From an uncultured Rickettsiales bacterium (lineage in GTDB: Bacteria; Pseudomonadota; Alphaproteobacteria; Rickettsiales; UBA1997), in assembly GCA_947167315.1 (NCBI GenBank), contig CAMVHP010000001.1, positions 4,021 to 68,020 of the forward strand: a DNA stretch of 64,000 bases, written 5' to 3'. The translations under genes were made by a program, and so were the position numbers. Positions 1 to 64,000 of the stretch are shown here, in pieces. The notes under the pieces were generated by a model. It saw only the letters and a list, made by a program, of their open reading frames with translations. It had not been told where the DNA came from and made no database searches. Numbering within the stretch: position 1 is the first letter of the stretch; every line of letters begins with the position of its first letter.

Positions 1-330
1 AAACTCTCTAGCGGAATATCGTTATTTGCCGGCGGTGGTCTCACTGTATATGGATATTACATCTATGAATTTGTTGGTGGTAATTTGGCTGTTGCTGTAG
101 AAAATGAAAGTATAGGTATTACAAAAGTAAAACCATACAGACTAGAACGTCGGTATTCTAATGAAGTTGTTGCTCCAACGCTGTCTGCCGGAATCTCATA
201 CAACTATGAAGATAAGTATGAAGCTGCTTTAATTTTTGATACAGCAAAACCCAAGGTACACGCCGGCAAGTTCGGAGATGTGCGTATCAAAAATATGAAC
301 ATAGAGCTTACTCTGAGAAGATACTTTTAG
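1..330 (+). CDS. 3' fragment of an outer-membrane beta-barrel protein (gene starts upstream of the window)
   Basis: Frame 1 is open from base 1 (KLSSGISLFAGGGLTVYGYY...). The sequence alternates in a beta-strand-like pattern and ends ...IELTLRRYF, with the terminal Phe typical of BAM-dependent OMPs. Confidence 0.5.
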   Translation, partial: KLSSGISLFAGGGLTVYGYYIYEFVGGNLAVAVENESIGITKVKPYRLERRYSNEVVAPTLSAGISYNYEDKYEAALIFDTAKPKVHAGKFGDVRIKNMNIELTLRRYF

Positions 331-335
331 CACTG

Positions 336-2870
336 TTAGATTACAAAGTTGACCATTTTATTTGGCACGACTATTACTTTTTTTACTTCCGCGTTGTCGA
401 TATACTTTTTTATGCTCTCGTTTTGTCTTGCTAGGTTTTCAGTGGTTATTTTATCCAGATCTTTATCAATCTCCATAGTAGCCCTAAGTTTGCCGTTAAC
501 GGACAGAGCCACAACAACCGTGTTATCTATGGTCAATTTTTCGTCGTATGTAGGCCAAGTTTGTTCTCTAATGCTAAACATTTCCATCAATTCACTACAA
601 AGATGTGGTGCTATTGGAGTAAATACTTTAATCACAGTGTGTAAAGCGAATAAATAGGATTTTTCCTCCTCTTCCGTCTTAATATTCAACTTTTCTAAAT
701 AATTTGTAAATTCTCTAATTTTAGCTATAACCTTGTTGAATTCGATGTTATTGTAGTTTTTTGTGGCTTCTTTAATTAATTTGTGTGTATTTTTGATTAT
801 ATCGTTATTATAGTTAATGTTACTAATATCTATTACTTTGTTTTTAAAGGAACCGCACAACCTGTAGAATCTATTTATATACTTCCAACAACCATCTATA
901 CCCTGCTCAGTCCATTCAAAATCCTTATCCGCTGGACTGTCTGACATCACGAACATTCTAGCGGCATCGGCACCATAGGCATCAACAATCTTCATGTTAT
1001 CCACAACATTATATTTTGATTTACTCATTTTTATGATACCTTCATAACTCAACTCTTCGTTTGTTTCTCTGTTGTAGTATTTACCATCTCTTTCCACAAC
1101 GTTTTGTGGATAACACCAATCTTTTGTTGTTTTTCCTCTGTAGGCCTTGTGACAGAGCATGCCCTGATTAAAAAGGTTTTTAACTGGCTCATCAATTTTA
1201 AAATAACCACAATCTCGCAGTGCTTTTGTAAAAAATCTACAGTAAATAAGATGCATTGTAGCATGTTCTATTCCACCTATGTATTGATCCACAGGAAATA
1301 TTTTTTCACATAATTCGCTATTAAATGGTTCATTTTTTGTAAGTTCAGGATATCTTAAAAAATACCAAGAGGAGTCAACAAATGTGTCCATTGTGTCCGT
1401 CTCTCTTATGGCATCACCACCACACTTTGGGCATTTTGTATATTTCCAAGTTGGATGATTTTCCAACGGATTACCTTTACCAGTAAACTCAACATCCTTT
1501 GGCAATGTAAGCGGTAAATCCTCATCTCTTAGGTGAACGGTTCCGCACTTTGGACAATAAACAATTGGTATAGGACAACCCCAATATCTTTGTCTAGAAA
1601 AACCCCAGTCTCTCAACCTATAATTTACTTTCTTCTCCCCTATTCCCAATTCTTCAATTTTTTTAATGGCAGTTTCCTTTGCTTCTGCCGTTTTTAAACC
1701 ATTTAAAAATTCAGAATTTATGGCTATTCCTTCATCTTCGAAAGCACAACCATTTAAATCAAAGTCCTTTCCGTCTGGCGAAACAACAACCTTTATCGGT
1801 AAATTATACTTTACAGCAAATTCATAATCTCTTTGATCGTGAGCAGGGCAGGCAAAAATAGCACCAGTTCCATAGTCCATAAGTATAAAGTTTGCTATAT
1901 AAACCGGTAATTTCCAATTTTTATCAAAGGGATGCTCCACATAAAGACCGGTAAAAAATCCTTTTTTTTCCATTGTGGCTATGGTTTCTTCATCTATGGA
2001 TGTTTTCTGGCATTCTTCTATAAATTTCTTCGCCTCAGCATTACTTTTTGCTAATTCTTCTGCTAACGGATGATTTGATGAAATACCAATAAAACTAGCA
2101 CCAAACAGAGTGTCGGGTCTTGTTGTATAAACCCGTATATTATCATTTCTATCAACGATCTTAAAATTAACCAATGCTCCACTGCTTTTTCCTATCCAGT
2201 TGGTCTGCATTAATTTCACCTTATCACTCCAGCCCTGAAGTTTGTCAGTTATATCATTTAGTAATTCTTCCGCATATTGACTTGTTTTGAAAAACCACTG
2301 TTTTAACTTTTTCTTTTCAACAACTGCTCCACTTCTCCAACCTCTACCATCTACAACTTGTTCGTTTGCTAAAACCGTTTGATCCACCGGATCCCAATTC
2401 ACAAAACTTTCCTTTTGATAACAAAGACCTTTTTTAAATAGCTCTATAAACAATTTTTGCTGTTTACCATAGTACTCTGGAAGACAGGTGGCTATAAATC
2501 TAGAAAAGTCGAATGACAATCCAAGCCTTTTCATGCTATTTTTGAAGTTATCTATGTTCTTTAGAGTCCATTCTTCTGGATTAATTCCCTTTTTTATGGC
2601 AGCGTTTTCTGCCGGAAGCCCAAATGCATCCGCTCCCATCGGATGAAGAACATTGTAACCTTCCATTCTTTTAAATCTAGCTATTATATCACCAATCACA
2701 AAATTTCTTAAATGACCAACATGCAACTCACCTGATGGATATGGAAACATTTGTAACACATAATAGGGCTTTTTATTGCTGTTTTTATCAAAATAGAAGC
2801 TGTTGTTTTCATCCCAATACTTCTGCCATTTTTTTTCAGCCAGTTTAAAATTGTAGTTTTCCATATTCAA
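336..2870 (-). CDS. leuS: Leucyl-tRNA synthetase
   Basis: 844 aa. Class I HIGH motif (HVGHLRNF) and KMSKS motif (KMSKSKYNVV). LeuRS-type length and CP1 editing region. Confidence 0.97.
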   Translation of the reverse strand: MNMENYNFKLAEKKWQKYWDENNSFYFDKNSNKKPYYVLQMFPYPSGELHVGHLRNFVIGDIIARFKRMEGYNVLHPMGADAFGLPAENAAIKKGINPEEWTLKNIDNFKNSMKRLGLSFDFSRFIATCLPEYYGKQQKLFIELFKKGLCYQKESFVNWDPVDQTVLANEQVVDGRGWRSGAVVEKKKLKQWFFKTSQYAEELLNDITDKLQGWSDKVKLMQTNWIGKSSGALVNFKIVDRNDNIRVYTTRPDTLFGASFIGISSNHPLAEELAKSNAEAKKFIEECQKTSIDEETIATMEKKGFFTGLYVEHPFDKNWKLPVYIANFILMDYGTGAIFACPAHDQRDYEFAVKYNLPIKVVVSPDGKDFDLNGCAFEDEGIAINSEFLNGLKTAEAKETAIKKIEELGIGEKKVNYRLRDWGFSRQRYWGCPIPIVYCPKCGTVHLRDEDLPLTLPKDVEFTGKGNPLENHPTWKYTKCPKCGGDAIRETDTMDTFVDSSWYFLRYPELTKNEPFNSELCEKIFPVDQYIGGIEHATMHLIYCRFFTKALRDCGYFKIDEPVKNLFNQGMLCHKAYRGKTTKDWCYPQNVVERDGKYYNRETNEELSYEGIIKMSKSKYNVVDNMKIVDAYGADAARMFVMSDSPADKDFEWTEQGIDGCWKYINRFYRLCGSFKNKVIDISNINYNNDIIKNTHKLIKEATKNYNNIEFNKVIAKIREFTNYLEKLNIKTEEEEKSYLFALHTVIKVFTPIAPHLCSELMEMFSIREQTWPTYDEKLTIDNTVVVALSVNGKLRATMEIDKDLDKITTENLARQNESIKKYIDNAEVKKVIVVPNKMVNFVI

Positions 2871-2954
2871 TAACAGTAGTTAATATTAACTCAACAGCAC
2901 CAGATTAACTTAAATAATAAATATTTCAACAACTTTATATAGTGATTTTGACAT

Positions 2955-2982
2955 TTGACATTTAAAAAAAGTATTCTATAAT
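2955..2982 (+). promoter_or_regulatory. Sigma70-like promoter upstream of rho (TTGACA-16 nt-TATAAT)
   Basis: TTGACA at 2955-2960, a 16-nt spacer, TATAAT at 2977-2982, about 88 nt upstream of the rho ATG. A second TTGACA lies at 2948-2953. Confidence 0.45.
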
Positions 2983-3069
2983 CCGGCTGTCTTTGATAAA
3001 AAGAATATAGTCTAATTAACAATCTTAATAAAACTATTGTAATTAATAAATAATACTTAAATACGATAT

Positions 3070-4764
3070 ATGATACAAACTGAGAATGATAATACTTTCA
3101 ACGAGACGGATAATAACTTTGTTGAAAATCAAAAGGAAAGTAAAAGTACAGCGAACATCAAAGTCAGCAGAAAACCCAGAAAAAGATTAACAATTTCAAA
3201 ATCAAAGGATGATGTTGATGTAGATAAAAAAACAGATACTAATATAATACAGAGACAGGATTTTAATACACTGGCGGTTGATAACAGTGATAAATTACCA
3301 TTAAAATCTGAGGAAGTTGGTAAAAATGTATTAGAAATAGAAAAAAATGAAGTAAACTTTATTCTAAAAAAAGATGAAGAAAGTGAAGGTAATGTTGATG
3401 TTGACACAAAAACAGATAATCAGGAAATTGTAGATTATCCACAACATTCAACAAAACATACACATGAGGAAAGAAAAATAATATATCCAAAAGAATCAAT
3501 AGAGTTAAACTTTTTGAAATCAAAAACTCCACAGGAATTAATAGCATACGCTGACGGTACAGTGGAAAATATAAATGATATGTATAAACAGGATATGATC
3601 TACGCTATACTGAAGCATTTTTCCGAAAAAAATCCCGAAAATACAATAATCGGTGAAGGTGTTCTAGAGGTTTTACCTGAAAACTTTGGTTTCTTAAGAT
3701 CATCAAACTCGAATTACATAGCCGGACCCGATGACATTTATGTTTCGCCCCTGCAGATTAAGAAATTTGGTTTAAGAACCGGTGACAACATAAGGGGACA
3801 GGTGAGAGCGCCAAGAAAAGGTGAAAAATATTTCGCTCTATTAAAACTCGATACCATAAATGGTTTAACTTTAGAAGAATCTAAACACAGGATAAGATTT
3901 GATGATTTAACGCCATTATATCCTGATGAAAAATTGAAAATTGAAAATACTGAAGCGTTCATAAATAACAAAGACGATAGTTCAAGAATACTTGATATAA
4001 TCGCTCCGATAGGTAAAGGACAAAGAGCTTTAATAGTTGCTCCTCCAAAAACCGGTAAAACTACATTTCTACAAAATATAGCTCACTCCATAACCGCCGC
4101 ACATCCGGAAGTGTACCTGATGGTGTTGCTGATAGATGAAAGACCTGAAGAGGTAACGGATATGGAAAGATCAATAAAAGGTGAAGTTGTTAGCTCCACC
4201 TTTGATGAACCAGCGTTTAGACATGTACAATTAGCTGAAATAGTTATAGAAAAGGCAAAAAGAATAGTTGAGACCGGTAAAGATGTTGTTATTCTATTGG
4301 ATTCCATAACAAGATTAGCCAGAGCCTATAACAATGTTGTTCCGTCTTCCGGAAAGGTTTTAACCGGTGGTGTTGATGCCAACTCTCTACAGAAACCAAA
4401 AAGATTTTTTGGTGCCGCCAGAAATATTGAAGAGGGTGGATCTTTAACCATAATTGCTACAGCACTTGTGGAGACCGGCTCAAAAATGGATGAGGTTATT
4501 TTTGAAGAGTTTAAGGGAACCGGAAACAGTGAAATAGTATTGGATAGAAAAGTTTCTGATAAGAGAATTTTCCCAGCAATAGATTTAATAAAATCAGGAA
4601 CCAGAAAAGAAGAGCTGTTGCTTGATAAAATAACCCTAAACAAAACTTGGATGCTGAGAAAAATCTTATCCTCAATGGATACCGTTGGAGCAATAGAGTT
4701 TTTGAAAGAAAAACTCGATGCCACCACAACCAACGAGGAATTTTTTAATACAATGAATTCATAA
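3070..4764 (+). CDS. rho: Transcription termination factor Rho with a ~145-aa N-terminal extension
   Basis: From residue ~145 the protein is colinear by eye with E. coli Rho ([50 protein letters not shown]). The first ~145 aa are N/D/K/E-rich and have no Rho counterpart. Confidence 0.95.
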
Positions 4765-4765
4765 T

Positions 4766-5431
4766 ATGATGGATACAACAATCAACATTGTAAAGGATTA
4801 CATAAGAAAACTGTTTTGCAACGAATCTACAGGACATGACTACTACCACGCCATAAGAGTTGAGAGTACAGCCAACAAAATATGCGACATCGAAGGTGGT
4901 AATAGACTGGTGGTTAGATTGGCGTCATTACTACATGATGTTATTGACGATAAGATTCAAGATAGTTTAAATAAAAAATATGAAAAGTTTGAAACATTTT
5001 TTGAAAAATTAGACATTTCCGATGTGGATAAAGAAAATATTTTATACATAATGAATAATATGTCCTTTTCGAAAATGTTAGAAAGTGGTAGTGGTGCTAA
5101 CAATATGTTAGAATTAGCCATAGTGTCCGATGCGGATAAAATAGACTCTGTCGGTGCCATAGGTATAGCTAGAACTTTTGCCTATGGTGGCAGAGTCGGA
5201 AATAAAATATATGATCCCGAAATAAAACCAGAGCTAAATTTAACAAGGGAAGAATACAAAAGAAAAGGGAGAATTACCACAACTCTTAATCATTTTGATG
5301 AAAAACTTTTACAAATCGACAAGTATATAATCACCGAAACTGGGAAAAAAATCATAAGACCTAGAATTGACTTTATAAAAATGTTTAAGAGGCAATTTAT
5401 TAACGAATGGAATTCAATTTTGGAGGAATAA
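4766..5431 (+). CDS. HD-domain metal-dependent phosphohydrolase (YedJ-like)
   Basis: H..HD signature (HDYYHAIRV...LLHDVIDDK) and SDADKIDSVGAIGIAR. It starts 1 nt after the rho stop. Confidence 0.7.
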   Translation: MMDTTINIVKDYIRKLFCNESTGHDYYHAIRVESTANKICDIEGGNRLVVRLASLLHDVIDDKIQDSLNKKYEKFETFFEKLDISDVDKENILYIMNNMSFSKMLESGSGANNMLELAIVSDADKIDSVGAIGIARTFAYGGRVGNKIYDPEIKPELNLTREEYKRKGRITTTLNHFDEKLLQIDKYIITETGKKIIRPRIDFIKMFKRQFINEWNSILEE

Positions 5432-6412
5432 ATGCTAGATCTAAAAACAATAAAAAGTAAATCATTAAAAAATGAGTTTTTAACCAGAGAGGAGTGCAAG
5501 GAGGTGTTGAACTGTCCTGACAGTAAAATTAATGAATTAATTGACACCGTTTATGAAATAAGAAAAAAATATAAGGGCAATTTGGTTGAAATACAAATTT
5601 TAACCAACGCCAAAAGCGGTAACTGTAGTCAGGATTGTAAATACTGTGCCCAGTCCTGTGTGTCAAAAGCTAACATAGAAAAATATCCATTAATAGAATA
5701 TGATAAGCTTTTGCAACACGGTAAAATTGGATTGGATAAAAAGGTTGCTAGACATTGTATAGGTTTAAGTGGAATTAAATTCACAGACAAACAAATTGAT
5801 GATTTTTGTGACTATGTAAAAAACCTTAAAAAAGAAGTCAACACCGATATCTGTTGTTCCATAGGTTTTTTAACCAGAGAACAGGCTAAAAAACTAAAGG
5901 AAGCCGGAGTTAATAGAATAAATCATAATCTAAATACCGGTAGAAATAACTACAGCAACATTTGTAGCACTCATACCTATGATGAAAGAATAAAAAACAT
6001 AAAAATGTTTCAGGATGTTGGTTTTGAAATGTGTTGCGGTGGAATAATAGGTTTAGGGGAAAACGATGATGACATTATAGACATGTTAATGGATGTAAAA
6101 AACATAAATCCAAAATCTGTTCCAATAAATTTTCTAATTCCCATAAAAGGTACACCCTTTGAAAAGCAAAATTTAGAAAAATTAACACCAGAATATTGTC
6201 TAAAAGTTTTGTGTTTAGCAAGATTATTAAATCCGCAGGCAGATGTCAGATGTGCCGCCGGCAGAGAGTTATATATAAAGGAAAAACAAAATTTAATGCT
6301 TAAAATAGTAAACTCAATATTTGCCTCCGGATATCTTACGGCCGATGGACAGGGTATAGATGACACAATTAAACTGGTGAAATCCGCCGGTTTTGAGTAT
6401 GTGGTAGAATAG
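5432..6412 (+). CDS. bioB: Biotin synthase (radical SAM)
   Basis: CSQDCKYC radical-SAM triad plus BioB-specific blocks (INHNLNT, CGGIIGLGE, SVPINFLIPIKGTPF, RCAAGRE). The BioB 2Fe-2S ligand positions are conserved in a by-eye alignment to E. coli BioB. Confidence 0.85.
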   Translation: MLDLKTIKSKSLKNEFLTREECKEVLNCPDSKINELIDTVYEIRKKYKGNLVEIQILTNAKSGNCSQDCKYCAQSCVSKANIEKYPLIEYDKLLQHGKIGLDKKVARHCIGLSGIKFTDKQIDDFCDYVKNLKKEVNTDICCSIGFLTREQAKKLKEAGVNRINHNLNTGRNNYSNICSTHTYDERIKNIKMFQDVGFEMCCGGIIGLGENDDDIIDMLMDVKNINPKSVPINFLIPIKGTPFEKQNLEKLTPEYCLKVLCLARLLNPQADVRCAAGRELYIKEKQNLMLKIVNSIFASGYLTADGQGIDDTIKLVKSAGFEYVVE

Positions 6413-6426
6413 ATTAATACCGTTAA

Positions 6427-6768
6427 CTATAGGTCAAAATTATTTATTTTAGCGTCTATGATCTGATGTTGTGCTAGCTTCTTTGATAACATTATTAAGC
6501 CATTGAAATCATTCTCATCAGTGACCTTGTTTTTTCTTTCAAAACCACATTTTTTACATCTGTGAAGTATTACAAAGTCTCCGTTTTTCTGTAGCACTGA
6601 CACCGGTTCCATAAGACCGCCACAACTACAATCTCTATCACCGGGATTATTATCCACATGTTTTGAATAGAAACACTTAGGGCAATGATTTGTAAAACCA
6701 TTTCCCTTAACTTCGTAGCCACAGTTTTCGCAGGTAAAATCTTCTACGGTTTTTGTAAACTTCTTCAT
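6427..6768 (-). CDS. RNHCP-domain zinc-ribbon protein
   Basis: CENCG...FTNHCPKCFYSKHVD...CSCGGLMEP...CKKCG matches the RNHCP domain pattern. It lies 1 nt downstream of cysS on the same strand. Confidence 0.6.
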   Translation of the reverse strand: MKKFTKTVEDFTCENCGYEVKGNGFTNHCPKCFYSKHVDNNPGDRDCSCGGLMEPVSVLQKNGDFVILHRCKKCGFERKNKVTDENDFNGLIMLSKKLAQHQIIDAKINNFDL

Positions 6769-6769
6769 T

Positions 6770-8107
6770 TTATTTTAAAATCTCCCATTCAACTTTATCC
6801 TTCATATCCTTTAAAATTATATTATGTTCCTTCAAATAATCTCGTATTTTATCGCTTTCTACCCAATTTTTTTGTTGTCTTGCCACATTTCTTTTTTCTA
6901 TCAAATCATTTATCTCAGCCTCAGAAAGATCAGTTTGCTTCATATTTTTGATATCAAATATATTTTGGTCAAACAAACCTAAGAAAACAAGTGAGTTTTT
7001 AAGTTTAATATATTCTTTATTTTTATTAAATTCGTTGAGTAATGCTAATGCCTGTGGTGTATTTATATCATTACATAAACAATTCAAAAGTTCTTCCGGT
7101 ACAAAATATTCGCCATCAACAACAATAGTATTTTTATGCAATTCTTTTAAATTTTTGTCCGCCTCCAAAATAAGATTTTCATTAAAATCCAATGGCTTTC
7201 TATAGTGATTTTTTAACATAGCGAAACGCAACACTGAACCACATATACCTCTATTTCTAATCTCCTCTATGGTGGTAAAATTTCCAAGAGATTTTGACAT
7301 TTTTTCGCCATTAACCATTAAAAAACCAGTGTGAAACCAATATCTAGCAAAATTACTACCCTCAAATGCACAGCGACTTTGTGCTATTTCATTTTCATGA
7401 TGTGGAAATTTTAAATCCACACCACCACAGTGTATATCGAAATTCTCACCCAAATATTTATTACTCATGGCGGAACATTCTATATGCCAACCGGGTCTAC
7501 CGACACTCCAAGGACTATTAAATTTACTGGATTCGTCGTCTATATCCAAACTTGGTTTCCATAACACAAAATCCAAATCATTTCTCTTGTAATTTTCTTT
7601 ATTTTTATCGGCATCCGCTCTCAATTCCTCAAGATTTCTGCCGGACAGTTTACCATATCCTTTGTAGCTATTGACATCAAACAGCACATGTCCATTTGAT
7701 ACGTATGCATGCCCATTTGCAATTAATTTTTCTATAACCTTTATAATCTCAGCTATATGCTCCGTTGCCTTTGGTTCATAGGTGGGTTTCATGTTATTTA
7801 TGTAAGACATATCAATGTTACAATACTCTATAACTTCCTTTGTCAACTGTTGTATTGTTATACCTCTTTCCGTTGCTCTTTTGTTGATTTTATCATCAAC
7901 ATCGGTTATATTTCTGACATATACAACATTTTTATATAGATGTTTTAGCACTCTGACCAATACATCCACAACTATTGTGGTTCTGGCATGTCCCAGATGT
8001 GCCTTATCATAAACAGTCAGACCGCAGGAATAAAGTTTAATATTATCAGCGTCCAGTGGTCTAAATTCTTCTATTTTCTTTGTTAATGAGTTATATAGTT
8101 TTAACAT
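6770..8107 (-). CDS. cysS: Cysteinyl-tRNA synthetase
   Basis: 445 aa. HIGH-type motif (HLGHARTT), KMSKS motif (EKMSKSLGNF), and the CysRS GWHIECS block. Confidence 0.95.
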   Translation of the reverse strand: MLKLYNSLTKKIEEFRPLDADNIKLYSCGLTVYDKAHLGHARTTIVVDVLVRVLKHLYKNVVYVRNITDVDDKINKRATERGITIQQLTKEVIEYCNIDMSYINNMKPTYEPKATEHIAEIIKVIEKLIANGHAYVSNGHVLFDVNSYKGYGKLSGRNLEELRADADKNKENYKRNDLDFVLWKPSLDIDDESSKFNSPWSVGRPGWHIECSAMSNKYLGENFDIHCGGVDLKFPHHENEIAQSRCAFEGSNFARYWFHTGFLMVNGEKMSKSLGNFTTIEEIRNRGICGSVLRFAMLKNHYRKPLDFNENLILEADKNLKELHKNTIVVDGEYFVPEELLNCLCNDINTPQALALLNEFNKNKEYIKLKNSLVFLGLFDQNIFDIKNMKQTDLSEAEINDLIEKRNVARQQKNWVESDKIRDYLKEHNIILKDMKDKVEWEILK

Positions 8108-8139
8108 AAATCAAATATGTTATTATTAAAACATGCCGT

Positions 8140-8439
8140 TCAGTAAATTTGAATTGCCGCCAATATTGCCCAAATTGTTTTTTTTTCTTCATCTATTTTA
8201 TCTTTACAGTTGTTATATGCCACCAATATCAAATCCTCTAACATATCTTTGTTATCCTTATCTAACATACCCTCCTTTATATCGATTTTAACCATTTTAT
8301 ATGTACCATTAAGTTGAACCTTTACACTGCCACCGCCAGCCTTTCCTTCAAAAATCGTATTTTTCATTTTCTCTTGACTTTCCTGTAGTTTTCTCTGCAT
8401 TGCCTGCGCCTGTTGCATTAGCTGTTGCATATTTATCAT
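8140..8439 (-). CDS. ybaB: YbaB/EbfC nucleoid-associated protein (C-terminus altered after an A9 tract)
   Basis: MQQAQAMQRKLQE...GGGSVKVQLNGTYKMVKIDI...MLEDLILVAYNN is the YbaB pattern. The last 13 aa follow a 9-nt homopolymer (8178-8186) and look atypical. See findings. Confidence 0.85.
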   Translation of the reverse strand: MINMQQLMQQAQAMQRKLQESQEKMKNTIFEGKAGGGSVKVQLNGTYKMVKIDIKEGMLDKDNKDMLEDLILVAYNNCKDKIDEEKKTIWAILAAIQIY

Positions 8440-8546
8440 TTTGCGAATTTAAAATTAATGTAGTAAAATCTTAAACTTTTGTTATTTAAAATCAATGTTT
8501 AGTTTACCTTTTTGTGGTGTTTGGTACGGAGGTGCTTATCTCACGT

Positions 8547-9410
8547 TTACGAATTTGATTTAATACACATTACTCCAAACGTTTTTCTCTTTGGAGAACA
8601 ATATTTTTCACAATCAGCCTCTTTTGCGATTTCAACTGGAATATCTATATCACAGTCAAAACATATCCCCGCCACATCCATCAAAGGTTTATATGATGGA
8701 CACCGCAATACACTTGGGCGATTTCCTCCCATTTGTGGTAAGATAATTCTGTTTGGGCAAACATCACAAACCGTATCATCCTCCAAACATTGAGTTATCA
8801 CTCTGACGACTTCAGGATAATCGCAGCTAAAACATTTTCCGCTCCATGAACGTAACGGTTTATCTTCAGGACATGATAAATAAGACGCAGTATAGTCTTT
8901 ATCATTATTCCATGGATAGGATATAGATACTCGATTAGGGCAAATCTTTGCATATTCTACAGATAAGTCAATCTCAAAAGGATAGTCACATGGAAAACAC
9001 CATTTTTTTGAACCAGATACGGATAATAGGGGTTTATTCGGTGGACATTTACCATCGTCTGCTTGCATGCCATATTGTTGAATAGCATTGTGTATTTCTT
9101 TAAACTCTCCATCATATACACGATTGTTTTCAATTTTTTCAGCTAAGCAATGTCCATATTTTTCATCTCTTATGGGATATTCTTGGGGACAATTTTTCAA
9201 TCCGCAATATATTTGTCCCCGCGGATAAAAAACCTTTCTGTTGGGGCAAAGAGCTTTACAGGTTTCTCCCGTGTTTATCTCAAAACTGTTTGTATCATTA
9301 CAATCTGTGCATTTTCCATTAATCACAAGCTCACAATTTTGATTTTCTTGCGCATTAACAAAATACGGAAGCAAAATGAGACTCATAATAAACATCAAAA
9401 TTTTATGCAT
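8547..9410 (-). CDS. Secreted cysteine-rich tandem-repeat protein, unknown function
   Basis: The N-terminal signal peptide (MHKILMFIMSLILLPYFVNA) is followed by about four ~55-aa repeats built on CP..KPL....G.CF.CD...C...CPNR. I count 24 Cys. Confidence 0.6.
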   Translation of the reverse strand: MHKILMFIMSLILLPYFVNAQENQNCELVINGKCTDCNDTNSFEINTGETCKALCPNRKVFYPRGQIYCGLKNCPQEYPIRDEKYGHCLAEKIENNRVYDGEFKEIHNAIQQYGMQADDGKCPPNKPLLSVSGSKKWCFPCDYPFEIDLSVEYAKICPNRVSISYPWNNDKDYTASYLSCPEDKPLRSWSGKCFSCDYPEVVRVITQCLEDDTVCDVCPNRIILPQMGGNRPSVLRCPSYKPLMDVAGICFDCDIDIPVEIAKEADCEKYCSPKRKTFGVMCIKSNS

Positions 9411-9443
9411 TTATTACCTCCCAATCGGCAATTAAAATTATTT

Positions 9444-9644
9444 TTAAATTAAGTAATTTATAATTGCTGGAGTTAACCCCTCTATACTCCATCCTTCTTT
9501 TAAAAACGTTGGGAACTCTTCCTCGTAATCCCTCATCACTTGCCAAGCATATTTTTCTGAAACCACTTTTTTCAAGTTCTCTTCTACTTTCTTTTTATAT
9601 TCTTCTAAAGTCATCTTCTGCACTTCTTTTGTTTCTGTGGTCAT
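9444..9644 (-). CDS. Small acidic hypothetical protein (66 aa)
   Basis: The ORF has AAGGGA 9 nt upstream of the ATG and sits between the lolD-like gene and the Cys-rich gene on the same strand. I recognise no family. Confidence 0.4.
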   Translation of the reverse strand: MTTETKEVQKMTLEEYKKKVEENLKKVVSEKYAWQVMRDYEEEFPTFLKEGWSIEGLTPAIINYLI

Positions 9645-9720
9645 TTTGTTTTTCCCTTTTGTTTGTTAACTTTCTCATTTTTGTAATCAAGTCTAAAAGA
9701 ACTAGAAACAATTCAAATAT

Positions 9721-10413
9721 TTACGAAAAATCAACTATTTTTTTATCTTTTATGGTTATGATTTTATCACAATTTTTTGCCAATTCAATGTTATGCGATA
9801 CCATCAACAATGCCAAATTGTATCTTCTGACTATATCAAAAAATAAATTCATAACATTTTTTGAATTAACCTCGTCCAAATTACCGGTAGGCTCATCCGC
9901 CAATATCAACTTTGGATGATTCACCACAGCCCTAGCAATAGCAACTCTTTGTTTCTCACCACCGGACAGCTCCGCTGGCATGTTATTGATTTTATTCTTT
10001 AGATATAAAAGTTCCAGCAATTCTTCTGCTTTTTTGAAAGCTTCCTTTTTGCTGTAGCCGCTAATCAGCAGTGGAATTGCTACATTTTCAAGGGTCGTAA
10101 ATTCTGGAAAAACGTTGTAGGCCTGATAAACAAACCCTATGTTATTTTTTCTAATATTAGTTCTTTCCTTTTCGCTTAATACGGTTGTGTTTACACCATT
10201 TATCCAAACAGAGCCACCCGTGGGTGTGTCTATTAGACCACACATCTGCAACAACGTTGTTTTTCCACAACCAGATTTACCTATAAATGAAACTATTTCA
10301 CCACTCTGTATTGAAAAAGAGGAATCTTCTATAACGGAAAATTCGTTTTTTGATCCCTCTTTAAACTTTTTTGTAATATTTTTAGTTTCTAAAACTATTG
10401 TGCTGATTCCCAT
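9721..10413 (-). CDS. ABC transporter ATP-binding protein, LolD/MacB-type
   Basis: Walker A GKSGCGKTT, signature LSGGEKQR, Walker B LILADEPT. It is colinear by eye with E. coli LolD. No lolC/lolE permease gene is adjacent. Confidence 0.8.
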   Translation of the reverse strand: MGISTIVLETKNITKKFKEGSKNEFSVIEDSSFSIQSGEIVSFIGKSGCGKTTLLQMCGLIDTPTGGSVWINGVNTTVLSEKERTNIRKNNIGFVYQAYNVFPEFTTLENVAIPLLISGYSKKEAFKKAEELLELLYLKNKINNMPAELSGGEKQRVAIARAVVNHPKLILADEPTGNLDEVNSKNVMNLFFDIVRRYNLALLMVSHNIELAKNCDKIITIKDKKIVDFS

Positions 10414-10634
10414 TCTCCAGCGTGACTATTATTGTATTCGATATTACTAGAATCTGCCTCGCTATCTTCAAGTATAACCCCTTCGTCAACTATTGTTTGG
10501 CAAACACCACAATCTATACATTGGCTGGCATCAATCACAAATTCACCTGAATTCTTTCTAAAACAATTACAAGGGCAAGACATTGCCGCTTCTTCCAATT
10601 TTGAGTCTTTTGTTTTAACTACTACTCTTGGCAT
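10395..10634 (-). CDS. Small ferredoxin-like protein derived from the FdxA type, keeping a single 4Fe-4S ligand set
   Basis: SCPCNCF...EFVIDASQCIDCGVC aligns by eye with the FdxA core VCPVDCF...CIDCGVC. The N-terminal CxxCxxxxC and the final CP are missing. Confidence 0.65.
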   Translation of the reverse strand: MPRVVVKTKDSKLEEAAMSCPCNCFRKNSGEFVIDASQCIDCGVCQTIVDEGVILEDSEADSSNIEYNNSHAGEWESAQ

Positions 10635-10692
10635 TAGTTTAAATGTTGTTAAGTAGCCGTTATGCTAAAATATTTTTTGTATAAATCAAGTT

Positions 10693-11919
10693 TTATTTCA
10701 GTCTAAACACCTTAAAGCACCTGTGTAACAGTTCCAAACCATTAGCACAGGCAAAGACCATACCGTAGTTAATATATTTTATATTTAGTTTATCCAACAG
10801 TCGCAACCGTGAATTATATTCCTGTTTGTCTATCATACAACCACCACAAATTATAGCTAAATCATACTTTTTTAACTTTTCCTCTTCCATAAAGGTATCG
10901 CCAAAATTAAAATCAATATTGATATTCTTATAATTTGTAATTTTTTTTATAATGTTAGGGATTTGTACTGTCGCTATATCATTACATTTTCTGTCGTGTT
11001 TACAGGCTTCCACTATCAAAACATTTCCATTATTCTGTAGGTCACATAGCTTTTTAACTCCATCAAAAAATCTTAAAATATTTCCACCACTCATGAAATT
11101 AGTCATCAACATTGAAAATGTTGTTAAATAAACATTATTTGGTATGTAACTGTATATTGTGCCCAAAGCCTGACTATCTGTTATTACAAAAAACAAGTCC
11201 TTTAAACTATCTATAAGGCTTTTAAATTCTTGAGCGTTAAAATCTTTTAGACTAGGTTTATACAATACCGGTATAGCACCAGCCTTTAATAGCCTTTCGA
11301 TTGTTATACTTTGAGGCCTTAGTAGTCGTAATTCCGGACTTTCTTCATCCATTGGTATGACCAGCAAAACAAACCTATTGCATAGGTTTACATTTGGTAA
11401 AAAATCGACAGCATAAACATTTTGTTTTTTATAGTTCTTTATTATAAAATCCGTAACCACCAACTGCTTCGAAAAATCATTACAGTTCACAACTGAACAT
11501 TTACAATCATTAATAACATCATAATTTTTATCGCCGCTAAAATCGTTATAAATTACAAGGTGTTGTTTATTTTGTTTTTTTATGTAAATTAAAGTGTCGT
11601 TTTCTTCTTTTGAAAGTTTTTTAACACCGTTTTTTACAACAAGGATAATCAAATCGCTATTGTCAATAACATTTAGTGTTTTTTGTCTCTTCTTTTCTCC
11701 CAATTCTCCACTTTCATCTATGCCGGCAGTATCAATAATTTTGACCGCACCAAATCCATGTATTTCCATCAAACTCTTTACACTATCCGCCGTTGTACCA
11801 GCTTTATTATCAACTATTGACTTGTTTTTCTGACCCGTTATTAAATTAAAGAGAGTTGATTTACCAACATTCACTTTGCGAACTATACTCATGATGATTC
11901 TCTCTTTAAATTGTCCCAC
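10693..11919 (-). CDS. hydF: [FeFe]-hydrogenase maturation GTPase HydF-like protein
   Basis: N-terminal GTPase (NVGKST, GTTAD, DTAG) and a C-terminal dimerisation/cluster domain with EACKH...CGGC. It is colinear by eye with Thermotoga HydF. The start is GTG at 11919. An ATG at 11892 is an alternative but would truncate beta-strand 1. Confidence 0.8.
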   Translation of the reverse strand: MGQFKERIIMSIVRKVNVGKSTLFNLITGQKNKSIVDNKAGTTADSVKSLMEIHGFGAVKIIDTAGIDESGELGEKKRQKTLNVIDNSDLIILVVKNGVKKLSKEENDTLIYIKKQNKQHLVIYNDFSGDKNYDVINDCKCSVVNCNDFSKQLVVTDFIIKNYKKQNVYAVDFLPNVNLCNRFVLLVIPMDEESPELRLLRPQSITIERLLKAGAIPVLYKPSLKDFNAQEFKSLIDSLKDLFFVITDSQALGTIYSYIPNNVYLTTFSMLMTNFMSGGNILRFFDGVKKLCDLQNNGNVLIVEACKHDRKCNDIATVQIPNIIKKITNYKNINIDFNFGDTFMEEEKLKKYDLAIICGGCMIDKQEYNSRLRLLDKLNIKYINYGMVFACANGLELLHRCFKVFRLK

Positions 11920-11926
11920 TTCGTCT

Positions 11927-13006
11927 TCATTTTATTTTATTAATATAATGCGGGCTAGAATCTTTGTTTGAATAGACTATGTGTAAACCATTATTTTCAA
12001 TGTTTTTAGCAAACAATTTTAATGTTTCATCCCCATCGTTATCAATGTTTGGCTTATTTTGATAAAGTTGATAATTGTGTCTGTTGCTTTTTGGAGTTAT
12101 GGCCGGCATAGCCACATTACTAGCTATTTTTAACGCCGTCATCCTACCATCACCCGAGATAACATCTAAAGCCGTTGCCGCAGCTATGTTTGCTGTAGGT
12201 TTACATATTCTTAACATACACAAAAAATTCAAGGTTTTATTTAAAATTTTAAATTTGTTTTTATTCCAGTTGTCAATATTTTCAATAGTGGCTAACGGAG
12301 TATCCGTATGTATTATGTACGGCCCAAGTCCAAACATATCAAATTTATCATCCAGAAAAAATCTTAGATCCTTTACAATATCTTCATCCGTCTGATGCGG
12401 TACCCCTATCATGTTTCCGGTTCCCACCTGATAGTCAGCATCATTCAAATCCTGTAGACATTGCAATCTCTTTGCATGTGAATGGTCAGATGGATGCAAT
12501 TTTTTATATAATTCTTCGCTACTGGTTTCGATTCTCAACAGATATCTATTTACCCCCAATTCCCGCAGTTCTTTATAAAAATCAAAATCAAATTCACCAC
12601 TTGACAGTGTTATGTTTAAAAAATTATACTTATTCTTTATGGTTTTGATAACGTTTCTTAAATAATCCTTAAAGTCATCAGTGGTTAATTCACCGGACTG
12701 TAAAACTATCGACTGTATTTTACTATCCACAACAAAATCAACACAACTCATTATGTCTTCAATACTTAATCTGTATCTGATAACTTTACTATTGCCACTT
12801 CTTATGCCACAGTATAGACAATTTTTTCTACAGATATTTGAAAATTCAATTAATCCCCTCGCAAAAACTCCATTACCAAAAACATCGTTTTTAACTCTGG
12901 ATGAATAATTCCACAATTTCTTCTGCTGTTCTCCTTCACAGTTTAGTACTTCAATTAATTCTTTATCATTAAAATTAATCAAATTTTCAAAATTGTCTAT
13001 AGTCAT
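11927..13006 (-). CDS. hydE: [FeFe]-hydrogenase maturase HydE-like radical SAM protein
   Basis: EFSNICRKNCLYCGIRSGN, IVLQSGE, VNRYLLRIETS, GTGNMIGVPHQT and FDMFGLGPYI.H.DTPLA align block for block by eye with Thermotoga HydE. Confidence 0.85.
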   Translation of the reverse strand: MTIDNFENLINFNDKELIEVLNCEGEQQKKLWNYSSRVKNDVFGNGVFARGLIEFSNICRKNCLYCGIRSGNSKVIRYRLSIEDIMSCVDFVVDSKIQSIVLQSGELTTDDFKDYLRNVIKTIKNKYNFLNITLSSGEFDFDFYKELRELGVNRYLLRIETSSEELYKKLHPSDHSHAKRLQCLQDLNDADYQVGTGNMIGVPHQTDEDIVKDLRFFLDDKFDMFGLGPYIIHTDTPLATIENIDNWNKNKFKILNKTLNFLCMLRICKPTANIAAATALDVISGDGRMTALKIASNVAMPAITPKSNRHNYQLYQNKPNIDNDGDETLKLFAKNIENNGLHIVYSNKDSSPHYINKIK

Positions 13007-15780
13007 TAGTGAACTTCACTCCAATTTGTTCCGGTTTTTAACTCAACCGGTAATTTTATGTCAAAGGTTACCACATTTTCCATAGTATCCTTAACAATCT
13101 GTTTAACCTCCTCTAAACAATCGTTTTTAACCTCAATTAGCAATTCGTCGTGTATCTGCAGTATAATTTTAGCATCATAATTTTTTATTCCATTATACAC
13201 GCCAATCATCGCTTTTTTTATGATATCGGCACCAGTACCCTGTATCGGTGCATTTATAGCCAACCTTTCCAAAAATGACTTCTGTGGTTCCTTAGAATTA
13301 ATCAAATCTATGTAGCATACCCTGCCAAACATCGTTTTAACAAAACCATTTTTGTTAGCAAAAAACTTTATGTTTTCCATATAGTCTTTTATTTCCGGAT
13401 ATAAATTAAAGTAACTGTTCATATAATTTTTAGCATCACTGTTACTCATATCAAGTCTTTTAGCAAGGCCATATTGAGTTGTACCATACACTATACTAAA
13501 GTTAATAGCCTTCGCCATTCTTCTCATCTCCGGCGTTATTTCGTCCGTTTTAAATACAGTTTTTGCCGTTTCGGTATGTATATCTAAATTATTTTTAAAA
13601 CTCTCTATTAATTTAACCACATGAGCATACTGTGCTAATATTCTCAATTCTATTTGTGAATAATCAACGCCTATGAAACTATAACCGCTTTTAGCAACAA
13701 AAGTTTTTCTAATTTTTTCACCATCATCGGTTCTTATTGGTATATTCTGTAGATTTGGATTGTTGGAACTTAGACGACCAGTTATAACGTAGGTATTTGA
13801 ATAGGTTGTATGAACTCTTGAATCTTTGTCAATCAATTTCTGCAGTGTGTCCGTATAGGTATTTTTTAACTTCGTATAGTGTCTATACTCCAAAACATCT
13901 CCGGCTATATCAAACCCCATCTGGTACAAAGTTTCCAATATCTCAACATCCGTAGAATACACACCAGATTTGTTTGCTTTTTTCACAGGCGGTAAATTCA
14001 TTTTATTAAACAATATCTCGCTTAGCTGCTTTGGTGAATTGATATTAAATTCAACACCAGCGGTTTTATAGATATTTTCCTCAAGTCTCAATAGCTCTAT
14101 GGAAAAATAATTAGATAACTTTTTTAATTCCCCAATGTCGATTTTAACCCCCACAAACTCCATATCCGCCAAAACTTTCACCAGTGGATTTTCCACCTCA
14201 TCATAAAGTTTTTTTAGCTCAGTATTTTCATCTTCTTTTAATCTACCGGATAATATTTCATGAATTATACCAAAAACATCTATTTTAAAACAATTAAAAT
14301 TAAAAATATTATCCGTTAACTGTGCCAAATCTTTACCTTTGTCATACTGCTCCAAAACAGTGTTATTTTTTTCAAGATTATTCATCTTAATTTCAGCATT
14401 ATTCATCAGGTAATTTTCAATTATTCCACTTAAGTTATGCCTATATTTTCCATTGTCCAACAGATAGGACATGACGGAAATATCATCATAATTCACAATG
14501 TCTATACTATATCGCCTCAAAATTCTGATTTGCTTCTTCACATCATAGGATATTTTTAAAAGTTTATCATTTTCAAACACGGGTTTCAAAATATTCAAAA
14601 CATCGTGTAGCAACAGACAATCATTTTTAACATTTCCACCATCAAACAAATCATACTTTTCATTGTCATCGCAGATGCACACATAAAACACAAGATTTTT
14701 ACTTACATCATCGAAACATATTGAAGTAATTGAATTAAAATCATCTACAAAATTATTTGACAACTCAATTTCTAACCTGTCATTATTTTTCACCAACTCG
14801 GCGCAAACTTCATTTAGTGTTTTAATGTCTGTAATTTTTTTGTACCTACTGTTATTTTCACCACCCGAAGGCAGCACATCGTTTTCCACAGAAAATATTT
14901 TTTCTATTTCCTTTGCTATGCTATTAAACTCCATCCTATAGAGAAAATCTTTAAATTTTATCGGATCAAAGTTTTTAAATGTTAGTTCATCAATGTCAAC
15001 ACCCAAATCAACATCATCACACAAAGATATAAGTTTTTTTGACAATAACAATTTATCCATGTTTTCAACTATTGCTCTTTTTCTCTTTTCTTGTTTTATA
15101 TCATTAACGTTTTCTATTAAATTATCCAAACTACCAAAGGTATTCATCAATTCAACAGCTGTTTTTTCACCTATACTGGGAACTCCTGGTACATTATCCG
15201 AAGAGTCTCCCATCAGAGACAAAACACCCAAAAGTTGCTCAGGTTTTACTCCCCACTTTTCCTTAACTTCCTCCACACCTATTTTTTTAGCATCTTTTGT
15301 TTCATACAAAAATATATTTTCATTCACCAACTGCATCAGATCCTTATCGCTCGATATAATCCACACCTCGTAACCGTCCTTTTCTGCTTTTTTTGCCAAA
15401 GTTGCTATGACGTCATCTGCCTCATAGCCATTCTTTTCAATTGTTTTTATATTTAAAACCTCCACCACCTCTCTAATTATAGGAAATTGTGGTTTCATAT
15501 CCTCCGGAACTGGTGGTCTATTGGCCTTATAGTCCTCATATAATTCATTTCTAAATGTTCTATTACCCGTATCAAAAACAACCGCTATATGTGTACTTTT
15601 TAACTCTATAATTAAATTCATTAACATCCTAGTGAAGCCATAAACACCATTCACAGCAAGACCATCACTTCTTTTTTTAATATTTTTCAATGCGAAATAT
15701 GCCCTAAAGAAAAAGTTGTAGCCGTCCACCAAAACAAGTCTTTTCTTATCCATTTTTTTTAAAAAAATGATTTTATTCAA
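13006..15780 (-). CDS. polA: DNA polymerase I
   Basis: 924 aa. 5'-nuclease domain (LVDGYNFFFRAYFA), a central 3'-5' exo-like domain, and polymerase motifs (DYSQIELR, RRMAKAINFSIVYG, QIHDELL). An internal start at MDKKRL is possible. Confidence 0.95.
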   Translation of the reverse strand: MNKIIFLKKMDKKRLVLVDGYNFFFRAYFALKNIKKRSDGLAVNGVYGFTRMLMNLIIELKSTHIAVVFDTGNRTFRNELYEDYKANRPPVPEDMKPQFPIIREVVEVLNIKTIEKNGYEADDVIATLAKKAEKDGYEVWIISSDKDLMQLVNENIFLYETKDAKKIGVEEVKEKWGVKPEQLLGVLSLMGDSSDNVPGVPSIGEKTAVELMNTFGSLDNLIENVNDIKQEKRKRAIVENMDKLLLSKKLISLCDDVDLGVDIDELTFKNFDPIKFKDFLYRMEFNSIAKEIEKIFSVENDVLPSGGENNSRYKKITDIKTLNEVCAELVKNNDRLEIELSNNFVDDFNSITSICFDDVSKNLVFYVCICDDNEKYDLFDGGNVKNDCLLLHDVLNILKPVFENDKLLKISYDVKKQIRILRRYSIDIVNYDDISVMSYLLDNGKYRHNLSGIIENYLMNNAEIKMNNLEKNNTVLEQYDKGKDLAQLTDNIFNFNCFKIDVFGIIHEILSGRLKEDENTELKKLYDEVENPLVKVLADMEFVGVKIDIGELKKLSNYFSIELLRLEENIYKTAGVEFNINSPKQLSEILFNKMNLPPVKKANKSGVYSTDVEILETLYQMGFDIAGDVLEYRHYTKLKNTYTDTLQKLIDKDSRVHTTYSNTYVITGRLSSNNPNLQNIPIRTDDGEKIRKTFVAKSGYSFIGVDYSQIELRILAQYAHVVKLIESFKNNLDIHTETAKTVFKTDEITPEMRRMAKAINFSIVYGTTQYGLAKRLDMSNSDAKNYMNSYFNLYPEIKDYMENIKFFANKNGFVKTMFGRVCYIDLINSKEPQKSFLERLAINAPIQGTGADIIKKAMIGVYNGIKNYDAKIILQIHDELLIEVKNDCLEEVKQIVKDTMENVVTFDIKLPVELKTGTNWSEVH

Positions 15781-15877
15781 AGATAATTTTTATTATTTAA
15801 AAAACAATTAAAATTAATTATTATTGTTTTTATAATTTATTGTTTTACAATTTATGTAAGAATTTTATTTTTTTACA

Positions 15878-16372
15878 ATGACCAAAGAATTTGTAGCAAT
15901 AGGAAAAATTTTAACAACACATGGCCTAATTGGAAACATTAAACTAGAAAGTTTTTGTGAAAATCCGGAGGAAATATTTAGCTATAATTTATATACCAAC
16001 AATGGCAACAAAATATCCTGCAGAAAAGTCGGTAAAACAAGCAAAAATAATATTTTTATAGCAAAAATTGACGGTGTTAACTCCATAGATGAAGCAATGG
16101 AGCTTAAAAATAATGAAATATTTGTCAAGAGAGAAGAACTACAGGAAACAGAAGAAGATGAAGTTTACATTGACGATCTGCTTAACATGAAGGTCAACGG
16201 AGACGGAAAAACTGGCTCCATTATCGATGTATATAACTACGGTGCCGGTGACGTTATTGAAATAAAATGGGATGATAACAAAATCGAATCCGTACCATTT
16301 ACAAAAGATTTCATAAAAGACGTAGATAAAGAAAACAATATTATATACATAAATTTACCAAAATACATTTAG
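15878..16372 (+). CDS. rimM: 16S rRNA processing protein RimM
   Basis: 164 aa. IGKILTTHGLIGNIKLESF N-terminal barrel plus a PRC-barrel-like C-terminus (GAGDVIEIK). Confidence 0.85.
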   Translation: MTKEFVAIGKILTTHGLIGNIKLESFCENPEEIFSYNLYTNNGNKISCRKVGKTSKNNIFIAKIDGVNSIDEAMELKNNEIFVKREELQETEEDEVYIDDLLNMKVNGDGKTGSIIDVYNYGAGDVIEIKWDDNKIESVPFTKDFIKDVDKENNIIYINLPKYI

Positions 16373-16376
16373 TACG

Positions 16377-16958
16377 ATGACAAACAAAAAAATCAGCAGC
16401 CTGTTGGAAGAGATAAAAGATATATCCACCGAAGACGTAATAACGGTGGGTACAATATTAGACAACATAAAAGATAGCAAGTACTTGGTGATATTGTTCA
16501 CAACCATACTAATTCTAGCTCCAATTCCCATATTATCCACGATTTTTGGTATTATCTGTGCTACACTTATGGTACAGATAATATCCGGTAAAAAAAAACT
16601 AGCGCTTCCAACATTTGTTTTAAATTTTAAAATAAAAAGGAAGGCACTGGTTTATTCATTGGATAAAATTAATTATTTATTAAAAAAAATTGAGCGTTTC
16701 ACCAAAAATAGACTTTTATTCTTTACTAACGAAAAGTTTATAAATATTTCACTACTTTTTCTATCAATTTTGAGCATATCGCCGGTGCCTTTAGCCTGTT
16801 TTTTTGCAGGTTTTGGAATGGTGTTAATAATTTTTGGCTTTTTAAACAAAGATGGTCTATTTATTCCGTTGGGTATATTAAGCGGAATGATTGATATATG
16901 TATACACATAATTTTATTCATTTGTGGAGCAAATTTTCTGTCTAAATTAATGCACTAA
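16377..16958 (+). CDS. ExoD-family (exopolysaccharide synthesis) membrane protein
   Basis: ITVGTILDNIKD...LILAPIPILSTIFGI...ISGKKKLALP followed by several TM helices fits the ExoD family layout. Confidence 0.7.
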   Translation: MTNKKISSLLEEIKDISTEDVITVGTILDNIKDSKYLVILFTTILILAPIPILSTIFGIICATLMVQIISGKKKLALPTFVLNFKIKRKALVYSLDKINYLLKKIERFTKNRLLFFTNEKFINISLLFLSILSISPVPLACFFAGFGMVLIIFGFLNKDGLFIPLGILSGMIDICIHIILFICGANFLSKLMH

Positions 16959-17035
16959 ACCATTTATCTTTACTATTTACTTTTAAAAAAAATATACTAC
17001 ACTGATACAGATTTAACAACAACAAACAAATAAAA

Positions 17036-18970
17036 ATGTTGAAAATAGAGTTTTTAAACAAAGAGGTTGAGGTTGAAGACAACATCAATGGTTTTCAACT
17101 TATTAAGGCATTAAATATACCAACTGATGAAGCAAAAAAAATAATTGCTTTAACCACAGATGACGAAATTAAAGACCTAACAACCACCATAACTAACTCT
17201 AAAATAACATTTATAAGAAACGATTCATCAACGGGGCTAGATATTATAAGACATTCAACAGCACACCTTCTAGCCTACGCTGTTCAGGAATTATATGGAA
17301 AAGATGTAAAATTTACCATAGGTCCATCCATAGAAAATGGTTTTTACTATGATTTTGATATTGATAAACCATTTTCTGAAGATGATTTGACGACAATAGA
17401 AAACAAAATGAATGAACTTATAAAAAAAGACGATAAGTTTATAAGAGAAGTTTGGAAACGTGAAGATGCTTTAAAATACTTTAAAGATAAGAAACAGACC
17501 TACAAGGTGGAGTTAATAAACGATCTAGATCAAAACGAAAAAATAAGTGTTTACAAGCTCGGAGATTTTATTGACTTATGCAGAGGTCCACACGTTCCCT
17601 CCAGCAGATATTTAAAAAATTTCAAACTAACAAAGGTTGCCGGTGCCTACTGGAAGGGTAACAGCAACAACAAAATGTTACAAAGAATCTACGGTGTAGC
17701 CTTTGAAAGTGCTGAAAAATTAAAGGAGTATTTAAGCTTTATAGAGGAAGCGGAAAGACGAGACCATAGAAAAATATGTAAAGCTATGGATTTGGTACAC
17801 TTTGAGCCAGAATATGCCCCAGGTGCACCGTTCTACCATCCGAAAGGTTTATACATCTACAATAAACTCATATCCTACATGAGACAGAAACAGGATAACA
17901 CCGGTTATATAGAGGTATCAACCCCAAGAGTTATGGATAGAATTCTATGGGAAACCTCCGGACATTGGGAAAAATACGGAGAACACAACTATTCCGGACA
18001 AACAGAAGATGGAAAGCAGTTTTGTATAAAACCTATGAACTGCCCCGGAAGCGTTCTAATATACAAACAAGGTATAAAGTCCTATAGAGATTTACCACTA
18101 AAGATAGCTGAATTCGGTAAAGTTAACAGATATGAAGCAAGCGGATCGCTGTTGGGTCTTTTAAGGGTAAGAGAATTTACACAGGATGATGCGCACATTT
18201 TTTGTACTCCAGAACAGGCGGAAAAGGAATGTATAGAATTAACTGAATTTCTGCTGGATATATACAAAGATTTTGGTTTTGAAGATGTAAAAATAAAGCT
18301 ATCCACAAGACCAGAAAAAAGAATTGGAACAGAAGAGATTTGGGATATTTCAGAAAATGCTTTAGCTCAATCTCTAAAAAAACTTGGTCTAAACTACACG
18401 ATTTTTGAAGGTGAAGGAGCATTTTACGGCCCAAAACTGGAATTTGTTCTAAGGGATGCAATAGGCAGAGAATGGCAGGCCGGAACAATACAGTTTGACA
18501 TGAATCTACCAGAAAGATTTGATATATCGTATATCGGCGAAGACGGTCAAAAACACAGACCTATAATGTTACATAGGGCAATTTTCGGTTCCATTGAAAG
18601 ATTTATGGGAATTTTAATAGAACACACCGAGGGTAAATTCCCGCTGTGGATAAGCCCACTACACATAGGTATAGCAACGGTTGTGGATGATGCTAAAACC
18701 TATGCTGAATACGTGGAGGATAGATTAAGAAATGAAGGTTTTAAAATAAAAATAGATGTGTCAAATGAAAAGATAAATTATAAAATTAGAGAGATGTCTC
18801 TGGAAAAAATCCCCTATGTTTTAACCATCGGTAAAAAGGAAGAAAAAGATCACACCGTAAACGTAAGAACGTTAGGTAGTCAAGATAATATAGATATTTC
18901 TTTGGATGATTTTATAGGCAAGCTAAAAATGAAAATTAAACTTAAGGATAAAGACTATAATTTAAAATAG
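17036..18970 (+). CDS. thrS: Threonyl-tRNA synthetase
   Basis: 644 aa. TGS-like N-terminus, second additional domain (RHSTAHLLA), class II core (RVREFTQDDAHIF, GAFYGPKLEF) and anticodon-binding domain. Confidence 0.97.
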   Translation: MLKIEFLNKEVEVEDNINGFQLIKALNIPTDEAKKIIALTTDDEIKDLTTTITNSKITFIRNDSSTGLDIIRHSTAHLLAYAVQELYGKDVKFTIGPSIENGFYYDFDIDKPFSEDDLTTIENKMNELIKKDDKFIREVWKREDALKYFKDKKQTYKVELINDLDQNEKISVYKLGDFIDLCRGPHVPSSRYLKNFKLTKVAGAYWKGNSNNKMLQRIYGVAFESAEKLKEYLSFIEEAERRDHRKICKAMDLVHFEPEYAPGAPFYHPKGLYIYNKLISYMRQKQDNTGYIEVSTPRVMDRILWETSGHWEKYGEHNYSGQTEDGKQFCIKPMNCPGSVLIYKQGIKSYRDLPLKIAEFGKVNRYEASGSLLGLLRVREFTQDDAHIFCTPEQAEKECIELTEFLLDIYKDFGFEDVKIKLSTRPEKRIGTEEIWDISENALAQSLKKLGLNYTIFEGEGAFYGPKLEFVLRDAIGREWQAGTIQFDMNLPERFDISYIGEDGQKHRPIMLHRAIFGSIERFMGILIEHTEGKFPLWISPLHIGIATVVDDAKTYAEYVEDRLRNEGFKIKIDVSNEKINYKIREMSLEKIPYVLTIGKKEEKDHTVNVRTLGSQDNIDISLDDFIGKLKMKIKLKDKDYNLK

Positions 18971-18991
18971 TAACACATCAATATAACAAAT

Positions 18992-19026
18992 AAAAAAATA
19001 CCAGTTTAAAAAACTGGTATTTTTTT
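18992..19026. terminator. Bidirectional Rho-independent terminator between convergent thrS and the pilin gene
   Basis: Perfect 16-nt inverted arms, AAAAAAATACCAGTTT (18992-19007) and AAACTGGTATTTTTTT (19011-19026), with a 3-nt loop. This gives a U-tract in either direction. Confidence 0.7.
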
Positions 19027-19082
19027 ATTTTACATTACAACACTAACTTAAAAATAAGCTATAGACGTACAACTCCACTCCA

Positions 19083-19817
19083 TTAATCTTCGGATGTTGT
19101 GCTTGAAGTATTATCTTCTAACACCGTTGGTACTATAGTTAAGCTACCGGATAATGGTAAACCATCATCTATTTTATTGTCAAGCGAAACTAATACAGAA
19201 GCATCAATACCACCAGTGGAACTACCATAATTCTCTACAGCCAATCTATTTATTTGATTATAGCTCCCATCTATATCATCTCCTCTAACATAGACAAATA
19301 GTTCCCTAAGCCCCTTTATTGTAGGGTAGTAGTTTCCCTCTCTTATCTCAGCTCTGGTGTTTAACTGTTCATTGGAACCTACGTAGTCATTATCCAGAAG
19401 ACCAGCTAAACATAGATGTTGGAAAAAGTTTAAGCTTTCAGCATTAGTTACCTCTCCGGATTCATTTATTAGGTAATCATTGGATTTGTTTTTATCTATT
19501 TTGGATTTGGCTTTGGGACCTAATTTGCTCTGGGGATCCTCCAGTATACCCGGAAGATTACCATATTTAGCCTGAAAGGTTTCGGTGGCTACCACATAGT
19601 TGTTTAGTTCTCGGGTGATGTTAACTATCTTGGAGGCGCTTATCATGTTAGAGGCTTTAACCACTCCTAATATTAGTAAACCCAATATGACTAATACTAT
19701 GGACAACTCTATGAGAGAAAAGGCTGAAAGTGAGGTGGTAACTATATTGTTGGTTGCGACATCATTAACGTCAGTGTTAATGTTAGTATTAGTTTTATCG
19801 ATATTTTGTAACATCAT
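19083..19817 (-). CDS. Type IV pilin / pseudopilin with a long leader peptide
   Basis: Class III signal ...SLSA|FSLIELSIVLVILGLLILGV with Glu at +5, preceded by a 32-aa leader. A strong GGAGAA RBS sits 5 nt upstream of the ATG. Confidence 0.75.
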   Translation of the reverse strand: MMLQNIDKTNTNINTDVNDVATNNIVTTSLSAFSLIELSIVLVILGLLILGVVKASNMISASKIVNITRELNNYVVATETFQAKYGNLPGILEDPQSKLGPKAKSKIDKNKSNDYLINESGEVTNAESLNFFQHLCLAGLLDNDYVGSNEQLNTRAEIREGNYYPTIKGLRELFVYVRGDDIDGSYNQINRLAVENYGSSTGGIDASVLVSLDNKIDDGLPLSGSLTIVPTVLEDNTSSTTSED

Positions 19818-19962
19818 TATTCTCCATTTTTATTGTGATGGTATATAAAAACTATAATATGGGGCAATATGTTTAAACATTATTATTACAATTCACATAT
19901 AAACTCAATACCCACAGTAAACACAACTCACTCACCACCACGTCCATAAATTGTGTTCACTT

Positions 19963-19985
19963 AAAAAAACAACTACAGTGTAGTT
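19963..19985 (-). terminator. Weak hairpin plus U-tract just downstream of ferritin
   Basis: On the minus strand: AACTAC-ACT-GTAGTT followed by GTTTTTTT. The stem is only 6 bp. Confidence 0.35.
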
Positions 19986-20477
19986 TTATTCTCTTTTACC
20001 AGCTTCAGAATCAACAAACATCAAAGCAGATTGTGAATCTCCGGCCATTTTTATTTTTGCCAACATGGCACTGGCGTTTGACTCTTCCTCAACCTGTTCA
20101 TCAATGTACCACTTCAGTAAACTCATTGTGGCACGATCATTTTCCTTTTCGGCAATATTATACAGGTCGTATATATTTCTTGTGGTTTGTTCTTCTCTTT
20201 TCAAAATATCCTCGTACACAGCTGCTATATTTTCCCAGTCCTGTCTTGGCTTCTCAATCTCTTTAACTTCAACCCTACCTTGTCTTTCAAAAACATATCT
20301 ATAAAATTTCATTCCATGTTCCTGTTCTTCTTCGAATTGTTTTAGGTTCCACTTTGCAAAACCGCACAGGTTATGCTCTTCACACCAGCTAGCTATTGAT
20401 AAATAGAGAAAAGCATTATCAAATTCATTTTTTATCTGAACATTAATTGCTTCTAAAACTTTTTCAGATATTTTCAT
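19986..20477 (-). CDS. ftn: Non-heme ferritin
   Basis: Colinear by eye with E. coli FtnA (INVQIKNEFDNAFLYLSIASW..., EEEQEHGMKF, KWYIDEQVEEE). I chose the start at the ATG preceded by AAGGGGGA. The longer ORF reaches 20507. Confidence 0.85.
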   Translation of the reverse strand: MKISEKVLEAINVQIKNEFDNAFLYLSIASWCEEHNLCGFAKWNLKQFEEEQEHGMKFYRYVFERQGRVEVKEIEKPRQDWENIAAVYEDILKREEQTTRNIYDLYNIAEKENDRATMSLLKWYIDEQVEEESNASAMLAKIKMAGDSQSALMFVDSEAGKRE

Positions 20478-20546
20478 GTTGTCCCCCTTAGTTGATAACG
20501 TGTACACCGCGATTATATAATCGTATTTTTAATATTTCAATAAAAA

Positions 20547-21149
20547 TTATAGATATTTATAACTGCCATCATCATATTTTACAAAACAATGATTTTGATT
20601 AAATTTTAAATTCATTCTATTGTTCATTATTTCCTCTTTTGTTTTTCCGGACAGAATTTCAGCAATAACAGAACAGACACCCTGATGCCCAACAAATACC
20701 ATATCCTTCACATCCTTGTATTTATCCAAAAATTTCATAATCCTTTCATACTCACTGGCGAAACTTTCTCCACCGCCGGGGTAACACCAATTCCATGGAT
20801 CTTTTTCTCTTTCCTCCAATTCCTTTTTGTACTTTATTTTAGCTTCTTCTTTTGTCATGTTTTCAAGATACCCTTTATATTTAGTCTTTATAAGAGGTTC
20901 TATTTCTATAATGTTTGTATATTCCACACCCAAAATTTCCATTATTATCTGCAGCGTGTGTTGAGTTCTCATTTTTGGACTGGATATAAACCTATATTTT
21001 GTAAAGTCCTGCTTTTCATCAAGTAATCTATAGCCAAGAGATTTAGCCTGATCTATTCCTTTTATTGTTAACAGAACCTCACTGTCACCACCAAATTTAT
21101 TATGTTTATTACCGTAGGTTTCACAGTGTCTTATGTTATATATAGCCAT
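20547..21149 (-). CDS. Histidine phosphatase (phosphoglycerate mutase-like) family protein
   Basis: N-terminal IRHCETYGN (the RHG-type catalytic motif with Cys in place of Gly) and a distal VGHQGV His motif. Confidence 0.7.
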   Translation of the reverse strand: MAIYNIRHCETYGNKHNKFGGDSEVLLTIKGIDQAKSLGYRLLDEKQDFTKYRFISSPKMRTQHTLQIIMEILGVEYTNIIEIEPLIKTKYKGYLENMTKEEAKIKYKKELEEREKDPWNWCYPGGGESFASEYERIMKFLDKYKDVKDMVFVGHQGVCSVIAEILSGKTKEEIMNNRMNLKFNQNHCFVKYDDGSYKYL

Positions 21150-21339
21150 ATTATGTTATGTTGTTTGTTTTTTTTGAAATGATATACAATTTTTTTAATT
21201 TGTCAATTTACGCCAACAATCATTTAATACATTTTTGTTGGACATAGGTCTTTGAATTTTTTATTTTATTTTTTATTGAAAATAATATTTTTTATAATAC
21301 CATTGTGGAGATTTATTAACAACAACTTAGTTTTTTGGT

Positions 21340-22125
21340 ATGAGTGAGAAAAAAAAATGTAAAATAGGAGAATGTTTTAAAAATATGACTTGTGAATTGA
21401 AACTTGCTTATGTTTTAATAATCGTTCTTCTAATCAGTAACATCTTTATATTTTTAAAATTGGCATCCTGTTGTAAAGATGGTCAGGGTGGACAATTCAA
21501 AAAATATATAGATGAAAACCCAAAAGTTATTCTTGATTCAGTTCAAAGATATGTTGAAAAGGAGCAAGCTAAAGCTCAAAAACAACAGCAGGAACAGATG
21601 GATGTTAATGTTAAGAAAAACATTGCCAGAATAAGAGATGAAAAGAATACAGGTGTAGCAAATCCAGATGGTAAAAAGATTATAGTTGAATTTTACGACT
21701 ATAACTGCGGTTACTGTAAAATGGCTTCAAAAGCAGTTGATGCTATAGCTAAAAGTGACAAAAATGTAAAAGTTATATTTAGAGACTTTCCAATATTTGG
21801 TGGAACATCCACAGATGCCGCCAAATATTCAATAGCTGTTGCTATGACAACACCAAATAAGTTCCTAGACTTCCACACCGCTTTAATGTCCGGAGAAGCA
21901 AAATCAATAGACAATATTGAAGAAGCATTAAAGAAAGCTAAAATTTCTGTTGAAAGAATCAGAAGAACTCTAAAAACAAGAGAAAAAGATATTGAAAAGA
22001 GACTTGAAGACAACAGAAGACTTGGAGAAGATATTGGTATAAGAGGAACACCAGCATTTTTAGTTGGTGAAGAATTTGTACCTGGATATGTTGATGAAAA
22101 TACTTTAAGAGGAATGTTAAAATAA
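21340..22125 (+). CDS. DsbA-family thiol:disulfide oxidoreductase, membrane anchored
   Basis: N-terminal TM helix, thioredoxin-fold active site YNCGYCK, and cis-Pro loop region RGTPAFLVG. Confidence 0.8.
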   Translation: MSEKKKCKIGECFKNMTCELKLAYVLIIVLLISNIFIFLKLASCCKDGQGGQFKKYIDENPKVILDSVQRYVEKEQAKAQKQQQEQMDVNVKKNIARIRDEKNTGVANPDGKKIIVEFYDYNCGYCKMASKAVDAIAKSDKNVKVIFRDFPIFGGTSTDAAKYSIAVAMTTPNKFLDFHTALMSGEAKSIDNIEEALKKAKISVERIRRTLKTREKDIEKRLEDNRRLGEDIGIRGTPAFLVGEEFVPGYVDENTLRGMLK

Positions 22126-22147
22126 TTTTCATGAACGAAAATATAAA

Positions 22148-23041
22148 ATGAAAAAAATATCATTAATTTTGTTGTGTCTGTTAGCGACGGTTTCCTGTAC
22201 ACGTTTCAGTAGACTGAAAAAACTCGAAAGTACATTGGAACAGAGCAATGATTTTAATGATATTTTAGCATTGAAATACTTAAGATATTCCGATATTCTA
22301 AAAAGGAATTATGACTATACAAGCTCAAGTTACTTTGCTAAACTTGGGCTTGAATCCTATAACAGAAAGAATAAATTTTCTTTGGTTTTGGACGACACGA
22401 TGAAGGACACAAAACCAGAAACGCTAGCTGATTTATATTTTTTGTTTAACTGTTGGTTATATTTTGAAACAAATAATAAAAACATCGGTGAAGCTACAAT
22501 TTGCAAGGATTCGTTCACAAAACTAACTAATTTATTGGAAAAGAATAAAAACATAGCTCTACAAAATAAAGTCGTTGATGAAGATGATGATGAGACAAAA
22601 TTTCTAACAAAAGAAGAAGAGTTATATTTTATTGAATTTTCCAAACAAAAAACAATAAACATATTTTTTGACTACGATAATTTTAAACTAAATCCGGAAG
22701 CTCTTGTTAAAATAAGTTCGGTTTTGAAGTATATAAATGGATTAAAAGAAGATTACAAAGTATTAGTGGTTGGACATGCTGATAGAGCTGGTAAAGTCAT
22801 ATACAATAATACATTAGCCAGAAAAAGAGCAAACACCGTTTACAATGTTTTGATTAAAAACGGAGTTCCAAGAGAACTTGTTACAGTAGAAAGTTTAAGC
22901 TCTAAATCTCCAAAGGTTTTAAACAGACAAAATGAAAAAAATCAACTTAATAGAAGGGTTGAAATTACCATAATCACAGATCAAAAATCACTTGACCTTA
23001 ATCCTCAAACTCTGAAATTTAACACAAATATTAATAAATAA
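22148..23041 (+). CDS. OmpA-domain lipoprotein
   Basis: Lipobox LLATVSC and a C-terminal OmpA/MotB peptidoglycan-binding domain (VVGHADRAG...NNTLARKRANTV...NRRVEITI). Confidence 0.75.
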   Translation: MKKISLILLCLLATVSCTRFSRLKKLESTLEQSNDFNDILALKYLRYSDILKRNYDYTSSSYFAKLGLESYNRKNKFSLVLDDTMKDTKPETLADLYFLFNCWLYFETNNKNIGEATICKDSFTKLTNLLEKNKNIALQNKVVDEDDDETKFLTKEEELYFIEFSKQKTINIFFDYDNFKLNPEALVKISSVLKYINGLKEDYKVLVVGHADRAGKVIYNNTLARKRANTVYNVLIKNGVPRELVTVESLSSKSPKVLNRQNEKNQLNRRVEITIITDQKSLDLNPQTLKFNTNINK

Positions 23042-23050
23042 TTAATATTC

Positions 23051-23079
23051 TTGAAAATAAAAAAACACAACAATATAAT
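23051..23079 (+). promoter_or_regulatory. Sigma70-like promoter for tRNA-Gly (TTGAAA-17 nt-TATAAT)
   Basis: TTGAAA at 23051-23056, a 17-nt spacer, TATAAT at 23074-23079, 15 nt upstream of the tRNA 5' end. Confidence 0.5.
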
Positions 23080-23094
23080 ACAATTGAATCCAGT

Positions 23095-23168
23095 GCGAGT
23101 ATAATTTAGTGGTAAAATGTAAGCTTCCCAAGCTTGATTCGCGGGTCCGATTCCCGCTACTCGCACCA
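23095..23168 (+). tRNA. tRNA-Gly (anticodon CCC), CCA encoded
   Basis: Hand-folded cloverleaf. The 7-bp acceptor stem is GCGAGTA/TACTCGC and the D arm is ATTT/AAAT with a GG loop. The anticodon stem is TAAGC/GCTTG around loop TTCCCAA, and the T stem is GCGGG/CCCGC. The discriminator is A followed by CCA. The T-loop reads TCCGATT, which is non-canonical at position 55. Confidence 0.88.
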
Positions 23169-23288
23169 GTTTTAGAATTCCTCGTCTGTTGCAGATTCTT
23201 CTTTTTAAGTAAGCATTTCACGGCACAAAATCCTAGTTTGATAAAAAACTTTTTAACAATTTTTTAATGAATTTTTTAACTAGTTTGT

Positions 23289-24044
23289 TTAGAAAATAGC
23301 TGTTTTATGCTCAATAGGTTTGATAAATTTACATTTAGGATAGTTACTACACCCAAAGAAATCACCATATTTTCCATTTTTGAGAATTAAACTATGTCCA
23401 CATCTTGGACAAATACCTTGTCGCATCAACCGTTGTTTGGTCACAATCGTATTTTGAACTTCTAATACATGTCGCTTTCTAACTTTAGGTGATACAATGT
23501 TAAGTAAAGAGATTTTATCGCAGAGCTTTTGAATATCATCTTCTGAAAATTTTATATCTGAGTATGTTTTTATTACTCTATTGATTTGAGTGGTATAAAT
23601 AACATTATGTACTGTATTAACCTTCAAATCAGCTCTATTTGAGAAAACGATAATTGATATAAATTTATTAATACTCAAACCTAATTGCCTACAAAGAGCT
23701 GAAATATGAGCTTTATTTTGCCTAATTGGATTATAAAATTTATATTTATTGCCAAACATATTCTTAGTCCAGTATTCAGAATTGTCTGAACCGGTAATCC
23801 AACCTTTATAATTTTTAGTTTCAATTACAAATATTCCATAAATAGAGATAACAAGGTGGTCTATTTGGATTGTTTTGTTATCGGACTTAAACAATACGTC
23901 ATTAATTATTTTATATTTATCGGAAGGAAGAAAAGATAAAATTACTGCAACACATTTCTCCCCTAAATATCCTTTAAGTTTAGGCCGTAAAATTCTGAAC
24001 GTAATATATGCAACAATAAAAAGTATAAATAAAACTATTTCCAT
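23289..24044 (-). CDS. NERD-domain protein with N-terminal TM helix and C-terminal topoisomerase-type C4 zinc ribbon
   Basis: GYLGEKCVAVIL...IQIDHLVISIYGIFVIETKNYKGWI...NPIRQNKAH is the NERD pattern. The C-terminal CPRCGH...FFGCSNYPKCKF is the Topo-type Zn ribbon. Confidence 0.85.
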   Translation of the reverse strand: MEIVLFILFIVAYITFRILRPKLKGYLGEKCVAVILSFLPSDKYKIINDVLFKSDNKTIQIDHLVISIYGIFVIETKNYKGWITGSDNSEYWTKNMFGNKYKFYNPIRQNKAHISALCRQLGLSINKFISIIVFSNRADLKVNTVHNVIYTTQINRVIKTYSDIKFSEDDIQKLCDKISLLNIVSPKVRKRHVLEVQNTIVTKQRLMRQGICPRCGHSLILKNGKYGDFFGCSNYPKCKFIKPIEHKTAIF

Positions 24045-24046
24045 AA

Positions 24047-24634
24047 CTAATTTTTCATAAAATCAGGAATTTTACCACATTCTTTTTTTATTATTTTATT
24101 TAATGTATCGTCAGAATATTCTGTATTTTCTTGAGAGCTAATCTCAATAAAATATTTCATAAATTGTTCAGCACAACAACTACAAAATTTAGGATCTTCT
24201 TTTCCACTAGCTTTAGAATCGTATAAACAAGCTGCATATATTCTGTTATGTTTGTCTTCTAACCTATCTAAAATATCTTTTTCTGATTTAGGAGCATCCT
24301 TATATTCAAATTTAATAACAGGAACTGTTTTGAGAGTATCTTGTTTGTTCGTATATTTATAAACACCATCTCTTACGGCACATTTATTTGATGGAACCTT
24401 TACAATCATATCATCATAATAGTCTATATTAGGTTGCCAATCTAAATACACCAGCTGATTTCGATATGAACAACCATCTAAAAAAGTACATTCATGAGCT
24501 AAAGCTCCGCCATTATTTAATGTCTGAAGCACTTTAAATTCTCTTATACTAATGCAGTTTTCATTATCGCTGAATACGGTTACTGATGTACATCCAAATA
24601 ATAAAACAGATAAAAACAAACAAATTTTTTTCAT
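24047..24634 (-). CDS. Orphan lipoprotein, unknown function
   Basis: Lipobox LLFGC after a signal peptide. The mature part is about 170 aa and holds about 10 more Cys. I recognise no family. It lies 2 nt upstream of the NERD gene on the same strand. Confidence 0.55.
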   Translation of the reverse strand: MKKICLFLSVLLFGCTSVTVFSDNENCISIREFKVLQTLNNGGALAHECTFLDGCSYRNQLVYLDWQPNIDYYDDMIVKVPSNKCAVRDGVYKYTNKQDTLKTVPVIKFEYKDAPKSEKDILDRLEDKHNRIYAACLYDSKASGKEDPKFCSCCAEQFMKYFIEISSQENTEYSDDTLNKIIKKECGKIPDFMKN

Positions 24635-24960
24635 AATAACTTTGGCATTCGGATTGTTTTTTATAATTTTAAGCTAAATATTCATAAAAATCAATAAATA
24701 ACCTTTGATTGTCGGTTATGGTCGCCAAGGTCATTAAGTAAAAGAATTTTGTGTGAAATTTCTTTAAATTCCTCATATTAACTAGTCCAATAATTGCACA
24801 GTACCACGCATCACATTAGATTATTTTGTAAAAACCTATGGAGAAACTCCTGTTGCTTTTATGGTAAATACCGACAAAGATACTGAAACAAAACACCTCA
24901 ATAAAGATCAACATGATAAAATAATTCACCTATTGATATACTTATAACCTACAAACTAAA

Positions 24961-26704
<1,744 letters not shown>

Positions 26705-26729
26705 TTATCAATTGATGGTGATCGAACAA

Positions 26730-26756
26730 TATCCGCCAACCGTTCGTCGGCGGATA
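26730..26756 (-). other. GC-rich hairpin between rpsP and obg (possible terminator or processing element, no clear U-tract)
   Basis: TATCCGCC (26730-26737) pairs with GGCGGATA (26749-26756) across an 11-nt loop. It stands out in an otherwise AT-rich spacer. Confidence 0.35.
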
Positions 26757-26764
26757 CTAACAAA

Positions 26765-27088
26765 CTATTTTTTAGCTTTTTTGTCTTTTTTTGGTTGTCT
26801 TTCCTTTGGTGTAAAAACAGGTTTATATTTTTCAGCACCCTTTACACCTAATTTATTTAAAAATATAGCAACCCTTTCTGTTGGTTCTGCTCCAACACTG
26901 AGCCAGTATTCTATTCTATCGAGTTTTAAATTTAAACGATTTTTAGCATCACTAGCCAATACTGGATCATAATATCCAACTTTTTCTATAAATTTTCCAT
27001 CTCTTGGCGATCTGGAATCTGCTACAACTACATGGTAGAAAGGCAAATTTCTTCTTCCTACTCTAGCTAATCTAATTTTAGTAGACAT
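26765..27088 (-). CDS. rpsP: 30S ribosomal protein S16
   Basis: [42 protein letters not shown] is the canonical S16 N-terminus. The C-terminal tail is basic. Confidence 0.95.
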
Positions 27089-27189
27089 AACAATAACTTT
27101 TATTTATAAATTCCTAGAAGAGGGTTTCTTTGGGAACGTAATAATTGTAAACCGTATAAATTAATATTCAAGAGATTATATAAAAATTC

Positions 27190-27218
27190 TTGACAATAAA
27201 CAAATGAGTAAGTATAAT
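27190..27218 (+). promoter_or_regulatory. Consensus sigma70 promoter for kdsA (TTGACA-17 nt-TATAAT)
   Basis: TTGACA at 27190-27195, a 17-nt spacer, TATAAT at 27213-27218. Both hexamers match consensus perfectly. Confidence 0.6.
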
Positions 27219-27289
27219 ACCGACGTAATCTTTACAGTGATAATGATTTAGATTACTTTTGAAATTAATAACAAAGAAAAGGATTTATT

Positions 27290-28120
27290 ATGAAAAATAG
27301 AGTTTTAAAAGTTGGAAATTTTAAAATCTCAAACAAGGACAGGTTTGTTCTAATGGCTGGACCATGTCAGTTGGAAAACATGGAACACGCCCTTATGATG
27401 GCAAGAGAAATTAAAAAAATATGCGATAAATTAAAGATAAATTACATATTTAAAACATCATTTGATAAAGCCAACAGAACCAGCGTAAAGAGCGCCAGAG
27501 GTGCTGGTATAGATGAGGGTTTAAAGGTATTTAAAAGAATTAAAGAGGAAATTGGTTGCCCTATAGTTACAGACTTTCATTCACCGGAACAAATGAAACA
27601 TCCAATAATCGACTATGTGGATGTCGTACAGGTTCCGGCTTTTCTGTGTAGACAAACGGATCTACTAAAGGCAGCAGCAGAAACTGGCAAAGTTATAAAT
27701 GTTAAAAAAGGTCAGTTTTTATCCCCAAGAGAAACACATAACATAGTTGATAAACTTGACTTTTTTGGAAATCCAAAAGTGATATTGTGCGATAGAGGTA
27801 CAAGTTTTGGGTACAATACACTAATAAACGATATGACCTGTTATCCAATAATGGCAGAAACTGGCTGTCCCGTATGCTGTGATGCTACTCATTCAGTTCA
27901 AAGACCAGGAGCCGGAAATGGATGTACCATTGGAAACAGAGATATGGCGGAAGTTATAGCAAGAGCAGCTGTTGCTGTGGGTGTTGCTGCCGTGTTTATG
28001 GAGGTTCATCAGGATCCAGACAATGCACCGAGTGATGGTCCAAATATGATTAGGCTCGATCACCTAGAAGAAGTTTTAAAAACATTAGTTAAGATTGATA
28101 CGGTCATAAAAGGCAAATAA
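27290..28120 (+). CDS. kdsA: 2-dehydro-3-deoxyphosphooctonate aldolase (KDO8P synthase), metal-dependent type
   Basis: Colinear by eye with E. coli KdsA (FKTSFDKANR, VQVPAFLCRQTDL, INVKKGQF, CDRGTSFGY, DATHSVQ). Cys in AGPCQLEN marks the metallo class. Confidence 0.95.
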   Translation: MKNRVLKVGNFKISNKDRFVLMAGPCQLENMEHALMMAREIKKICDKLKINYIFKTSFDKANRTSVKSARGAGIDEGLKVFKRIKEEIGCPIVTDFHSPEQMKHPIIDYVDVVQVPAFLCRQTDLLKAAAETGKVINVKKGQFLSPRETHNIVDKLDFFGNPKVILCDRGTSFGYNTLINDMTCYPIMAETGCPVCCDATHSVQRPGAGNGCTIGNRDMAEVIARAAVAVGVAAVFMEVHQDPDNAPSDGPNMIRLDHLEEVLKTLVKIDTVIKGK

Positions 28121-28143
28121 CAATCATAGTGTGAATATCTAGT

Positions 28144-28186
28144 AACCGCACTACACTTAAAGATGTAGTGCGGTTTTGTGTTGTTT
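28144..28186 (+). terminator. Rho-independent terminator after kdsA
   Basis: The 12-bp stem AACCGCACTACA (28144-28155) / TGTAGTGCGGTT (28164-28175) has an 8-nt loop and is followed by TTGTGTTGTTT. Confidence 0.7.
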
Positions 28187-28267
28187 ACATATCACTTTTT
28201 TGCAAAAGAAAATATAAAGATATAATGATGAAATGTTTTATAATATTTATCATATATCCCAAACATT

Positions 28268-28296
28268 TTGACAACGTTTATATCAGCCAATAGAAT
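28268..28296 (+). promoter_or_regulatory. Sigma70-like promoter for the pilin-like gene (TTGACA-17 nt-TAGAAT)
   Basis: TTGACA at 28268-28273, a 17-nt spacer, TAGAAT at 28291-28296. A short hairpin ACACCA/TGGTGT (28298-28317) follows. Confidence 0.45.
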
Positions 28297-28344
28297 CACA
28301 CCAGTTAGAATTGGTGTAACTATAGAGTTTTTGAGTATATTTCT

Positions 28345-29091
28345 ATGCTAAACAATAAAATTGCTGTAAAAACTACAACAAATGAACGTGTTACTTTAAT
28401 GGAAATTTTTTCGATTGTAGTAACCATTGGTTTTGTTGTCATTAGCACCACGGTTTCAGTTTCACTAATTGAAAATGCAAAAATAAATAAAACCATTAAC
28501 GAATTAACTAGATATACAACATCTTTCGATTTATACTCCATGAATAGAGATAATCAGCTACCGGGAGATAGTACAGTCGGAGATAATAACGGTAGAATAG
28601 AACATGTAAATATAAACGGTGTTTATGAAGGTATTATTGCATGGAAAGACATGAGAGAATTCGATTACACCGAATATGACAGTAACGAAAGCAATAATAA
28701 AAAATTCTATGAAACCAGTCTAATTGCCAATGGCAATGCACCATTTATAAAAGCCATAAAGGCAACCGTAGGCATTGATTACAACAGTAACATCAACAGC
28801 AATATTATATTTTTATCAAAAAATTTAGATACTCAAGATGTTATAGTCCACACAGAAAATAATAAAATATACAAAAATGCAAACATTATACCACCAGTAA
28901 ACATTAACATTGCCTTTGGTATAGATGAAAAAATAGATGACGGTAAACCGGGAAGTGGAAAAATAGTAGCAACCAACAGTAGACACTATAAGTGTTATAA
29001 AGATGGTAATTATATTATTAGCCCAATCGGAATATTTGTGGATAAAATACACAGATGTGGTATTTTAGCGAAAATAGGAACAGACCAGTAG
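28345..29091 (+). CDS. Divergent pilin-like protein (degenerate class III signal)
   Basis: ...NERVTLMEIFSIVVTIGFVVIS resembles the pilin N-terminal helix with Glu at the +5-equivalent position but lacks Gly/Ala at -1. It shares the C-terminal IDEKIDDGKPGSG motif with the pilin at 19083-19817. Confidence 0.5.
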   Translation: MLNNKIAVKTTTNERVTLMEIFSIVVTIGFVVISTTVSVSLIENAKINKTINELTRYTTSFDLYSMNRDNQLPGDSTVGDNNGRIEHVNINGVYEGIIAWKDMREFDYTEYDSNESNNKKFYETSLIANGNAPFIKAIKATVGIDYNSNINSNIIFLSKNLDTQDVIVHTENNKIYKNANIIPPVNINIAFGIDEKIDDGKPGSGKIVATNSRHYKCYKDGNYIISPIGIFVDKIHRCGILAKIGTDQ

Positions 29092-29108
29092 ATACCGATT
29101 TGGAAATT

Positions 29109-29684
29109 CTAATTCATAGTACTTCTTAGCAGATAAAATTTATTTAAAAAAGAATCCTTTTTTTCACTAAACAATTCGTTGACACTTTCGCAGACGCATG
29201 AAAAGACTTTATCAAGTTCTTTCAATTCAACACCATTAAATCTTTTTAAGACATAATTTATTGTATCCTCTTTATTTTCCGGTCGCCCTATTCCGATTCT
29301 TATTCTATGATAATTTTTACCGATCATTTCATCAATACTCTTTAAACCGTTATGCCCACCGGTGCCACCACCAACTTTATACTTTAATTTACAAAATTCT
29401 AAATCCAAATCATCATGAAAAACAAAAATATTTTCAATTGGTATTTTATAAAATTTTTTTACCTCCGAAACAGCCACACCAGACCTATTCATGTAGGTTT
29501 GTGGTTTTACTATAATTACATCCTCATTAAACATTTTACCGAAAAACAGATCCGCCTTAAATTTCGTTTGATGACTAGAAATGTTGTATTTTTCAATTAT
29601 TTTATCCACACACATGAAACCACAATTGTGTCTTGTTTCTTCATACTCTCTACCAATATTTCCAAGTCCCACCAGCAAAAACAT
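29109..29684 (-). CDS. pth: Peptidyl-tRNA hydrolase
   Basis: LLVGLGNIGREYEETRHNCGF, PQTYMNRSG and GGHNGLKS are canonical Pth blocks. Confidence 0.95.
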   Translation of the reverse strand: MFLLVGLGNIGREYEETRHNCGFMCVDKIIEKYNISSHQTKFKADLFFGKMFNEDVIIVKPQTYMNRSGVAVSEVKKFYKIPIENIFVFHDDLDLEFCKLKYKVGGGTGGHNGLKSIDEMIGKNYHRIRIGIGRPENKEDTINYVLKRFNGVELKELDKVFSCVCESVNELFSEKKDSFLNKFYLLRSTMN

Positions 29685-29686
29685 AA

Positions 29687-31627
29687 CTACACTTCCATAG
29701 CCGATGTCATATCAACGACTCTGGTTAGTTCATTAAGTGTTGTGTAACCCATTATAACCTTCTGCATACCATCAATCTGCATTGGTATAAAGCCGTTTTT
29801 ACTCAAATACTGTGTGAATTCCTTTTTAGTGGCTCTTCTAGTAATCATTTCATCAAGTTCCTTATCTATATCTATTATTTCAGCCACAGCCATTCGCCCA
29901 GCAAAACCGGTATTTCTACATTTTTCACAACCGACGGAATCATACAATTCTGGCACTTTAGAGGCAATTTTTTCCCCCAACACTCTAGTAATCATACCTT
30001 TTTCCTGATCCGTCACCGGTCTTTTCTTTTTGCAATGTGGACATAGTTTTCTCGCCAATCTCTGTGCTATAACACAGATTAAAGAACCGGACAATAGGTA
30101 TGGTTCAACACCTATCTGCATTAATCTAGGAATAGCAGAAAATGCATCGTTTGTATGTAATGATGAAAACACCTGGTGTCCGGTCATAGCTGCCTGAACC
30201 GCAGCCAAAGCCGTTTCTCTATCCCTGATTTCACCCACCAATATAACATCTGGGTCTTGACGCATTAACGTTCTTATACCATCAGCAAAGTCCAAACCAA
30301 TATCCGGATTAATGTTTGTCTGTCTCAACAGCGGTATTCTATACTCCACTGGGTTTTCCAAAGTCATTATATTCTTTTCAATGCTGTTTATCATACTCAG
30401 CACAGTATACAAAGTTGTGGTTTTACCACTACCAGTAGGACCTGTTATGATAACTATTCCCTCTGGTCTTTTTATACATTTTTTTATTATATTTTGTGTT
30501 TTAGGAAAATAGCCTAATTTATCTAGATTTAATATTGCCTTCTTTTCATCAAGAATTCTCATTACGATGTTTTCACCATCCACCGTAGGTTGACTGGACA
30601 CCCTGAAGTCGATATTTCGTCCTAAAATTTGTGCATTAATTCTTCCATCCTGCGCCTTTCTGGTTTCGGCAATATTCATTCCGGACATAATCTTAATTCT
30701 GACAGCAATGGAACTCCAATAATCCTTATGAAAAGCTTTAATTTGCTCCATCTTACCGTCAATTCTATATCTTAATCGTAGGAAAAAATTTTCAGGTTCA
30801 AAGTGTAAGTCAGATGCTCCAACTCTAACAGCATCAGTCAAAATAGCATCCACAAGTCGCACCATAGGGCTTTTATAGTCTCCACTGGCCGCCTGCTCAT
30901 CGGATGATGCAACTCCGGTCTCAATTTCTCTTAGAATTCCGTCAATAGACATATCATAGTCATAGTATCTATCTATGGCATTTGTTATGTCAGATTCAGA
31001 AGCATAAACCAACTGTATTTTGTAGTTTTGCGGAAAAAATCTTTTTAGTTGGTCGGATACTATAATGTTAAAAATATCGGTTGTGGCAACCGTCACCGTT
31101 TGCTTTACCAGACCAACCGCTATAACCTTATTTTGTGTGGCAAAACCCTTTGGAATTTTTCTAACCAATTTTTGGTCTATAATTAGGGATTTCAAATCAA
31201 AATTTTTTACATCACTGTTGGCGTTTAATATTTCAGAAAGTGTTTTATCACTAATAAAACCCATTCTAACCAATATGGATGTAATATCTTCATTATTGTC
31301 ATTACGCTTTCTTTCCCTAACAGCAACTTCAATTTGGTCCTTTGAAATTATCTGTTTTTTTACTAATTCATCAAGAATATTTATATTTTTGCTTCCGGTG
31401 GAGTTAGAATCTCCATTGGTGTTCGTTTCGGTCCCAGAATTACCATTAGTGTTTTCGTTTTTAACAGTAGTTTTTGTAGTACCAGCATCCGTTGCTTTCG
31501 CTGTAACGGCTTGAGCAGCTGCCTGCTTACCGGTGTCTGAATCTGTAGCTACAGTTCCAGCTGTACCGGCACCCTCAACGGCCTTTGATTCTGTTTTTTT
31601 CTCTTCAACTACTTTATTTTCCGTCAT
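29687..31627 (-). CDS. Type II secretion / type IV pilus assembly ATPase (GspE/PilB/MshE family) with an ~82-aa low-complexity N-terminus
   Basis: T2SSE_N-like region (ILDELVKKQIISKDQIEVAV...ILVRMGFISDKTL), Walker A GPTGSGKTTTLY, Asp and His boxes, and the tetra-Cys Zn site CPHCKK...CEKCRNTGFAGR. Confidence 0.9.
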   Translation of the reverse strand: MTENKVVEEKKTESKAVEGAGTAGTVATDSDTGKQAAAQAVTAKATDAGTTKTTVKNENTNGNSGTETNTNGDSNSTGSKNINILDELVKKQIISKDQIEVAVRERKRNDNNEDITSILVRMGFISDKTLSEILNANSDVKNFDLKSLIIDQKLVRKIPKGFATQNKVIAVGLVKQTVTVATTDIFNIIVSDQLKRFFPQNYKIQLVYASESDITNAIDRYYDYDMSIDGILREIETGVASSDEQAASGDYKSPMVRLVDAILTDAVRVGASDLHFEPENFFLRLRYRIDGKMEQIKAFHKDYWSSIAVRIKIMSGMNIAETRKAQDGRINAQILGRNIDFRVSSQPTVDGENIVMRILDEKKAILNLDKLGYFPKTQNIIKKCIKRPEGIVIITGPTGSGKTTTLYTVLSMINSIEKNIMTLENPVEYRIPLLRQTNINPDIGLDFADGIRTLMRQDPDVILVGEIRDRETALAAVQAAMTGHQVFSSLHTNDAFSAIPRLMQIGVEPYLLSGSLICVIAQRLARKLCPHCKKKRPVTDQEKGMITRVLGEKIASKVPELYDSVGCEKCRNTGFAGRMAVAEIIDIDKELDEMITRRATKKEFTQYLSKNGFIPMQIDGMQKVIMGYTTLNELTRVVDMTSAMEV

Positions 31628-31640
31628 ACAATAAAACTAA

Positions 31641-32165
31641 CTATAAAAATATCCTTTTAAATACTATTAAGAACGTTAAAAGCAAAATACATCTAACGAT
31701 TTTATAATAATCTACTTTATCTCCAGTTCTAATGGTTAGAAATCTGTAGAAAATTTTTTTTACTCCTTCTCTCGACTCTTTTGCCTTTTCTTCCTTTATT
31801 TGTTCATCAGTAAGAGTTTCATATAACTTTTGCTTTTCCACTTCTCTCATCAGATCACTGTTGTATTCCGGATGAATTTTTAATGTCTTTGCTATAAAAT
31901 ACAAATCAAAAATTATTAAAACAAACATCACCAAATCAGCCATATTCAACGTAAATTTACACTTTACCGTCTTTAACATTATAAAATAAACAACACATGG
32001 TATAGTACTCCAGTAGAGCAAAATATTTTTTAAATCCTCTTCTCCGTTTCTACACTTATTAAATGATTTTTTTACAACACCCGCAGCCAAAATAGTTTTT
32101 GATTTTACAAAATTATAGAATTTTAAAGTAATACTTTTAATAAAATTTTTGATTTTTTCTTTCAT
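31641..32165 (-). CDS. Hypothetical 3-TM membrane protein upstream of the ATPase
   Basis: Three hydrophobic helices and a charged loop (EQIKEEKAKESREG). It lies 13 nt upstream of the GspE-like gene on the same strand. I recognise no family. Confidence 0.5.
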   Translation of the reverse strand: MKEKIKNFIKSITLKFYNFVKSKTILAAGVVKKSFNKCRNGEEDLKNILLYWSTIPCVVYFIMLKTVKCKFTLNMADLVMFVLIIFDLYFIAKTLKIHPEYNSDLMREVEKQKLYETLTDEQIKEEKAKESREGVKKIFYRFLTIRTGDKVDYYKIVRCILLLTFLIVFKRIFL

Positions 32166-32370
32166 AATACTTCTATATATTTCAATTGCCTAGATTAAAT
32201 AAAATTCTTATTAAAAAGTCAATAAATTTGTTAAATATTCCGTTTATTTTGCTGGTATAAAATTAAAACACAGATCATCAACTTGGTATAAAATGGTTCA
32301 AACTAAATAATCTATTGACTTATTTAAACAAACATATATTATGAAATACAGTCATATATAAACACAAAAT

Positions 32371-32979
32371 ATGAAAAAAATTATTCTGTCGCTAGCAGTT
32401 CTATTCACATCATGCATGAAGGTGACAGTTACCAGTAGTGATGTGGCAAGCAAAATAACAAGACTTAATCGAGAAATGCCACAGGTAAAAGCTGATTTAG
32501 CTCTAGCAAAACAAATAAAACATAGCATAAACAGCGATAAAAATTCACTTTTATACAAAAATAACTTCAAGGACTTTGGAAGTTACGACATAAAAATCAT
32601 TGAAGGCAGAGTTTTGTTAACCGGAGCCGTTTGTAACGAGGAAATAAAAAGATATATAGTTAACAAAATAACAGAAAATTTGAAGGTTAGAGAATTGTTG
32701 GACGAACTAATGATAAGTAGAGAAAGTCCGTCAAAGTTTTCAGACTTTATGATAAAAAGATCCATAAACACAAAAATATTTGTGACAACAAAAATAAAGT
32801 CATTGAACTACGAAATAACAGTATTTAATGGATATGTATACATAATAGGAATAGCCAGTGACGAAGACGAATTAGAATTAGTAACAAAATCCATCAGTAC
32901 CGTTAAAGGTGTTAAAAAAGTCATCAGTTACATTATAACGGTTGATAGTGATAAAAAAATAAAATTAGAATTTTTGTAG
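32371..32979 (+). CDS. Dual-BON-domain lipoprotein (DolP/YraP-like)
   Basis: Lipobox LFTSC and two BON-like segments (IKIIEGRVLLTGAV; ITVFNGYVYIIGIA...VKGVKKV). Size and layout match E. coli YraP. Confidence 0.7.
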   Translation: MKKIILSLAVLFTSCMKVTVTSSDVASKITRLNREMPQVKADLALAKQIKHSINSDKNSLLYKNNFKDFGSYDIKIIEGRVLLTGAVCNEEIKRYIVNKITENLKVRELLDELMISRESPSKFSDFMIKRSINTKIFVTTKIKSLNYEITVFNGYVYIIGIASDEDELELVTKSISTVKGVKKVISYIITVDSDKKIKLEFL

Positions 32980-33005
32980 TATTTGTAATAAACAATGGGT
33001 AAAAT

Positions 33006-33665
33006 ATGAAAGACAAAGAAAGTTTGATTAGAAGCATTTCTGGAATACTCATAATGCTTGTAATGTTATCCTTTATATATTCCTATAGCATTATATATAG
33101 TCTAATATTCATTATTGTTTTAGGTTCCATCATGGGTATGGAATGGAGTAACATAGTTTCTGACAAAAATGATATGAAAAAGACAAACAGGTGGTTTTTA
33201 ATTGGTGCCGTTTATATAGTGGCAACACTGGTTCCAATGTTTGCATTGAAAATGTCACCATTTGGAAATGATTTTTTAATGTGGTTATTCATACTAACAT
33301 GGAGTACCGATACATTTGCCTACATAGTTGGAGCAAAACTAAAGCTCGCAAAACATAAAATAAGTTCCATAAGTCCAAAAAAATCTTACGAAGGTTTAAT
33401 CGGTGGAACACTTGCCTCCATATATTTTTGTAATCTATTTGCCGCTAAATTTTTACCAGAATACAAAAATATACTTTTATATTTGACACCAATATTGTGT
33501 TGTCTGGAACAGGCTGGAGATTTCACCGAATCTTATGTAAAAAGAAAATTTAACGTAAAGGATAGTGGTAGCATAATACCAGGGCACGGTGGATTTTTGG
33601 ACAGATTTGATGGCTTTTTATATATAACAACAACTCTGTTAATTGTTCTCTATATTGTTGGTTAG
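33006..33665 (+). CDS. cdsA: Phosphatidate cytidylyltransferase
   Basis: Multi-TM protein with the CdsA C-terminal signature SYVKRKFNVKDSGSIIPGHGGFLDRFD. Confidence 0.85.
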   Translation: MKDKESLIRSISGILIMLVMLSFIYSYSIIYSLIFIIVLGSIMGMEWSNIVSDKNDMKKTNRWFLIGAVYIVATLVPMFALKMSPFGNDFLMWLFILTWSTDTFAYIVGAKLKLAKHKISSISPKKSYEGLIGGTLASIYFCNLFAAKFLPEYKNILLYLTPILCCLEQAGDFTESYVKRKFNVKDSGSIIPGHGGFLDRFDGFLYITTTLLIVLYIVG

Positions 33666-34459
33666 TTGGCTTGTTTCTTCAGTCTTATCAAAAATATAAT
33701 ACCGCATACAAGTATTGGAAGCGATAGAATTTGTCCCATTGTTATGTGTTTCAGTATAAAGCCAATTTGCATATCCGGCTCCCTAAAAAATTCAACAAAT
33801 ATCCTAAAAGTCGAATAAAGTACTAAAAATAAGGAAGAATTTAACCCAATTTTCTTAAATTTTTTAATATAAACAACAATATTCATAATTAAAAACAAAA
33901 GCACTCCCTCCAGCAGAGCCTCATAAAGTTGGCTTGGATGTCTAGCTACACCGTCAGCCGTTGGAAACACCATTCCCCACGGCATATTTGTTGGTCGCCC
34001 ATAAAGTTCCAAATTTATAAAATTAGCCAATCTACCTAAAAATAAACCTATTGGAACAACTGACGATAAAACATCAAAAAACAACATTTTATTTATGTTG
34101 TATTTTTTACAAAATAAAATTGAAGCAACCACAGCACCAATAAATCCACCATGAAATGACATTCCGCCCTTCCACACTGCAAATACATCAACAAAATTAT
34201 GTAGATAATAGTTAAAATCATAAAACAAAATGTAAGCGAGTCTACCACCCACCACTATACCTATAATTCCATAGAAAAAGAAATCGTCGCAAAAGCTATT
34301 TTTATCCTCTTCGGCGAATAGTTTTAAATCGTACTTTTTGTTATAGTATTTCAATAATAACCAGGCAAAAACTATTCCTAATATGTAGGCCAATGAGTAC
34401 CATTTTATATGTATAAATCCAAATGATATTATGTTTGTGTTAAATACCGGTAAAATCAT
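33662..34459 (-). CDS. lgt: Prolipoprotein diacylglyceryl transferase
   Basis: IHIKWYSLAYILGI, GGRLAYILFY, GGMSFHGGFIG, GRLANFIN.ELYGRPT..PWGMVF and HPSQLYEA are Lgt signature blocks. Confidence 0.9.
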   Translation of the reverse strand: MILPVFNTNIISFGFIHIKWYSLAYILGIVFAWLLLKYYNKKYDLKLFAEEDKNSFCDDFFFYGIIGIVVGGRLAYILFYDFNYYLHNFVDVFAVWKGGMSFHGGFIGAVVASILFCKKYNINKMLFFDVLSSVVPIGLFLGRLANFINLELYGRPTNMPWGMVFPTADGVARHPSQLYEALLEGVLLFLIMNIVVYIKKFKKIGLNSSLFLVLYSTFRIFVEFFREPDMQIGFILKHITMGQILSLPILVCGIIFLIRLKKQAN

Positions 34460-34550
34460 GTTAATACTAATTATAGTTATATTTTGTTAGTATGTTACGT
34501 ATAGAGCGAAAAAAGTCAACGATAATTTTATTATTAGCTCAATGGTATAA

Positions 34551-36116
34551 CTACAATTCCTTAAAAAATAAATCCAATCCTTTATCGTAGTAGTCACTGC
34601 TGATACCAAATAATCCCATAAAGGAGTGAAAAATATTATCATGAGAATATTCACCTGAACCTATTTTATTTAGATTATCCACATCAATACCGTAATCTTC
34701 AACAAAATCGCTTGAAAACCAAAACATAAAGGGTATGTGCTTTTGATAATCATTGGCGATTCTATACGGATATCCATGCATTATTTGCTTATTTTCGCCC
34801 AGTGAATCACCATGATCTGATACAAAAATAAACATAATATTAAAATCATTTTCCTTTGTTTTCAAAAATTCTATGATTTTCTTTATAAAATAGCTTGTGT
34901 AGTATATCGTGTTATCGTACGCATTCACAACATCTTTATATTCACAGTTTTGTATCTCGTCATTACATACCGGTGTAAAAATTTCAAATTCCTTTGGATA
35001 CCTGTTTGAATATTGTGGTCCATGACTACCCCTCTGGTGCAAAACAATAAATAAATCTTCATCGTAATTTTTAGTGTCCCTTTCTAAATATTTTAACATA
35101 TCCATATCATAATCAGCCTCAGCCATTTCAAAATTAATTCTATCACATACTCCCTTACAGCTACCGTTATTACTATACCAATTTACTCTATAGCCAATTT
35201 TTTTAAACACATCAATCAAATTTTCATATCTGTTTGTTTTTTTTACAGAAAAGTTTTTTCTATCCAGATGCGAAAACATACAGGGAACACTTATAAAAGT
35301 TGATGTACCACAGGAGTAGAAATTACTAAAATTGATTATATTATAATCTTTTAACATGTCACTTGTATTTCTGCTGTATCCATTTAGGGAAAAATTATCA
35401 GCTCTAGCAGATTCACCCAAAAGAAATACTATTAAATTTTTTTTGCGATGTTCCACTAAATTATTTTGATTTTTGTTTGCCACTTCAATAATATCTCTAG
35501 ATTTAATAAACGTGGTTTTGCTGATAAAATCAACATTAGCTTTTATATAATTTATTGGCATAAGGTAGTCAATGCTATGCTTATTTTTTTTCAGGAAAAG
35601 CAAATAATTGCCACTAAACAAAGTTAGTAACAAATTAAACAACACATAAAACAAAATCCCAATTGAAATCTTAACTCTTGTCTGCACCGTCTCAAATTTC
35701 CAGCTACTTTTGAAAAATTTAAAATATAACAGTGTTGGTACAATTCCAAAAAATATTAAATATAAAATTAGTTTTATGTTAATAAATTCGATTGCCTCGT
35801 TGAAATTTGTTCCAAATAGATTCGAAATTGCTTCATAGTTTACTGACAATAAAAAACTATTCATAAAATATAAAGCTAAAGAATTACACAAAAATAATAT
35901 TGGTATATAGTACTTTTTAGTCTTCATGTTTAAAATTAATATATTCAATAGATACACCAACAAAAAACCAATAAAAACCAAATTTACTTTGTATATAAAA
36001 CTATAACTTTTGCTAAAAATATTCACCACAAACGGCAAAGAGTATATTATAAAATAAACTATACTAAAAACCAGTATTTGTTGTGTTTTTAGTATTTTTT
36101 GTATCCTTTTAAACAT
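34551..36116 (-). CDS. Phosphoethanolamine transferase (EptA/sulfatase family)
   Basis: An N-terminal 5-TM region is followed by a sulfatase domain (VFLLGESARADNFSLNGYSRNTS..., HQRGSHGPQY, VSDHGDSLGE). Confidence 0.85.
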   Translation of the reverse strand: MFKRIQKILKTQQILVFSIVYFIIYSLPFVVNIFSKSYSFIYKVNLVFIGFLLVYLLNILILNMKTKKYYIPILFLCNSLALYFMNSFLLSVNYEAISNLFGTNFNEAIEFINIKLILYLIFFGIVPTLLYFKFFKSSWKFETVQTRVKISIGILFYVLFNLLLTLFSGNYLLFLKKNKHSIDYLMPINYIKANVDFISKTTFIKSRDIIEVANKNQNNLVEHRKKNLIVFLLGESARADNFSLNGYSRNTSDMLKDYNIINFSNFYSCGTSTFISVPCMFSHLDRKNFSVKKTNRYENLIDVFKKIGYRVNWYSNNGSCKGVCDRINFEMAEADYDMDMLKYLERDTKNYDEDLFIVLHQRGSHGPQYSNRYPKEFEIFTPVCNDEIQNCEYKDVVNAYDNTIYYTSYFIKKIIEFLKTKENDFNIMFIFVSDHGDSLGENKQIMHGYPYRIANDYQKHIPFMFWFSSDFVEDYGIDVDNLNKIGSGEYSHDNIFHSFMGLFGISSDYYDKGLDLFFKEL

Positions 36117-36129
36117 TTAAATTTCCAAT

Positions 36130-37824
36130 TCATTTATAAACCTTCAGCAGACTATCTGCCATATTCAATGCCTCATCCGTCAACACATCTCCGGCTATCA
36201 TTTTTGCTATTTCCTGTTTTCTCTGCTCTTCGTCAAGTTTTTCTATAATTGTATATGTTTTACCACCTTCGACTTTTTTAGATATTTTAAAATGATTGTT
36301 TCCCTTTGAGGCAACCTGTGGGAGATGTGTTATAACGAAAACTTGTAGGTTTTGTCCTAATTTTCTCAGTCTTTCACCTATAGCATCAGCCACAGAACCA
36401 CTAACTCCAGTATCTATTTCATCAAATATCAATGTTGGTACGGACTTGACCTTTGATAAAACCACCTTAAGTGCCAACATAAATCTCGACAATTCACCAC
36501 CAGAAGCAACCTTTGATAAATCATCGGGATTAGTACCGGCATTCATCGACACTAAAAACCTAACGCCATCTATGCCATTTCTACCCCAAGCGTTTTCATT
36601 TAGATCGGTAAATTCCGTTTCAAATCTAGTGTTTTCCATCTTCAGAGGTCTTAACTCCTCCAATATTTCGCCCTTTAATCTTTCAGCAATGGCTTTTCTT
36701 TGGGTTCTTAATTTTTCCGCTTCAGTCAGATACTGTTTTTTTAATTCATTAAAGTTTTTATCCAAATCTCCAATTTCAACGTTTTTACTTTTTAAATCTT
36801 CCAATTTCTTTTCACACTCCACTAAAAAATCAGGAATTGAATCGCTTGGTATATTAAACTTTCTGGCCATACCTCTAATGGCAAAAAGTCGTTCCTCCAC
36901 ATCATTCAGTGAATACTCATCAAAATTTAAAGAATCATAAATCAAATCAATTTTATTCAACCCTTCGTTAAACTCTATGATACTTTTTTCTAAATAATCT
37001 ATTACATCCTCAAATGCATTTTTTCCTTCATCCAGCAGATTTTCACCTAAATTTATTCCTCTACTTAAAATACTTTGGGCAGAACTTATCATTTTCACAA
37101 CAGAATCCTGACCATCAACCGTGTTTTTTACATTTTCCAGCACCGATAGTACTTTTTCCTTATTCATCAAAATATTTCTTCTTTCATTCAATTCTTCTTC
37201 TTCGCCAGCACTAATATTCATCTTTCTAATTTCGTCAGTTATGTGTTCCAAATAGTCAATTTCTTTCTCTATACTATCTTTATTGTTTAATAGATTTAAA
37301 TAGTCGCTTTCAGTCGCTTTCATTTTTTCGTATAGGTCAGCAACTGTATTTTTTTGCTGTGTTAGATGTCCATATTCGTCCAGTATATCTCTATGAAAAC
37401 TTAGATTTAATAATCCCCTTTGGTCATGCTGTCCGTGTATTTCCACCAGTGTTTCACCAATTTGGTTCAGAAAATTTTGGCTAACCACAATGTCATTTAT
37501 AAATGCTTTACTTTTACCATCATCAGTTATAACTCTTCTTAAAATTATTTCATCATCATACGCTATACCCATTTCGTCCAGCAATTGTTTACAGGAAGAG
37601 TTACCATCAACGTTGAATGTGGCCACGACACTACCCTGTTTTTCACCATTTCTCAATAACCTACTGCTGGATCTAACACCTATAGCGAGAGATAGAGCAT
37701 CCAACAGTATAGATTTACCGGAACCAGTTTCACCTGTCAAAATACATAAATTATTATTAAAATCTATATTTGCTTCGTCTATTAAAACAATGTTTTTTAT
37801 TATTAAATTCTTTAGCAAAGTCAC
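36130..37824 (-). CDS. recN: DNA repair protein RecN
   Basis: SMC-like protein: N-terminal Walker A GETGSGKSILLDAL, a long coiled coil, and C-terminal ASGGELSR...LIFDEIDTG. Confidence 0.95.
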   Translation of the reverse strand: MTLLKNLIIKNIVLIDEANIDFNNNLCILTGETGSGKSILLDALSLAIGVRSSSRLLRNGEKQGSVVATFNVDGNSSCKQLLDEMGIAYDDEIILRRVITDDGKSKAFINDIVVSQNFLNQIGETLVEIHGQHDQRGLLNLSFHRDILDEYGHLTQQKNTVADLYEKMKATESDYLNLLNNKDSIEKEIDYLEHITDEIRKMNISAGEEEELNERRNILMNKEKVLSVLENVKNTVDGQDSVVKMISSAQSILSRGINLGENLLDEGKNAFEDVIDYLEKSIIEFNEGLNKIDLIYDSLNFDEYSLNDVEERLFAIRGMARKFNIPSDSIPDFLVECEKKLEDLKSKNVEIGDLDKNFNELKKQYLTEAEKLRTQRKAIAERLKGEILEELRPLKMENTRFETEFTDLNENAWGRNGIDGVRFLVSMNAGTNPDDLSKVASGGELSRFMLALKVVLSKVKSVPTLIFDEIDTGVSGSVADAIGERLRKLGQNLQVFVITHLPQVASKGNNHFKISKKVEGGKTYTIIEKLDEEQRKQEIAKMIAGDVLTDEALNMADSLLKVYK

Positions 37825-37873
37825 AAATTATTTACACTTGACCCTATTATATTTTTAAAATTGTTTAAATCAA

Positions 37874-37901
37874 CAAAAAAACCCACCAAAAAAGTGGTGG
37901 G
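37874..37901 (-). terminator. Rho-independent terminator after pal
   Basis: On the minus strand: CCCACCA-CTTTTT-TGGTGGG followed by TTTTTTT. On the plus strand the stem is at 37882-37901 and the A-run at 37874-37881. Confidence 0.7.
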
Positions 37902-37931
37902 TTTAATTTGTCCAATATACAAACGTACAGG

Positions 37932-38408
37932 TTATTTTATTTCTACAACAACTGCTCTTCTGTTTTTTGACCAAACAGCTTCACCGGTTCCAACCATGTC
38001 TGGCTTTTCTTTACCGTAACTAATGGTTTTAATTCTACCTGCAGCCACATTCTTAGAAACTAGGTAATTTTTAACTGCTTCTGCTCTTTTTTTACCTAAA
38101 GCCAAGTTGTATTCTCTTGTTCCTCTCTCGTCGCAGTGTCCCTCTACGATGATTTTAATGTCTTTTTTATCATTCAACCAGTCAGCAACTGTGTTTAATG
38201 TCTTTTTTGTTGAAGTACTCAGTGCTGCACTATCAAATGAAAAATAAACCTTATCCGGAACAACTACAGTTTCATTCTTTACCTTTGTCTGTGTTTGTGT
38301 GTTAACTCTTTCTGCCTCCGTTTCAGAGTCTATTGTATCATATTTTTTGCCACAAGCACTTATTATTGAAAGTGTTAGCAGCAATATTAAATACTTCTTT
38401 ATCTTCAT
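37932..38408 (-). CDS. pal: Peptidoglycan-associated lipoprotein Pal
   Basis: Lipobox IISAC and an OmpA-like domain (VYFSFDSAAL..., IIVEGHCDERGTREYNLALGKKRA, NRRAVV). I chose the start at MKIKKY, which has a GGAG RBS. The longer ORF reaches 38420. Confidence 0.9.
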   Translation of the reverse strand: MKIKKYLILLLTLSIISACGKKYDTIDSETEAERVNTQTQTKVKNETVVVPDKVYFSFDSAALSTSTKKTLNTVADWLNDKKDIKIIVEGHCDERGTREYNLALGKKRAEAVKNYLVSKNVAAGRIKTISYGKEKPDMVGTGEAVWSKNRRAVVVEIK

Positions 38409-38480
38409 TATTAACTCCAAAGTTAGTTATATCTACGACGTAATAATAAATTTTGTTTTTTAAAAAATCAACAGTTAATA

Positions 38481-39998
38481 TCATTGTTTTTCTCTTTTTA
38501 TCAACATATTAATATCAACTATTTTTAACCACAGGGACATACCCAAATATATGATTCCAGATATTGTTGACGTAACAATAAAACCAACAAACTGATGCGT
38601 CATAAAACATCTTTTCAGAAGAATTATCGACAATACCATAAACAATAGCGGGTATATCAATTTTGTAATTTTTAAATAAAACATTTGTGACAAAATTATC
38701 TGTTTTCTAACTTTAAGTACAGTGGACAAAATCAAAAAATTAAAATAGGATGAGATAACTGTTGATAAAACTATACCTCTATAGCTCAACAATCTTACAA
38801 ATACTAAATTTAAAATTACATTCGAAATCAAATTAACCAATGAAGATAGCATTGGGATTTTTGTATCTTTATTAGCATAAAATATCGTCTGAAGTATTTT
38901 AATAACTATAAAAACAGGCAATGAAAAGGCATATATTCTTAAACAACCGACCACCGCCATAGAGTCGGCGGAGGTAAATTCACCTCTCTGGAAAAGTATA
39001 GGTATAAAAACATCCGATAGCAAAAACAAGCCAATGGCACAGGGTAAACCTAAAAACAGAGCAAAAAATATAGAATTTTCCTGTATTTCAAATGTGTTTT
39101 TGTCCTGCAATGTTATCTTTTTTGATAAAGTTGGCAAAATTATTGTACTTATAGCGATTCCTATCAAAGCCAGCGGCAACTGCGATATTCTATCGGCAAA
39201 ATAAATAAAAGATACAGCTCCAACTATACCGGATGCCATTATGGTATCAACCACAGAATTTATCTGCACTATACCATACCCTAAAAAGCCATTAAGGAAA
39301 TTTTTAAAAAATTTTTTCGTTATTTCGTCAAATTTTGGAAAAACCGGATATAATACAATTTTGTTTTTAAGCGTAAAAAATAAAATCCACAAAAACTGTA
39401 ATATTCCACCCACCACAACACCGTAGGATAAAAGATAAGCTACGTTTACATTGATAAACGAGGAAAGTACTGAAAAAAATATCAATGTTATATTTAAAAT
39501 TACAGATCTTACGGAAACGGCAGCAAACTTATTGTAGGAGTTTAGTACCGCCGACATAAAACTAGTTAGTGATATAAAAATTAGATATAATATTGTTATT
39601 TTGGATAGTAAAACAGTTAACCTAAATTTATCCACATCATTTAAAAAACCGGGGGCAAGTATGCTGACAATTTTAGGCATAAATATCTCTGCTAAAATAG
39701 TTATTATCAACATCACATAAATCAATAGAGAAAAAATATTTCTAGAAAAATTCATAACCTCATCTTTTTTTTCACTTTTAGCCAATTCACTGGAAAAAAG
39801 TGGGATAAACGCCGAATTAAAAGCACCCTCGGCAAGAATGTTTCTGAAACAGTTTGGTAACTTAAATGCCGTTAAAAATACATCCGCAAAATAACCAGTT
39901 CCTAAATATTTTGCAAAAAATATGTCCCTTATAAACCCAAATACTCTTGACAGCAAAGTACAAAAACTCACCACTAGAGTTGTTTTTAAAAAATTCAT
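38481..39998 (-). CDS. murJ: Lipid II flippase MurJ (MviN)
   Basis: LLSRVFGFIRDIFFAKYLGTG...FRNILAEGAFNSAFIPLF is the MurJ N-terminal signature, followed by about 14 TM helices. I chose the start at MNFLKTT (ATG 39996-39998). The longer ORF to 40112 would overlap the divergent ankyrin gene. Confidence 0.9.
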   Translation of the reverse strand: MNFLKTTLVVSFCTLLSRVFGFIRDIFFAKYLGTGYFADVFLTAFKLPNCFRNILAEGAFNSAFIPLFSSELAKSEKKDEVMNFSRNIFSLLIYVMLIITILAEIFMPKIVSILAPGFLNDVDKFRLTVLLSKITILYLIFISLTSFMSAVLNSYNKFAAVSVRSVILNITLIFFSVLSSFINVNVAYLLSYGVVVGGILQFLWILFFTLKNKIVLYPVFPKFDEITKKFFKNFLNGFLGYGIVQINSVVDTIMASGIVGAVSFIYFADRISQLPLALIGIAISTIILPTLSKKITLQDKNTFEIQENSIFFALFLGLPCAIGLFLLSDVFIPILFQRGEFTSADSMAVVGCLRIYAFSLPVFIVIKILQTIFYANKDTKIPMLSSLVNLISNVILNLVFVRLLSYRGIVLSTVISSYFNFLILSTVLKVRKQIILSQMFYLKITKLIYPLLFMVLSIILLKRCFMTHQFVGFIVTSTISGIIYLGMSLWLKIVDINMLIKREKQ

Positions 39999-40063
39999 TT
40001 TTAACTTTAAACTTGATTTTATATTAAGAAATAATATTATTTTGTAAAATTTCAACTTTTTTA

Positions 40064-41449
40064 TTGATGAAGTCTCTAGGATTCTCAATACTGTTTCTGT
40101 TTTTGTGCACAAGTGCGAATGTTGTTTTGTGTATGGAATCGTCGCAATCTAAACAAAAAATTCTAGAGGAATTTCGAAAAAAACTTTTAGAAGAAGAGGA
40201 AATACAGAGAGAATTAAAGAAAAACGTTACCTTAACAAATGAAGACTTTAACGATTTAGTTAAAAATAATGACGAACAAACATTAAAGGATGTATTTGAA
40301 TCCATAAAACCAACAGAAGAAGAAAAAAAACTAAAGGAAGAAGCAAAAAAGAAAGCGGAGGAAGAGAAAAAAAGAAAAGCTGAAGAGAAGAAAAAGATAG
40401 CTGAAGAAGAGAAAAAGTTAAAGGAGGAAGAAAAGAGAATAAAGGCTGAAGAAAAAAGACTGAAGGATGAAGAAAAAAAGCAAAAAAAAGCAAAAACTGA
40501 AGAGGAAAAGAAACAGAAAAAAGAGGAAGAGGAAAGACTAAAAAAAGAAAAAGATGAACTAAAACAAAAACAGGACGAATTGGAAAGGTCTAAGAAAGAA
40601 CAAAACAGCGGTAAAACTTCAAAGACAACCAATGCACAAAAACAAGAGCAAGACCAAAGTGCTTTAAGCTATAGGGAAATTGATAGTGCAAAACCTGGTG
40701 TTTTGGAAAAAATATATAACATAACAGATACTGGAGTTTCCAATGAATTTTTGTACAGTAGAGAATATCAAGAACTTATAAGTAACAAAACCACAATAAC
40801 AAAAGTTGACACAAACAAAGAAAGCGACATTCCGGTTGTATATTTAGCAGAAAAAAATATAATAAGTTTTGATAATACCGACATACCAAATGAGTTGCTA
40901 ACCTATAAAAGATCTACTGAAAATAGGCACATACCAACGATAATGTCAACGGCCGACATGCAAGAAATTGCCATCAAAGCAATAGAAAACAATAATTTAT
41001 CAGTTTTAAGAGGTGTTATAGAGCAAACAAAAGATCCGGATTTTTTAATAGACAGAAATAGAACGTTACTAAACTTTGCTATAGAAAGCAAAAAATATAT
41101 TTTAGCTAGATACCTAATCTACAGTGGAGCAAGCATAAACAGGCTTGACAATAAACTAAATAATCCACTACATGTATCTGTTATTAATCACAGTAGTGAT
41201 ATAGCAGATTTACTAATGGAAAATGGTGTTGATATAAACGCACAAAACATTGATGGTGATACGCCATTACTATTGTCAATAGCTACAAGTCAGGATGATT
41301 TAACGATAAAACTATTGAAAAACGGAGCAAATTTACGAATAAAAAATAAACAGGGAGACGATGCTGTGAGTTTGGCGATAAAAAATAACAAAAGAAAAAT
41401 ACAACAATATCTACAGGATATAATAAGACAAGAGGAAATGAACAAATGA
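40064..41449 (+). CDS. Secreted ankyrin-repeat protein with a K/E-rich coiled region
   Basis: A signal-peptide-like N-terminus (MMKSLGFSILFLFLCTSANVVLC) precedes ~100 aa of EEKK-type charged repeats. The C-terminus has ANK repeats (NPLHVSVINHSSDIADLLMENGVDINAQNIDGDTPLLLSI..., LLKNGANL). Confidence 0.85.
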   Translation: MMKSLGFSILFLFLCTSANVVLCMESSQSKQKILEEFRKKLLEEEEIQRELKKNVTLTNEDFNDLVKNNDEQTLKDVFESIKPTEEEKKLKEEAKKKAEEEKKRKAEEKKKIAEEEKKLKEEEKRIKAEEKRLKDEEKKQKKAKTEEEKKQKKEEEERLKKEKDELKQKQDELERSKKEQNSGKTSKTTNAQKQEQDQSALSYREIDSAKPGVLEKIYNITDTGVSNEFLYSREYQELISNKTTITKVDTNKESDIPVVYLAEKNIISFDNTDIPNELLTYKRSTENRHIPTIMSTADMQEIAIKAIENNNLSVLRGVIEQTKDPDFLIDRNRTLLNFAIESKKYILARYLIYSGASINRLDNKLNNPLHVSVINHSSDIADLLMENGVDINAQNIDGDTPLLLSIATSQDDLTIKLLKNGANLRIKNKQGDDAVSLAIKNNKRKIQQYLQDIIRQEEMNK

Positions 41450-42576
41450 TTGCCAGTTATTTTGACAAAAATGCTATATTTAACAAAATACTAAGACTAA
41501 ATAAAAATTTGATTCTACTGGTGTGTATGATATTCTTCTGTGGTCTTATGCTGTTATATTCAGCAAACAATGGCAACATGAAACCGTGGGTAATTAGGCA
41601 GTTATTATACTTTGTATGTTTTTTCCCAGTTATGATAGCTATAGCTGTGATTGATCTAAAATTCTGGCTAAAAAGTTCGTACTTAATATATATAGGAGGA
41701 TTATTTCTTTTAGTATTAGTAGCAATCATAGGGCATAAGTCCATGGGAGCCACAAGGTGGTTAAATCTAGGTTTTATAAGAATACAACCATCGGAAATAA
41801 TGAAAATATGTATGACATTAGCGTTAGCAAGATATTTTTTTCAAAACGACATAAACGACATAAGAAAAAATAAAAAGTTGATAATACCAACAATTATGTA
41901 TATAATTCCCTTTTGCTTTATACTGAAGCAACCAAATTTAGGTACAGTACTGATTTTAACCGCAATATTTGTAGCCACACTATTTTTTGTTGGCGTCCAA
42001 TTTTGGAAATTTGTTTTGTGTTTTGTAATAGCACTACTTATGATACCAATAACATGGAAATATGGATTACACGACTATCAAAAACAGAGGGTTATAACAT
42101 TTTTGAATCCAGAAAGTGACCCCTTGAATTCCGGCTATAACATCACACAGTCAAAAATAGCCATCGGCTCTGGCGGTATATGGGGCACAGGCTTTCTAAA
42201 GGGAGTTCAGGGGCAGCTGGAATTTTTGCCAGAAAAACACACTGATTTTATATTTGCTGTTTTGGCTGAAGAGTTTGGCTTTATCGGTAGTGTTTTTGTC
42301 ATATCATTATTTTTAGTAATGTTTATATTTTTTGCTTACATAATAACAAAATGTAATCACTCCTATGGAAAAATAATAGTTATGGGAGTATTTGTTAACA
42401 TATTTTGTCACTTTTTTATAAATATAGGAATGATAACCGGAATTTTACCGGTGGTGGGAATACCGCTACCCATGTTGTCATATGGTGGTAGTATAACGGT
42501 ATCAACATTAATCTCAATCGGATTTGTGCTAAATGTTGATATTAACAGAAACACAGAATTAAGTTTATTGGATTAA
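41446..42576 (+). CDS. rodA: Peptidoglycan glycosyltransferase RodA (SEDS family)
   Basis: [52 protein letters not shown] is nearly identical in pattern to the E. coli RodA block [46 protein letters not shown], and differs from FtsW. Confidence 0.88.
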
Positions 42577-43658
42577 TTATTCTGTTTTCCTTTGTTTATT
42601 AGATATAAGTCCATCAGCACAAGCCAAGTCATAGCCTCCACCACCGGCACAGCTCTCGCCACAACACATGGATCATGTCTGCCATTGGCCGTAAAAATTG
42701 TATTTTTACCGTTTATATCAACAGTTTTTTGCGTTTTAAATATGGTGGCTGTTGGTTTAAAAGCAACTCTAAAACTTATTTCTTCACCATTAGATATACC
42801 TCCCTGAATACCTCCGGAGTGATTTGTTATCGTGTGAATGTCTCCATCTACATTTATAAACTCATCATTATTAGTGGAACCTTTAAAGTTGACACAGTCA
42901 AAACCTTCTCCATATTCAAAACCTTTACAGGCATTAATACTCAACATTGCCTTTGCCAGTTGTGCCGATAGCTTATCAAACACCGGTTCACCTAGACCAA
43001 CAGGACAGTTTTTTACAAAGCATTTCACTATTCCACCCACAGAGTCGCCATCGTTTCTGGCTTTTTCAATCAATTCCACCATCAATTTTGCCTTTTCCTC
43101 ATCCGGACACCTAATTATATTACTCTCTATTGCGTCTTCACTAACATCATCCATTGAGTTAAATCTAGCCTGTATGTTACCAACTTGTTCCACAAAAGCC
43201 AAAACTTTTATCCCAATACTCTCAAGAAACTTTTTTGCTATAGCACCAGCGGCAACTCTACAGGCTGTTTCTCTGGCCGATGCCCTACCCCCTCCTCTAT
43301 AGTCTCTTATTCCATATTTTCTAAAATAGGTATAGTCTGCATGAGACGGTCTAAAAATATCCTTAATATTTGAATAATCGGTTGTTCTATGGTCTTTATT
43401 CATTATAAGCAAGGCAATTGGAGTACCTGTGGCTTTTCCCTCAAAAACCCCCGATAATATCTGGACCATATCCTCTTCTTTTCTTTGGGTTGTTATGGAA
43501 CTTTGTCCAGGTTTTCTCCTGTCCAACTCCTTCTGGATATCGTTTTCATCTATCTCGATATTGGGAGGACAACCATCCACAACACAACCTATGGCTATCC
43601 CATGAGATTCTCCAAATGTCGTCACTCTGAATAAATTTCCAAAGGTATTTCCTGTCAT
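42573..43658 (-). CDS. aroC: Chorismate synthase
   Basis: [22 protein letters not shown] and [12 protein letters not shown] are canonical AroC blocks. Confidence 0.95.
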
Positions 43659-43664
43659 ATCACC

Positions 43665-44246
43665 TTACAAATTTTTAATATTTTTAATGGCATCAATAAT
43701 TTTATTCACATTTTCCAACACATCACCATTTGTATCAAAAACCAAATCCGCCATCTCTCTATAATATTCTTCTCTTTTATTCATTATTTGTATATTGTTT
43801 TCAATATATTCATCAACGGAACGATCCTTTCCGTGTAAATCCGGCAACCTTTCCATTCCCACACTATACAATCTTTTTCTAATCACGTCCTCGTCCGCCA
43901 CCAACAAAATTTTTAATGTATCCAATGATTTTTTTATTATTTCCCTTTGCACATCTCCAAAGGTTAAAACGCTATTGTAGGGAACATCATTGACACCAAC
44001 ACCCCCGCCGGCAGAAATAACCATATTGTCAAAATTCAACAATTCCTTTATTTTTAAAGTTTCAATCCTTCTAAAATCAACCCAATTTGTACCATTCTTT
44101 GTTATTTGATTTATGCTTCTGCCGTATTCTTTTTCTATCATAGTGTCGGTATCCACAAGTCCGAAGCCTAAAATATTTGCAACCTCTTTTGATATTGTCG
44201 TTTTACCAGTACACCTGAAACCAATAAATAATATTCTGTTATACAT
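43665..44246 (-). CDS. aroK: Shikimate kinase
   Basis: P-loop GFRCTGKTT, DTD, and the FRRIE / ISAGGG shikimate-binding pattern. It sits between aroA and aroC. Confidence 0.8.
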   Translation of the reverse strand: MYNRILFIGFRCTGKTTISKEVANILGFGLVDTDTMIEKEYGRSINQITKNGTNWVDFRRIETLKIKELLNFDNMVISAGGGVGVNDVPYNSVLTFGDVQREIIKKSLDTLKILLVADEDVIRKRLYSVGMERLPDLHGKDRSVDEYIENNIQIMNKREEYYREMADLVFDTNGDVLENVNKIIDAIKNIKNL

Positions 44247-44249
44247 ATG

Positions 44250-45539
44250 CTACCTTAATTTATTTAAACAATTCCAAAAATCAGGAAATGATTTACTAAC
44301 TACTGCAGGATTTTTTATTTTGAGTCCACCAAGTTTTGCTCCGGCAATGGCGAACGACATAGCTATTCTGTGGTCATTGTAGGTTTCTATTTCACCAACA
44401 ACTTTAGGTTTTCCACCATAAATAATTATAAAATCATCACCAATTTCAGTATCTATAGACAATTTCTTCAATTCATTATGTAACGCCATAAGCCTATCAC
44501 TTTCCTTATTTTTTAGAGTTGATAAACCAGTTATTTTACTTTTACCATCAACAAATGATAGCAGTACAGCAAGTGACACGGCAGCATCAGGCATCAGCTT
44601 CATATCAACATCTATTGGCTTTAAATTTCGCCCTCTAACAAAAACTGAATCGGTGCAGTATTTTACCTCCGCTCCCATTTGCTTCAATAGTTCCACAAAA
44701 TTTTTATCACCCTGAACCGAGTTATTGTTTACATTGGCTACTTCTATCCCTCCATCAAACAAAGCCCCCAAACAACAAAAATATGATGCGGAAGACCAAT
44801 CTCCTTCTACACTATATTCCACCGCCCTATATTTTGCCGGTTCTATGACATACTGTTTATAATTTTTATTCACAACATCGACACCAAATGTTTTCATTAT
44901 ATCAATGGTCATGTCTATGTAGGAGCTAGAAACTTGTTTATCAATTACATTAATCGTCAATCCGTTCTTCAACAACGGAGCAACCATCATCAAAGCAGTA
45001 AAATACTGACTTGATACACCACCATTCATTGATATTTCATTATGATTACCAGCAAAACCAATACTTTTACCATTACCCCTTAACGGCAAAGAACCAGTTT
45101 TTCCTAAATAGTCAATTTTTACTCCAATTTGTCTTAAACCCTCCACCAGCTCGCCAATTGGTCTCTCCAGTATTTTACCTTCGCCATTTATTACCACATT
45201 AGTATCCATCAGAGCTAAAAGTCCAGTTAAAAACCTACTGGTGGTGCCAGCCATACCACAAAACAGTTCAACATTGTCGTTTTCTAAAGCAAAATTTCCA
45301 CCATTACCATACACAACTAAATCTTTATTATTTTTTTCAAACACAACACCTATTTTTTCCAACGATTCCATCATATATTTAGTGTCATCACTATAAAGTG
45401 GATTATGTAAAATTGTTTTACCATCCACTAAACTCGCTATAATTAAGGCCCTATTTGTATAACTCTTTGAGCTGGGAATTTCAACGGCAGATCTTTTTTT
45501 TATTTCATCTATTTTATTAACCTCAATTACTTCATCCAT
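44250..45539 (-). CDS. aroA: 3-phosphoshikimate 1-carboxyvinyltransferase (EPSP synthase)
   Basis: PSSKSYTNRALIIASL, LFCGMAGTTSRFL, KESDRL and NDHRIAMSFAIAG are AroA signature blocks. Confidence 0.95.
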   Translation of the reverse strand: MDEVIEVNKIDEIKKRSAVEIPSSKSYTNRALIIASLVDGKTILHNPLYSDDTKYMMESLEKIGVVFEKNNKDLVVYGNGGNFALENDNVELFCGMAGTTSRFLTGLLALMDTNVVINGEGKILERPIGELVEGLRQIGVKIDYLGKTGSLPLRGNGKSIGFAGNHNEISMNGGVSSQYFTALMMVAPLLKNGLTINVIDKQVSSSYIDMTIDIMKTFGVDVVNKNYKQYVIEPAKYRAVEYSVEGDWSSASYFCCLGALFDGGIEVANVNNNSVQGDKNFVELLKQMGAEVKYCTDSVFVRGRNLKPIDVDMKLMPDAAVSLAVLLSFVDGKSKITGLSTLKNKESDRLMALHNELKKLSIDTEIGDDFIIIYGGKPKVVGEIETYNDHRIAMSFAIAGAKLGGLKIKNPAVVSKSFPDFWNCLNKLR

Positions 45540-45810
45540 TATTCTTTTTTACCTCTTCATGTTCCTTCACAACCTGCTTCATAACTATTGAAAAAATATT
45601 TTCAATCATATCTTCATCGATTCCGCTTTCTTTTGCCAACAGCCTAACATTTTCTATAACCTTCAACTCTCTGGATTTGTCTTTTGATTGTAGATTATTC
45701 TGTCTTTTAAGTTCCCCAACTTTTCTTGTAAGTTGAAATCTTTTGGCTATGGCAAAAACTATCTCTTTGTTACTTCTGTCTATCTCTGCCCTTAGTTGTT
45801 CTAAATTCAT
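45532..45810 (-). CDS. Monofunctional AroQ-type chorismate mutase
   Basis: 92 aa. LEQLRAEIDRSNKEIVFAIAKRFQLTRKVGELK is the CM_2 helix-1 pattern. It overlaps the aroA start by 8 nt. Confidence 0.8.
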   Translation of the reverse strand: MNLEQLRAEIDRSNKEIVFAIAKRFQLTRKVGELKRQNNLQSKDKSRELKVIENVRLLAKESGIDEDMIENIFSIVMKQVVKEHEEVKKNNG

Positions 45811-45962
45811 GTTTATAAATATGTTTTCAAAAAGATTGTAATACTTTTATTTTGATTTTGCAACCGAAAAACAAACCTTGATTCATGTGTGGATATGGTC
45901 CGCTGGACAACAAACCATATCCATTAATTATCAACACCAATAATACTTATAAGTTATGTATA

Positions 45963-47495
45963 TTATTTATTAACACTCAAAAACTCCGTCTCCTTAAACA
46001 TCAAAGCCTCTCTAACATGATTTTCAGTTATATTTTCACTCTGTTCCAAATCGGCAATTGTTCTAGCAACCTTTATTATCTTATTATAACCCCTCAGAGA
46101 TAAATTAAAAACCTGATTTGCCAACATGATAACATTTTCACACTTATCATCAAGTTTCATATATTTACCAATTTCATCATTACTAGCATAGGCATTCAAC
46201 ATTCTGTGATTTGTTTTTGAATCTTTATATCTTTCAATTTGCATTTGTCTAGCAACATCAACTCTTTTCTTAACCACAGCCGACGTTTCATTGTTAACAG
46301 CCTTTGCTTTTTCTTTAAAAATATCTATCTTTGGTATATCAACGGTAATGTCAAACCTATCAAGAATTGGACCAGAAATTTTGTTTTGGTACTCCTGTGC
46401 GCAAAACGGCGCCCTCTTACATTGTTTTTCTACATCTCCATAGTGTCCACATCTGCACGGATTCATGGCTCCTATTAGTTGAAATTCTGCCGGATACGTG
46501 ATGCTCTGTGCAGCTCTAGCCACCGTTATTTTACCAGTTTCCAGCGGTTGCCTTAATGAATCCAACACCTGTCTAGAAAATTCTGGCAATTCATCCAAAA
46601 ACAATATACCATTGTGCGCCATTGAAATCTGTCCTGGTTTTGACTTACTGCCCCCACCAACCATAGCAGGCATAGAACAGGAGTGATGTGGATCTAAAAA
46701 AGGTCTTTTATTCACCAATTCGCCATTGTTTAAACCACTGGATATACTTTTCATTATATTAATCTCTAAAATCTCTTTAGCGGTTAATTCCGGTAGTATA
46801 CCCAAAATTCTCTGTGCCAACATAGATTTACCGGTTCCGGGGGGACCAATCATCAATAGATTGTGTCCACCGGCGGCGGCAATTTCTAAAGCTCTTTTAC
46901 CCTGTCGTTGTCCATAAACATCCTTCAGATCCGGATAATTTGTGTCATCCATTTTCCTGTTTATTGTCGGTTTCTCGATTTCACATCTTCCGTTTAAATA
47001 GTTTATTAAAGTCAATAAATCATCAACAGCAACAATATCAATGTTTTCATCAACCCACAGTGCCTCTTTAGCACAGCATTTAGGGCAAATTATACCAAGT
47101 CCTCTTTCCTTTGCTCCTAAAGCCACCGGTAATATTCCATTAACTTTATTTAGTGCTCCATCTAAAGATAATTCACCAACAACAACATATTTATTGATTT
47201 TTTCCTGTGGTATTATACCCATTTCTATTAGGATACCTATAGCCATAGGTAAATCTAAATAACTACCCTCTTTACTAACATCCGCCGGATTTAGATTTAC
47301 AATTAATCTCTTTACCGGAAAACTTAAACCTATTGAATTTATACTTGCTCTTATCCTTTCTTTTGCTTCATTTACTATTTTATCCGGCAATCCAACTATG
47401 TTAAATGCAACTATACCGGAGGACAACTTCACCTCAACGTTTACGTCTATTATTTCGGTACCCAATAGGGCAAAAGTTTTTATTTTTGCTACCAT
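45963..47495 (-). CDS. comM: ComM/YifB Mg-chelatase-like AAA+ protein
   Basis: Lon-protease-like N-domain (DLPMAIGIL), Walker A GPPGTGKSMLA, GILFLDELPEF, and a C-terminal ChlI-like helical domain. Confidence 0.9.
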   Translation of the reverse strand: MVAKIKTFALLGTEIIDVNVEVKLSSGIVAFNIVGLPDKIVNEAKERIRASINSIGLSFPVKRLIVNLNPADVSKEGSYLDLPMAIGILIEMGIIPQEKINKYVVVGELSLDGALNKVNGILPVALGAKERGLGIICPKCCAKEALWVDENIDIVAVDDLLTLINYLNGRCEIEKPTINRKMDDTNYPDLKDVYGQRQGKRALEIAAAGGHNLLMIGPPGTGKSMLAQRILGILPELTAKEILEINIMKSISSGLNNGELVNKRPFLDPHHSCSMPAMVGGGSKSKPGQISMAHNGILFLDELPEFSRQVLDSLRQPLETGKITVARAAQSITYPAEFQLIGAMNPCRCGHYGDVEKQCKRAPFCAQEYQNKISGPILDRFDITVDIPKIDIFKEKAKAVNNETSAVVKKRVDVARQMQIERYKDSKTNHRMLNAYASNDEIGKYMKLDDKCENVIMLANQVFNLSLRGYNKIIKVARTIADLEQSENITENHVREALMFKETEFLSVNK

Positions 47496-47909
47496 TTATT
47501 TGCCACCACCATTGTTATAGAATATTAATTTAGGTCTATTTTGTAGTGTGATTTCATCGCTTTTACCGTCAAAAACTATGGTTTCTGCCGTACCATTAAC
47601 AAAATAGCTTTTTATATCAACATTTTTTAATTTTATATCATTATAAGAATCCTTAATGATAGCAAAATTTGATGTTACAAATGTTAATCTATTGTCATCA
47701 TCATTAATCTGCAGTATTGGTTTTTCAACTATTTCTGTATTTACAATTTCGTCATCTATTTTTGCATTTACACTAAAAGTAATATATAGTTCAAACGAAA
47801 ACAAAATAAATACAGCTAGACATATCAAGGATAAAATTAGCTTTAGAAAAAGAAACAAATATCTGTAAATAACAAGTTTTCTATAAATTTTACTGTACAT
47901 AATAATCAC
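47496..47909 (-). CDS. Hypothetical membrane-anchored periplasmic protein (possibly LptC-like; weak)
   Basis: One N-terminal TM helix precedes ~90 aa of beta-rich sequence. It is wedged with 0-1 nt gaps between tolB and comM. I made no confident family match. Confidence 0.45.
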   Translation of the reverse strand: MIIMYSKIYRKLVIYRYLFLFLKLILSLICLAVFILFSFELYITFSVNAKIDDEIVNTEIVEKPILQINDDDNRLTFVTSNFAIIKDSYNDIKLKNVDIKSYFVNGTAETIVFDGKSDEITLQNRPKLIFYNNGGGK

Positions 47910-47910
47910 A

Positions 47911-49446
47911 TCAAAAATTCATTATCCAATCGGGGTCGCTAGCTCCTTCATTTTCCGGAGTATTAAGTTTATATTCGGTTCTGGTTAAGACATCCATTAT
48001 ATACAATTTTGGGATACTTTTTTTGCCGTATGGACCGTCCTGTTTTGTATATATTATATATCTTGAGTTTGGTGACCATTTTACACCCTCAACTAAATAT
48101 GCTCCGGTCAAAATCCTTTCCCATTCACCCTCCGTCGTCATGACACCAACGTAAAATTTACCACCTAAAATCTTAACGAAAGATATCATTCTGCCATCCG
48201 GTGACCAAGAGGGTTTATCGTATAGTCCAGCTCCGTTACTCACCATCTTTTCCTCTGATGTTTCTAAATCCATAACATATAATTTTCTTGATCCATTTTT
48301 ACTGGAAACATAAACAATTTTTTTACCATCCGGACTAAAACTCGCGGACGTATTAATACTTTTGTTGTTTGTAAGTTTTCTGTTGGTTTTTTTGTTTAGG
48401 TCAAACAAAAATAAATTGGTTCCACCACTGTCCTGTGAACCGGATACTATCAATTGATTTTCACCATTGGGATTAAATGCTGCCGCGCTGGTCATTTCCT
48501 GACCGCTTAAAGATATTCTTGTGGTTGTCTTGTTTTTCAGATCGTACTTGAAAACAAATACTCCTTCATCGGTATAGTTTAAATAAAAGATTTCGTTTGG
48601 ATTGTACCTTGAAAATATTGGCGTTAATTTTAGACTGCTACCGCTTGTTATCTTTGTGTTTTTTGAACTATCAAAATTCATAATGCTCACCTGCTTTGTT
48701 CTATTTTTCACACCACCGGTTTCAGATATATAAATTATTCTACTGTTAAACATTCCTCTGCTTTCACCCATGGTTTTTTGAAAAATAAAATCAGATACCG
48801 TGTTAGCTATCTTATCCACATCAACATTCAATAAATCTATTATGTAATATTTTCCATCCAAAAATTTTTCATCTAAAACATCCCACAAAAATAACTGTAA
48901 CTTTAATTCATTTTCATTATTAACAATTATATCTCCACTTAAAATATAACCATTGCTGGAGGAATTACTAAATATATATTCATCAACGTTATTTGAATCA
49001 TTCTCTTTAAAAAAATCCATCACTTCATTACAGAAATTGTAATCATAGTCTATTTCATATAACTCCGTAATGTATAAATTTTCTATTATCTTATTGTAGA
49101 TATCAAAAAACAAATCGTTGTTTTTTGGACTGTTATAATTACTATATATTTTATTTGGTTTAAAACTTTTTTCTTCACTCTTATCTTCTTTTTTTTCGTC
49201 TTCTGTCTCCGAATCGTTTTTGATTATATCGTCTATTAGATTAGTAACTTCGTTTTCTTTATTATCTTCAACAATTGTTTCCTGTTTATCCTCTTCCAAT
49301 TCTTTGATAATACATGGTCTTGTTAATTTTAACATCACTTTGTTGTTGGTAGTATTCCCAATTGACATTGTTGTACTTTCACTGGCGAAACCACTCCCAT
49401 AGAATAGCAAAAAACATAAAAAAATAAAATATAAATGTTTTTTCAT
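47911..49446 (-). CDS. tolB: Tol-Pal system beta-propeller protein TolB (with an acidic N-terminal insertion)
   Basis: The C-terminal propeller has repeated P.WSPDG / FSPDGKKI.Y blades and follows tolQ-tolR-tolA-like. An extra D/E/K-rich segment lies near residues 50-100. Confidence 0.9.
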   Translation of the reverse strand: MKKHLYFIFLCFLLFYGSGFASESTTMSIGNTTNNKVMLKLTRPCIIKELEEDKQETIVEDNKENEVTNLIDDIIKNDSETEDEKKEDKSEEKSFKPNKIYSNYNSPKNNDLFFDIYNKIIENLYITELYEIDYDYNFCNEVMDFFKENDSNNVDEYIFSNSSSNGYILSGDIIVNNENELKLQLFLWDVLDEKFLDGKYYIIDLLNVDVDKIANTVSDFIFQKTMGESRGMFNSRIIYISETGGVKNRTKQVSIMNFDSSKNTKITSGSSLKLTPIFSRYNPNEIFYLNYTDEGVFVFKYDLKNKTTTRISLSGQEMTSAAAFNPNGENQLIVSGSQDSGGTNLFLFDLNKKTNRKLTNNKSINTSASFSPDGKKIVYVSSKNGSRKLYVMDLETSEEKMVSNGAGLYDKPSWSPDGRMISFVKILGGKFYVGVMTTEGEWERILTGAYLVEGVKWSPNSRYIIYTKQDGPYGKKSIPKLYIMDVLTRTEYKLNTPENEGASDPDWIMNF

Positions 49447-49458
49447 TATTTTCTTCCT

Positions 49459-50772
49459 CTATTCTGTTGCATCAAATACAAAATTAATGTTTTGCCAGCT
49501 TTGATATTTCATTGCTGGTAAATTTCTAATTGGGTTACAATAGGCAAGCGCTATTTTAGCATTATCTATAGCAACATCATAATCTTCCTTAGTAAATGCA
49601 TTATTATCATCAATGATTTTAACTTTAATTTCTTTTGAATTAATTATTCCATTTGTAAACAAATTTATAGTAACAGATGTTTTAACAAGACTTTTTTTCC
49701 CAGTTTGAGCAAGTGCACTTTTATAGCAAGAAATTAACTGATTTTGAATGTTTAGTTTTTCCCTGACAGATAGAGCATTAGCATTACTTTCTTCCTCCAA
49801 CACAGTCCTAATTTTTTTTAGATCATCCTTAGTAAAAATCTTATTAATGTCAACATCCATCAACATCCTGTATTTTGCGTCATCATTCTGAACATTACCT
49901 CTTTTTGCGTTACTATTTTCGGCTACAAATGCAACATTTTGTGTCCGCGACGCCTCCGCACCTCCGGCACTTCCTTTTTCTGTGACCAGTGTTTCATCTT
50001 CGGCAAGTTTAGATATAATGCTATCAATTTTACTATTATATTGTTGTTGTACACCTCCATTACCACTTCCGGCCACACCAGATATAACATCATTATGTCC
50101 TTCTTTAACTATAACTACATCCTTAACCTGTTTAGTTAATTCTTTGTTTTTAGCCAACTCTCTTTCTATGCTTTCTGTAGCTATTACTTTATCTATTGTT
50201 TTACCTAAAACATCTTCATTTTTTTTTCTATCCAACAAAGCCTGTTTTTCTCTTGATTCTCTTTCAAGTCTGGCAACGTATCTTTTATAGTCAGTCGGAC
50301 CAAGGTATAAAACATATTCTTTTCCAATACCACCACCACCTCCAATACGCTTTCCACCAACTGAACCAACAGATGTAACGCCAACGACACCAGCACCCGT
50401 TGTATTTACATCGGTGGGCACGCCAACGCTTCCACCAACGCCATTATCTGTTTTGGGATATATGTTTTGCTGTTGCCTGTTGCTCGAATTAGAATTTGCT
50501 AATACAATACCCTTATCTTTTATTTCCTTTGATGCTTTATATAAATCTATTTTTTCCTGTAGCGATAACATGTGATATATATCTTTGTCGGTTGTTTTTA
50601 TATTCTCATTAAAAAGCGTAGGATCAACATCAACTATGTTTAGGTTGCTTATCATCTCACTGTTTATCTTTTTGTTAATGCTATCACTGAAGAATATCAC
50701 CAACAAAAATAAAATGTGTAGACACAAAGAATATAAAAAATTTCTAACCATTTCATTCTGTTTCTTTTTCAT
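49459..50772 (-). CDS. TolA-like protein (called by position)
   Basis: One N-terminal TM helix (LYSLCLHILFLLVIFF), a long charged and Gly-rich linker, and a small C-terminal domain, located between tolR and tolB. Confidence 0.6.
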   Translation of the reverse strand: MKKKQNEMVRNFLYSLCLHILFLLVIFFSDSINKKINSEMISNLNIVDVDPTLFNENIKTTDKDIYHMLSLQEKIDLYKASKEIKDKGIVLANSNSSNRQQQNIYPKTDNGVGGSVGVPTDVNTTGAGVVGVTSVGSVGGKRIGGGGGIGKEYVLYLGPTDYKRYVARLERESREKQALLDRKKNEDVLGKTIDKVIATESIERELAKNKELTKQVKDVVIVKEGHNDVISGVAGSGNGGVQQQYNSKIDSIISKLAEDETLVTEKGSAGGAEASRTQNVAFVAENSNAKRGNVQNDDAKYRMLMDVDINKIFTKDDLKKIRTVLEEESNANALSVREKLNIQNQLISCYKSALAQTGKKSLVKTSVTINLFTNGIINSKEIKVKIIDDNNAFTKEDYDVAIDNAKIALAYCNPIRNLPAMKYQSWQNINFVFDATE

Positions 50773-51191
50773 TACAATCTATTTTGTGCATCACTAATCA
50801 ACACCACATCAACATAACCACTATCACTAAGTTTTTTCAACACACTCAAAATATCACCATAATTATTTTTTTTATCCGCCATAACATAAACTTTTATGTT
50901 TCGATTTTTTAAAGACGCCTCATCTACGGAAGCAATTAAACTACTGCCGTTTATATCTTTATCGTTAACATAAATATTCCCGTTTTGCTGTATGATAACC
51001 TTTACCGGATCCCTCTCCAGTACAGCTATCTTAGCATTTACCGGAGGCAACTCAATATTAACACGACCAAAAGGATTTTGATTTGGAACCATAAAGGCAA
51101 CCAACACACAAAATATTATATCTATAAAAGGTGTAATATTTATGTTCAAATCGTCTTTATTTCTTTCTTTTTGTCTTATAATTCTTCTCAT
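50772..51191 (-). CDS. tolR: Tol-Pal system protein TolR (ExbD family)
   Basis: 139 aa. INITPFIDIIFCVLVAFMV is the TM helix with the conserved Asp, followed by an ExbD-type periplasmic domain. Confidence 0.85.
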   Translation of the reverse strand: MRRIIRQKERNKDDLNINITPFIDIIFCVLVAFMVPNQNPFGRVNIELPPVNAKIAVLERDPVKVIIQQNGNIYVNDKDINGSSLIASVDEASLKNRNIKVYVMADKKNNYGDILSVLKKLSDSGYVDVVLISDAQNRL

Positions 51192-51192
51192 A

Positions 51193-51885
51193 CTAATCCA
51201 TTTCTCTTGATAATATGTTTAAAATTTCAAGTTTAAAATTATCCAATTCATCTTCATATTCATTAATTCTCGCCCTTATAAAATAAAAAGCTATAATGGC
51301 TGGAATTGCCGTTAACATACCAAATATTGTAGTGGTCAAGGAAGCGCTAACACCCGGTGCTATGGTGGTCAATGAGGCGTCTTTCATCATAGCCATAGCC
51401 TTAAAGGAAGAGGACAGACCCCAAGCCGTTCCCAACAAACCAAACAACGTGGCTGTTGCTCCCACAACCATTAAAAAATTAACACCAAATTTTATTTTTC
51501 TTAACGATCTATTAACGGCCACCGTCATAACATCATACAGTCTATCTTTAAGAGAGTTCTTCTTACTAACATCATTTGTTTTTACTATATTTTGAACATC
51601 TGAATTACCCCACTCCTGCATTGCCGAAATAAAAACAACAATGGCCGGACACTTGGCACTATTTTTTACTTTATTATAAATATCCTCCAGCATATCTCCG
51701 GACCAAAATATTTTTTCAAATCTAGATGTTTTAATTGACATCAATTTAAACTTAAAAAATTTATCAAACACTATAGACCAAGAACAAATTGACATTCCCA
51801 ACAGTATGAATAATATTGTTTTTGTGATAAAATCTGAATGTAACAGTGCTGTAAATATTTGTAGAGTTAAATTATTACTATTCAT
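51193..51885 (-). CDS. tolQ: Tol-Pal system protein TolQ (MotA/ExbB family)
   Basis: 230 aa, 3 TM helices. ATATLFGLLGTAWG and SLTTTIFGMLTAIPA are MotA/TolQ/ExbB channel motifs. Confidence 0.9.
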   Translation of the reverse strand: MNSNNLTLQIFTALLHSDFITKTILFILLGMSICSWSIVFDKFFKFKLMSIKTSRFEKIFWSGDMLEDIYNKVKNSAKCPAIVVFISAMQEWGNSDVQNIVKTNDVSKKNSLKDRLYDVMTVAVNRSLRKIKFGVNFLMVVGATATLFGLLGTAWGLSSSFKAMAMMKDASLTTIAPGVSASLTTTIFGMLTAIPAIIAFYFIRARINEYEDELDNFKLEILNILSREMD

Positions 51886-51934
51886 TTTTGTTGTATAAAT
51901 ATTTTATGCATTTATAATTATATTATCTTTAACA

Positions 51935-52951
51935 ATGTATTTTTCAATAAAAAAAATGAAAAAGTTTTTATTTAAATGCGAAGAAAAAGATAAGAATAAA
52001 AGAATCGACAAATTTTTATATGAAAATATCGTAACAGCTATAAAAAACATATCCAGAGGCAAAGTTCAAGAATTAATAAAAACAAACTTGTTAAAGAAAA
52101 ATAATGTAATATTCAATGATTCATCCTATAGAATAAAAAATGGTGATGTATTGGAAATCGAGGTAGAAGATGAAGAAAAGAAGTTAACGAGTAAAAATAT
52201 AGATTTAGATATTGTTTATGAAGATAACGATTTAATAGTTTTAAACAAACAAGCGGGAATTACCACGCATGCCGGAGCCGGTAACTTTGACGATACGCTG
52301 GTAAATGCTCTACTGTATCACTGTGGTGACAATCTATCAAATATAGATGACCCCACCAGACCGGGAATAGTTCATAGACTTGACAAAGATACAAGCGGAC
52401 TTATGGTGGTGGCAAAAAATAATGATTCACATATTATTTTAAAGGAACAGATAGAAAAAAGAGTGTTAAAAAGAGTGTATAATGCTATAATTTGGGGTAA
52501 TATTTTACCCAAAAATGGAATTATAGACGGTTACATAACTAGATGTAAAAATAACAGATTAAAGATGGAGTTAAGCAAATCAAACGATAACACTGAAGGT
52601 AAATACTCATTAACACATTATAAAACCCTAAAAGAATACGGAAATATAGCAAGTTTAATGGAATGTAAACTTGACACCGGCAGAACGCACCAGATAAGAG
52701 TCCACTTTAGCAGCAGAAAACATCCCATAATCGGAGATAGAGTCTACGGCGGTAACCTAAGAAAAATTGCCGGCAACACAGATAAACTTGATAATAAGAC
52801 ATTTATCGAAACGTTTCCAAGACAGGCATTATATTCAAAATCTATACAGTTTATACATCCAACCACAAAGGAAATATTATTTTTTGAAGTGGAAGCTCCG
52901 GAAGATTTCAGAAAACTAGTTAATAACATTGAGGCACTGACTGGTTGTTAA
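51935..52951 (+). CDS. rluD: 23S rRNA pseudouridine synthase, RluA/RluD family
   Basis: S4-like N-terminus (RIDKFL), catalytic HRLDKDTSGLMVVAK, and the GRTHQIRVH motif. Confidence 0.88.
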   Translation: MYFSIKKMKKFLFKCEEKDKNKRIDKFLYENIVTAIKNISRGKVQELIKTNLLKKNNVIFNDSSYRIKNGDVLEIEVEDEEKKLTSKNIDLDIVYEDNDLIVLNKQAGITTHAGAGNFDDTLVNALLYHCGDNLSNIDDPTRPGIVHRLDKDTSGLMVVAKNNDSHIILKEQIEKRVLKRVYNAIIWGNILPKNGIIDGYITRCKNNRLKMELSKSNDNTEGKYSLTHYKTLKEYGNIASLMECKLDTGRTHQIRVHFSSRKHPIIGDRVYGGNLRKIAGNTDKLDNKTFIETFPRQALYSKSIQFIHPTTKEILFFEVEAPEDFRKLVNNIEALTGC

Positions 52952-53183
52952 TAAACCTGTTAATAACTTTTATAATAAGTATGTTTATATCATTGTTAAT
53001 TAATATTGTTAACAATTTTTACCAAGCAATCAACCAAAAAATCACAAAATTATTAACATGTAAATAATTTATAAAAAGTTATTAACAACCTGTTAATAAC
53101 TATATTTTTTATCTTATTTTAGCATATTGTAATTGTTAATAATTTTTTTAATAATAAGTAATTAACAGAATTAACAGGTTATA
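52946..53183. repeat. Intergenic array of TGTTAA / AACCTGTTAA(TAAC) motifs
   Basis: There are 11 TGTTAA hexamers. Six are on + (52946, 52958, 52994, 53007, 53091, 53134) and five on - (53009, 53053, 53082, 53162, 53171). The 14-mer AACCTGTTAATAAC occurs twice (52954, 53087) and AACCTGTTAA once inverted (53171-53180). The palindrome ATTGTTAACAAT is at 53005-53016. Confidence 0.7.
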
Positions 53184-53311
53184 AATATTGCTATAAAAAT
53201 ACAAAAAACATATCTATTATTTTTTTATATTCAAAATTTTCTTGCTTTTTTATGTAAAGTTAATATTGTTGTGGTAATTTGATAGCAGTTATTAATTTTT
53301 GAAGAATTTAT

Positions 53312-55135
53312 ATGAGCATAAGAAATATAGCCATAATAGCACACGTTGACCACGGAAAAACAACACTAGTAGATCAACTTTTAAAACAAAGTGGTACCTT
53401 TTCGGATCACGAACAGGTGGACGAGAGGGTAATGGACAGTAATGATCTCGAAAGGGAAAGAGGAATAACAATTTTGGCAAAATGTACATCCATTGAATAC
53501 AACGGAACCAGAATAAACATAGTCGATACACCAGGACACGCCGATTTTGGTGGTGAAGTGGAACGTGTATTGTCAATGGTGGATGGTGTGGTTCTATTGG
53601 TGGACTCAGCAGAAGGACCAATGCCTCAGACGAAGTTTGTATTATCAAAAGCTTTAGCGCTTGGATTAAAGCCAATAGTTGTGATCAATAAGATTGATAG
53701 AGGTGATGCTAGACCGGATGAGGTTTTAAATGAAATATTTGATCTGTTTGTAAATCTAAATGCTAATGATGAACAACTGGACTTTCCGGTTTTATACGCG
53801 GTTGGTAGAGATGGTTGGTGTGTTAAAGATTTAAATGATGAGAAAAAAGATTTAAAACCGTTGTTTGATTTGATTTTGAGTTATGTAAAGGAACCAGATG
53901 TAGATAGAGATGCACCGTTTGCTATGCTTTCTACAATTCTTGACTACAATAGCTATGTTGGTAGAATGTTGACCGGTAAAGTTTATAGTGGTAAAGCAAC
54001 TATAAACATGCCGATAAAGTCGATAAATTTAAATGGTGAATTGGTGGAAAGGGGTAGATTGACAAAAATGTTTGTATTTAGGGGTATTAAAAAAATAGCT
54101 GTGGATGAGGTGGAAGCTGGAGATATTATCTCCATTGCTGGACTGGAACACACAAATGTTTCTGATACAATATGTGATCCGGCAATGGATACTCCAATAA
54201 AGTCAACACCCGTTGATGCCCCAACTATGGCAATAAATATTAGTGTTAATGATTCACCTTTAGCTGGTAAAGAGGGAACAAAAGTTACATCGAGGTTACT
54301 GAGAGATAGACTATTGGCGGAACAGGAAAGTAATGTTGCCATAACAGTAAAAGAAGCGGACAATAAAGATAGTTTTGAGGTTGGAGGTAGAGGAGAACTA
54401 CAGTTGGGTGTGTTAATTGAAACCATGAGAAGAGAAGGATATGAAATGTCTGTTGGTAGACCAAAAGTTTTGTATCATACGGATGAAAATGGTAATAAAC
54501 TTGAGCCTATAGAGGAAGTTGTAATTGATGTGGATGATGAGTATAGTGGTGTTGTGGTGGAAAAATTAAGTAAAAGAAAGGGTGAGTTGAAGGAAATGAA
54601 ACCTTGTGGAGTTGGTAAAACCAGAATAGTATTTTTAGTACCGTCAAGGGGACTTTTGGGTTATCAAAGTGAATTTATGACTGACACAAAGGGAACAGGA
54701 ATTATAAATAAACTGTTTAACTCCTATCAACCATATAAGGGTGACATACAAAAATTAAGAAAAGGCGTGTTGATTTCCACAGATATAGGTGAGGCTGTAC
54801 CGTATGCCCTATTTAATATACAGGACAGAGGAACTATGTTTGTTGGCCCACATGATAAGGTTTATGAAGGTATGATAGTGGGTGAACATTCTAGAGATAA
54901 TGATATAGTCGTTAATGTGCTAAAGGCTAAAAAGTTGACGAACGTCAGGGCGGCCGGCAGTGATGAAAATGTGATATTGACACCTCCAAGAAGGATGAGT
55001 CTAGAACAGATGATAACCTACATAAATGATGACGAATTGCTTGAGGTTACGCCGAAAAGTTTAAGATTGAGAAAAAAATATTTAACCGCTTCCGAAAGAA
55101 AAAAATTCAATAAAAATGAGGAGAGCGACGAATAA
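53312..55135 (+). CDS. typA: Translational GTPase TypA/BipA
   Basis: IRNIAIIAHVDHGKTTLVD, DTPGHADFGGEVER and NKIDR, with EF-G-like domain order and a BipA-specific C-terminal domain. 607 aa. Confidence 0.95.
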   Translation: MSIRNIAIIAHVDHGKTTLVDQLLKQSGTFSDHEQVDERVMDSNDLERERGITILAKCTSIEYNGTRINIVDTPGHADFGGEVERVLSMVDGVVLLVDSAEGPMPQTKFVLSKALALGLKPIVVINKIDRGDARPDEVLNEIFDLFVNLNANDEQLDFPVLYAVGRDGWCVKDLNDEKKDLKPLFDLILSYVKEPDVDRDAPFAMLSTILDYNSYVGRMLTGKVYSGKATINMPIKSINLNGELVERGRLTKMFVFRGIKKIAVDEVEAGDIISIAGLEHTNVSDTICDPAMDTPIKSTPVDAPTMAINISVNDSPLAGKEGTKVTSRLLRDRLLAEQESNVAITVKEADNKDSFEVGGRGELQLGVLIETMRREGYEMSVGRPKVLYHTDENGNKLEPIEEVVIDVDDEYSGVVVEKLSKRKGELKEMKPCGVGKTRIVFLVPSRGLLGYQSEFMTDTKGTGIINKLFNSYQPYKGDIQKLRKGVLISTDIGEAVPYALFNIQDRGTMFVGPHDKVYEGMIVGEHSRDNDIVVNVLKAKKLTNVRAAGSDENVILTPPRRMSLEQMITYINDDELLEVTPKSLRLRKKYLTASERKKFNKNEESDE

Positions 55136-55253
55136 TTTTAATAGCTAAACGTTGTATTACGTTAGACGTTAAGGATTCATTGCCCGTCGTCTATTGATTT
55201 TTTTATTTTTTGGTCTAGTATTTAGACAGATAACTAAATAATTATTTAGAGAC

Positions 55254-55706
55254 ATGAAGTTTTTAAGGGTATTAATAGAAGTTACACTAATGGTGTTGTG
55301 TTTTATATTGGGCCTAAAGTATAATGACTTTAAAAATAATATAAAAAGTAGAGTTGATGTAATCCAGGAAGTTCCAATAGATATGGATGTAGTTGATAAA
55401 AAGGATAGCGATGGTGGTGTTGATGGTAATGCTAATGATGGTACTAAAGTTGATGAGGTGGAAACTCCATCGGTTGAGCAGAATAATCAAAGTGAAATAA
55501 ATTCTAGTGTAGAAAGCACAAGTGAGTCTGTTGCACAGGAACAAAATAGCGAGAATCAAGGTACGTCAACGGAGCCAAATGTTCATGACTTGACACCGGA
55601 AAACCTAAACCTGCCGGAACCGGTTAACGAAGAACCATCAACGACAACCGATGAACAACAATCTTCTGTTGAGTCGACCACAGGTCAAGTTAAGGCTGGA
55701 GAATAA
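55254..55706 (+). CDS. Hypothetical membrane-anchored acidic low-complexity protein
   Basis: One N-terminal TM helix (LIEVTLMVLCFILGL) precedes a D/E/S/T/N/Q-rich tail. I recognise no family. Confidence 0.45.
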   Translation: MKFLRVLIEVTLMVLCFILGLKYNDFKNNIKSRVDVIQEVPIDMDVVDKKDSDGGVDGNANDGTKVDEVETPSVEQNNQSEINSSVESTSESVAQEQNSENQGTSTEPNVHDLTPENLNLPEPVNEEPSTTTDEQQSSVESTTGQVKAGE

Positions 55707-55720
55707 TTATTAATTAAATT

Positions 55721-57058
55721 ATGGGTTCAAACGACACTATATTTGCTCCATTAACAATAAAGGGGAAGTGTAGTGTCTTTGTTGTAAGAATATCTGGCAC
55801 GAAAACCACAGAGTGTATTAAAAGACTTGGAGTGAAAAAAACACTAAAACACAGATTAGCAACCCTTTGTAATTTAAAGGACGAAAACAACAATCTGCTT
55901 GATAGTGCTTTAGTTATATATTTTCATGCACCAAACAGCTTCACCGGTGAAGATATTTGTGAATTAAATCTCCACTGTTCCAGTTACATCATAGATAAAG
56001 TTTTTGAAATACTGTTGAGTATTGATGGTGTGAGGTTGGCGGAGCATGGAGAATTTTCCAAAAGAGCCTTTTTAAATGGAAAATTAGATTTAATACAGGC
56101 GGAATCCATAGTGGATTTAATTGATTCTAAAACCGAATTGCAACATAAACAGGCAATGGAGCAATTAAGGGGTAAAAACTCAAAGTTTTTTGATGAATTA
56201 AGAAATGAAACCGTTTTAATAGCCAGTAATATAGAGGCGATAATAGATTTTCCAGAAGATGATGTGGATGAGAATTTAATTGATGGATTGAAGGCTAAAA
56301 TAAATAATTTAATAGATAAAATTGAAAGTACCCTCAAGGATAATAGAATAGGTGAAAAGATAAAAGACGGTTTAAGTATATCTATAATAGGAGAGCCAAA
56401 TGTTGGTAAATCAAGTTTTTTAAATTTTTTAGCTGAAAACGACGTTGCTATAGTGTCGGACATAGCTGGCACCACCAGAGATATTGTAAAAATTTCAATG
56501 GATATAAATGGCTTGTTGGTGAATGTACATGACACTGCGGGCATTAGAACAACGGATAATGTATTAGAAAGAGAGGGTGTTAAAAGAGCAATAGAAGATG
56601 CAAAAAATGCTGATTTAAAAATACTAATTTTGAGTCCAGAAAATATTAATGTTAATAAAGATGTTGCTGATTTAATTGATGATGATACATTGGTTTTAAT
56701 GAATAAAGTCGATATTGCTGATGATGATACAATTAAAGAGGTAAAAAACAAATACAAAAATGTTATCACGATGTCCGTAAAAAATAATATAAATCTTGAT
56801 GTTGTGGTTGAGGAGATAAAAAACAGAATAACATCTATGGTAAATCCATACATCGGAACAAATATAACACAGGAGCGACATAGAAATGAACTGCTGAAGG
56901 CGGTAAATGCTCTAAAGGAAATCGATTTCAATCTACCAATAGAAATAGTTGCAGAAAAGATAAGAGTTGCTAGCTTTTGTATAGGGACAATTACCGGCAG
57001 AATTAACACAGAAGAGATTTTGGATAATATTTTCAGTAGATTTTGTATAGGTAAATAA
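55721..57058 (+). CDS. mnmE: tRNA modification GTPase MnmE (TrmE)
   Basis: DTIFAPLT...VVRISG N-domain, G-domain (GEPNVGKSSFLN, DIAGTTRD, DTAGIR, NKVD) and the C-terminal CIGK motif. Confidence 0.95.
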   Translation: MGSNDTIFAPLTIKGKCSVFVVRISGTKTTECIKRLGVKKTLKHRLATLCNLKDENNNLLDSALVIYFHAPNSFTGEDICELNLHCSSYIIDKVFEILLSIDGVRLAEHGEFSKRAFLNGKLDLIQAESIVDLIDSKTELQHKQAMEQLRGKNSKFFDELRNETVLIASNIEAIIDFPEDDVDENLIDGLKAKINNLIDKIESTLKDNRIGEKIKDGLSISIIGEPNVGKSSFLNFLAENDVAIVSDIAGTTRDIVKISMDINGLLVNVHDTAGIRTTDNVLEREGVKRAIEDAKNADLKILILSPENINVNKDVADLIDDDTLVLMNKVDIADDDTIKEVKNKYKNVITMSVKNNINLDVVVEEIKNRITSMVNPYIGTNITQERHRNELLKAVNALKEIDFNLPIEIVAEKIRVASFCIGTITGRINTEEILDNIFSRFCIGK

Positions 57059-57073
57059 ACTACAAATTAAATG

Positions 57074-58450
57074 TTATATTTTAAAATATTTAAACACAGA
57101 TGTGGCAACGGATTTTGAGATTGTGTTTCTGTAGTTTTGGTTCTTTAATAGTTTTTCATCCTGTGGGTTAGATAAGAAACTTAACTCTATAAGCACAGAA
57201 GGAAATTCTGGAGCAAGTAAAACGGCAAAATTACCATATTTATGTGGTTCTCCAAACATTTTTACATTTTTACTTTTGAGATTATTAATTAGAACATTTG
57301 TGAATTTTGTAGATTCGGCGAGAGTTTTATATCTTATGGAATCATACTTTATTTTATTTTTCCAGTAGTTCATATTATTAATTATTTTGTATTTACTGTC
57401 AGTCACCATCAGCTTTGTTGTTCTGGTGTCTGAGGCGCTTTTCATGAGTGTATATACCGATAATCCGCTTGCTCGCCTGTTTGTGCTGGAATCTGAGTGT
57501 ATGGATATAAAAAGATCGGCGTTCAACATTCTGGCCTTATTTACTCTATCCTTTAGCTCTATAAAAATATCACTATTTCTGGTCATAATAACTTTAATTT
57601 TGCTATTTTTTCCCAATTCATTTTTTATTGCTCTGGCATACAGAAGGTTTATGTCCTTCTCTTTGGTTTTTTTAACTCCAATTGCCCCAGGATCTTTTCC
57701 GCCGTGTCCGGCGTCAAGTACAACCACGAACTGATTATATTTAGTTACGTTTCTGTTGGTTCTTTTTTCTTTTTTAATGAGCTTATCGCTAAAATCGACG
57801 GATATACTTTTAAGGAAACTATCAAGGTCCACCTGTTCATTGTTCTGTTCCTCAAAGCTTCTGGTTATTTCTTTTTCGTCAATGATGTTGTTTAATGCCA
57901 ACAGTTCATTTATATCTTTCGCTTTAACGCTATTGTCTATTATATCATCGATGGTTTCATTATCCCATTTTACATTATCTATGACATCATCAATGGATTT
58001 AGTTTTGTCATCATACATGCCAACTATTATGTCGTCTATCGTTTTATCGTCTTTATATATGTCAACTATCACTCTATAGTAGGTTGATACCTTTGATGGT
58101 TCCGTATATAAATATCTCATCAGACTAGCATTGTTTTTAACTGAAACAATAAAGGTTATTCCGCTAACTTCATTTATTAGTTCTATATCTTCTATGGTAT
58201 TTAGCTTAAAGATGTTTTTGTGTAGATTGCTCTTTATTGTGGTATTTGGTAAATTAACATTAATTTTATTTTTGTATTGATTAACAAAATATTTTGGTTT
58301 TTCCGTTGTTTCAAACATTATTCTTATGTAATTTTCTCTGTCGTAGGTTTTAATAGCCACAACTTCATTGGAAAAACAGTTGTTTATGAAGATAAAGGGA
58401 ATGGCAATAGAAACGAGAAGTGTAAAAATTAAAAGCAAAAACCTTTTCAT
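57074..58450 (-). CDS. N-acetylmuramoyl-L-alanine amidase (AmiC-like, AMIN + Amidase_3)
   Basis: Signal peptide, AMIN-like N-domain (RIMFETTEKPKYFV), and the catalytic block VVVLDAGHGGKDPGAIG...SIHSDS. Confidence 0.85.
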   Translation of the reverse strand: MKRFLLLIFTLLVSIAIPFIFINNCFSNEVVAIKTYDRENYIRIMFETTEKPKYFVNQYKNKINVNLPNTTIKSNLHKNIFKLNTIEDIELINEVSGITFIVSVKNNASLMRYLYTEPSKVSTYYRVIVDIYKDDKTIDDIIVGMYDDKTKSIDDVIDNVKWDNETIDDIIDNSVKAKDINELLALNNIIDEKEITRSFEEQNNEQVDLDSFLKSISVDFSDKLIKKEKRTNRNVTKYNQFVVVLDAGHGGKDPGAIGVKKTKEKDINLLYARAIKNELGKNSKIKVIMTRNSDIFIELKDRVNKARMLNADLFISIHSDSSTNRRASGLSVYTLMKSASDTRTTKLMVTDSKYKIINNMNYWKNKIKYDSIRYKTLAESTKFTNVLINNLKSKNVKMFGEPHKYGNFAVLLAPEFPSVLIELSFLSNPQDEKLLKNQNYRNTISKSVATSVFKYFKI

Positions 58451-59191
58451 TTAATCAAGAGTTTTTTGATTGTTTTCAATCACATTTTCCACTAATTTTA
58501 CAACATCGTTTTTATTTAAATCTTTGTAATTCTCATATTTTATAAGTGGGGCAATTTTTATGGTTATTGTACCGGGTTTTTTTATAAAGTGGAATTTTGG
58601 CCAACACTTTGCTGAATTAAGAGATATCGGCAACATATCCAATTTATTTTCCTTTGCTATAACTGTAAAACCGCTCTTATATGGGTAATCATCTGTGTTT
58701 GAGTTTAACGGAACTCTTGTTCCCTGTGGAAATATCAATAAATTTCTTTTTTCCTTTTCAATAAATTCTTTTGCCTGTTTACTCATTTTTTTTATGGCAT
58801 TTATTCCATCTTTTCTGTTGATGGAAATACAGCCTACAGATTCTAATGCTGAACCCAATCCCGGTATCATTAGTAATTCTCTTTTTAATATGAATACCAA
58901 ATACTTTTCAAAATACTGAAATAGAAAGTATGTTTCCCAAGTGGACTGGTGTTTTGCCACTATTAAACAAACATCATGCGGTATATTTTCAACCCCAATT
59001 ACCCTATATTTAATTCCACATATGTATTTCAACATCAAAATATTTAATCTGGCCCAATTCTTGGAAAATTTTCTTACCGCGTTTTCCAAATGAAATATTT
59101 TTCCCACCACCGCAAATAGCATTAGTGAAAGTGTGTTTATCCAAAACAACAGGGTAAAAACTACCGATCTTATAAAATTTATAACCATCAT
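58451..59191 (-). CDS. plsC: 1-acyl-sn-glycerol-3-phosphate acyltransferase
   Basis: The H(X4)D-type motif is AKHQSTWET, with FPQGTR as the second acyltransferase block. I placed the start at one of the tandem Met codons abutting the tsaD stop. The longer ORF reaches 59215. Confidence 0.85.
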   Translation of the reverse strand: MMVINFIRSVVFTLLFWINTLSLMLFAVVGKIFHLENAVRKFSKNWARLNILMLKYICGIKYRVIGVENIPHDVCLIVAKHQSTWETYFLFQYFEKYLVFILKRELLMIPGLGSALESVGCISINRKDGINAIKKMSKQAKEFIEKEKRNLLIFPQGTRVPLNSNTDDYPYKSGFTVIAKENKLDMLPISLNSAKCWPKFHFIKKPGTITIKIAPLIKYENYKDLNKNDVVKLVENVIENNQKTLD

Positions 59192-60279
59192 AGCCTTAAC
59201 TCCTCCAATTCCCATCTTGCTTTTGGTATAGTAAACAAATCATTTATTAAATTCAATTTAAATCTTTCGAGTCCAACATTCACCACCATTACACCATTAT
59301 CCGTACATAACTTAATCGGTGGAGTTATTAAATTATACTTGTATTTTTTACACATATTCGACATGTTATTTTTTATGTATTGATTTGCTGCAACTCCGCC
59401 CGCCACAACTATGTCATTTATGCTTTTATTTTTGTTGTTTTTTATCAGATTTTTTAATCTATCAATTAAAATATCGCAAACTGTTTTTTGAAATGATGCA
59501 CATATATCCATTTTGTCCTGCTGAGTTATTCTACAGCTGTCACTGTAATGATATTCATCGCCAAGTAATTTTTCTATTTCCCGTCTAACAGCTGTCTTTA
59601 ATCCAGAAAAGGAAAAATCAAATAAACTTTTGTTGTTTTTACCTTTACTATCTATTAATGGTTTTGTGAATTTAAATCTTTTTTCGTTACCGTATTTAGC
59701 CATTTCTTCAATTTTAGGTCCTCCCGGATATTCAAGCCCAACCAATTGTGCCACCTTATCAAAAGTTTCACCTATGGAGTCATCTATTGTTTCACCAAGT
59801 TTTACATAGTCGCCAACACCGTTTACTTGCAATATTTGACAGTGTCCTCCCGATAGTAGAAACAAAAAATATGGAAATTGTACATTGTCAGTAAATCTAC
59901 AGGTTAATGCGTGTGCCTCAAGGTGATTTACCGAAATAAATGGTTTTTTTAACGCGGATGCTAGTGTTTTAGCAAAAATTGTTCCGACTATGACACCACC
60001 TATTAGCCCAGGGCCGGTGGTGGCAGCAACCACATCTATATCTTTAGCCTGTAAACCTGCTTCCTCAAGTGTTCTCAAAAAAACACCATCTATCACATCT
60101 AGGTGGTTTCTGGAGGCAACCTCCGGAACTACTCCGCCAAATGCTTTATGTATATCTATCTGTGACAACACGACGTGCGATAATATGTTTTTATTTTCAT
60201 CTACTATCGCCATCGCCGTTTCATCACAACTGGTTTCTATGCCTAAAATATTCATTTTGTTTATATAGTTGCTTGTCAT
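59188..60279 (-). CDS. tsaD: tRNA N6-adenosine threonylcarbamoyltransferase TsaD
   Basis: ILGIETSCDETA, GGVVPEVASRNH, ATTGPGLIGG and NHLEAH are TsaD/Kae1 blocks. The true start may be MNILG at 60255. Confidence 0.95.
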   Translation of the reverse strand: MTSNYINKMNILGIETSCDETAMAIVDENKNILSHVVLSQIDIHKAFGGVVPEVASRNHLDVIDGVFLRTLEEAGLQAKDIDVVAATTGPGLIGGVIVGTIFAKTLASALKKPFISVNHLEAHALTCRFTDNVQFPYFLFLLSGGHCQILQVNGVGDYVKLGETIDDSIGETFDKVAQLVGLEYPGGPKIEEMAKYGNEKRFKFTKPLIDSKGKNNKSLFDFSFSGLKTAVRREIEKLLGDEYHYSDSCRITQQDKMDICASFQKTVCDILIDRLKNLIKNNKNKSINDIVVAGGVAANQYIKNNMSNMCKKYKYNLITPPIKLCTDNGVMVVNVGLERFKLNLINDLFTIPKARWELEELRL

Positions 60280-60442
60280 AATATAACCCGTTGTTTGGAT
60301 TAGTCAATAGATTGTTTATTGTTCTTTAATTATGTTTAGTGTTTATCATCGGGTTTTGATTGGTAAATTTAAGTGTAAAAACTATTGAAAAAAATATTTA
60401 CTTTATTAAAATAACAAGCAAATTTACAATTTTGTTTTTGTT

Positions 60443-62053
60443 TTGAAAAAATATATATCAATCTTAACTATACTGCTATTGGTCTCGTCCTGTGAATTTT
60501 TTAGAGGAATAAAAGAGCCAAATCCGACGGTGGATAGTTGGAGGAATATTAAAAGAGACGATGTAAAAAATACACTGTTTGATGTAAGAGATGACTATCA
60601 AGGTATAACTTCAGATTTTGATGATAACAATCTTAATGTTTCAAAGTTGTTATCAACTCCACCACCACCGGAGATGGGAAATGGTGAATTGATATCCTTT
60701 TCCATAACTGAAGAGGTGCCACTGAAGGATATTTTTATCGAATTGGGTAGGTTGGCCGATGTTGATATACAGATAGACCCAACTATAAATGGTGGAATAA
60801 TACTAAAAGTAACAGATAAACCATTAAATGTTGTGGTTGAAAAAATATGCGATATTGCTAACCTAAAATATGAATACAGTAACAATATACTAAAAATAGA
60901 AAGGGATTTACCATACATACAAGATTACGATGCAGATGTGTTGGTGGGACACGATATGTGGGATGAGATTGAAAAAACAATAGATTATCTGTTAAAAATA
61001 TATCCGGTTAAAAAACAAACTGGCGTACAAGTTGGTGTTGGTGGTTTAGAAGATTCAATACAGCAAAGTATTTCAAATATATCAGAATCTGATTCTGAAA
61101 TTGAACAACAGGTCAGCATTAATAAACCTGCTGGAATAATTAGTGTGTACGCCAATAGTAAAGCTCAAAAAGCCATAGATGAATACATTAGAAAAATTAA
61201 GGCTAGGTATGCTTCACAGGTTTTGATAGAAGCGAAGGTTGTGGAAGTTAAATTAAATGATAGCTACAAAGCTGGTATAAACTGGACGGTAACAAAAGAT
61301 ACTGGTGAAACCGATGAAGAAGGAAATGTTGTAAAAGATACATTACTATCAATAGTTGGTGCCGGTGGTTCCAGTAAGGGTTTAACAAAACTATCTTTCA
61401 ACAAAAAAATAAAATCAAGGGATTTAAATGTTGTTATTGATGCTATGCAGGAATTTGGTGATACAAAGACATTGTCAAGTCCAAGAATAAGTACATTAAA
61501 CAACCAAAAAGCAACACTAGATTTTATAAATACACTAGTATACTTTAGTGTTGAAAAGGAAGAAGATGGTGAAGACAGTGATGGTAATACAAAATATACG
61601 TATACATCCACAAAGCAAGAGGAGGAGGTGGGTGTAAAATTGGAAATAACTCCAACAATTGATATGAAAAACAGAGATATCACTCTATCGGTTAAGCCAG
61701 AATTATCGTCTTTGGCCGGTTATGTTAGCGATCCGGTTAATGAGGGTAATCAGGTTCCACAGATACAAAAAAGAAGTTTAGAAACCTCATTAAAAATAAA
61801 GTCCGGTGAAGTTATGGTGATAGGTGGTTTGATGTCAGAAACCATATCTAACAGCAGTTCTGGAATTCCGTTTTTGATGAATATTCCAATTTTAGGAAAT
61901 CTGTTTAAATCAAGAGGAGATTCAAAGGAATTGATCGAAACTGTAATATTTATAAAGGCAACAATAGTTGACAAGGACAATCCACTGTCAAACAGCAAAG
62001 ATAAAAAGCTATTTAATGACTTTGGAAAAAGTAATAACTACTACAGAGATTAA
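60443..62053 (+). CDS. Lipoprotein secretin of a type IV pilus/T2SS-like system (MshL/PilQ-like)
   Basis: TTG start and lipobox LLVSSC. The secretin domain blocks are VLIEAKVVEVKL, TLSSPRISTLNNQKATL, VGVKLEITPTI and SGIPFLMNIPILGNLFKS...ELIETVIFIKATIV. Confidence 0.85.
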   Translation: MKKYISILTILLLVSSCEFFRGIKEPNPTVDSWRNIKRDDVKNTLFDVRDDYQGITSDFDDNNLNVSKLLSTPPPPEMGNGELISFSITEEVPLKDIFIELGRLADVDIQIDPTINGGIILKVTDKPLNVVVEKICDIANLKYEYSNNILKIERDLPYIQDYDADVLVGHDMWDEIEKTIDYLLKIYPVKKQTGVQVGVGGLEDSIQQSISNISESDSEIEQQVSINKPAGIISVYANSKAQKAIDEYIRKIKARYASQVLIEAKVVEVKLNDSYKAGINWTVTKDTGETDEEGNVVKDTLLSIVGAGGSSKGLTKLSFNKKIKSRDLNVVIDAMQEFGDTKTLSSPRISTLNNQKATLDFINTLVYFSVEKEEDGEDSDGNTKYTYTSTKQEEEVGVKLEITPTIDMKNRDITLSVKPELSSLAGYVSDPVNEGNQVPQIQKRSLETSLKIKSGEVMVIGGLMSETISNSSSGIPFLMNIPILGNLFKSRGDSKELIETVIFIKATIVDKDNPLSNSKDKKLFNDFGKSNNYYRD

Positions 62054-62056
62054 AAT

Positions 62057-62821
62057 ATGAAAACAGTACTAAAATATGTTATACTGTCAGCACTGAGGGA
62101 CAAATTGTTTTTGGGTTTGTCGTTGGCTATATTGGCGATATTTGGTATTTCAAATCTTATGGGATTTACCGCAACCTCCGAAGAAACACTTATGCAAACT
62201 GCATTATTTGCAGGTTCCTTCAGAACAATGCTGGTTTGTGGTATGGTGGTTTTTATATGTTTTCACATAAATAAGTCTTTTGAAAATAGAGAAATATCGT
62301 TTATGTTATCAAAGAACATATCAAGAGAAAAGTTTATTTTATCGTATTGGATAGCATTTAGTATAATAAGTTTTCTTTTGATACTTATGTTTTCTGTAAT
62401 GCTACTGTTGTTTTGTAGGTATAACCTTTTGGGATCAATACAGTGGATGGCGAGTGTTATGTTTGAAACCATGATGATCATAATGTTTTCAATATTAGCA
62501 AGTTTTATTTTAGAAAGTGCTATATTTTCTGTATTTTCAACTATAGGATTTTATATAATTGCTAGACTTATGGGATTTTTTATAAACATGCATTTAGTAA
62601 GAAGCGGTAGTGTGATATATAATATAATTTCAACGTCGTCTCACTTCTTATCGCAGATTGTTTCTTCCATTATACCAAGACTAGATCTGTTTAGCCAAAC
62701 AAAATGGATAATATATGGAGCCGACTTTTCCATTTTTAAAGTTGTGTTTGCGCAATCAATTATATATATAGCAATAATGTTTATGATGGCCTTTTATGAT
62801 TTTAAAAATAAACAATTCTAA
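62057..62821 (+). CDS. Polytopic membrane protein, ABC-2-permease-like (weak)
   Basis: About 6 TM helices. The N-terminus MKTVLKYVILSALRDKLFLG resembles ABC-2 type permease starts. It lies 3 nt downstream of the secretin gene, and no ATPase gene is adjacent. Confidence 0.5.
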   Translation: MKTVLKYVILSALRDKLFLGLSLAILAIFGISNLMGFTATSEETLMQTALFAGSFRTMLVCGMVVFICFHINKSFENREISFMLSKNISREKFILSYWIAFSIISFLLILMFSVMLLLFCRYNLLGSIQWMASVMFETMMIIMFSILASFILESAIFSVFSTIGFYIIARLMGFFINMHLVRSGSVIYNIISTSSHFLSQIVSSIIPRLDLFSQTKWIIYGADFSIFKVVFAQSIIYIAIMFMMAFYDFKNKQF

Positions 62822-63581
62822 TTTTGGTAATTTTTCGACAAAGAGGTACCTGTATCTGTTTTTATTGCTATTGTTGTGTCAGGTAATTTTTTGGTTTAGG
62901 TTTAGAACTTTAGAGCAGGAATTGGAGGTGGTATCTACACCACCAAGCGAAAACACCATGAAGGCTTTTACTTTTGGCGATGATGAGTTTTATTTTAGAT
63001 TTAAATCATTTGAAGTGCAAAACATGGGTGATACATTTGGGAGATTCACATCTCTAAAAAAATATGACTACAACAAACTCTATGGATGGTTTAAGGAGTT
63101 GGAAAAGTTGAACTATGTTTCAAATTATCTACCATCATTGGCAGCTTACTATTTTTCACAAACACCAAAAATAGAAGATAGGCGATATATAGTTAAATTT
63201 CTGCAGGAACATGCCCTGAAGGATCTGGAGAAGAAGTGGTGGTGGTTATATCAGGCCAGTTTTATAGCAAACTACGACCTGAAGGATAAGGATTTGGCGG
63301 TGAGTATAGCAAGTAAACTAAAGGATGTAAAAAATGCTCCCGTATGGGCTAAACAAACGGCTGGTATTTATTTGGCACAAAGCGGTAACAGTTGTGAGGC
63401 AATAAGGGTCATGAGTGAAGTTGTGAATGATTTAGAGAATAGTGATGAAAAGGACAAAAAAAAGAAAGAAGAAGAATTGGATTATATGGAGTATTTTATA
63501 AATAGAGAATTAGAAAAACTAAAAGAAAAAGGAAGTTTTGATCTAGATCAATGTTTTAATAATAAAACAACAAAGGAGTAA
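62796..63581 (+). CDS. Hypothetical membrane-anchored, helix-rich protein
   Basis: An N-terminal TM helix (YLYLFLLLLLCQVIFWF) precedes about 220 aa that look helical by composition. It overlaps the upstream gene by 26 nt. I recognise no family. Confidence 0.5.
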   Translation: MILKINNSNFGNFSTKRYLYLFLLLLLCQVIFWFRFRTLEQELEVVSTPPSENTMKAFTFGDDEFYFRFKSFEVQNMGDTFGRFTSLKKYDYNKLYGWFKELEKLNYVSNYLPSLAAYYFSQTPKIEDRRYIVKFLQEHALKDLEKKWWWLYQASFIANYDLKDKDLAVSIASKLKDVKNAPVWAKQTAGIYLAQSGNSCEAIRVMSEVVNDLENSDEKDKKKKEEELDYMEYFINRELEKLKEKGSFDLDQCFNNKTTKE

Positions 63582-63583
63582 TT

Positions 63584-64000
63584 ATGAGTGAAGCGGATTT
63601 AAATGTATTAAAAAGTGCTATAAAACTAGTTGAAAGTAAAGTTTCAAGGGATTTTAACGAGATTAGAAATCTACAAAATTCCAGTTCCGTGAATGGTTTT
63701 GTGAATAAAGCTGTAAATTATGTTCAAAATACTTTGTTTGAATATTTAAAAGGAAAAAGACCAACGTATTCAATATATGTGAAGAATGGTGATGATAAAA
63801 TTGAAAAAAATAGCAAATTTTCGATTTATGTGAATGCTATAATGGGAATGAAAAATTTATCACACGGTATACCATACTTTTGTACCACATTGTCAGTGGC
63901 TGAAAATGGTAAAATTTTTACCGGATTAGTAAACAATTATGTTGAAAACGAAATGTTTTTTGTATCCAGAGGTTCAGGAGCTTTTGTTAATAATCAAAAA
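63584..64000 (+). CDS. Inositol monophosphatase family protein (SuhB-like), 5' part; continues beyond the window
   Basis: The ORF opens at ATG 63584 and runs to the window end. The N-terminal IMPase layout (LNVLKSAIKLVE...V.RDF.EI..LQ...) is present, and the window ends near the GSGAF region. Confidence 0.7.
   Translation, partial: MSEADLNVLKSAIKLVESKVSRDFNEIRNLQNSSSVNGFVNKAVNYVQNTLFEYLKGKRPTYSIYVKNGDDKIEKNSKFSIYVNAIMGMKNLSHGIPYFCTTLSVAENGKIFTGLVNNYVENEMFFVSRGSGAFVNNQK

What the first reader, a model, noticed from the sequence alone, without database searches (positions are those of the whole stretch)
10693..13008. hydE-hydF maturase pair fused into the polA transcription unit, with no hydrogenase or hydG in view
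ORF 11927-13006 matches HydE block for block by eye (EFSNICRKNCLYCGIRSGN, VNRYLLRIETS, GTGNMIGVPHQT, FDMFGLGPYI.H.DTPLA). It is distinct from the bona fide BioB at 5432-6412. ORF 10693-11919 has the HydF layout of a GTPase plus a C-terminal CxH...CxxC. The hydE ATG (13004-13006) shares one base with the polA stop (13006-13008), and hydF starts 7 nt after hydE. HydE and HydF are known only as parts of the HydE/F/G machinery that builds the H-cluster of HydA. Here they sit among housekeeping genes of a compact, AT-rich genome. Either this organism has an anaerobic H2 metabolism that would be notable for its lifestyle, or the pair is orphaned and doing something else.
Basis: partly seen in the sequence, partly recalled or inferred. 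Interest (0 to 1): 0.68.

Follow-up and report, generated by a model that had tools for sequence, protein, structure and literature searches.

The report
HydE–HydF hydrogenase maturases behind polA
Two genuine [FeFe]-hydrogenase cofactor-assembly genes (hydE, hydF) sit directly behind the DNA polymerase I gene in a small, AT-rich gut bacterium labelled Rickettsiales. They look functional and were probably acquired sideways, most likely as part of an ordinary scattered hydrogenase gene set, although the rest of that set could not be looked for.

Summary
ORF 11927-13006(-) is HydE: NCBIfam TIGR03956 scores 305.7 bits against a cutoff of 254.6. ORF 10693-11919(-) has the full HydF architecture (GTPase, HydF_dimer and HydF_tetramer domains) but scores 290 bits, below the 325.6 cutoff. 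The polA stop and hydE start overlap in TAATG. There is no hydA or hydG anywhere in the 64 kb.

The window comes from a ruminant-gut MAG that NCBI labels "Rickettsiales bacterium". NCBI already names its HydE, but calls its HydF only "50S ribosome-binding GTPase".

The pair belongs to a monophyletic clade of HydE/HydF (100% NJ bootstrap) found in related MAG contigs. polA-hydE-hydF is conserved in four lineages. The closest outgroup (named members Patescibacteria/CPR) carries hydA-hydG-hydE-hydF operons, which suggests lateral acquisition.

HydE is as conserved as PolA. The catalytic residues of both proteins are intact, except that the His of HydF's HCxxC motif is lost clade-wide.

Lack of nearby hydG/hydA is normal: 11 of 19 outgroup hydE loci also lack both. 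The best reading is therefore an ordinary dispersed hyd regulon in an anaerobic gut lineage (about 0.65). An orphan pair is not excluded (about 0.17). I could not run a whole-genome check.

This particular sequence also carries a strain-specific 61-nt patch of 8 substitutions. The patch changes the hydE stop, the hydF start and the P-loop glycine.

The parts
13006..15780 (-). polA (DNA polymerase I, 924 aa as listed; 915 aa in siblings). It is the first gene of the likely transcription unit.
   Evidence: Pfam 5_3_exonuc_N, 5_3_exonuc, DNA_pol_A_exo1 and DNA_pol_A. It lies divergent from rimM/exoD, as in L001, L004 and L090-L094.
13004..13008 (-). TAATG overlap of the polA stop and the hydE start, suggesting translational coupling.
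   Evidence: Read directly in the sequence. The same overlap is in L090 and L097. L001 and L004 have a 2-nt gap (TAAATATG).
11927..13006 (-). hydE, the radical-SAM [FeFe]-hydrogenase H-cluster maturase (359 aa).
   Evidence: TIGR03956 scores 305.7 bits against a cutoff of 254.6. T. maritima HydE matches at E 7e-62. C59/C63/C66 (CX3CX2C), M224, M300 (=TmM291), R154, R158 and E160 are all conserved. There is no C-terminal auxiliary-cluster Cys motif.
11869..11929 (-). Strain-specific patch of 8 substitutions spanning the hydE stop, the hydF start and the P-loop.
   Evidence: 8 of the 17 mismatches to sibling contig L091 over 21,227 bp fall here. The effects are GGT->TGA, ATG->GTG, I10M, G14R and M16V. 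The glycine is present in all other HydFs aligned.
10693..11919 (-). hydF, the GTPase/[4Fe-4S] scaffold maturase (408 aa from GTG; 399 aa from the internal ATG).
   Evidence: MMR_HSR1, HydF_dimer and HydF_tetramer are all present. TIGR03918 scores 290.1 bits, below the 325.55 cutoff. PDB HydF structures 3QQ5, 5LAD and 5KH0 match at E 1e-38 to 1e-40. The [2Fe]-pocket residues and 3 Cys + His are conserved, while the HCxxC His is replaced by Ile.
10395..10634 (-). 79-aa FdxA-like ferredoxin ORF, 58 nt downstream of hydF. It keeps Cys20, 39, 42 and 45 only.
   Evidence: The best NCBIfam match is FdxA_Protbact at 39.7 bits (cutoff 135). Pfam Fer4_13 scores 22.5 bits (cutoff 24.5). It is called as a gene in all sibling contigs and is absent near hydF in L001, L004 and L005.
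9721..10413 (-). LolD-like ABC ATPase whose start overlaps ORF79 by 19 nt. It may be the tail of the same transcription unit.
   Evidence: TIGR02211 LolD scores 253 bits (cutoff 308), and Pfam ABC_tran matches. The same order is seen in the siblings.

Best explanation
These are functional H-cluster maturase genes of a dispersed [FeFe]-hydrogenase regulon. The host is an anaerobic, gut-dwelling bacterium with a small genome that NCBI labels Rickettsiales.

Shown:
- hydE and hydF are authentic members of their families.
- They form a clade specific to these MAGs.
- They are tightly packed behind polA, through stop/start overlaps conserved in several lineages.
- HydE evolves as slowly as PolA.
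- The residues known to handle the iron-carbonyl-cyanide substrate in HydE, and to hold the [2Fe] precursor and [4Fe-4S] cluster in HydF, are retained.

Inferred mechanism:
- polA-hydE-hydF, possibly continuing into the fdxA-like ORF and lolD, is one transcript, giving low constitutive expression.
- HydE uses SAM radical chemistry to convert the HydG product [Fe(Cys)(CO)2(CN)] into the [2Fe] precursor.
- HydF receives the precursor beside its [4Fe-4S] cluster, the dithiomethylamine bridge is added there, and HydF delivers it to apo-HydA.
- hydG and hydA are encoded elsewhere in the genome.

Inferred history: the genes entered the lineage by lateral transfer from a donor like the CPR/Patescibacteria-type organisms whose hydA-hydG-hydE-hydF operons hold the closest outgroup sequences. 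They were later scattered by genome rearrangement.
For: - Family scores and domains support both identifications.
- The clade is monophyletic in 60/60 (HydE) and 50/50 (HydF) NJ bootstraps. The clade plus the CPR-like group separates from the Bacteroidota/Firmicutes HydEs in 60/60.
- A CPR outgroup has a NuoF-like gene, hydA, hydG, hydE, hydF and a TM1266-like gene in one cluster. hydG adjoins hydE in L008, L010, L011, L012 and L014.
- polA-hydE-hydF is conserved in the window and its siblings, L001, L004 and L097.
- HydE identity to those relatives is 77/75/72%, against 74/75/69% for PolA.
- HydE keeps 77 of 83 outgroup-conserved columns. It also keeps CX3CX2C, M224, M291, R155, R159 and E161 (residue roles from PMC10114646).
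- HydF keeps the equivalents of T241, D242, S243, Q244, F262, S263, D306, I307 and Y376, plus 3 Cys and the CxH His (residues from PMC13360658).
- Local absence of hydG and hydA is the norm: 11 of 19 outgroup hydE loci with at least 5 kb on each side lack both.
- GC content is not anomalous across the genes.
- The source is a ruminant gut. Rumen Rickettsiales ASVs are reported as protozoa-associated (PMC11222294).
- The HydG product is unstable in water (PMC10114646), so HydG probably acts in the same cell.
Against: - No hydG or hydA was seen in the 64-kb window or in any of about eight distinct clade neighbourhoods of roughly +/-10 kb. The nearest outgroups keep hydG adjacent.
- HydF falls below the NCBIfam equivalog cutoff.
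- 21 of 94 outgroup-conserved HydF columns have shifted, against 6 of 83 in HydE (Fisher p = 0.006).
- The His of HCxxC is lost in all 19 clade members but kept in 98 of 100 outgroup sequences.
- In this sequence the first glycine of the P-loop is Arg.
- The rest of the genome could not be examined.
Confidence: 0.65

Rival explanations
1. Orphan pair with a changed job. The lineage kept hydE-hydF but lost, or never received, hydG and hydA. The two proteins would then build or carry some other iron-sulfur or organometallic species, or process a different sulfur-containing substrate.
For: hydG and hydA are absent from every clade neighbourhood seen, while the sister group keeps hydG next to hydE. 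HydF shows a clade-wide shift, including loss of the HCxxC His and of several Arg/Glu/Trp positions in the dimerisation domain. HydF scores below the equivalog cutoff. HydE can act on non-physiological thiazolidines in vitro (PMC10114646).
Against: The HydE pocket and the HydF [2Fe] pocket are unchanged, which is not expected after a change of substrate. HydE is as constrained as PolA. Dispersed hyd genes are common. The sequence sampled covers only a few per cent of any genome. I found no report of a HydE/HydF pair working without HydG in vivo. The in vitro HydF(E) activation cited in PMC9431212 is only about 1%.
Confidence: 0.17
2. A relic on its way out. The hyd system is being lost in this strain or lineage, and the genes persist only because they are wedged into the polA operon.
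For: In this sequence HydF has G14R in the P-loop, a GTG rather than ATG start, and sits next to a shortened hydE. All three changes lie within one 61-nt patch. Small AT-rich symbiont-like genomes commonly shed pathways.
Against: Both ORFs are intact in every relative, across HydE identities from 55% to 99%. HydE shows PolA-level conservation. The contigs carrying the sibling HydF (P0241; 15 read) have the canonical glycine and ATG start. The patch could be an assembly or consensus artefact.
Confidence: 0.08
3. Misannotation: the proteins belong to neighbouring radical-SAM (BioB/PylB/ThiH) and GTPase (Der/MnmE) families rather than to HydE/HydF.
For: HydF is below the NCBIfam cutoff, and PGAP named it only '50S ribosome-binding GTPase'.
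Against: HydE is 51 bits above its cutoff and 200 bits above the next family. HydF has both HydF-specific Pfam domains and aligns end to end with HydF structures, while Der reaches only 71 bits. True BioB, MnmE and Obg are encoded separately in the window.
Confidence: 0.02

Closest known systems
HydE (TIGR03956; T. maritima HydE structures 3CIW/5FEP/7O1O)
   Same: The match is full length and above the equivalog cutoff. It has the CX3CX2C motif, both Fe-handling methionines, the RYLLRxET motif and a (beta/alpha)8 radical-SAM core alignment.
   Different: It has no C-terminal CX7CX2C auxiliary-cluster motif, which is reported as dispensable (PMC9431212). It is not next to hydG. Its start overlaps the polA stop.
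HydF (TIGR03918; Thermotoga/Thermosipho HydF structures 3QQ5, 5LAD, 5KH0)
   Same: It has the three-domain layout, G1-G3 elements, three cluster cysteines plus the CxH His, and conserved [2Fe]-pocket residues.
   Different: It scores below the equivalog cutoff. G4 reads N-x-F-x instead of NKxD, a trait shared with the CPR-like subfamily. The HCxxC His is lost in the whole clade. An extra conserved Cys312 precedes the (N/D)-D-I motif. In this sequence the first P-loop Gly is Arg.
CPR/Patescibacteria-type hyd operon (L008/L009: nuoF-like, hydA, hydG, hydE, hydF, TM1266-like)
   Same: It is the closest outgroup for both proteins (47-48% HydE and 41-46% HydF identity). It shares the HydF subfamily traits and the adjacent hydE-hydF order.
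   Different: hydA and hydG are contiguous with hydE-hydF there. Here the pair is embedded among housekeeping genes with neither in sight.
Maturase cluster of Anoxychlamydiales (hydE-hydF-hydG in an obligate-symbiont phylum; PMC7449678)
   Same: Both are cases of H-cluster maturases turning up in a bacterial group known for intracellular, host-dependent members living in anoxic settings.
   Different: Those genomes show hydG and a separate hydA/hydB/hydC cluster, and their maturases group with eukaryotic ones. Here hydG and hydA are unseen, and no eukaryote relationship was tested.

Membership tests
HydE (NCBIfam TIGR03956 rSAM_HydE) | Whole-protein score at or above the curated equivalog cutoff | tested here: met
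   305.7 bits against a cutoff of 254.6; the next family, PylB, scores 101 bits.
HydE (NCBIfam TIGR03956 rSAM_HydE) | Radical-SAM CX3CX2C cluster motif | tested here: met
   C59-x3-C63-x2-C66, invariant in 17 clade and 101 outgroup sequences.
HydE (NCBIfam TIGR03956 rSAM_HydE) | Substrate/product-handling residues of TmHydE (M224, M291, R155, R159, E161) | tested here: met
   The window has M224, M300, R154, R158 and E160. All are invariant or near-invariant in the clade. Residue roles are from PMC10114646.
HydE (NCBIfam TIGR03956 rSAM_HydE) | Co-occurrence with hydG and hydA in the same genome | not testable with these tools
   Neither is present in the 64-kb window or in about eight clade neighbourhoods.
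HydF (NCBIfam TIGR03918 GTP_HydF) | Whole-protein score at or above the curated equivalog cutoff | tested here: not met
   290.1 bits against a cutoff of 325.55, although the alignment is end to end (6-395 of 392) and the next family reaches only 71 bits.
HydF (NCBIfam TIGR03918 GTP_HydF) | GTPase + HydF dimerisation + HydF tetramerisation domain architecture | tested here: met
   PF01926 scores 69 bits, PF18128 56.8 bits and PF18133 113 bits, all above their gathering scores.
HydF (NCBIfam TIGR03918 GTP_HydF) | Canonical GTPase motifs G1 (GxxxxGKS/T) and G4 (NKxD) | tested here: not met
   G1 reads R14-K-V-N-V-G-K-S in this sequence, whereas Gly is present in all other HydFs aligned. G4 reads N-D-F-S, and the N-x-F-x form is shared by the clade and the CPR-like outgroup. 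G2 (GTT) and G3 (DTAG) are present.
HydF (NCBIfam TIGR03918 GTP_HydF) | [4Fe-4S] motif CxH...HCxxC | tested here: inconclusive
   C306, H308, C358 and C361 are present and invariant. The His before C358 is Ile here and non-His in 19 of 19 clade members.
HydF (NCBIfam TIGR03918 GTP_HydF) | [2Fe]-precursor pocket residues (TmeHydF T241, D/E242, S243, Q244, F262, S263, D306, I307, Y376) | tested here: met
   The window has T247, D248, S249, Q250, F268, S269, D314, I315 and Y385. They are conserved in 17-19 of 19 clade members. The residue list is from PMC13360658.
FdxA-type ferredoxin (NF045490), for ORF79 | Score at or above the cutoff and both cluster-binding Cys motifs | tested here: not met
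   39.7 bits against a cutoff of 135. Only Cys20, 39, 42 and 45 of the FdxA pattern remain (sequence). The assignment of these four to the [4Fe-4S] site rests on my recollection of Azotobacter FdI.

The most novel reading that the evidence does not exclude
A whole clade of gut-dwelling, Rickettsiales-labelled bacteria retains only HydE and HydF, with no HydG and no [FeFe]-hydrogenase. The clade-wide remodelling of HydF (loss of the HCxxC histidine and shifts in the dimerisation domain) would then mark a new use. Two examples are assembling a non-hydrogenase iron cofactor, or acting on an iron-carbonyl or sulfur intermediate obtained from a hydrogenosome-bearing protist host.
Probability: 0.17. 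Interest if true: 0.8.

Novelty: new member of a known kind. Interest (0 to 1): 0.35.

Why it matters
If the rest of the hyd system is present, this clade would show that bacteria classified with the Rickettsiales can run [FeFe]-hydrogenase-based anaerobic metabolism in animal guts. That order is best known for aerobic, host-dependent members.

This touches the debate on whether alphaproteobacteria ever carried eukaryote-type H2 metabolism; PMC7449678 notes its absence from most of them. However, the distance trees here point to lateral acquisition from CPR-like donors, not to alphaproteobacterial ancestry, which limits that implication.

There is also a practical point. HydF of this clade escapes NCBI's equivalog model and is annotated only as a ribosome-binding GTPase. 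Automated surveys will therefore under-count maturase sets in these genomes.

If instead hydG and hydA are truly absent, the clade would be a natural experiment on what HydE and HydF can do alone.

Tried and rejected
- Exact-sequence contig look-ups for the window's HydE, for P0121 and for LeuRS found nothing, because gene starts are called differently. Look-ups of the sibling proteins P0001 and P0241 worked.
- The single genome-contig scan returned one relative (L001) and could not be repeated, so the MAG could not be screened for hydG or hydA.
I reused those loci as a base-rate sample.
- I considered spending the last large protein search on a CPR HydG query, to fish for a clade HydG. A local control and the narrow 44-51% identity range of HydG beyond close relatives showed that a clade HydG would not rank within the 120 hits listed. 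I did not run it.
- Literature searches pairing Rickettsiales with HydE/HydF, FeFe hydrogenase, rumen ciliates and Arkhamiaceae found no description of these genes. The supplements of PMC10847448 list rumen MAGs but no hydrogenase terms.
- Promoter and terminator scans of 9400-16400 found no more sites than shuffled sequence, so they neither support nor refute co-transcription.
- My first clade definition wrongly included P0017. The tree showed it belongs to the CPR-like group, so I redefined the clade.
- My initial idea that the missing NKxD motif signalled decay was rejected, because the CPR-like outgroup with complete operons shares it.


Full report
**What is in the sequence**

On the minus strand, polA (13006-15780) ends ...CAC TAA, and the A of its stop codon is the A of the hydE ATG (TAATG, 13004-13008). 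hydE runs 11927-13006 (359 aa). After 7 nt, a GTG at 11919 opens a 408-aa ORF that ends at 10693.

**Family identity of the two proteins**

The first protein matches NCBIfam rSAM_HydE at 305.7 bits, above the 254.6 cutoff. The next families score far lower: PylB 101, ThiH 73, BioB 71 and HydG 61 bits. Its best solved relatives are T. maritima HydE structures (E 7e-62).

The second protein carries Pfam MMR_HSR1, HydF_dimer and HydF_tetramer, all above threshold. It aligns end to end with NCBIfam GTP_HydF, but at 290.1 bits against a cutoff of 325.55. It also aligns with the three solved HydF structures.

BioB at 5432-6412 is a separate, genuine BioB (352 bits against a cutoff of 225).

**The rest of the window**

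A Pfam/NCBIfam pass over 57 of the window's ORFs of at least 100 aa (the rest overlap longer ORFs) found only housekeeping and envelope functions. These include aminoacyl-tRNA synthetases, rho, the shikimate pathway, Tol-Pal, type IV pilus/T2SS parts, an ankyrin protein and ferritin. There was no hydrogenase large-subunit domain and no HydG-type protein. tblastn with a CPR HydG and HydA against the whole window agreed.

**Where it comes from**

- The HydF and HydE sequences belong to clusters that contain NCBI proteins MBR2141134.1 and MBR2141135.1 from a "Rickettsiales bacterium" MAG. NCBI already calls the latter HydE, but calls the former only "50S ribosome-binding GTPase".
- Near-identical contigs occur in several independent assemblies. 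These include GCA_017475895.1 and a sample labelled XIEF21-1, part of a ruminant gastrointestinal MAG series.
- A 77%-identical HydE lies in a water-deer colon MAG.
- Gene-transfer-agent genes on a relative's contig fit an alphaproteobacterium.
- Rumen Rickettsiales ASVs have been reported as specific to the protozoa-associated fraction (PMC11222294), and rumen MAGs were noted among uncharacterised Rickettsiales (PMC10847448).
- I found no paper that discusses Hyd maturases in them.

**The family around it**

Database searches gave about 16 HydE and 19 HydF clusters at 50-99% identity. After those, identity drops to 48-50% (HydE) and 41-44% (HydF). The named members at that lower level are Patescibacteria/CPR: Moranbacteria, Gracilibacteria, Peregrinibacteria and Falkowbacteria.

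- Bootstrapped neighbour-joining trees make the clade monophyletic: 60/60 for HydE and 50/50 for HydF.
- The trees join the clade to the CPR-like group, against the Bacteroidota and Firmicutes HydEs, in 60/60 replicates.
- In a CPR outgroup the genes sit in a complete cluster: a NuoF-like gene, hydA, hydG, hydE, hydF and a TM1266-like gene.
- hydG adjoins hydE in every close outgroup locus with enough flank.

Within the clade the arrangements differ:
- polA-hydE-hydF in the window and its siblings, L001, L004 and L097;
- hydE, then a Bro-N gene, then hydF in L005;
- a lytic transglycosylase gene followed by hydE-hydF in L006;
- hydE alone after recA in L002;
- hydF alone between tig and rpmF in L095.

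None of these has hydG or hydA within about 10 kb. GC content across hydE and hydF equals that of their neighbours, so any transfer is old.

**Are they working genes?**

- Against L001, L004 and L097, HydE is 77, 75 and 72% identical, while PolA is 74, 75 and 69%. HydF is 62, 63 and 58%, similar to RimM at 65%.
- Of the columns at least 95% conserved in the outgroup, HydE keeps 77 of 83 and HydF keeps 73 of 94 (Fisher p = 0.006).
- In HydE, the residues that structural work ties to catalysis are invariant in the clade. These are the CX3CX2C cysteines, Met224 and Met291 (which bind the Fe(CO)2CN species) and the RYLLRxET arginines and glutamate (PMC10114646).
- In HydF, the residues placed around the [2Fe] precursor are conserved. 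These are the TmeHydF equivalents of T241, D242, S243, Q244, F262, S263, D306, I307 and Y376. The three cluster cysteines and the CxH histidine are conserved too (PMC13360658).
- Two HydF oddities are subfamily traits shared with CPR organisms that have full operons: G4 reads N-x-F-x instead of NKxD, and an extra Cys precedes (N/D)-D-I.
- One change is clade-specific. The His of HCxxC is replaced by I, M, L, A, V or T in 19 of 19 clade members, against His in 98 of 100 outgroup sequences.

**How much does "nothing in view" mean?**

Very little. Among 19 outgroup hydE loci with at least 5 kb on both sides, 7 have hydG, 2 have hydA and 7 have hydF nearby, and 11 have neither hydG nor hydA. The clade's record of zero in roughly five independent arrangements is only mildly unusual. 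It speaks to linkage, not to presence.

**Interpretation**

The most economical reading is a canonical maturase pair whose partners are encoded elsewhere.
- HydE's pocket is built for the HydG product, which is unstable in water (PMC10114646). HydG probably therefore acts in the same cell.
- The habitat is anoxic, so hydrogen-evolving fermentation is expected there.

I put this reading at about 0.65. The orphan reading (about 0.17) draws on three points: the uniform lack of linkage, the HydF shift and the sub-cutoff score. Against it stand the unchanged pockets of both proteins. A decay reading (about 0.08) applies at most to this strain. Misannotation is effectively excluded.

Co-transcription with polA is inferred from overlapping or abutting stop and start codons conserved across lineages. 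The promoter and terminator scans were uninformative.

**A strain-level curiosity**

Over 21,227 bp the window differs from sibling contig L091 at 17 positions, and 8 of them lie within 61 nt (11869-11929). Relative to the siblings, and at the hydF sites to all more distant relatives, the window shows these changes:
- GGT->TGA, which makes HydE 7 codons shorter and removes the 14-nt hydE/hydF overlap;
- ATG->GTG at the hydF start;
- I10M;
- G14R in the P-loop;
- M16V.

The glycine is present in all other HydFs aligned. The patch is a private mutation or recombination patch, or an assembly artefact. Read mapping would tell. It means that the "7 nt after hydE" detail is not the typical state of this species.

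**What I could not do**

I could not screen the whole MAG for hydG and hydA. I did not run the last large protein search for HydG. A control showed a clade HydG would not surface in the 120 hits listed.

**Verdict**

The arrangement behind polA is conserved, and the lineage-specific HydE/HydF clade with CPR-like affinities is a modestly interesting evolutionary note. The "orphan maturase" idea remains possible but is not favoured.

Noticed in passing
window 11869-11929 (minus strand): Of the 17 differences from a 99.9%-identical sibling contig (L091), 8 cluster in 61 nt. They change the hydE stop, the hydF start codon and the first glycine of the HydF P-loop (G14R). This is either a private mutation or recombination patch, or an assembly artefact.
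   Followed up: partly
window 10395-10634 (minus strand): A 79-aa ORF 58 nt downstream of hydF looks like a cut-down FdxA ferredoxin. It keeps Cys20, 39, 42 and 45 but lacks the other cluster's cysteines. Its best NCBIfam match is FdxA at 39.7 bits, far below the cutoff. It is called as a gene in all sibling contigs but is absent near hydF in more distant relatives.
   Followed up: partly
HydF alignment: window residues 126-129 and 312; loci L008/L009: The whole HydF subfamily shared with CPR-type organisms has N-x-F-x in place of the guanine-specificity motif NKxD. It also has an extra conserved Cys just before the (N/D)-D-I motif, where Thermosipho HydF has its labile Glu ligand. Nucleotide specificity and the fourth cluster ligand may differ in this subfamily.
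   Followed up: partly
window 8547-9410 (minus strand): A 287-aa protein with a signal-peptide-like N-terminus is very rich in cysteine and has a recurring C-P-N-R-type motif. It has no Pfam or NCBIfam match. A 279-282-aa version is present in the sibling contigs.
   Followed up: no
window 40064-41449 (+), 29687-31627 (-), 60443-62053 (+), 19083-19817 (-): These are an ankyrin-repeat protein plus a T2SS/type IV pilus ATPase, a secretin and a prepilin-like protein. They could be host-interaction or attachment equipment, of the kind discussed for Rickettsiales.
   Followed up: no
L093 6166-8914 (GCA_017475895.1): In the NCBI sibling assembly polA is called as two genes (163 aa and 762 aa), which suggests a frameshift or a sequencing error there. 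It is intact in the window and in the other siblings.
   Followed up: no
L005 11091-11909: In one clade member a Bro-N domain gene, typical of mobile elements and phages, is inserted between hydE and hydF.
   Followed up: no
L095 2116-5721; L004 208-1392: Gene-transfer-agent-type genes (GTA_TIM, Phage-tail_3, Rcc01698_C) and a phage capsid gene lie on relatives' contigs. This is consistent with an alphaproteobacterial host.
   Followed up: no
L002 and L095 (both from ANDE20-1 samples): In the most divergent clade members hydE (after recA) and hydF (between tig and rpmF-plsX-fabH) are unlinked. The pair is therefore not obligatorily co-located.
   Followed up: partly
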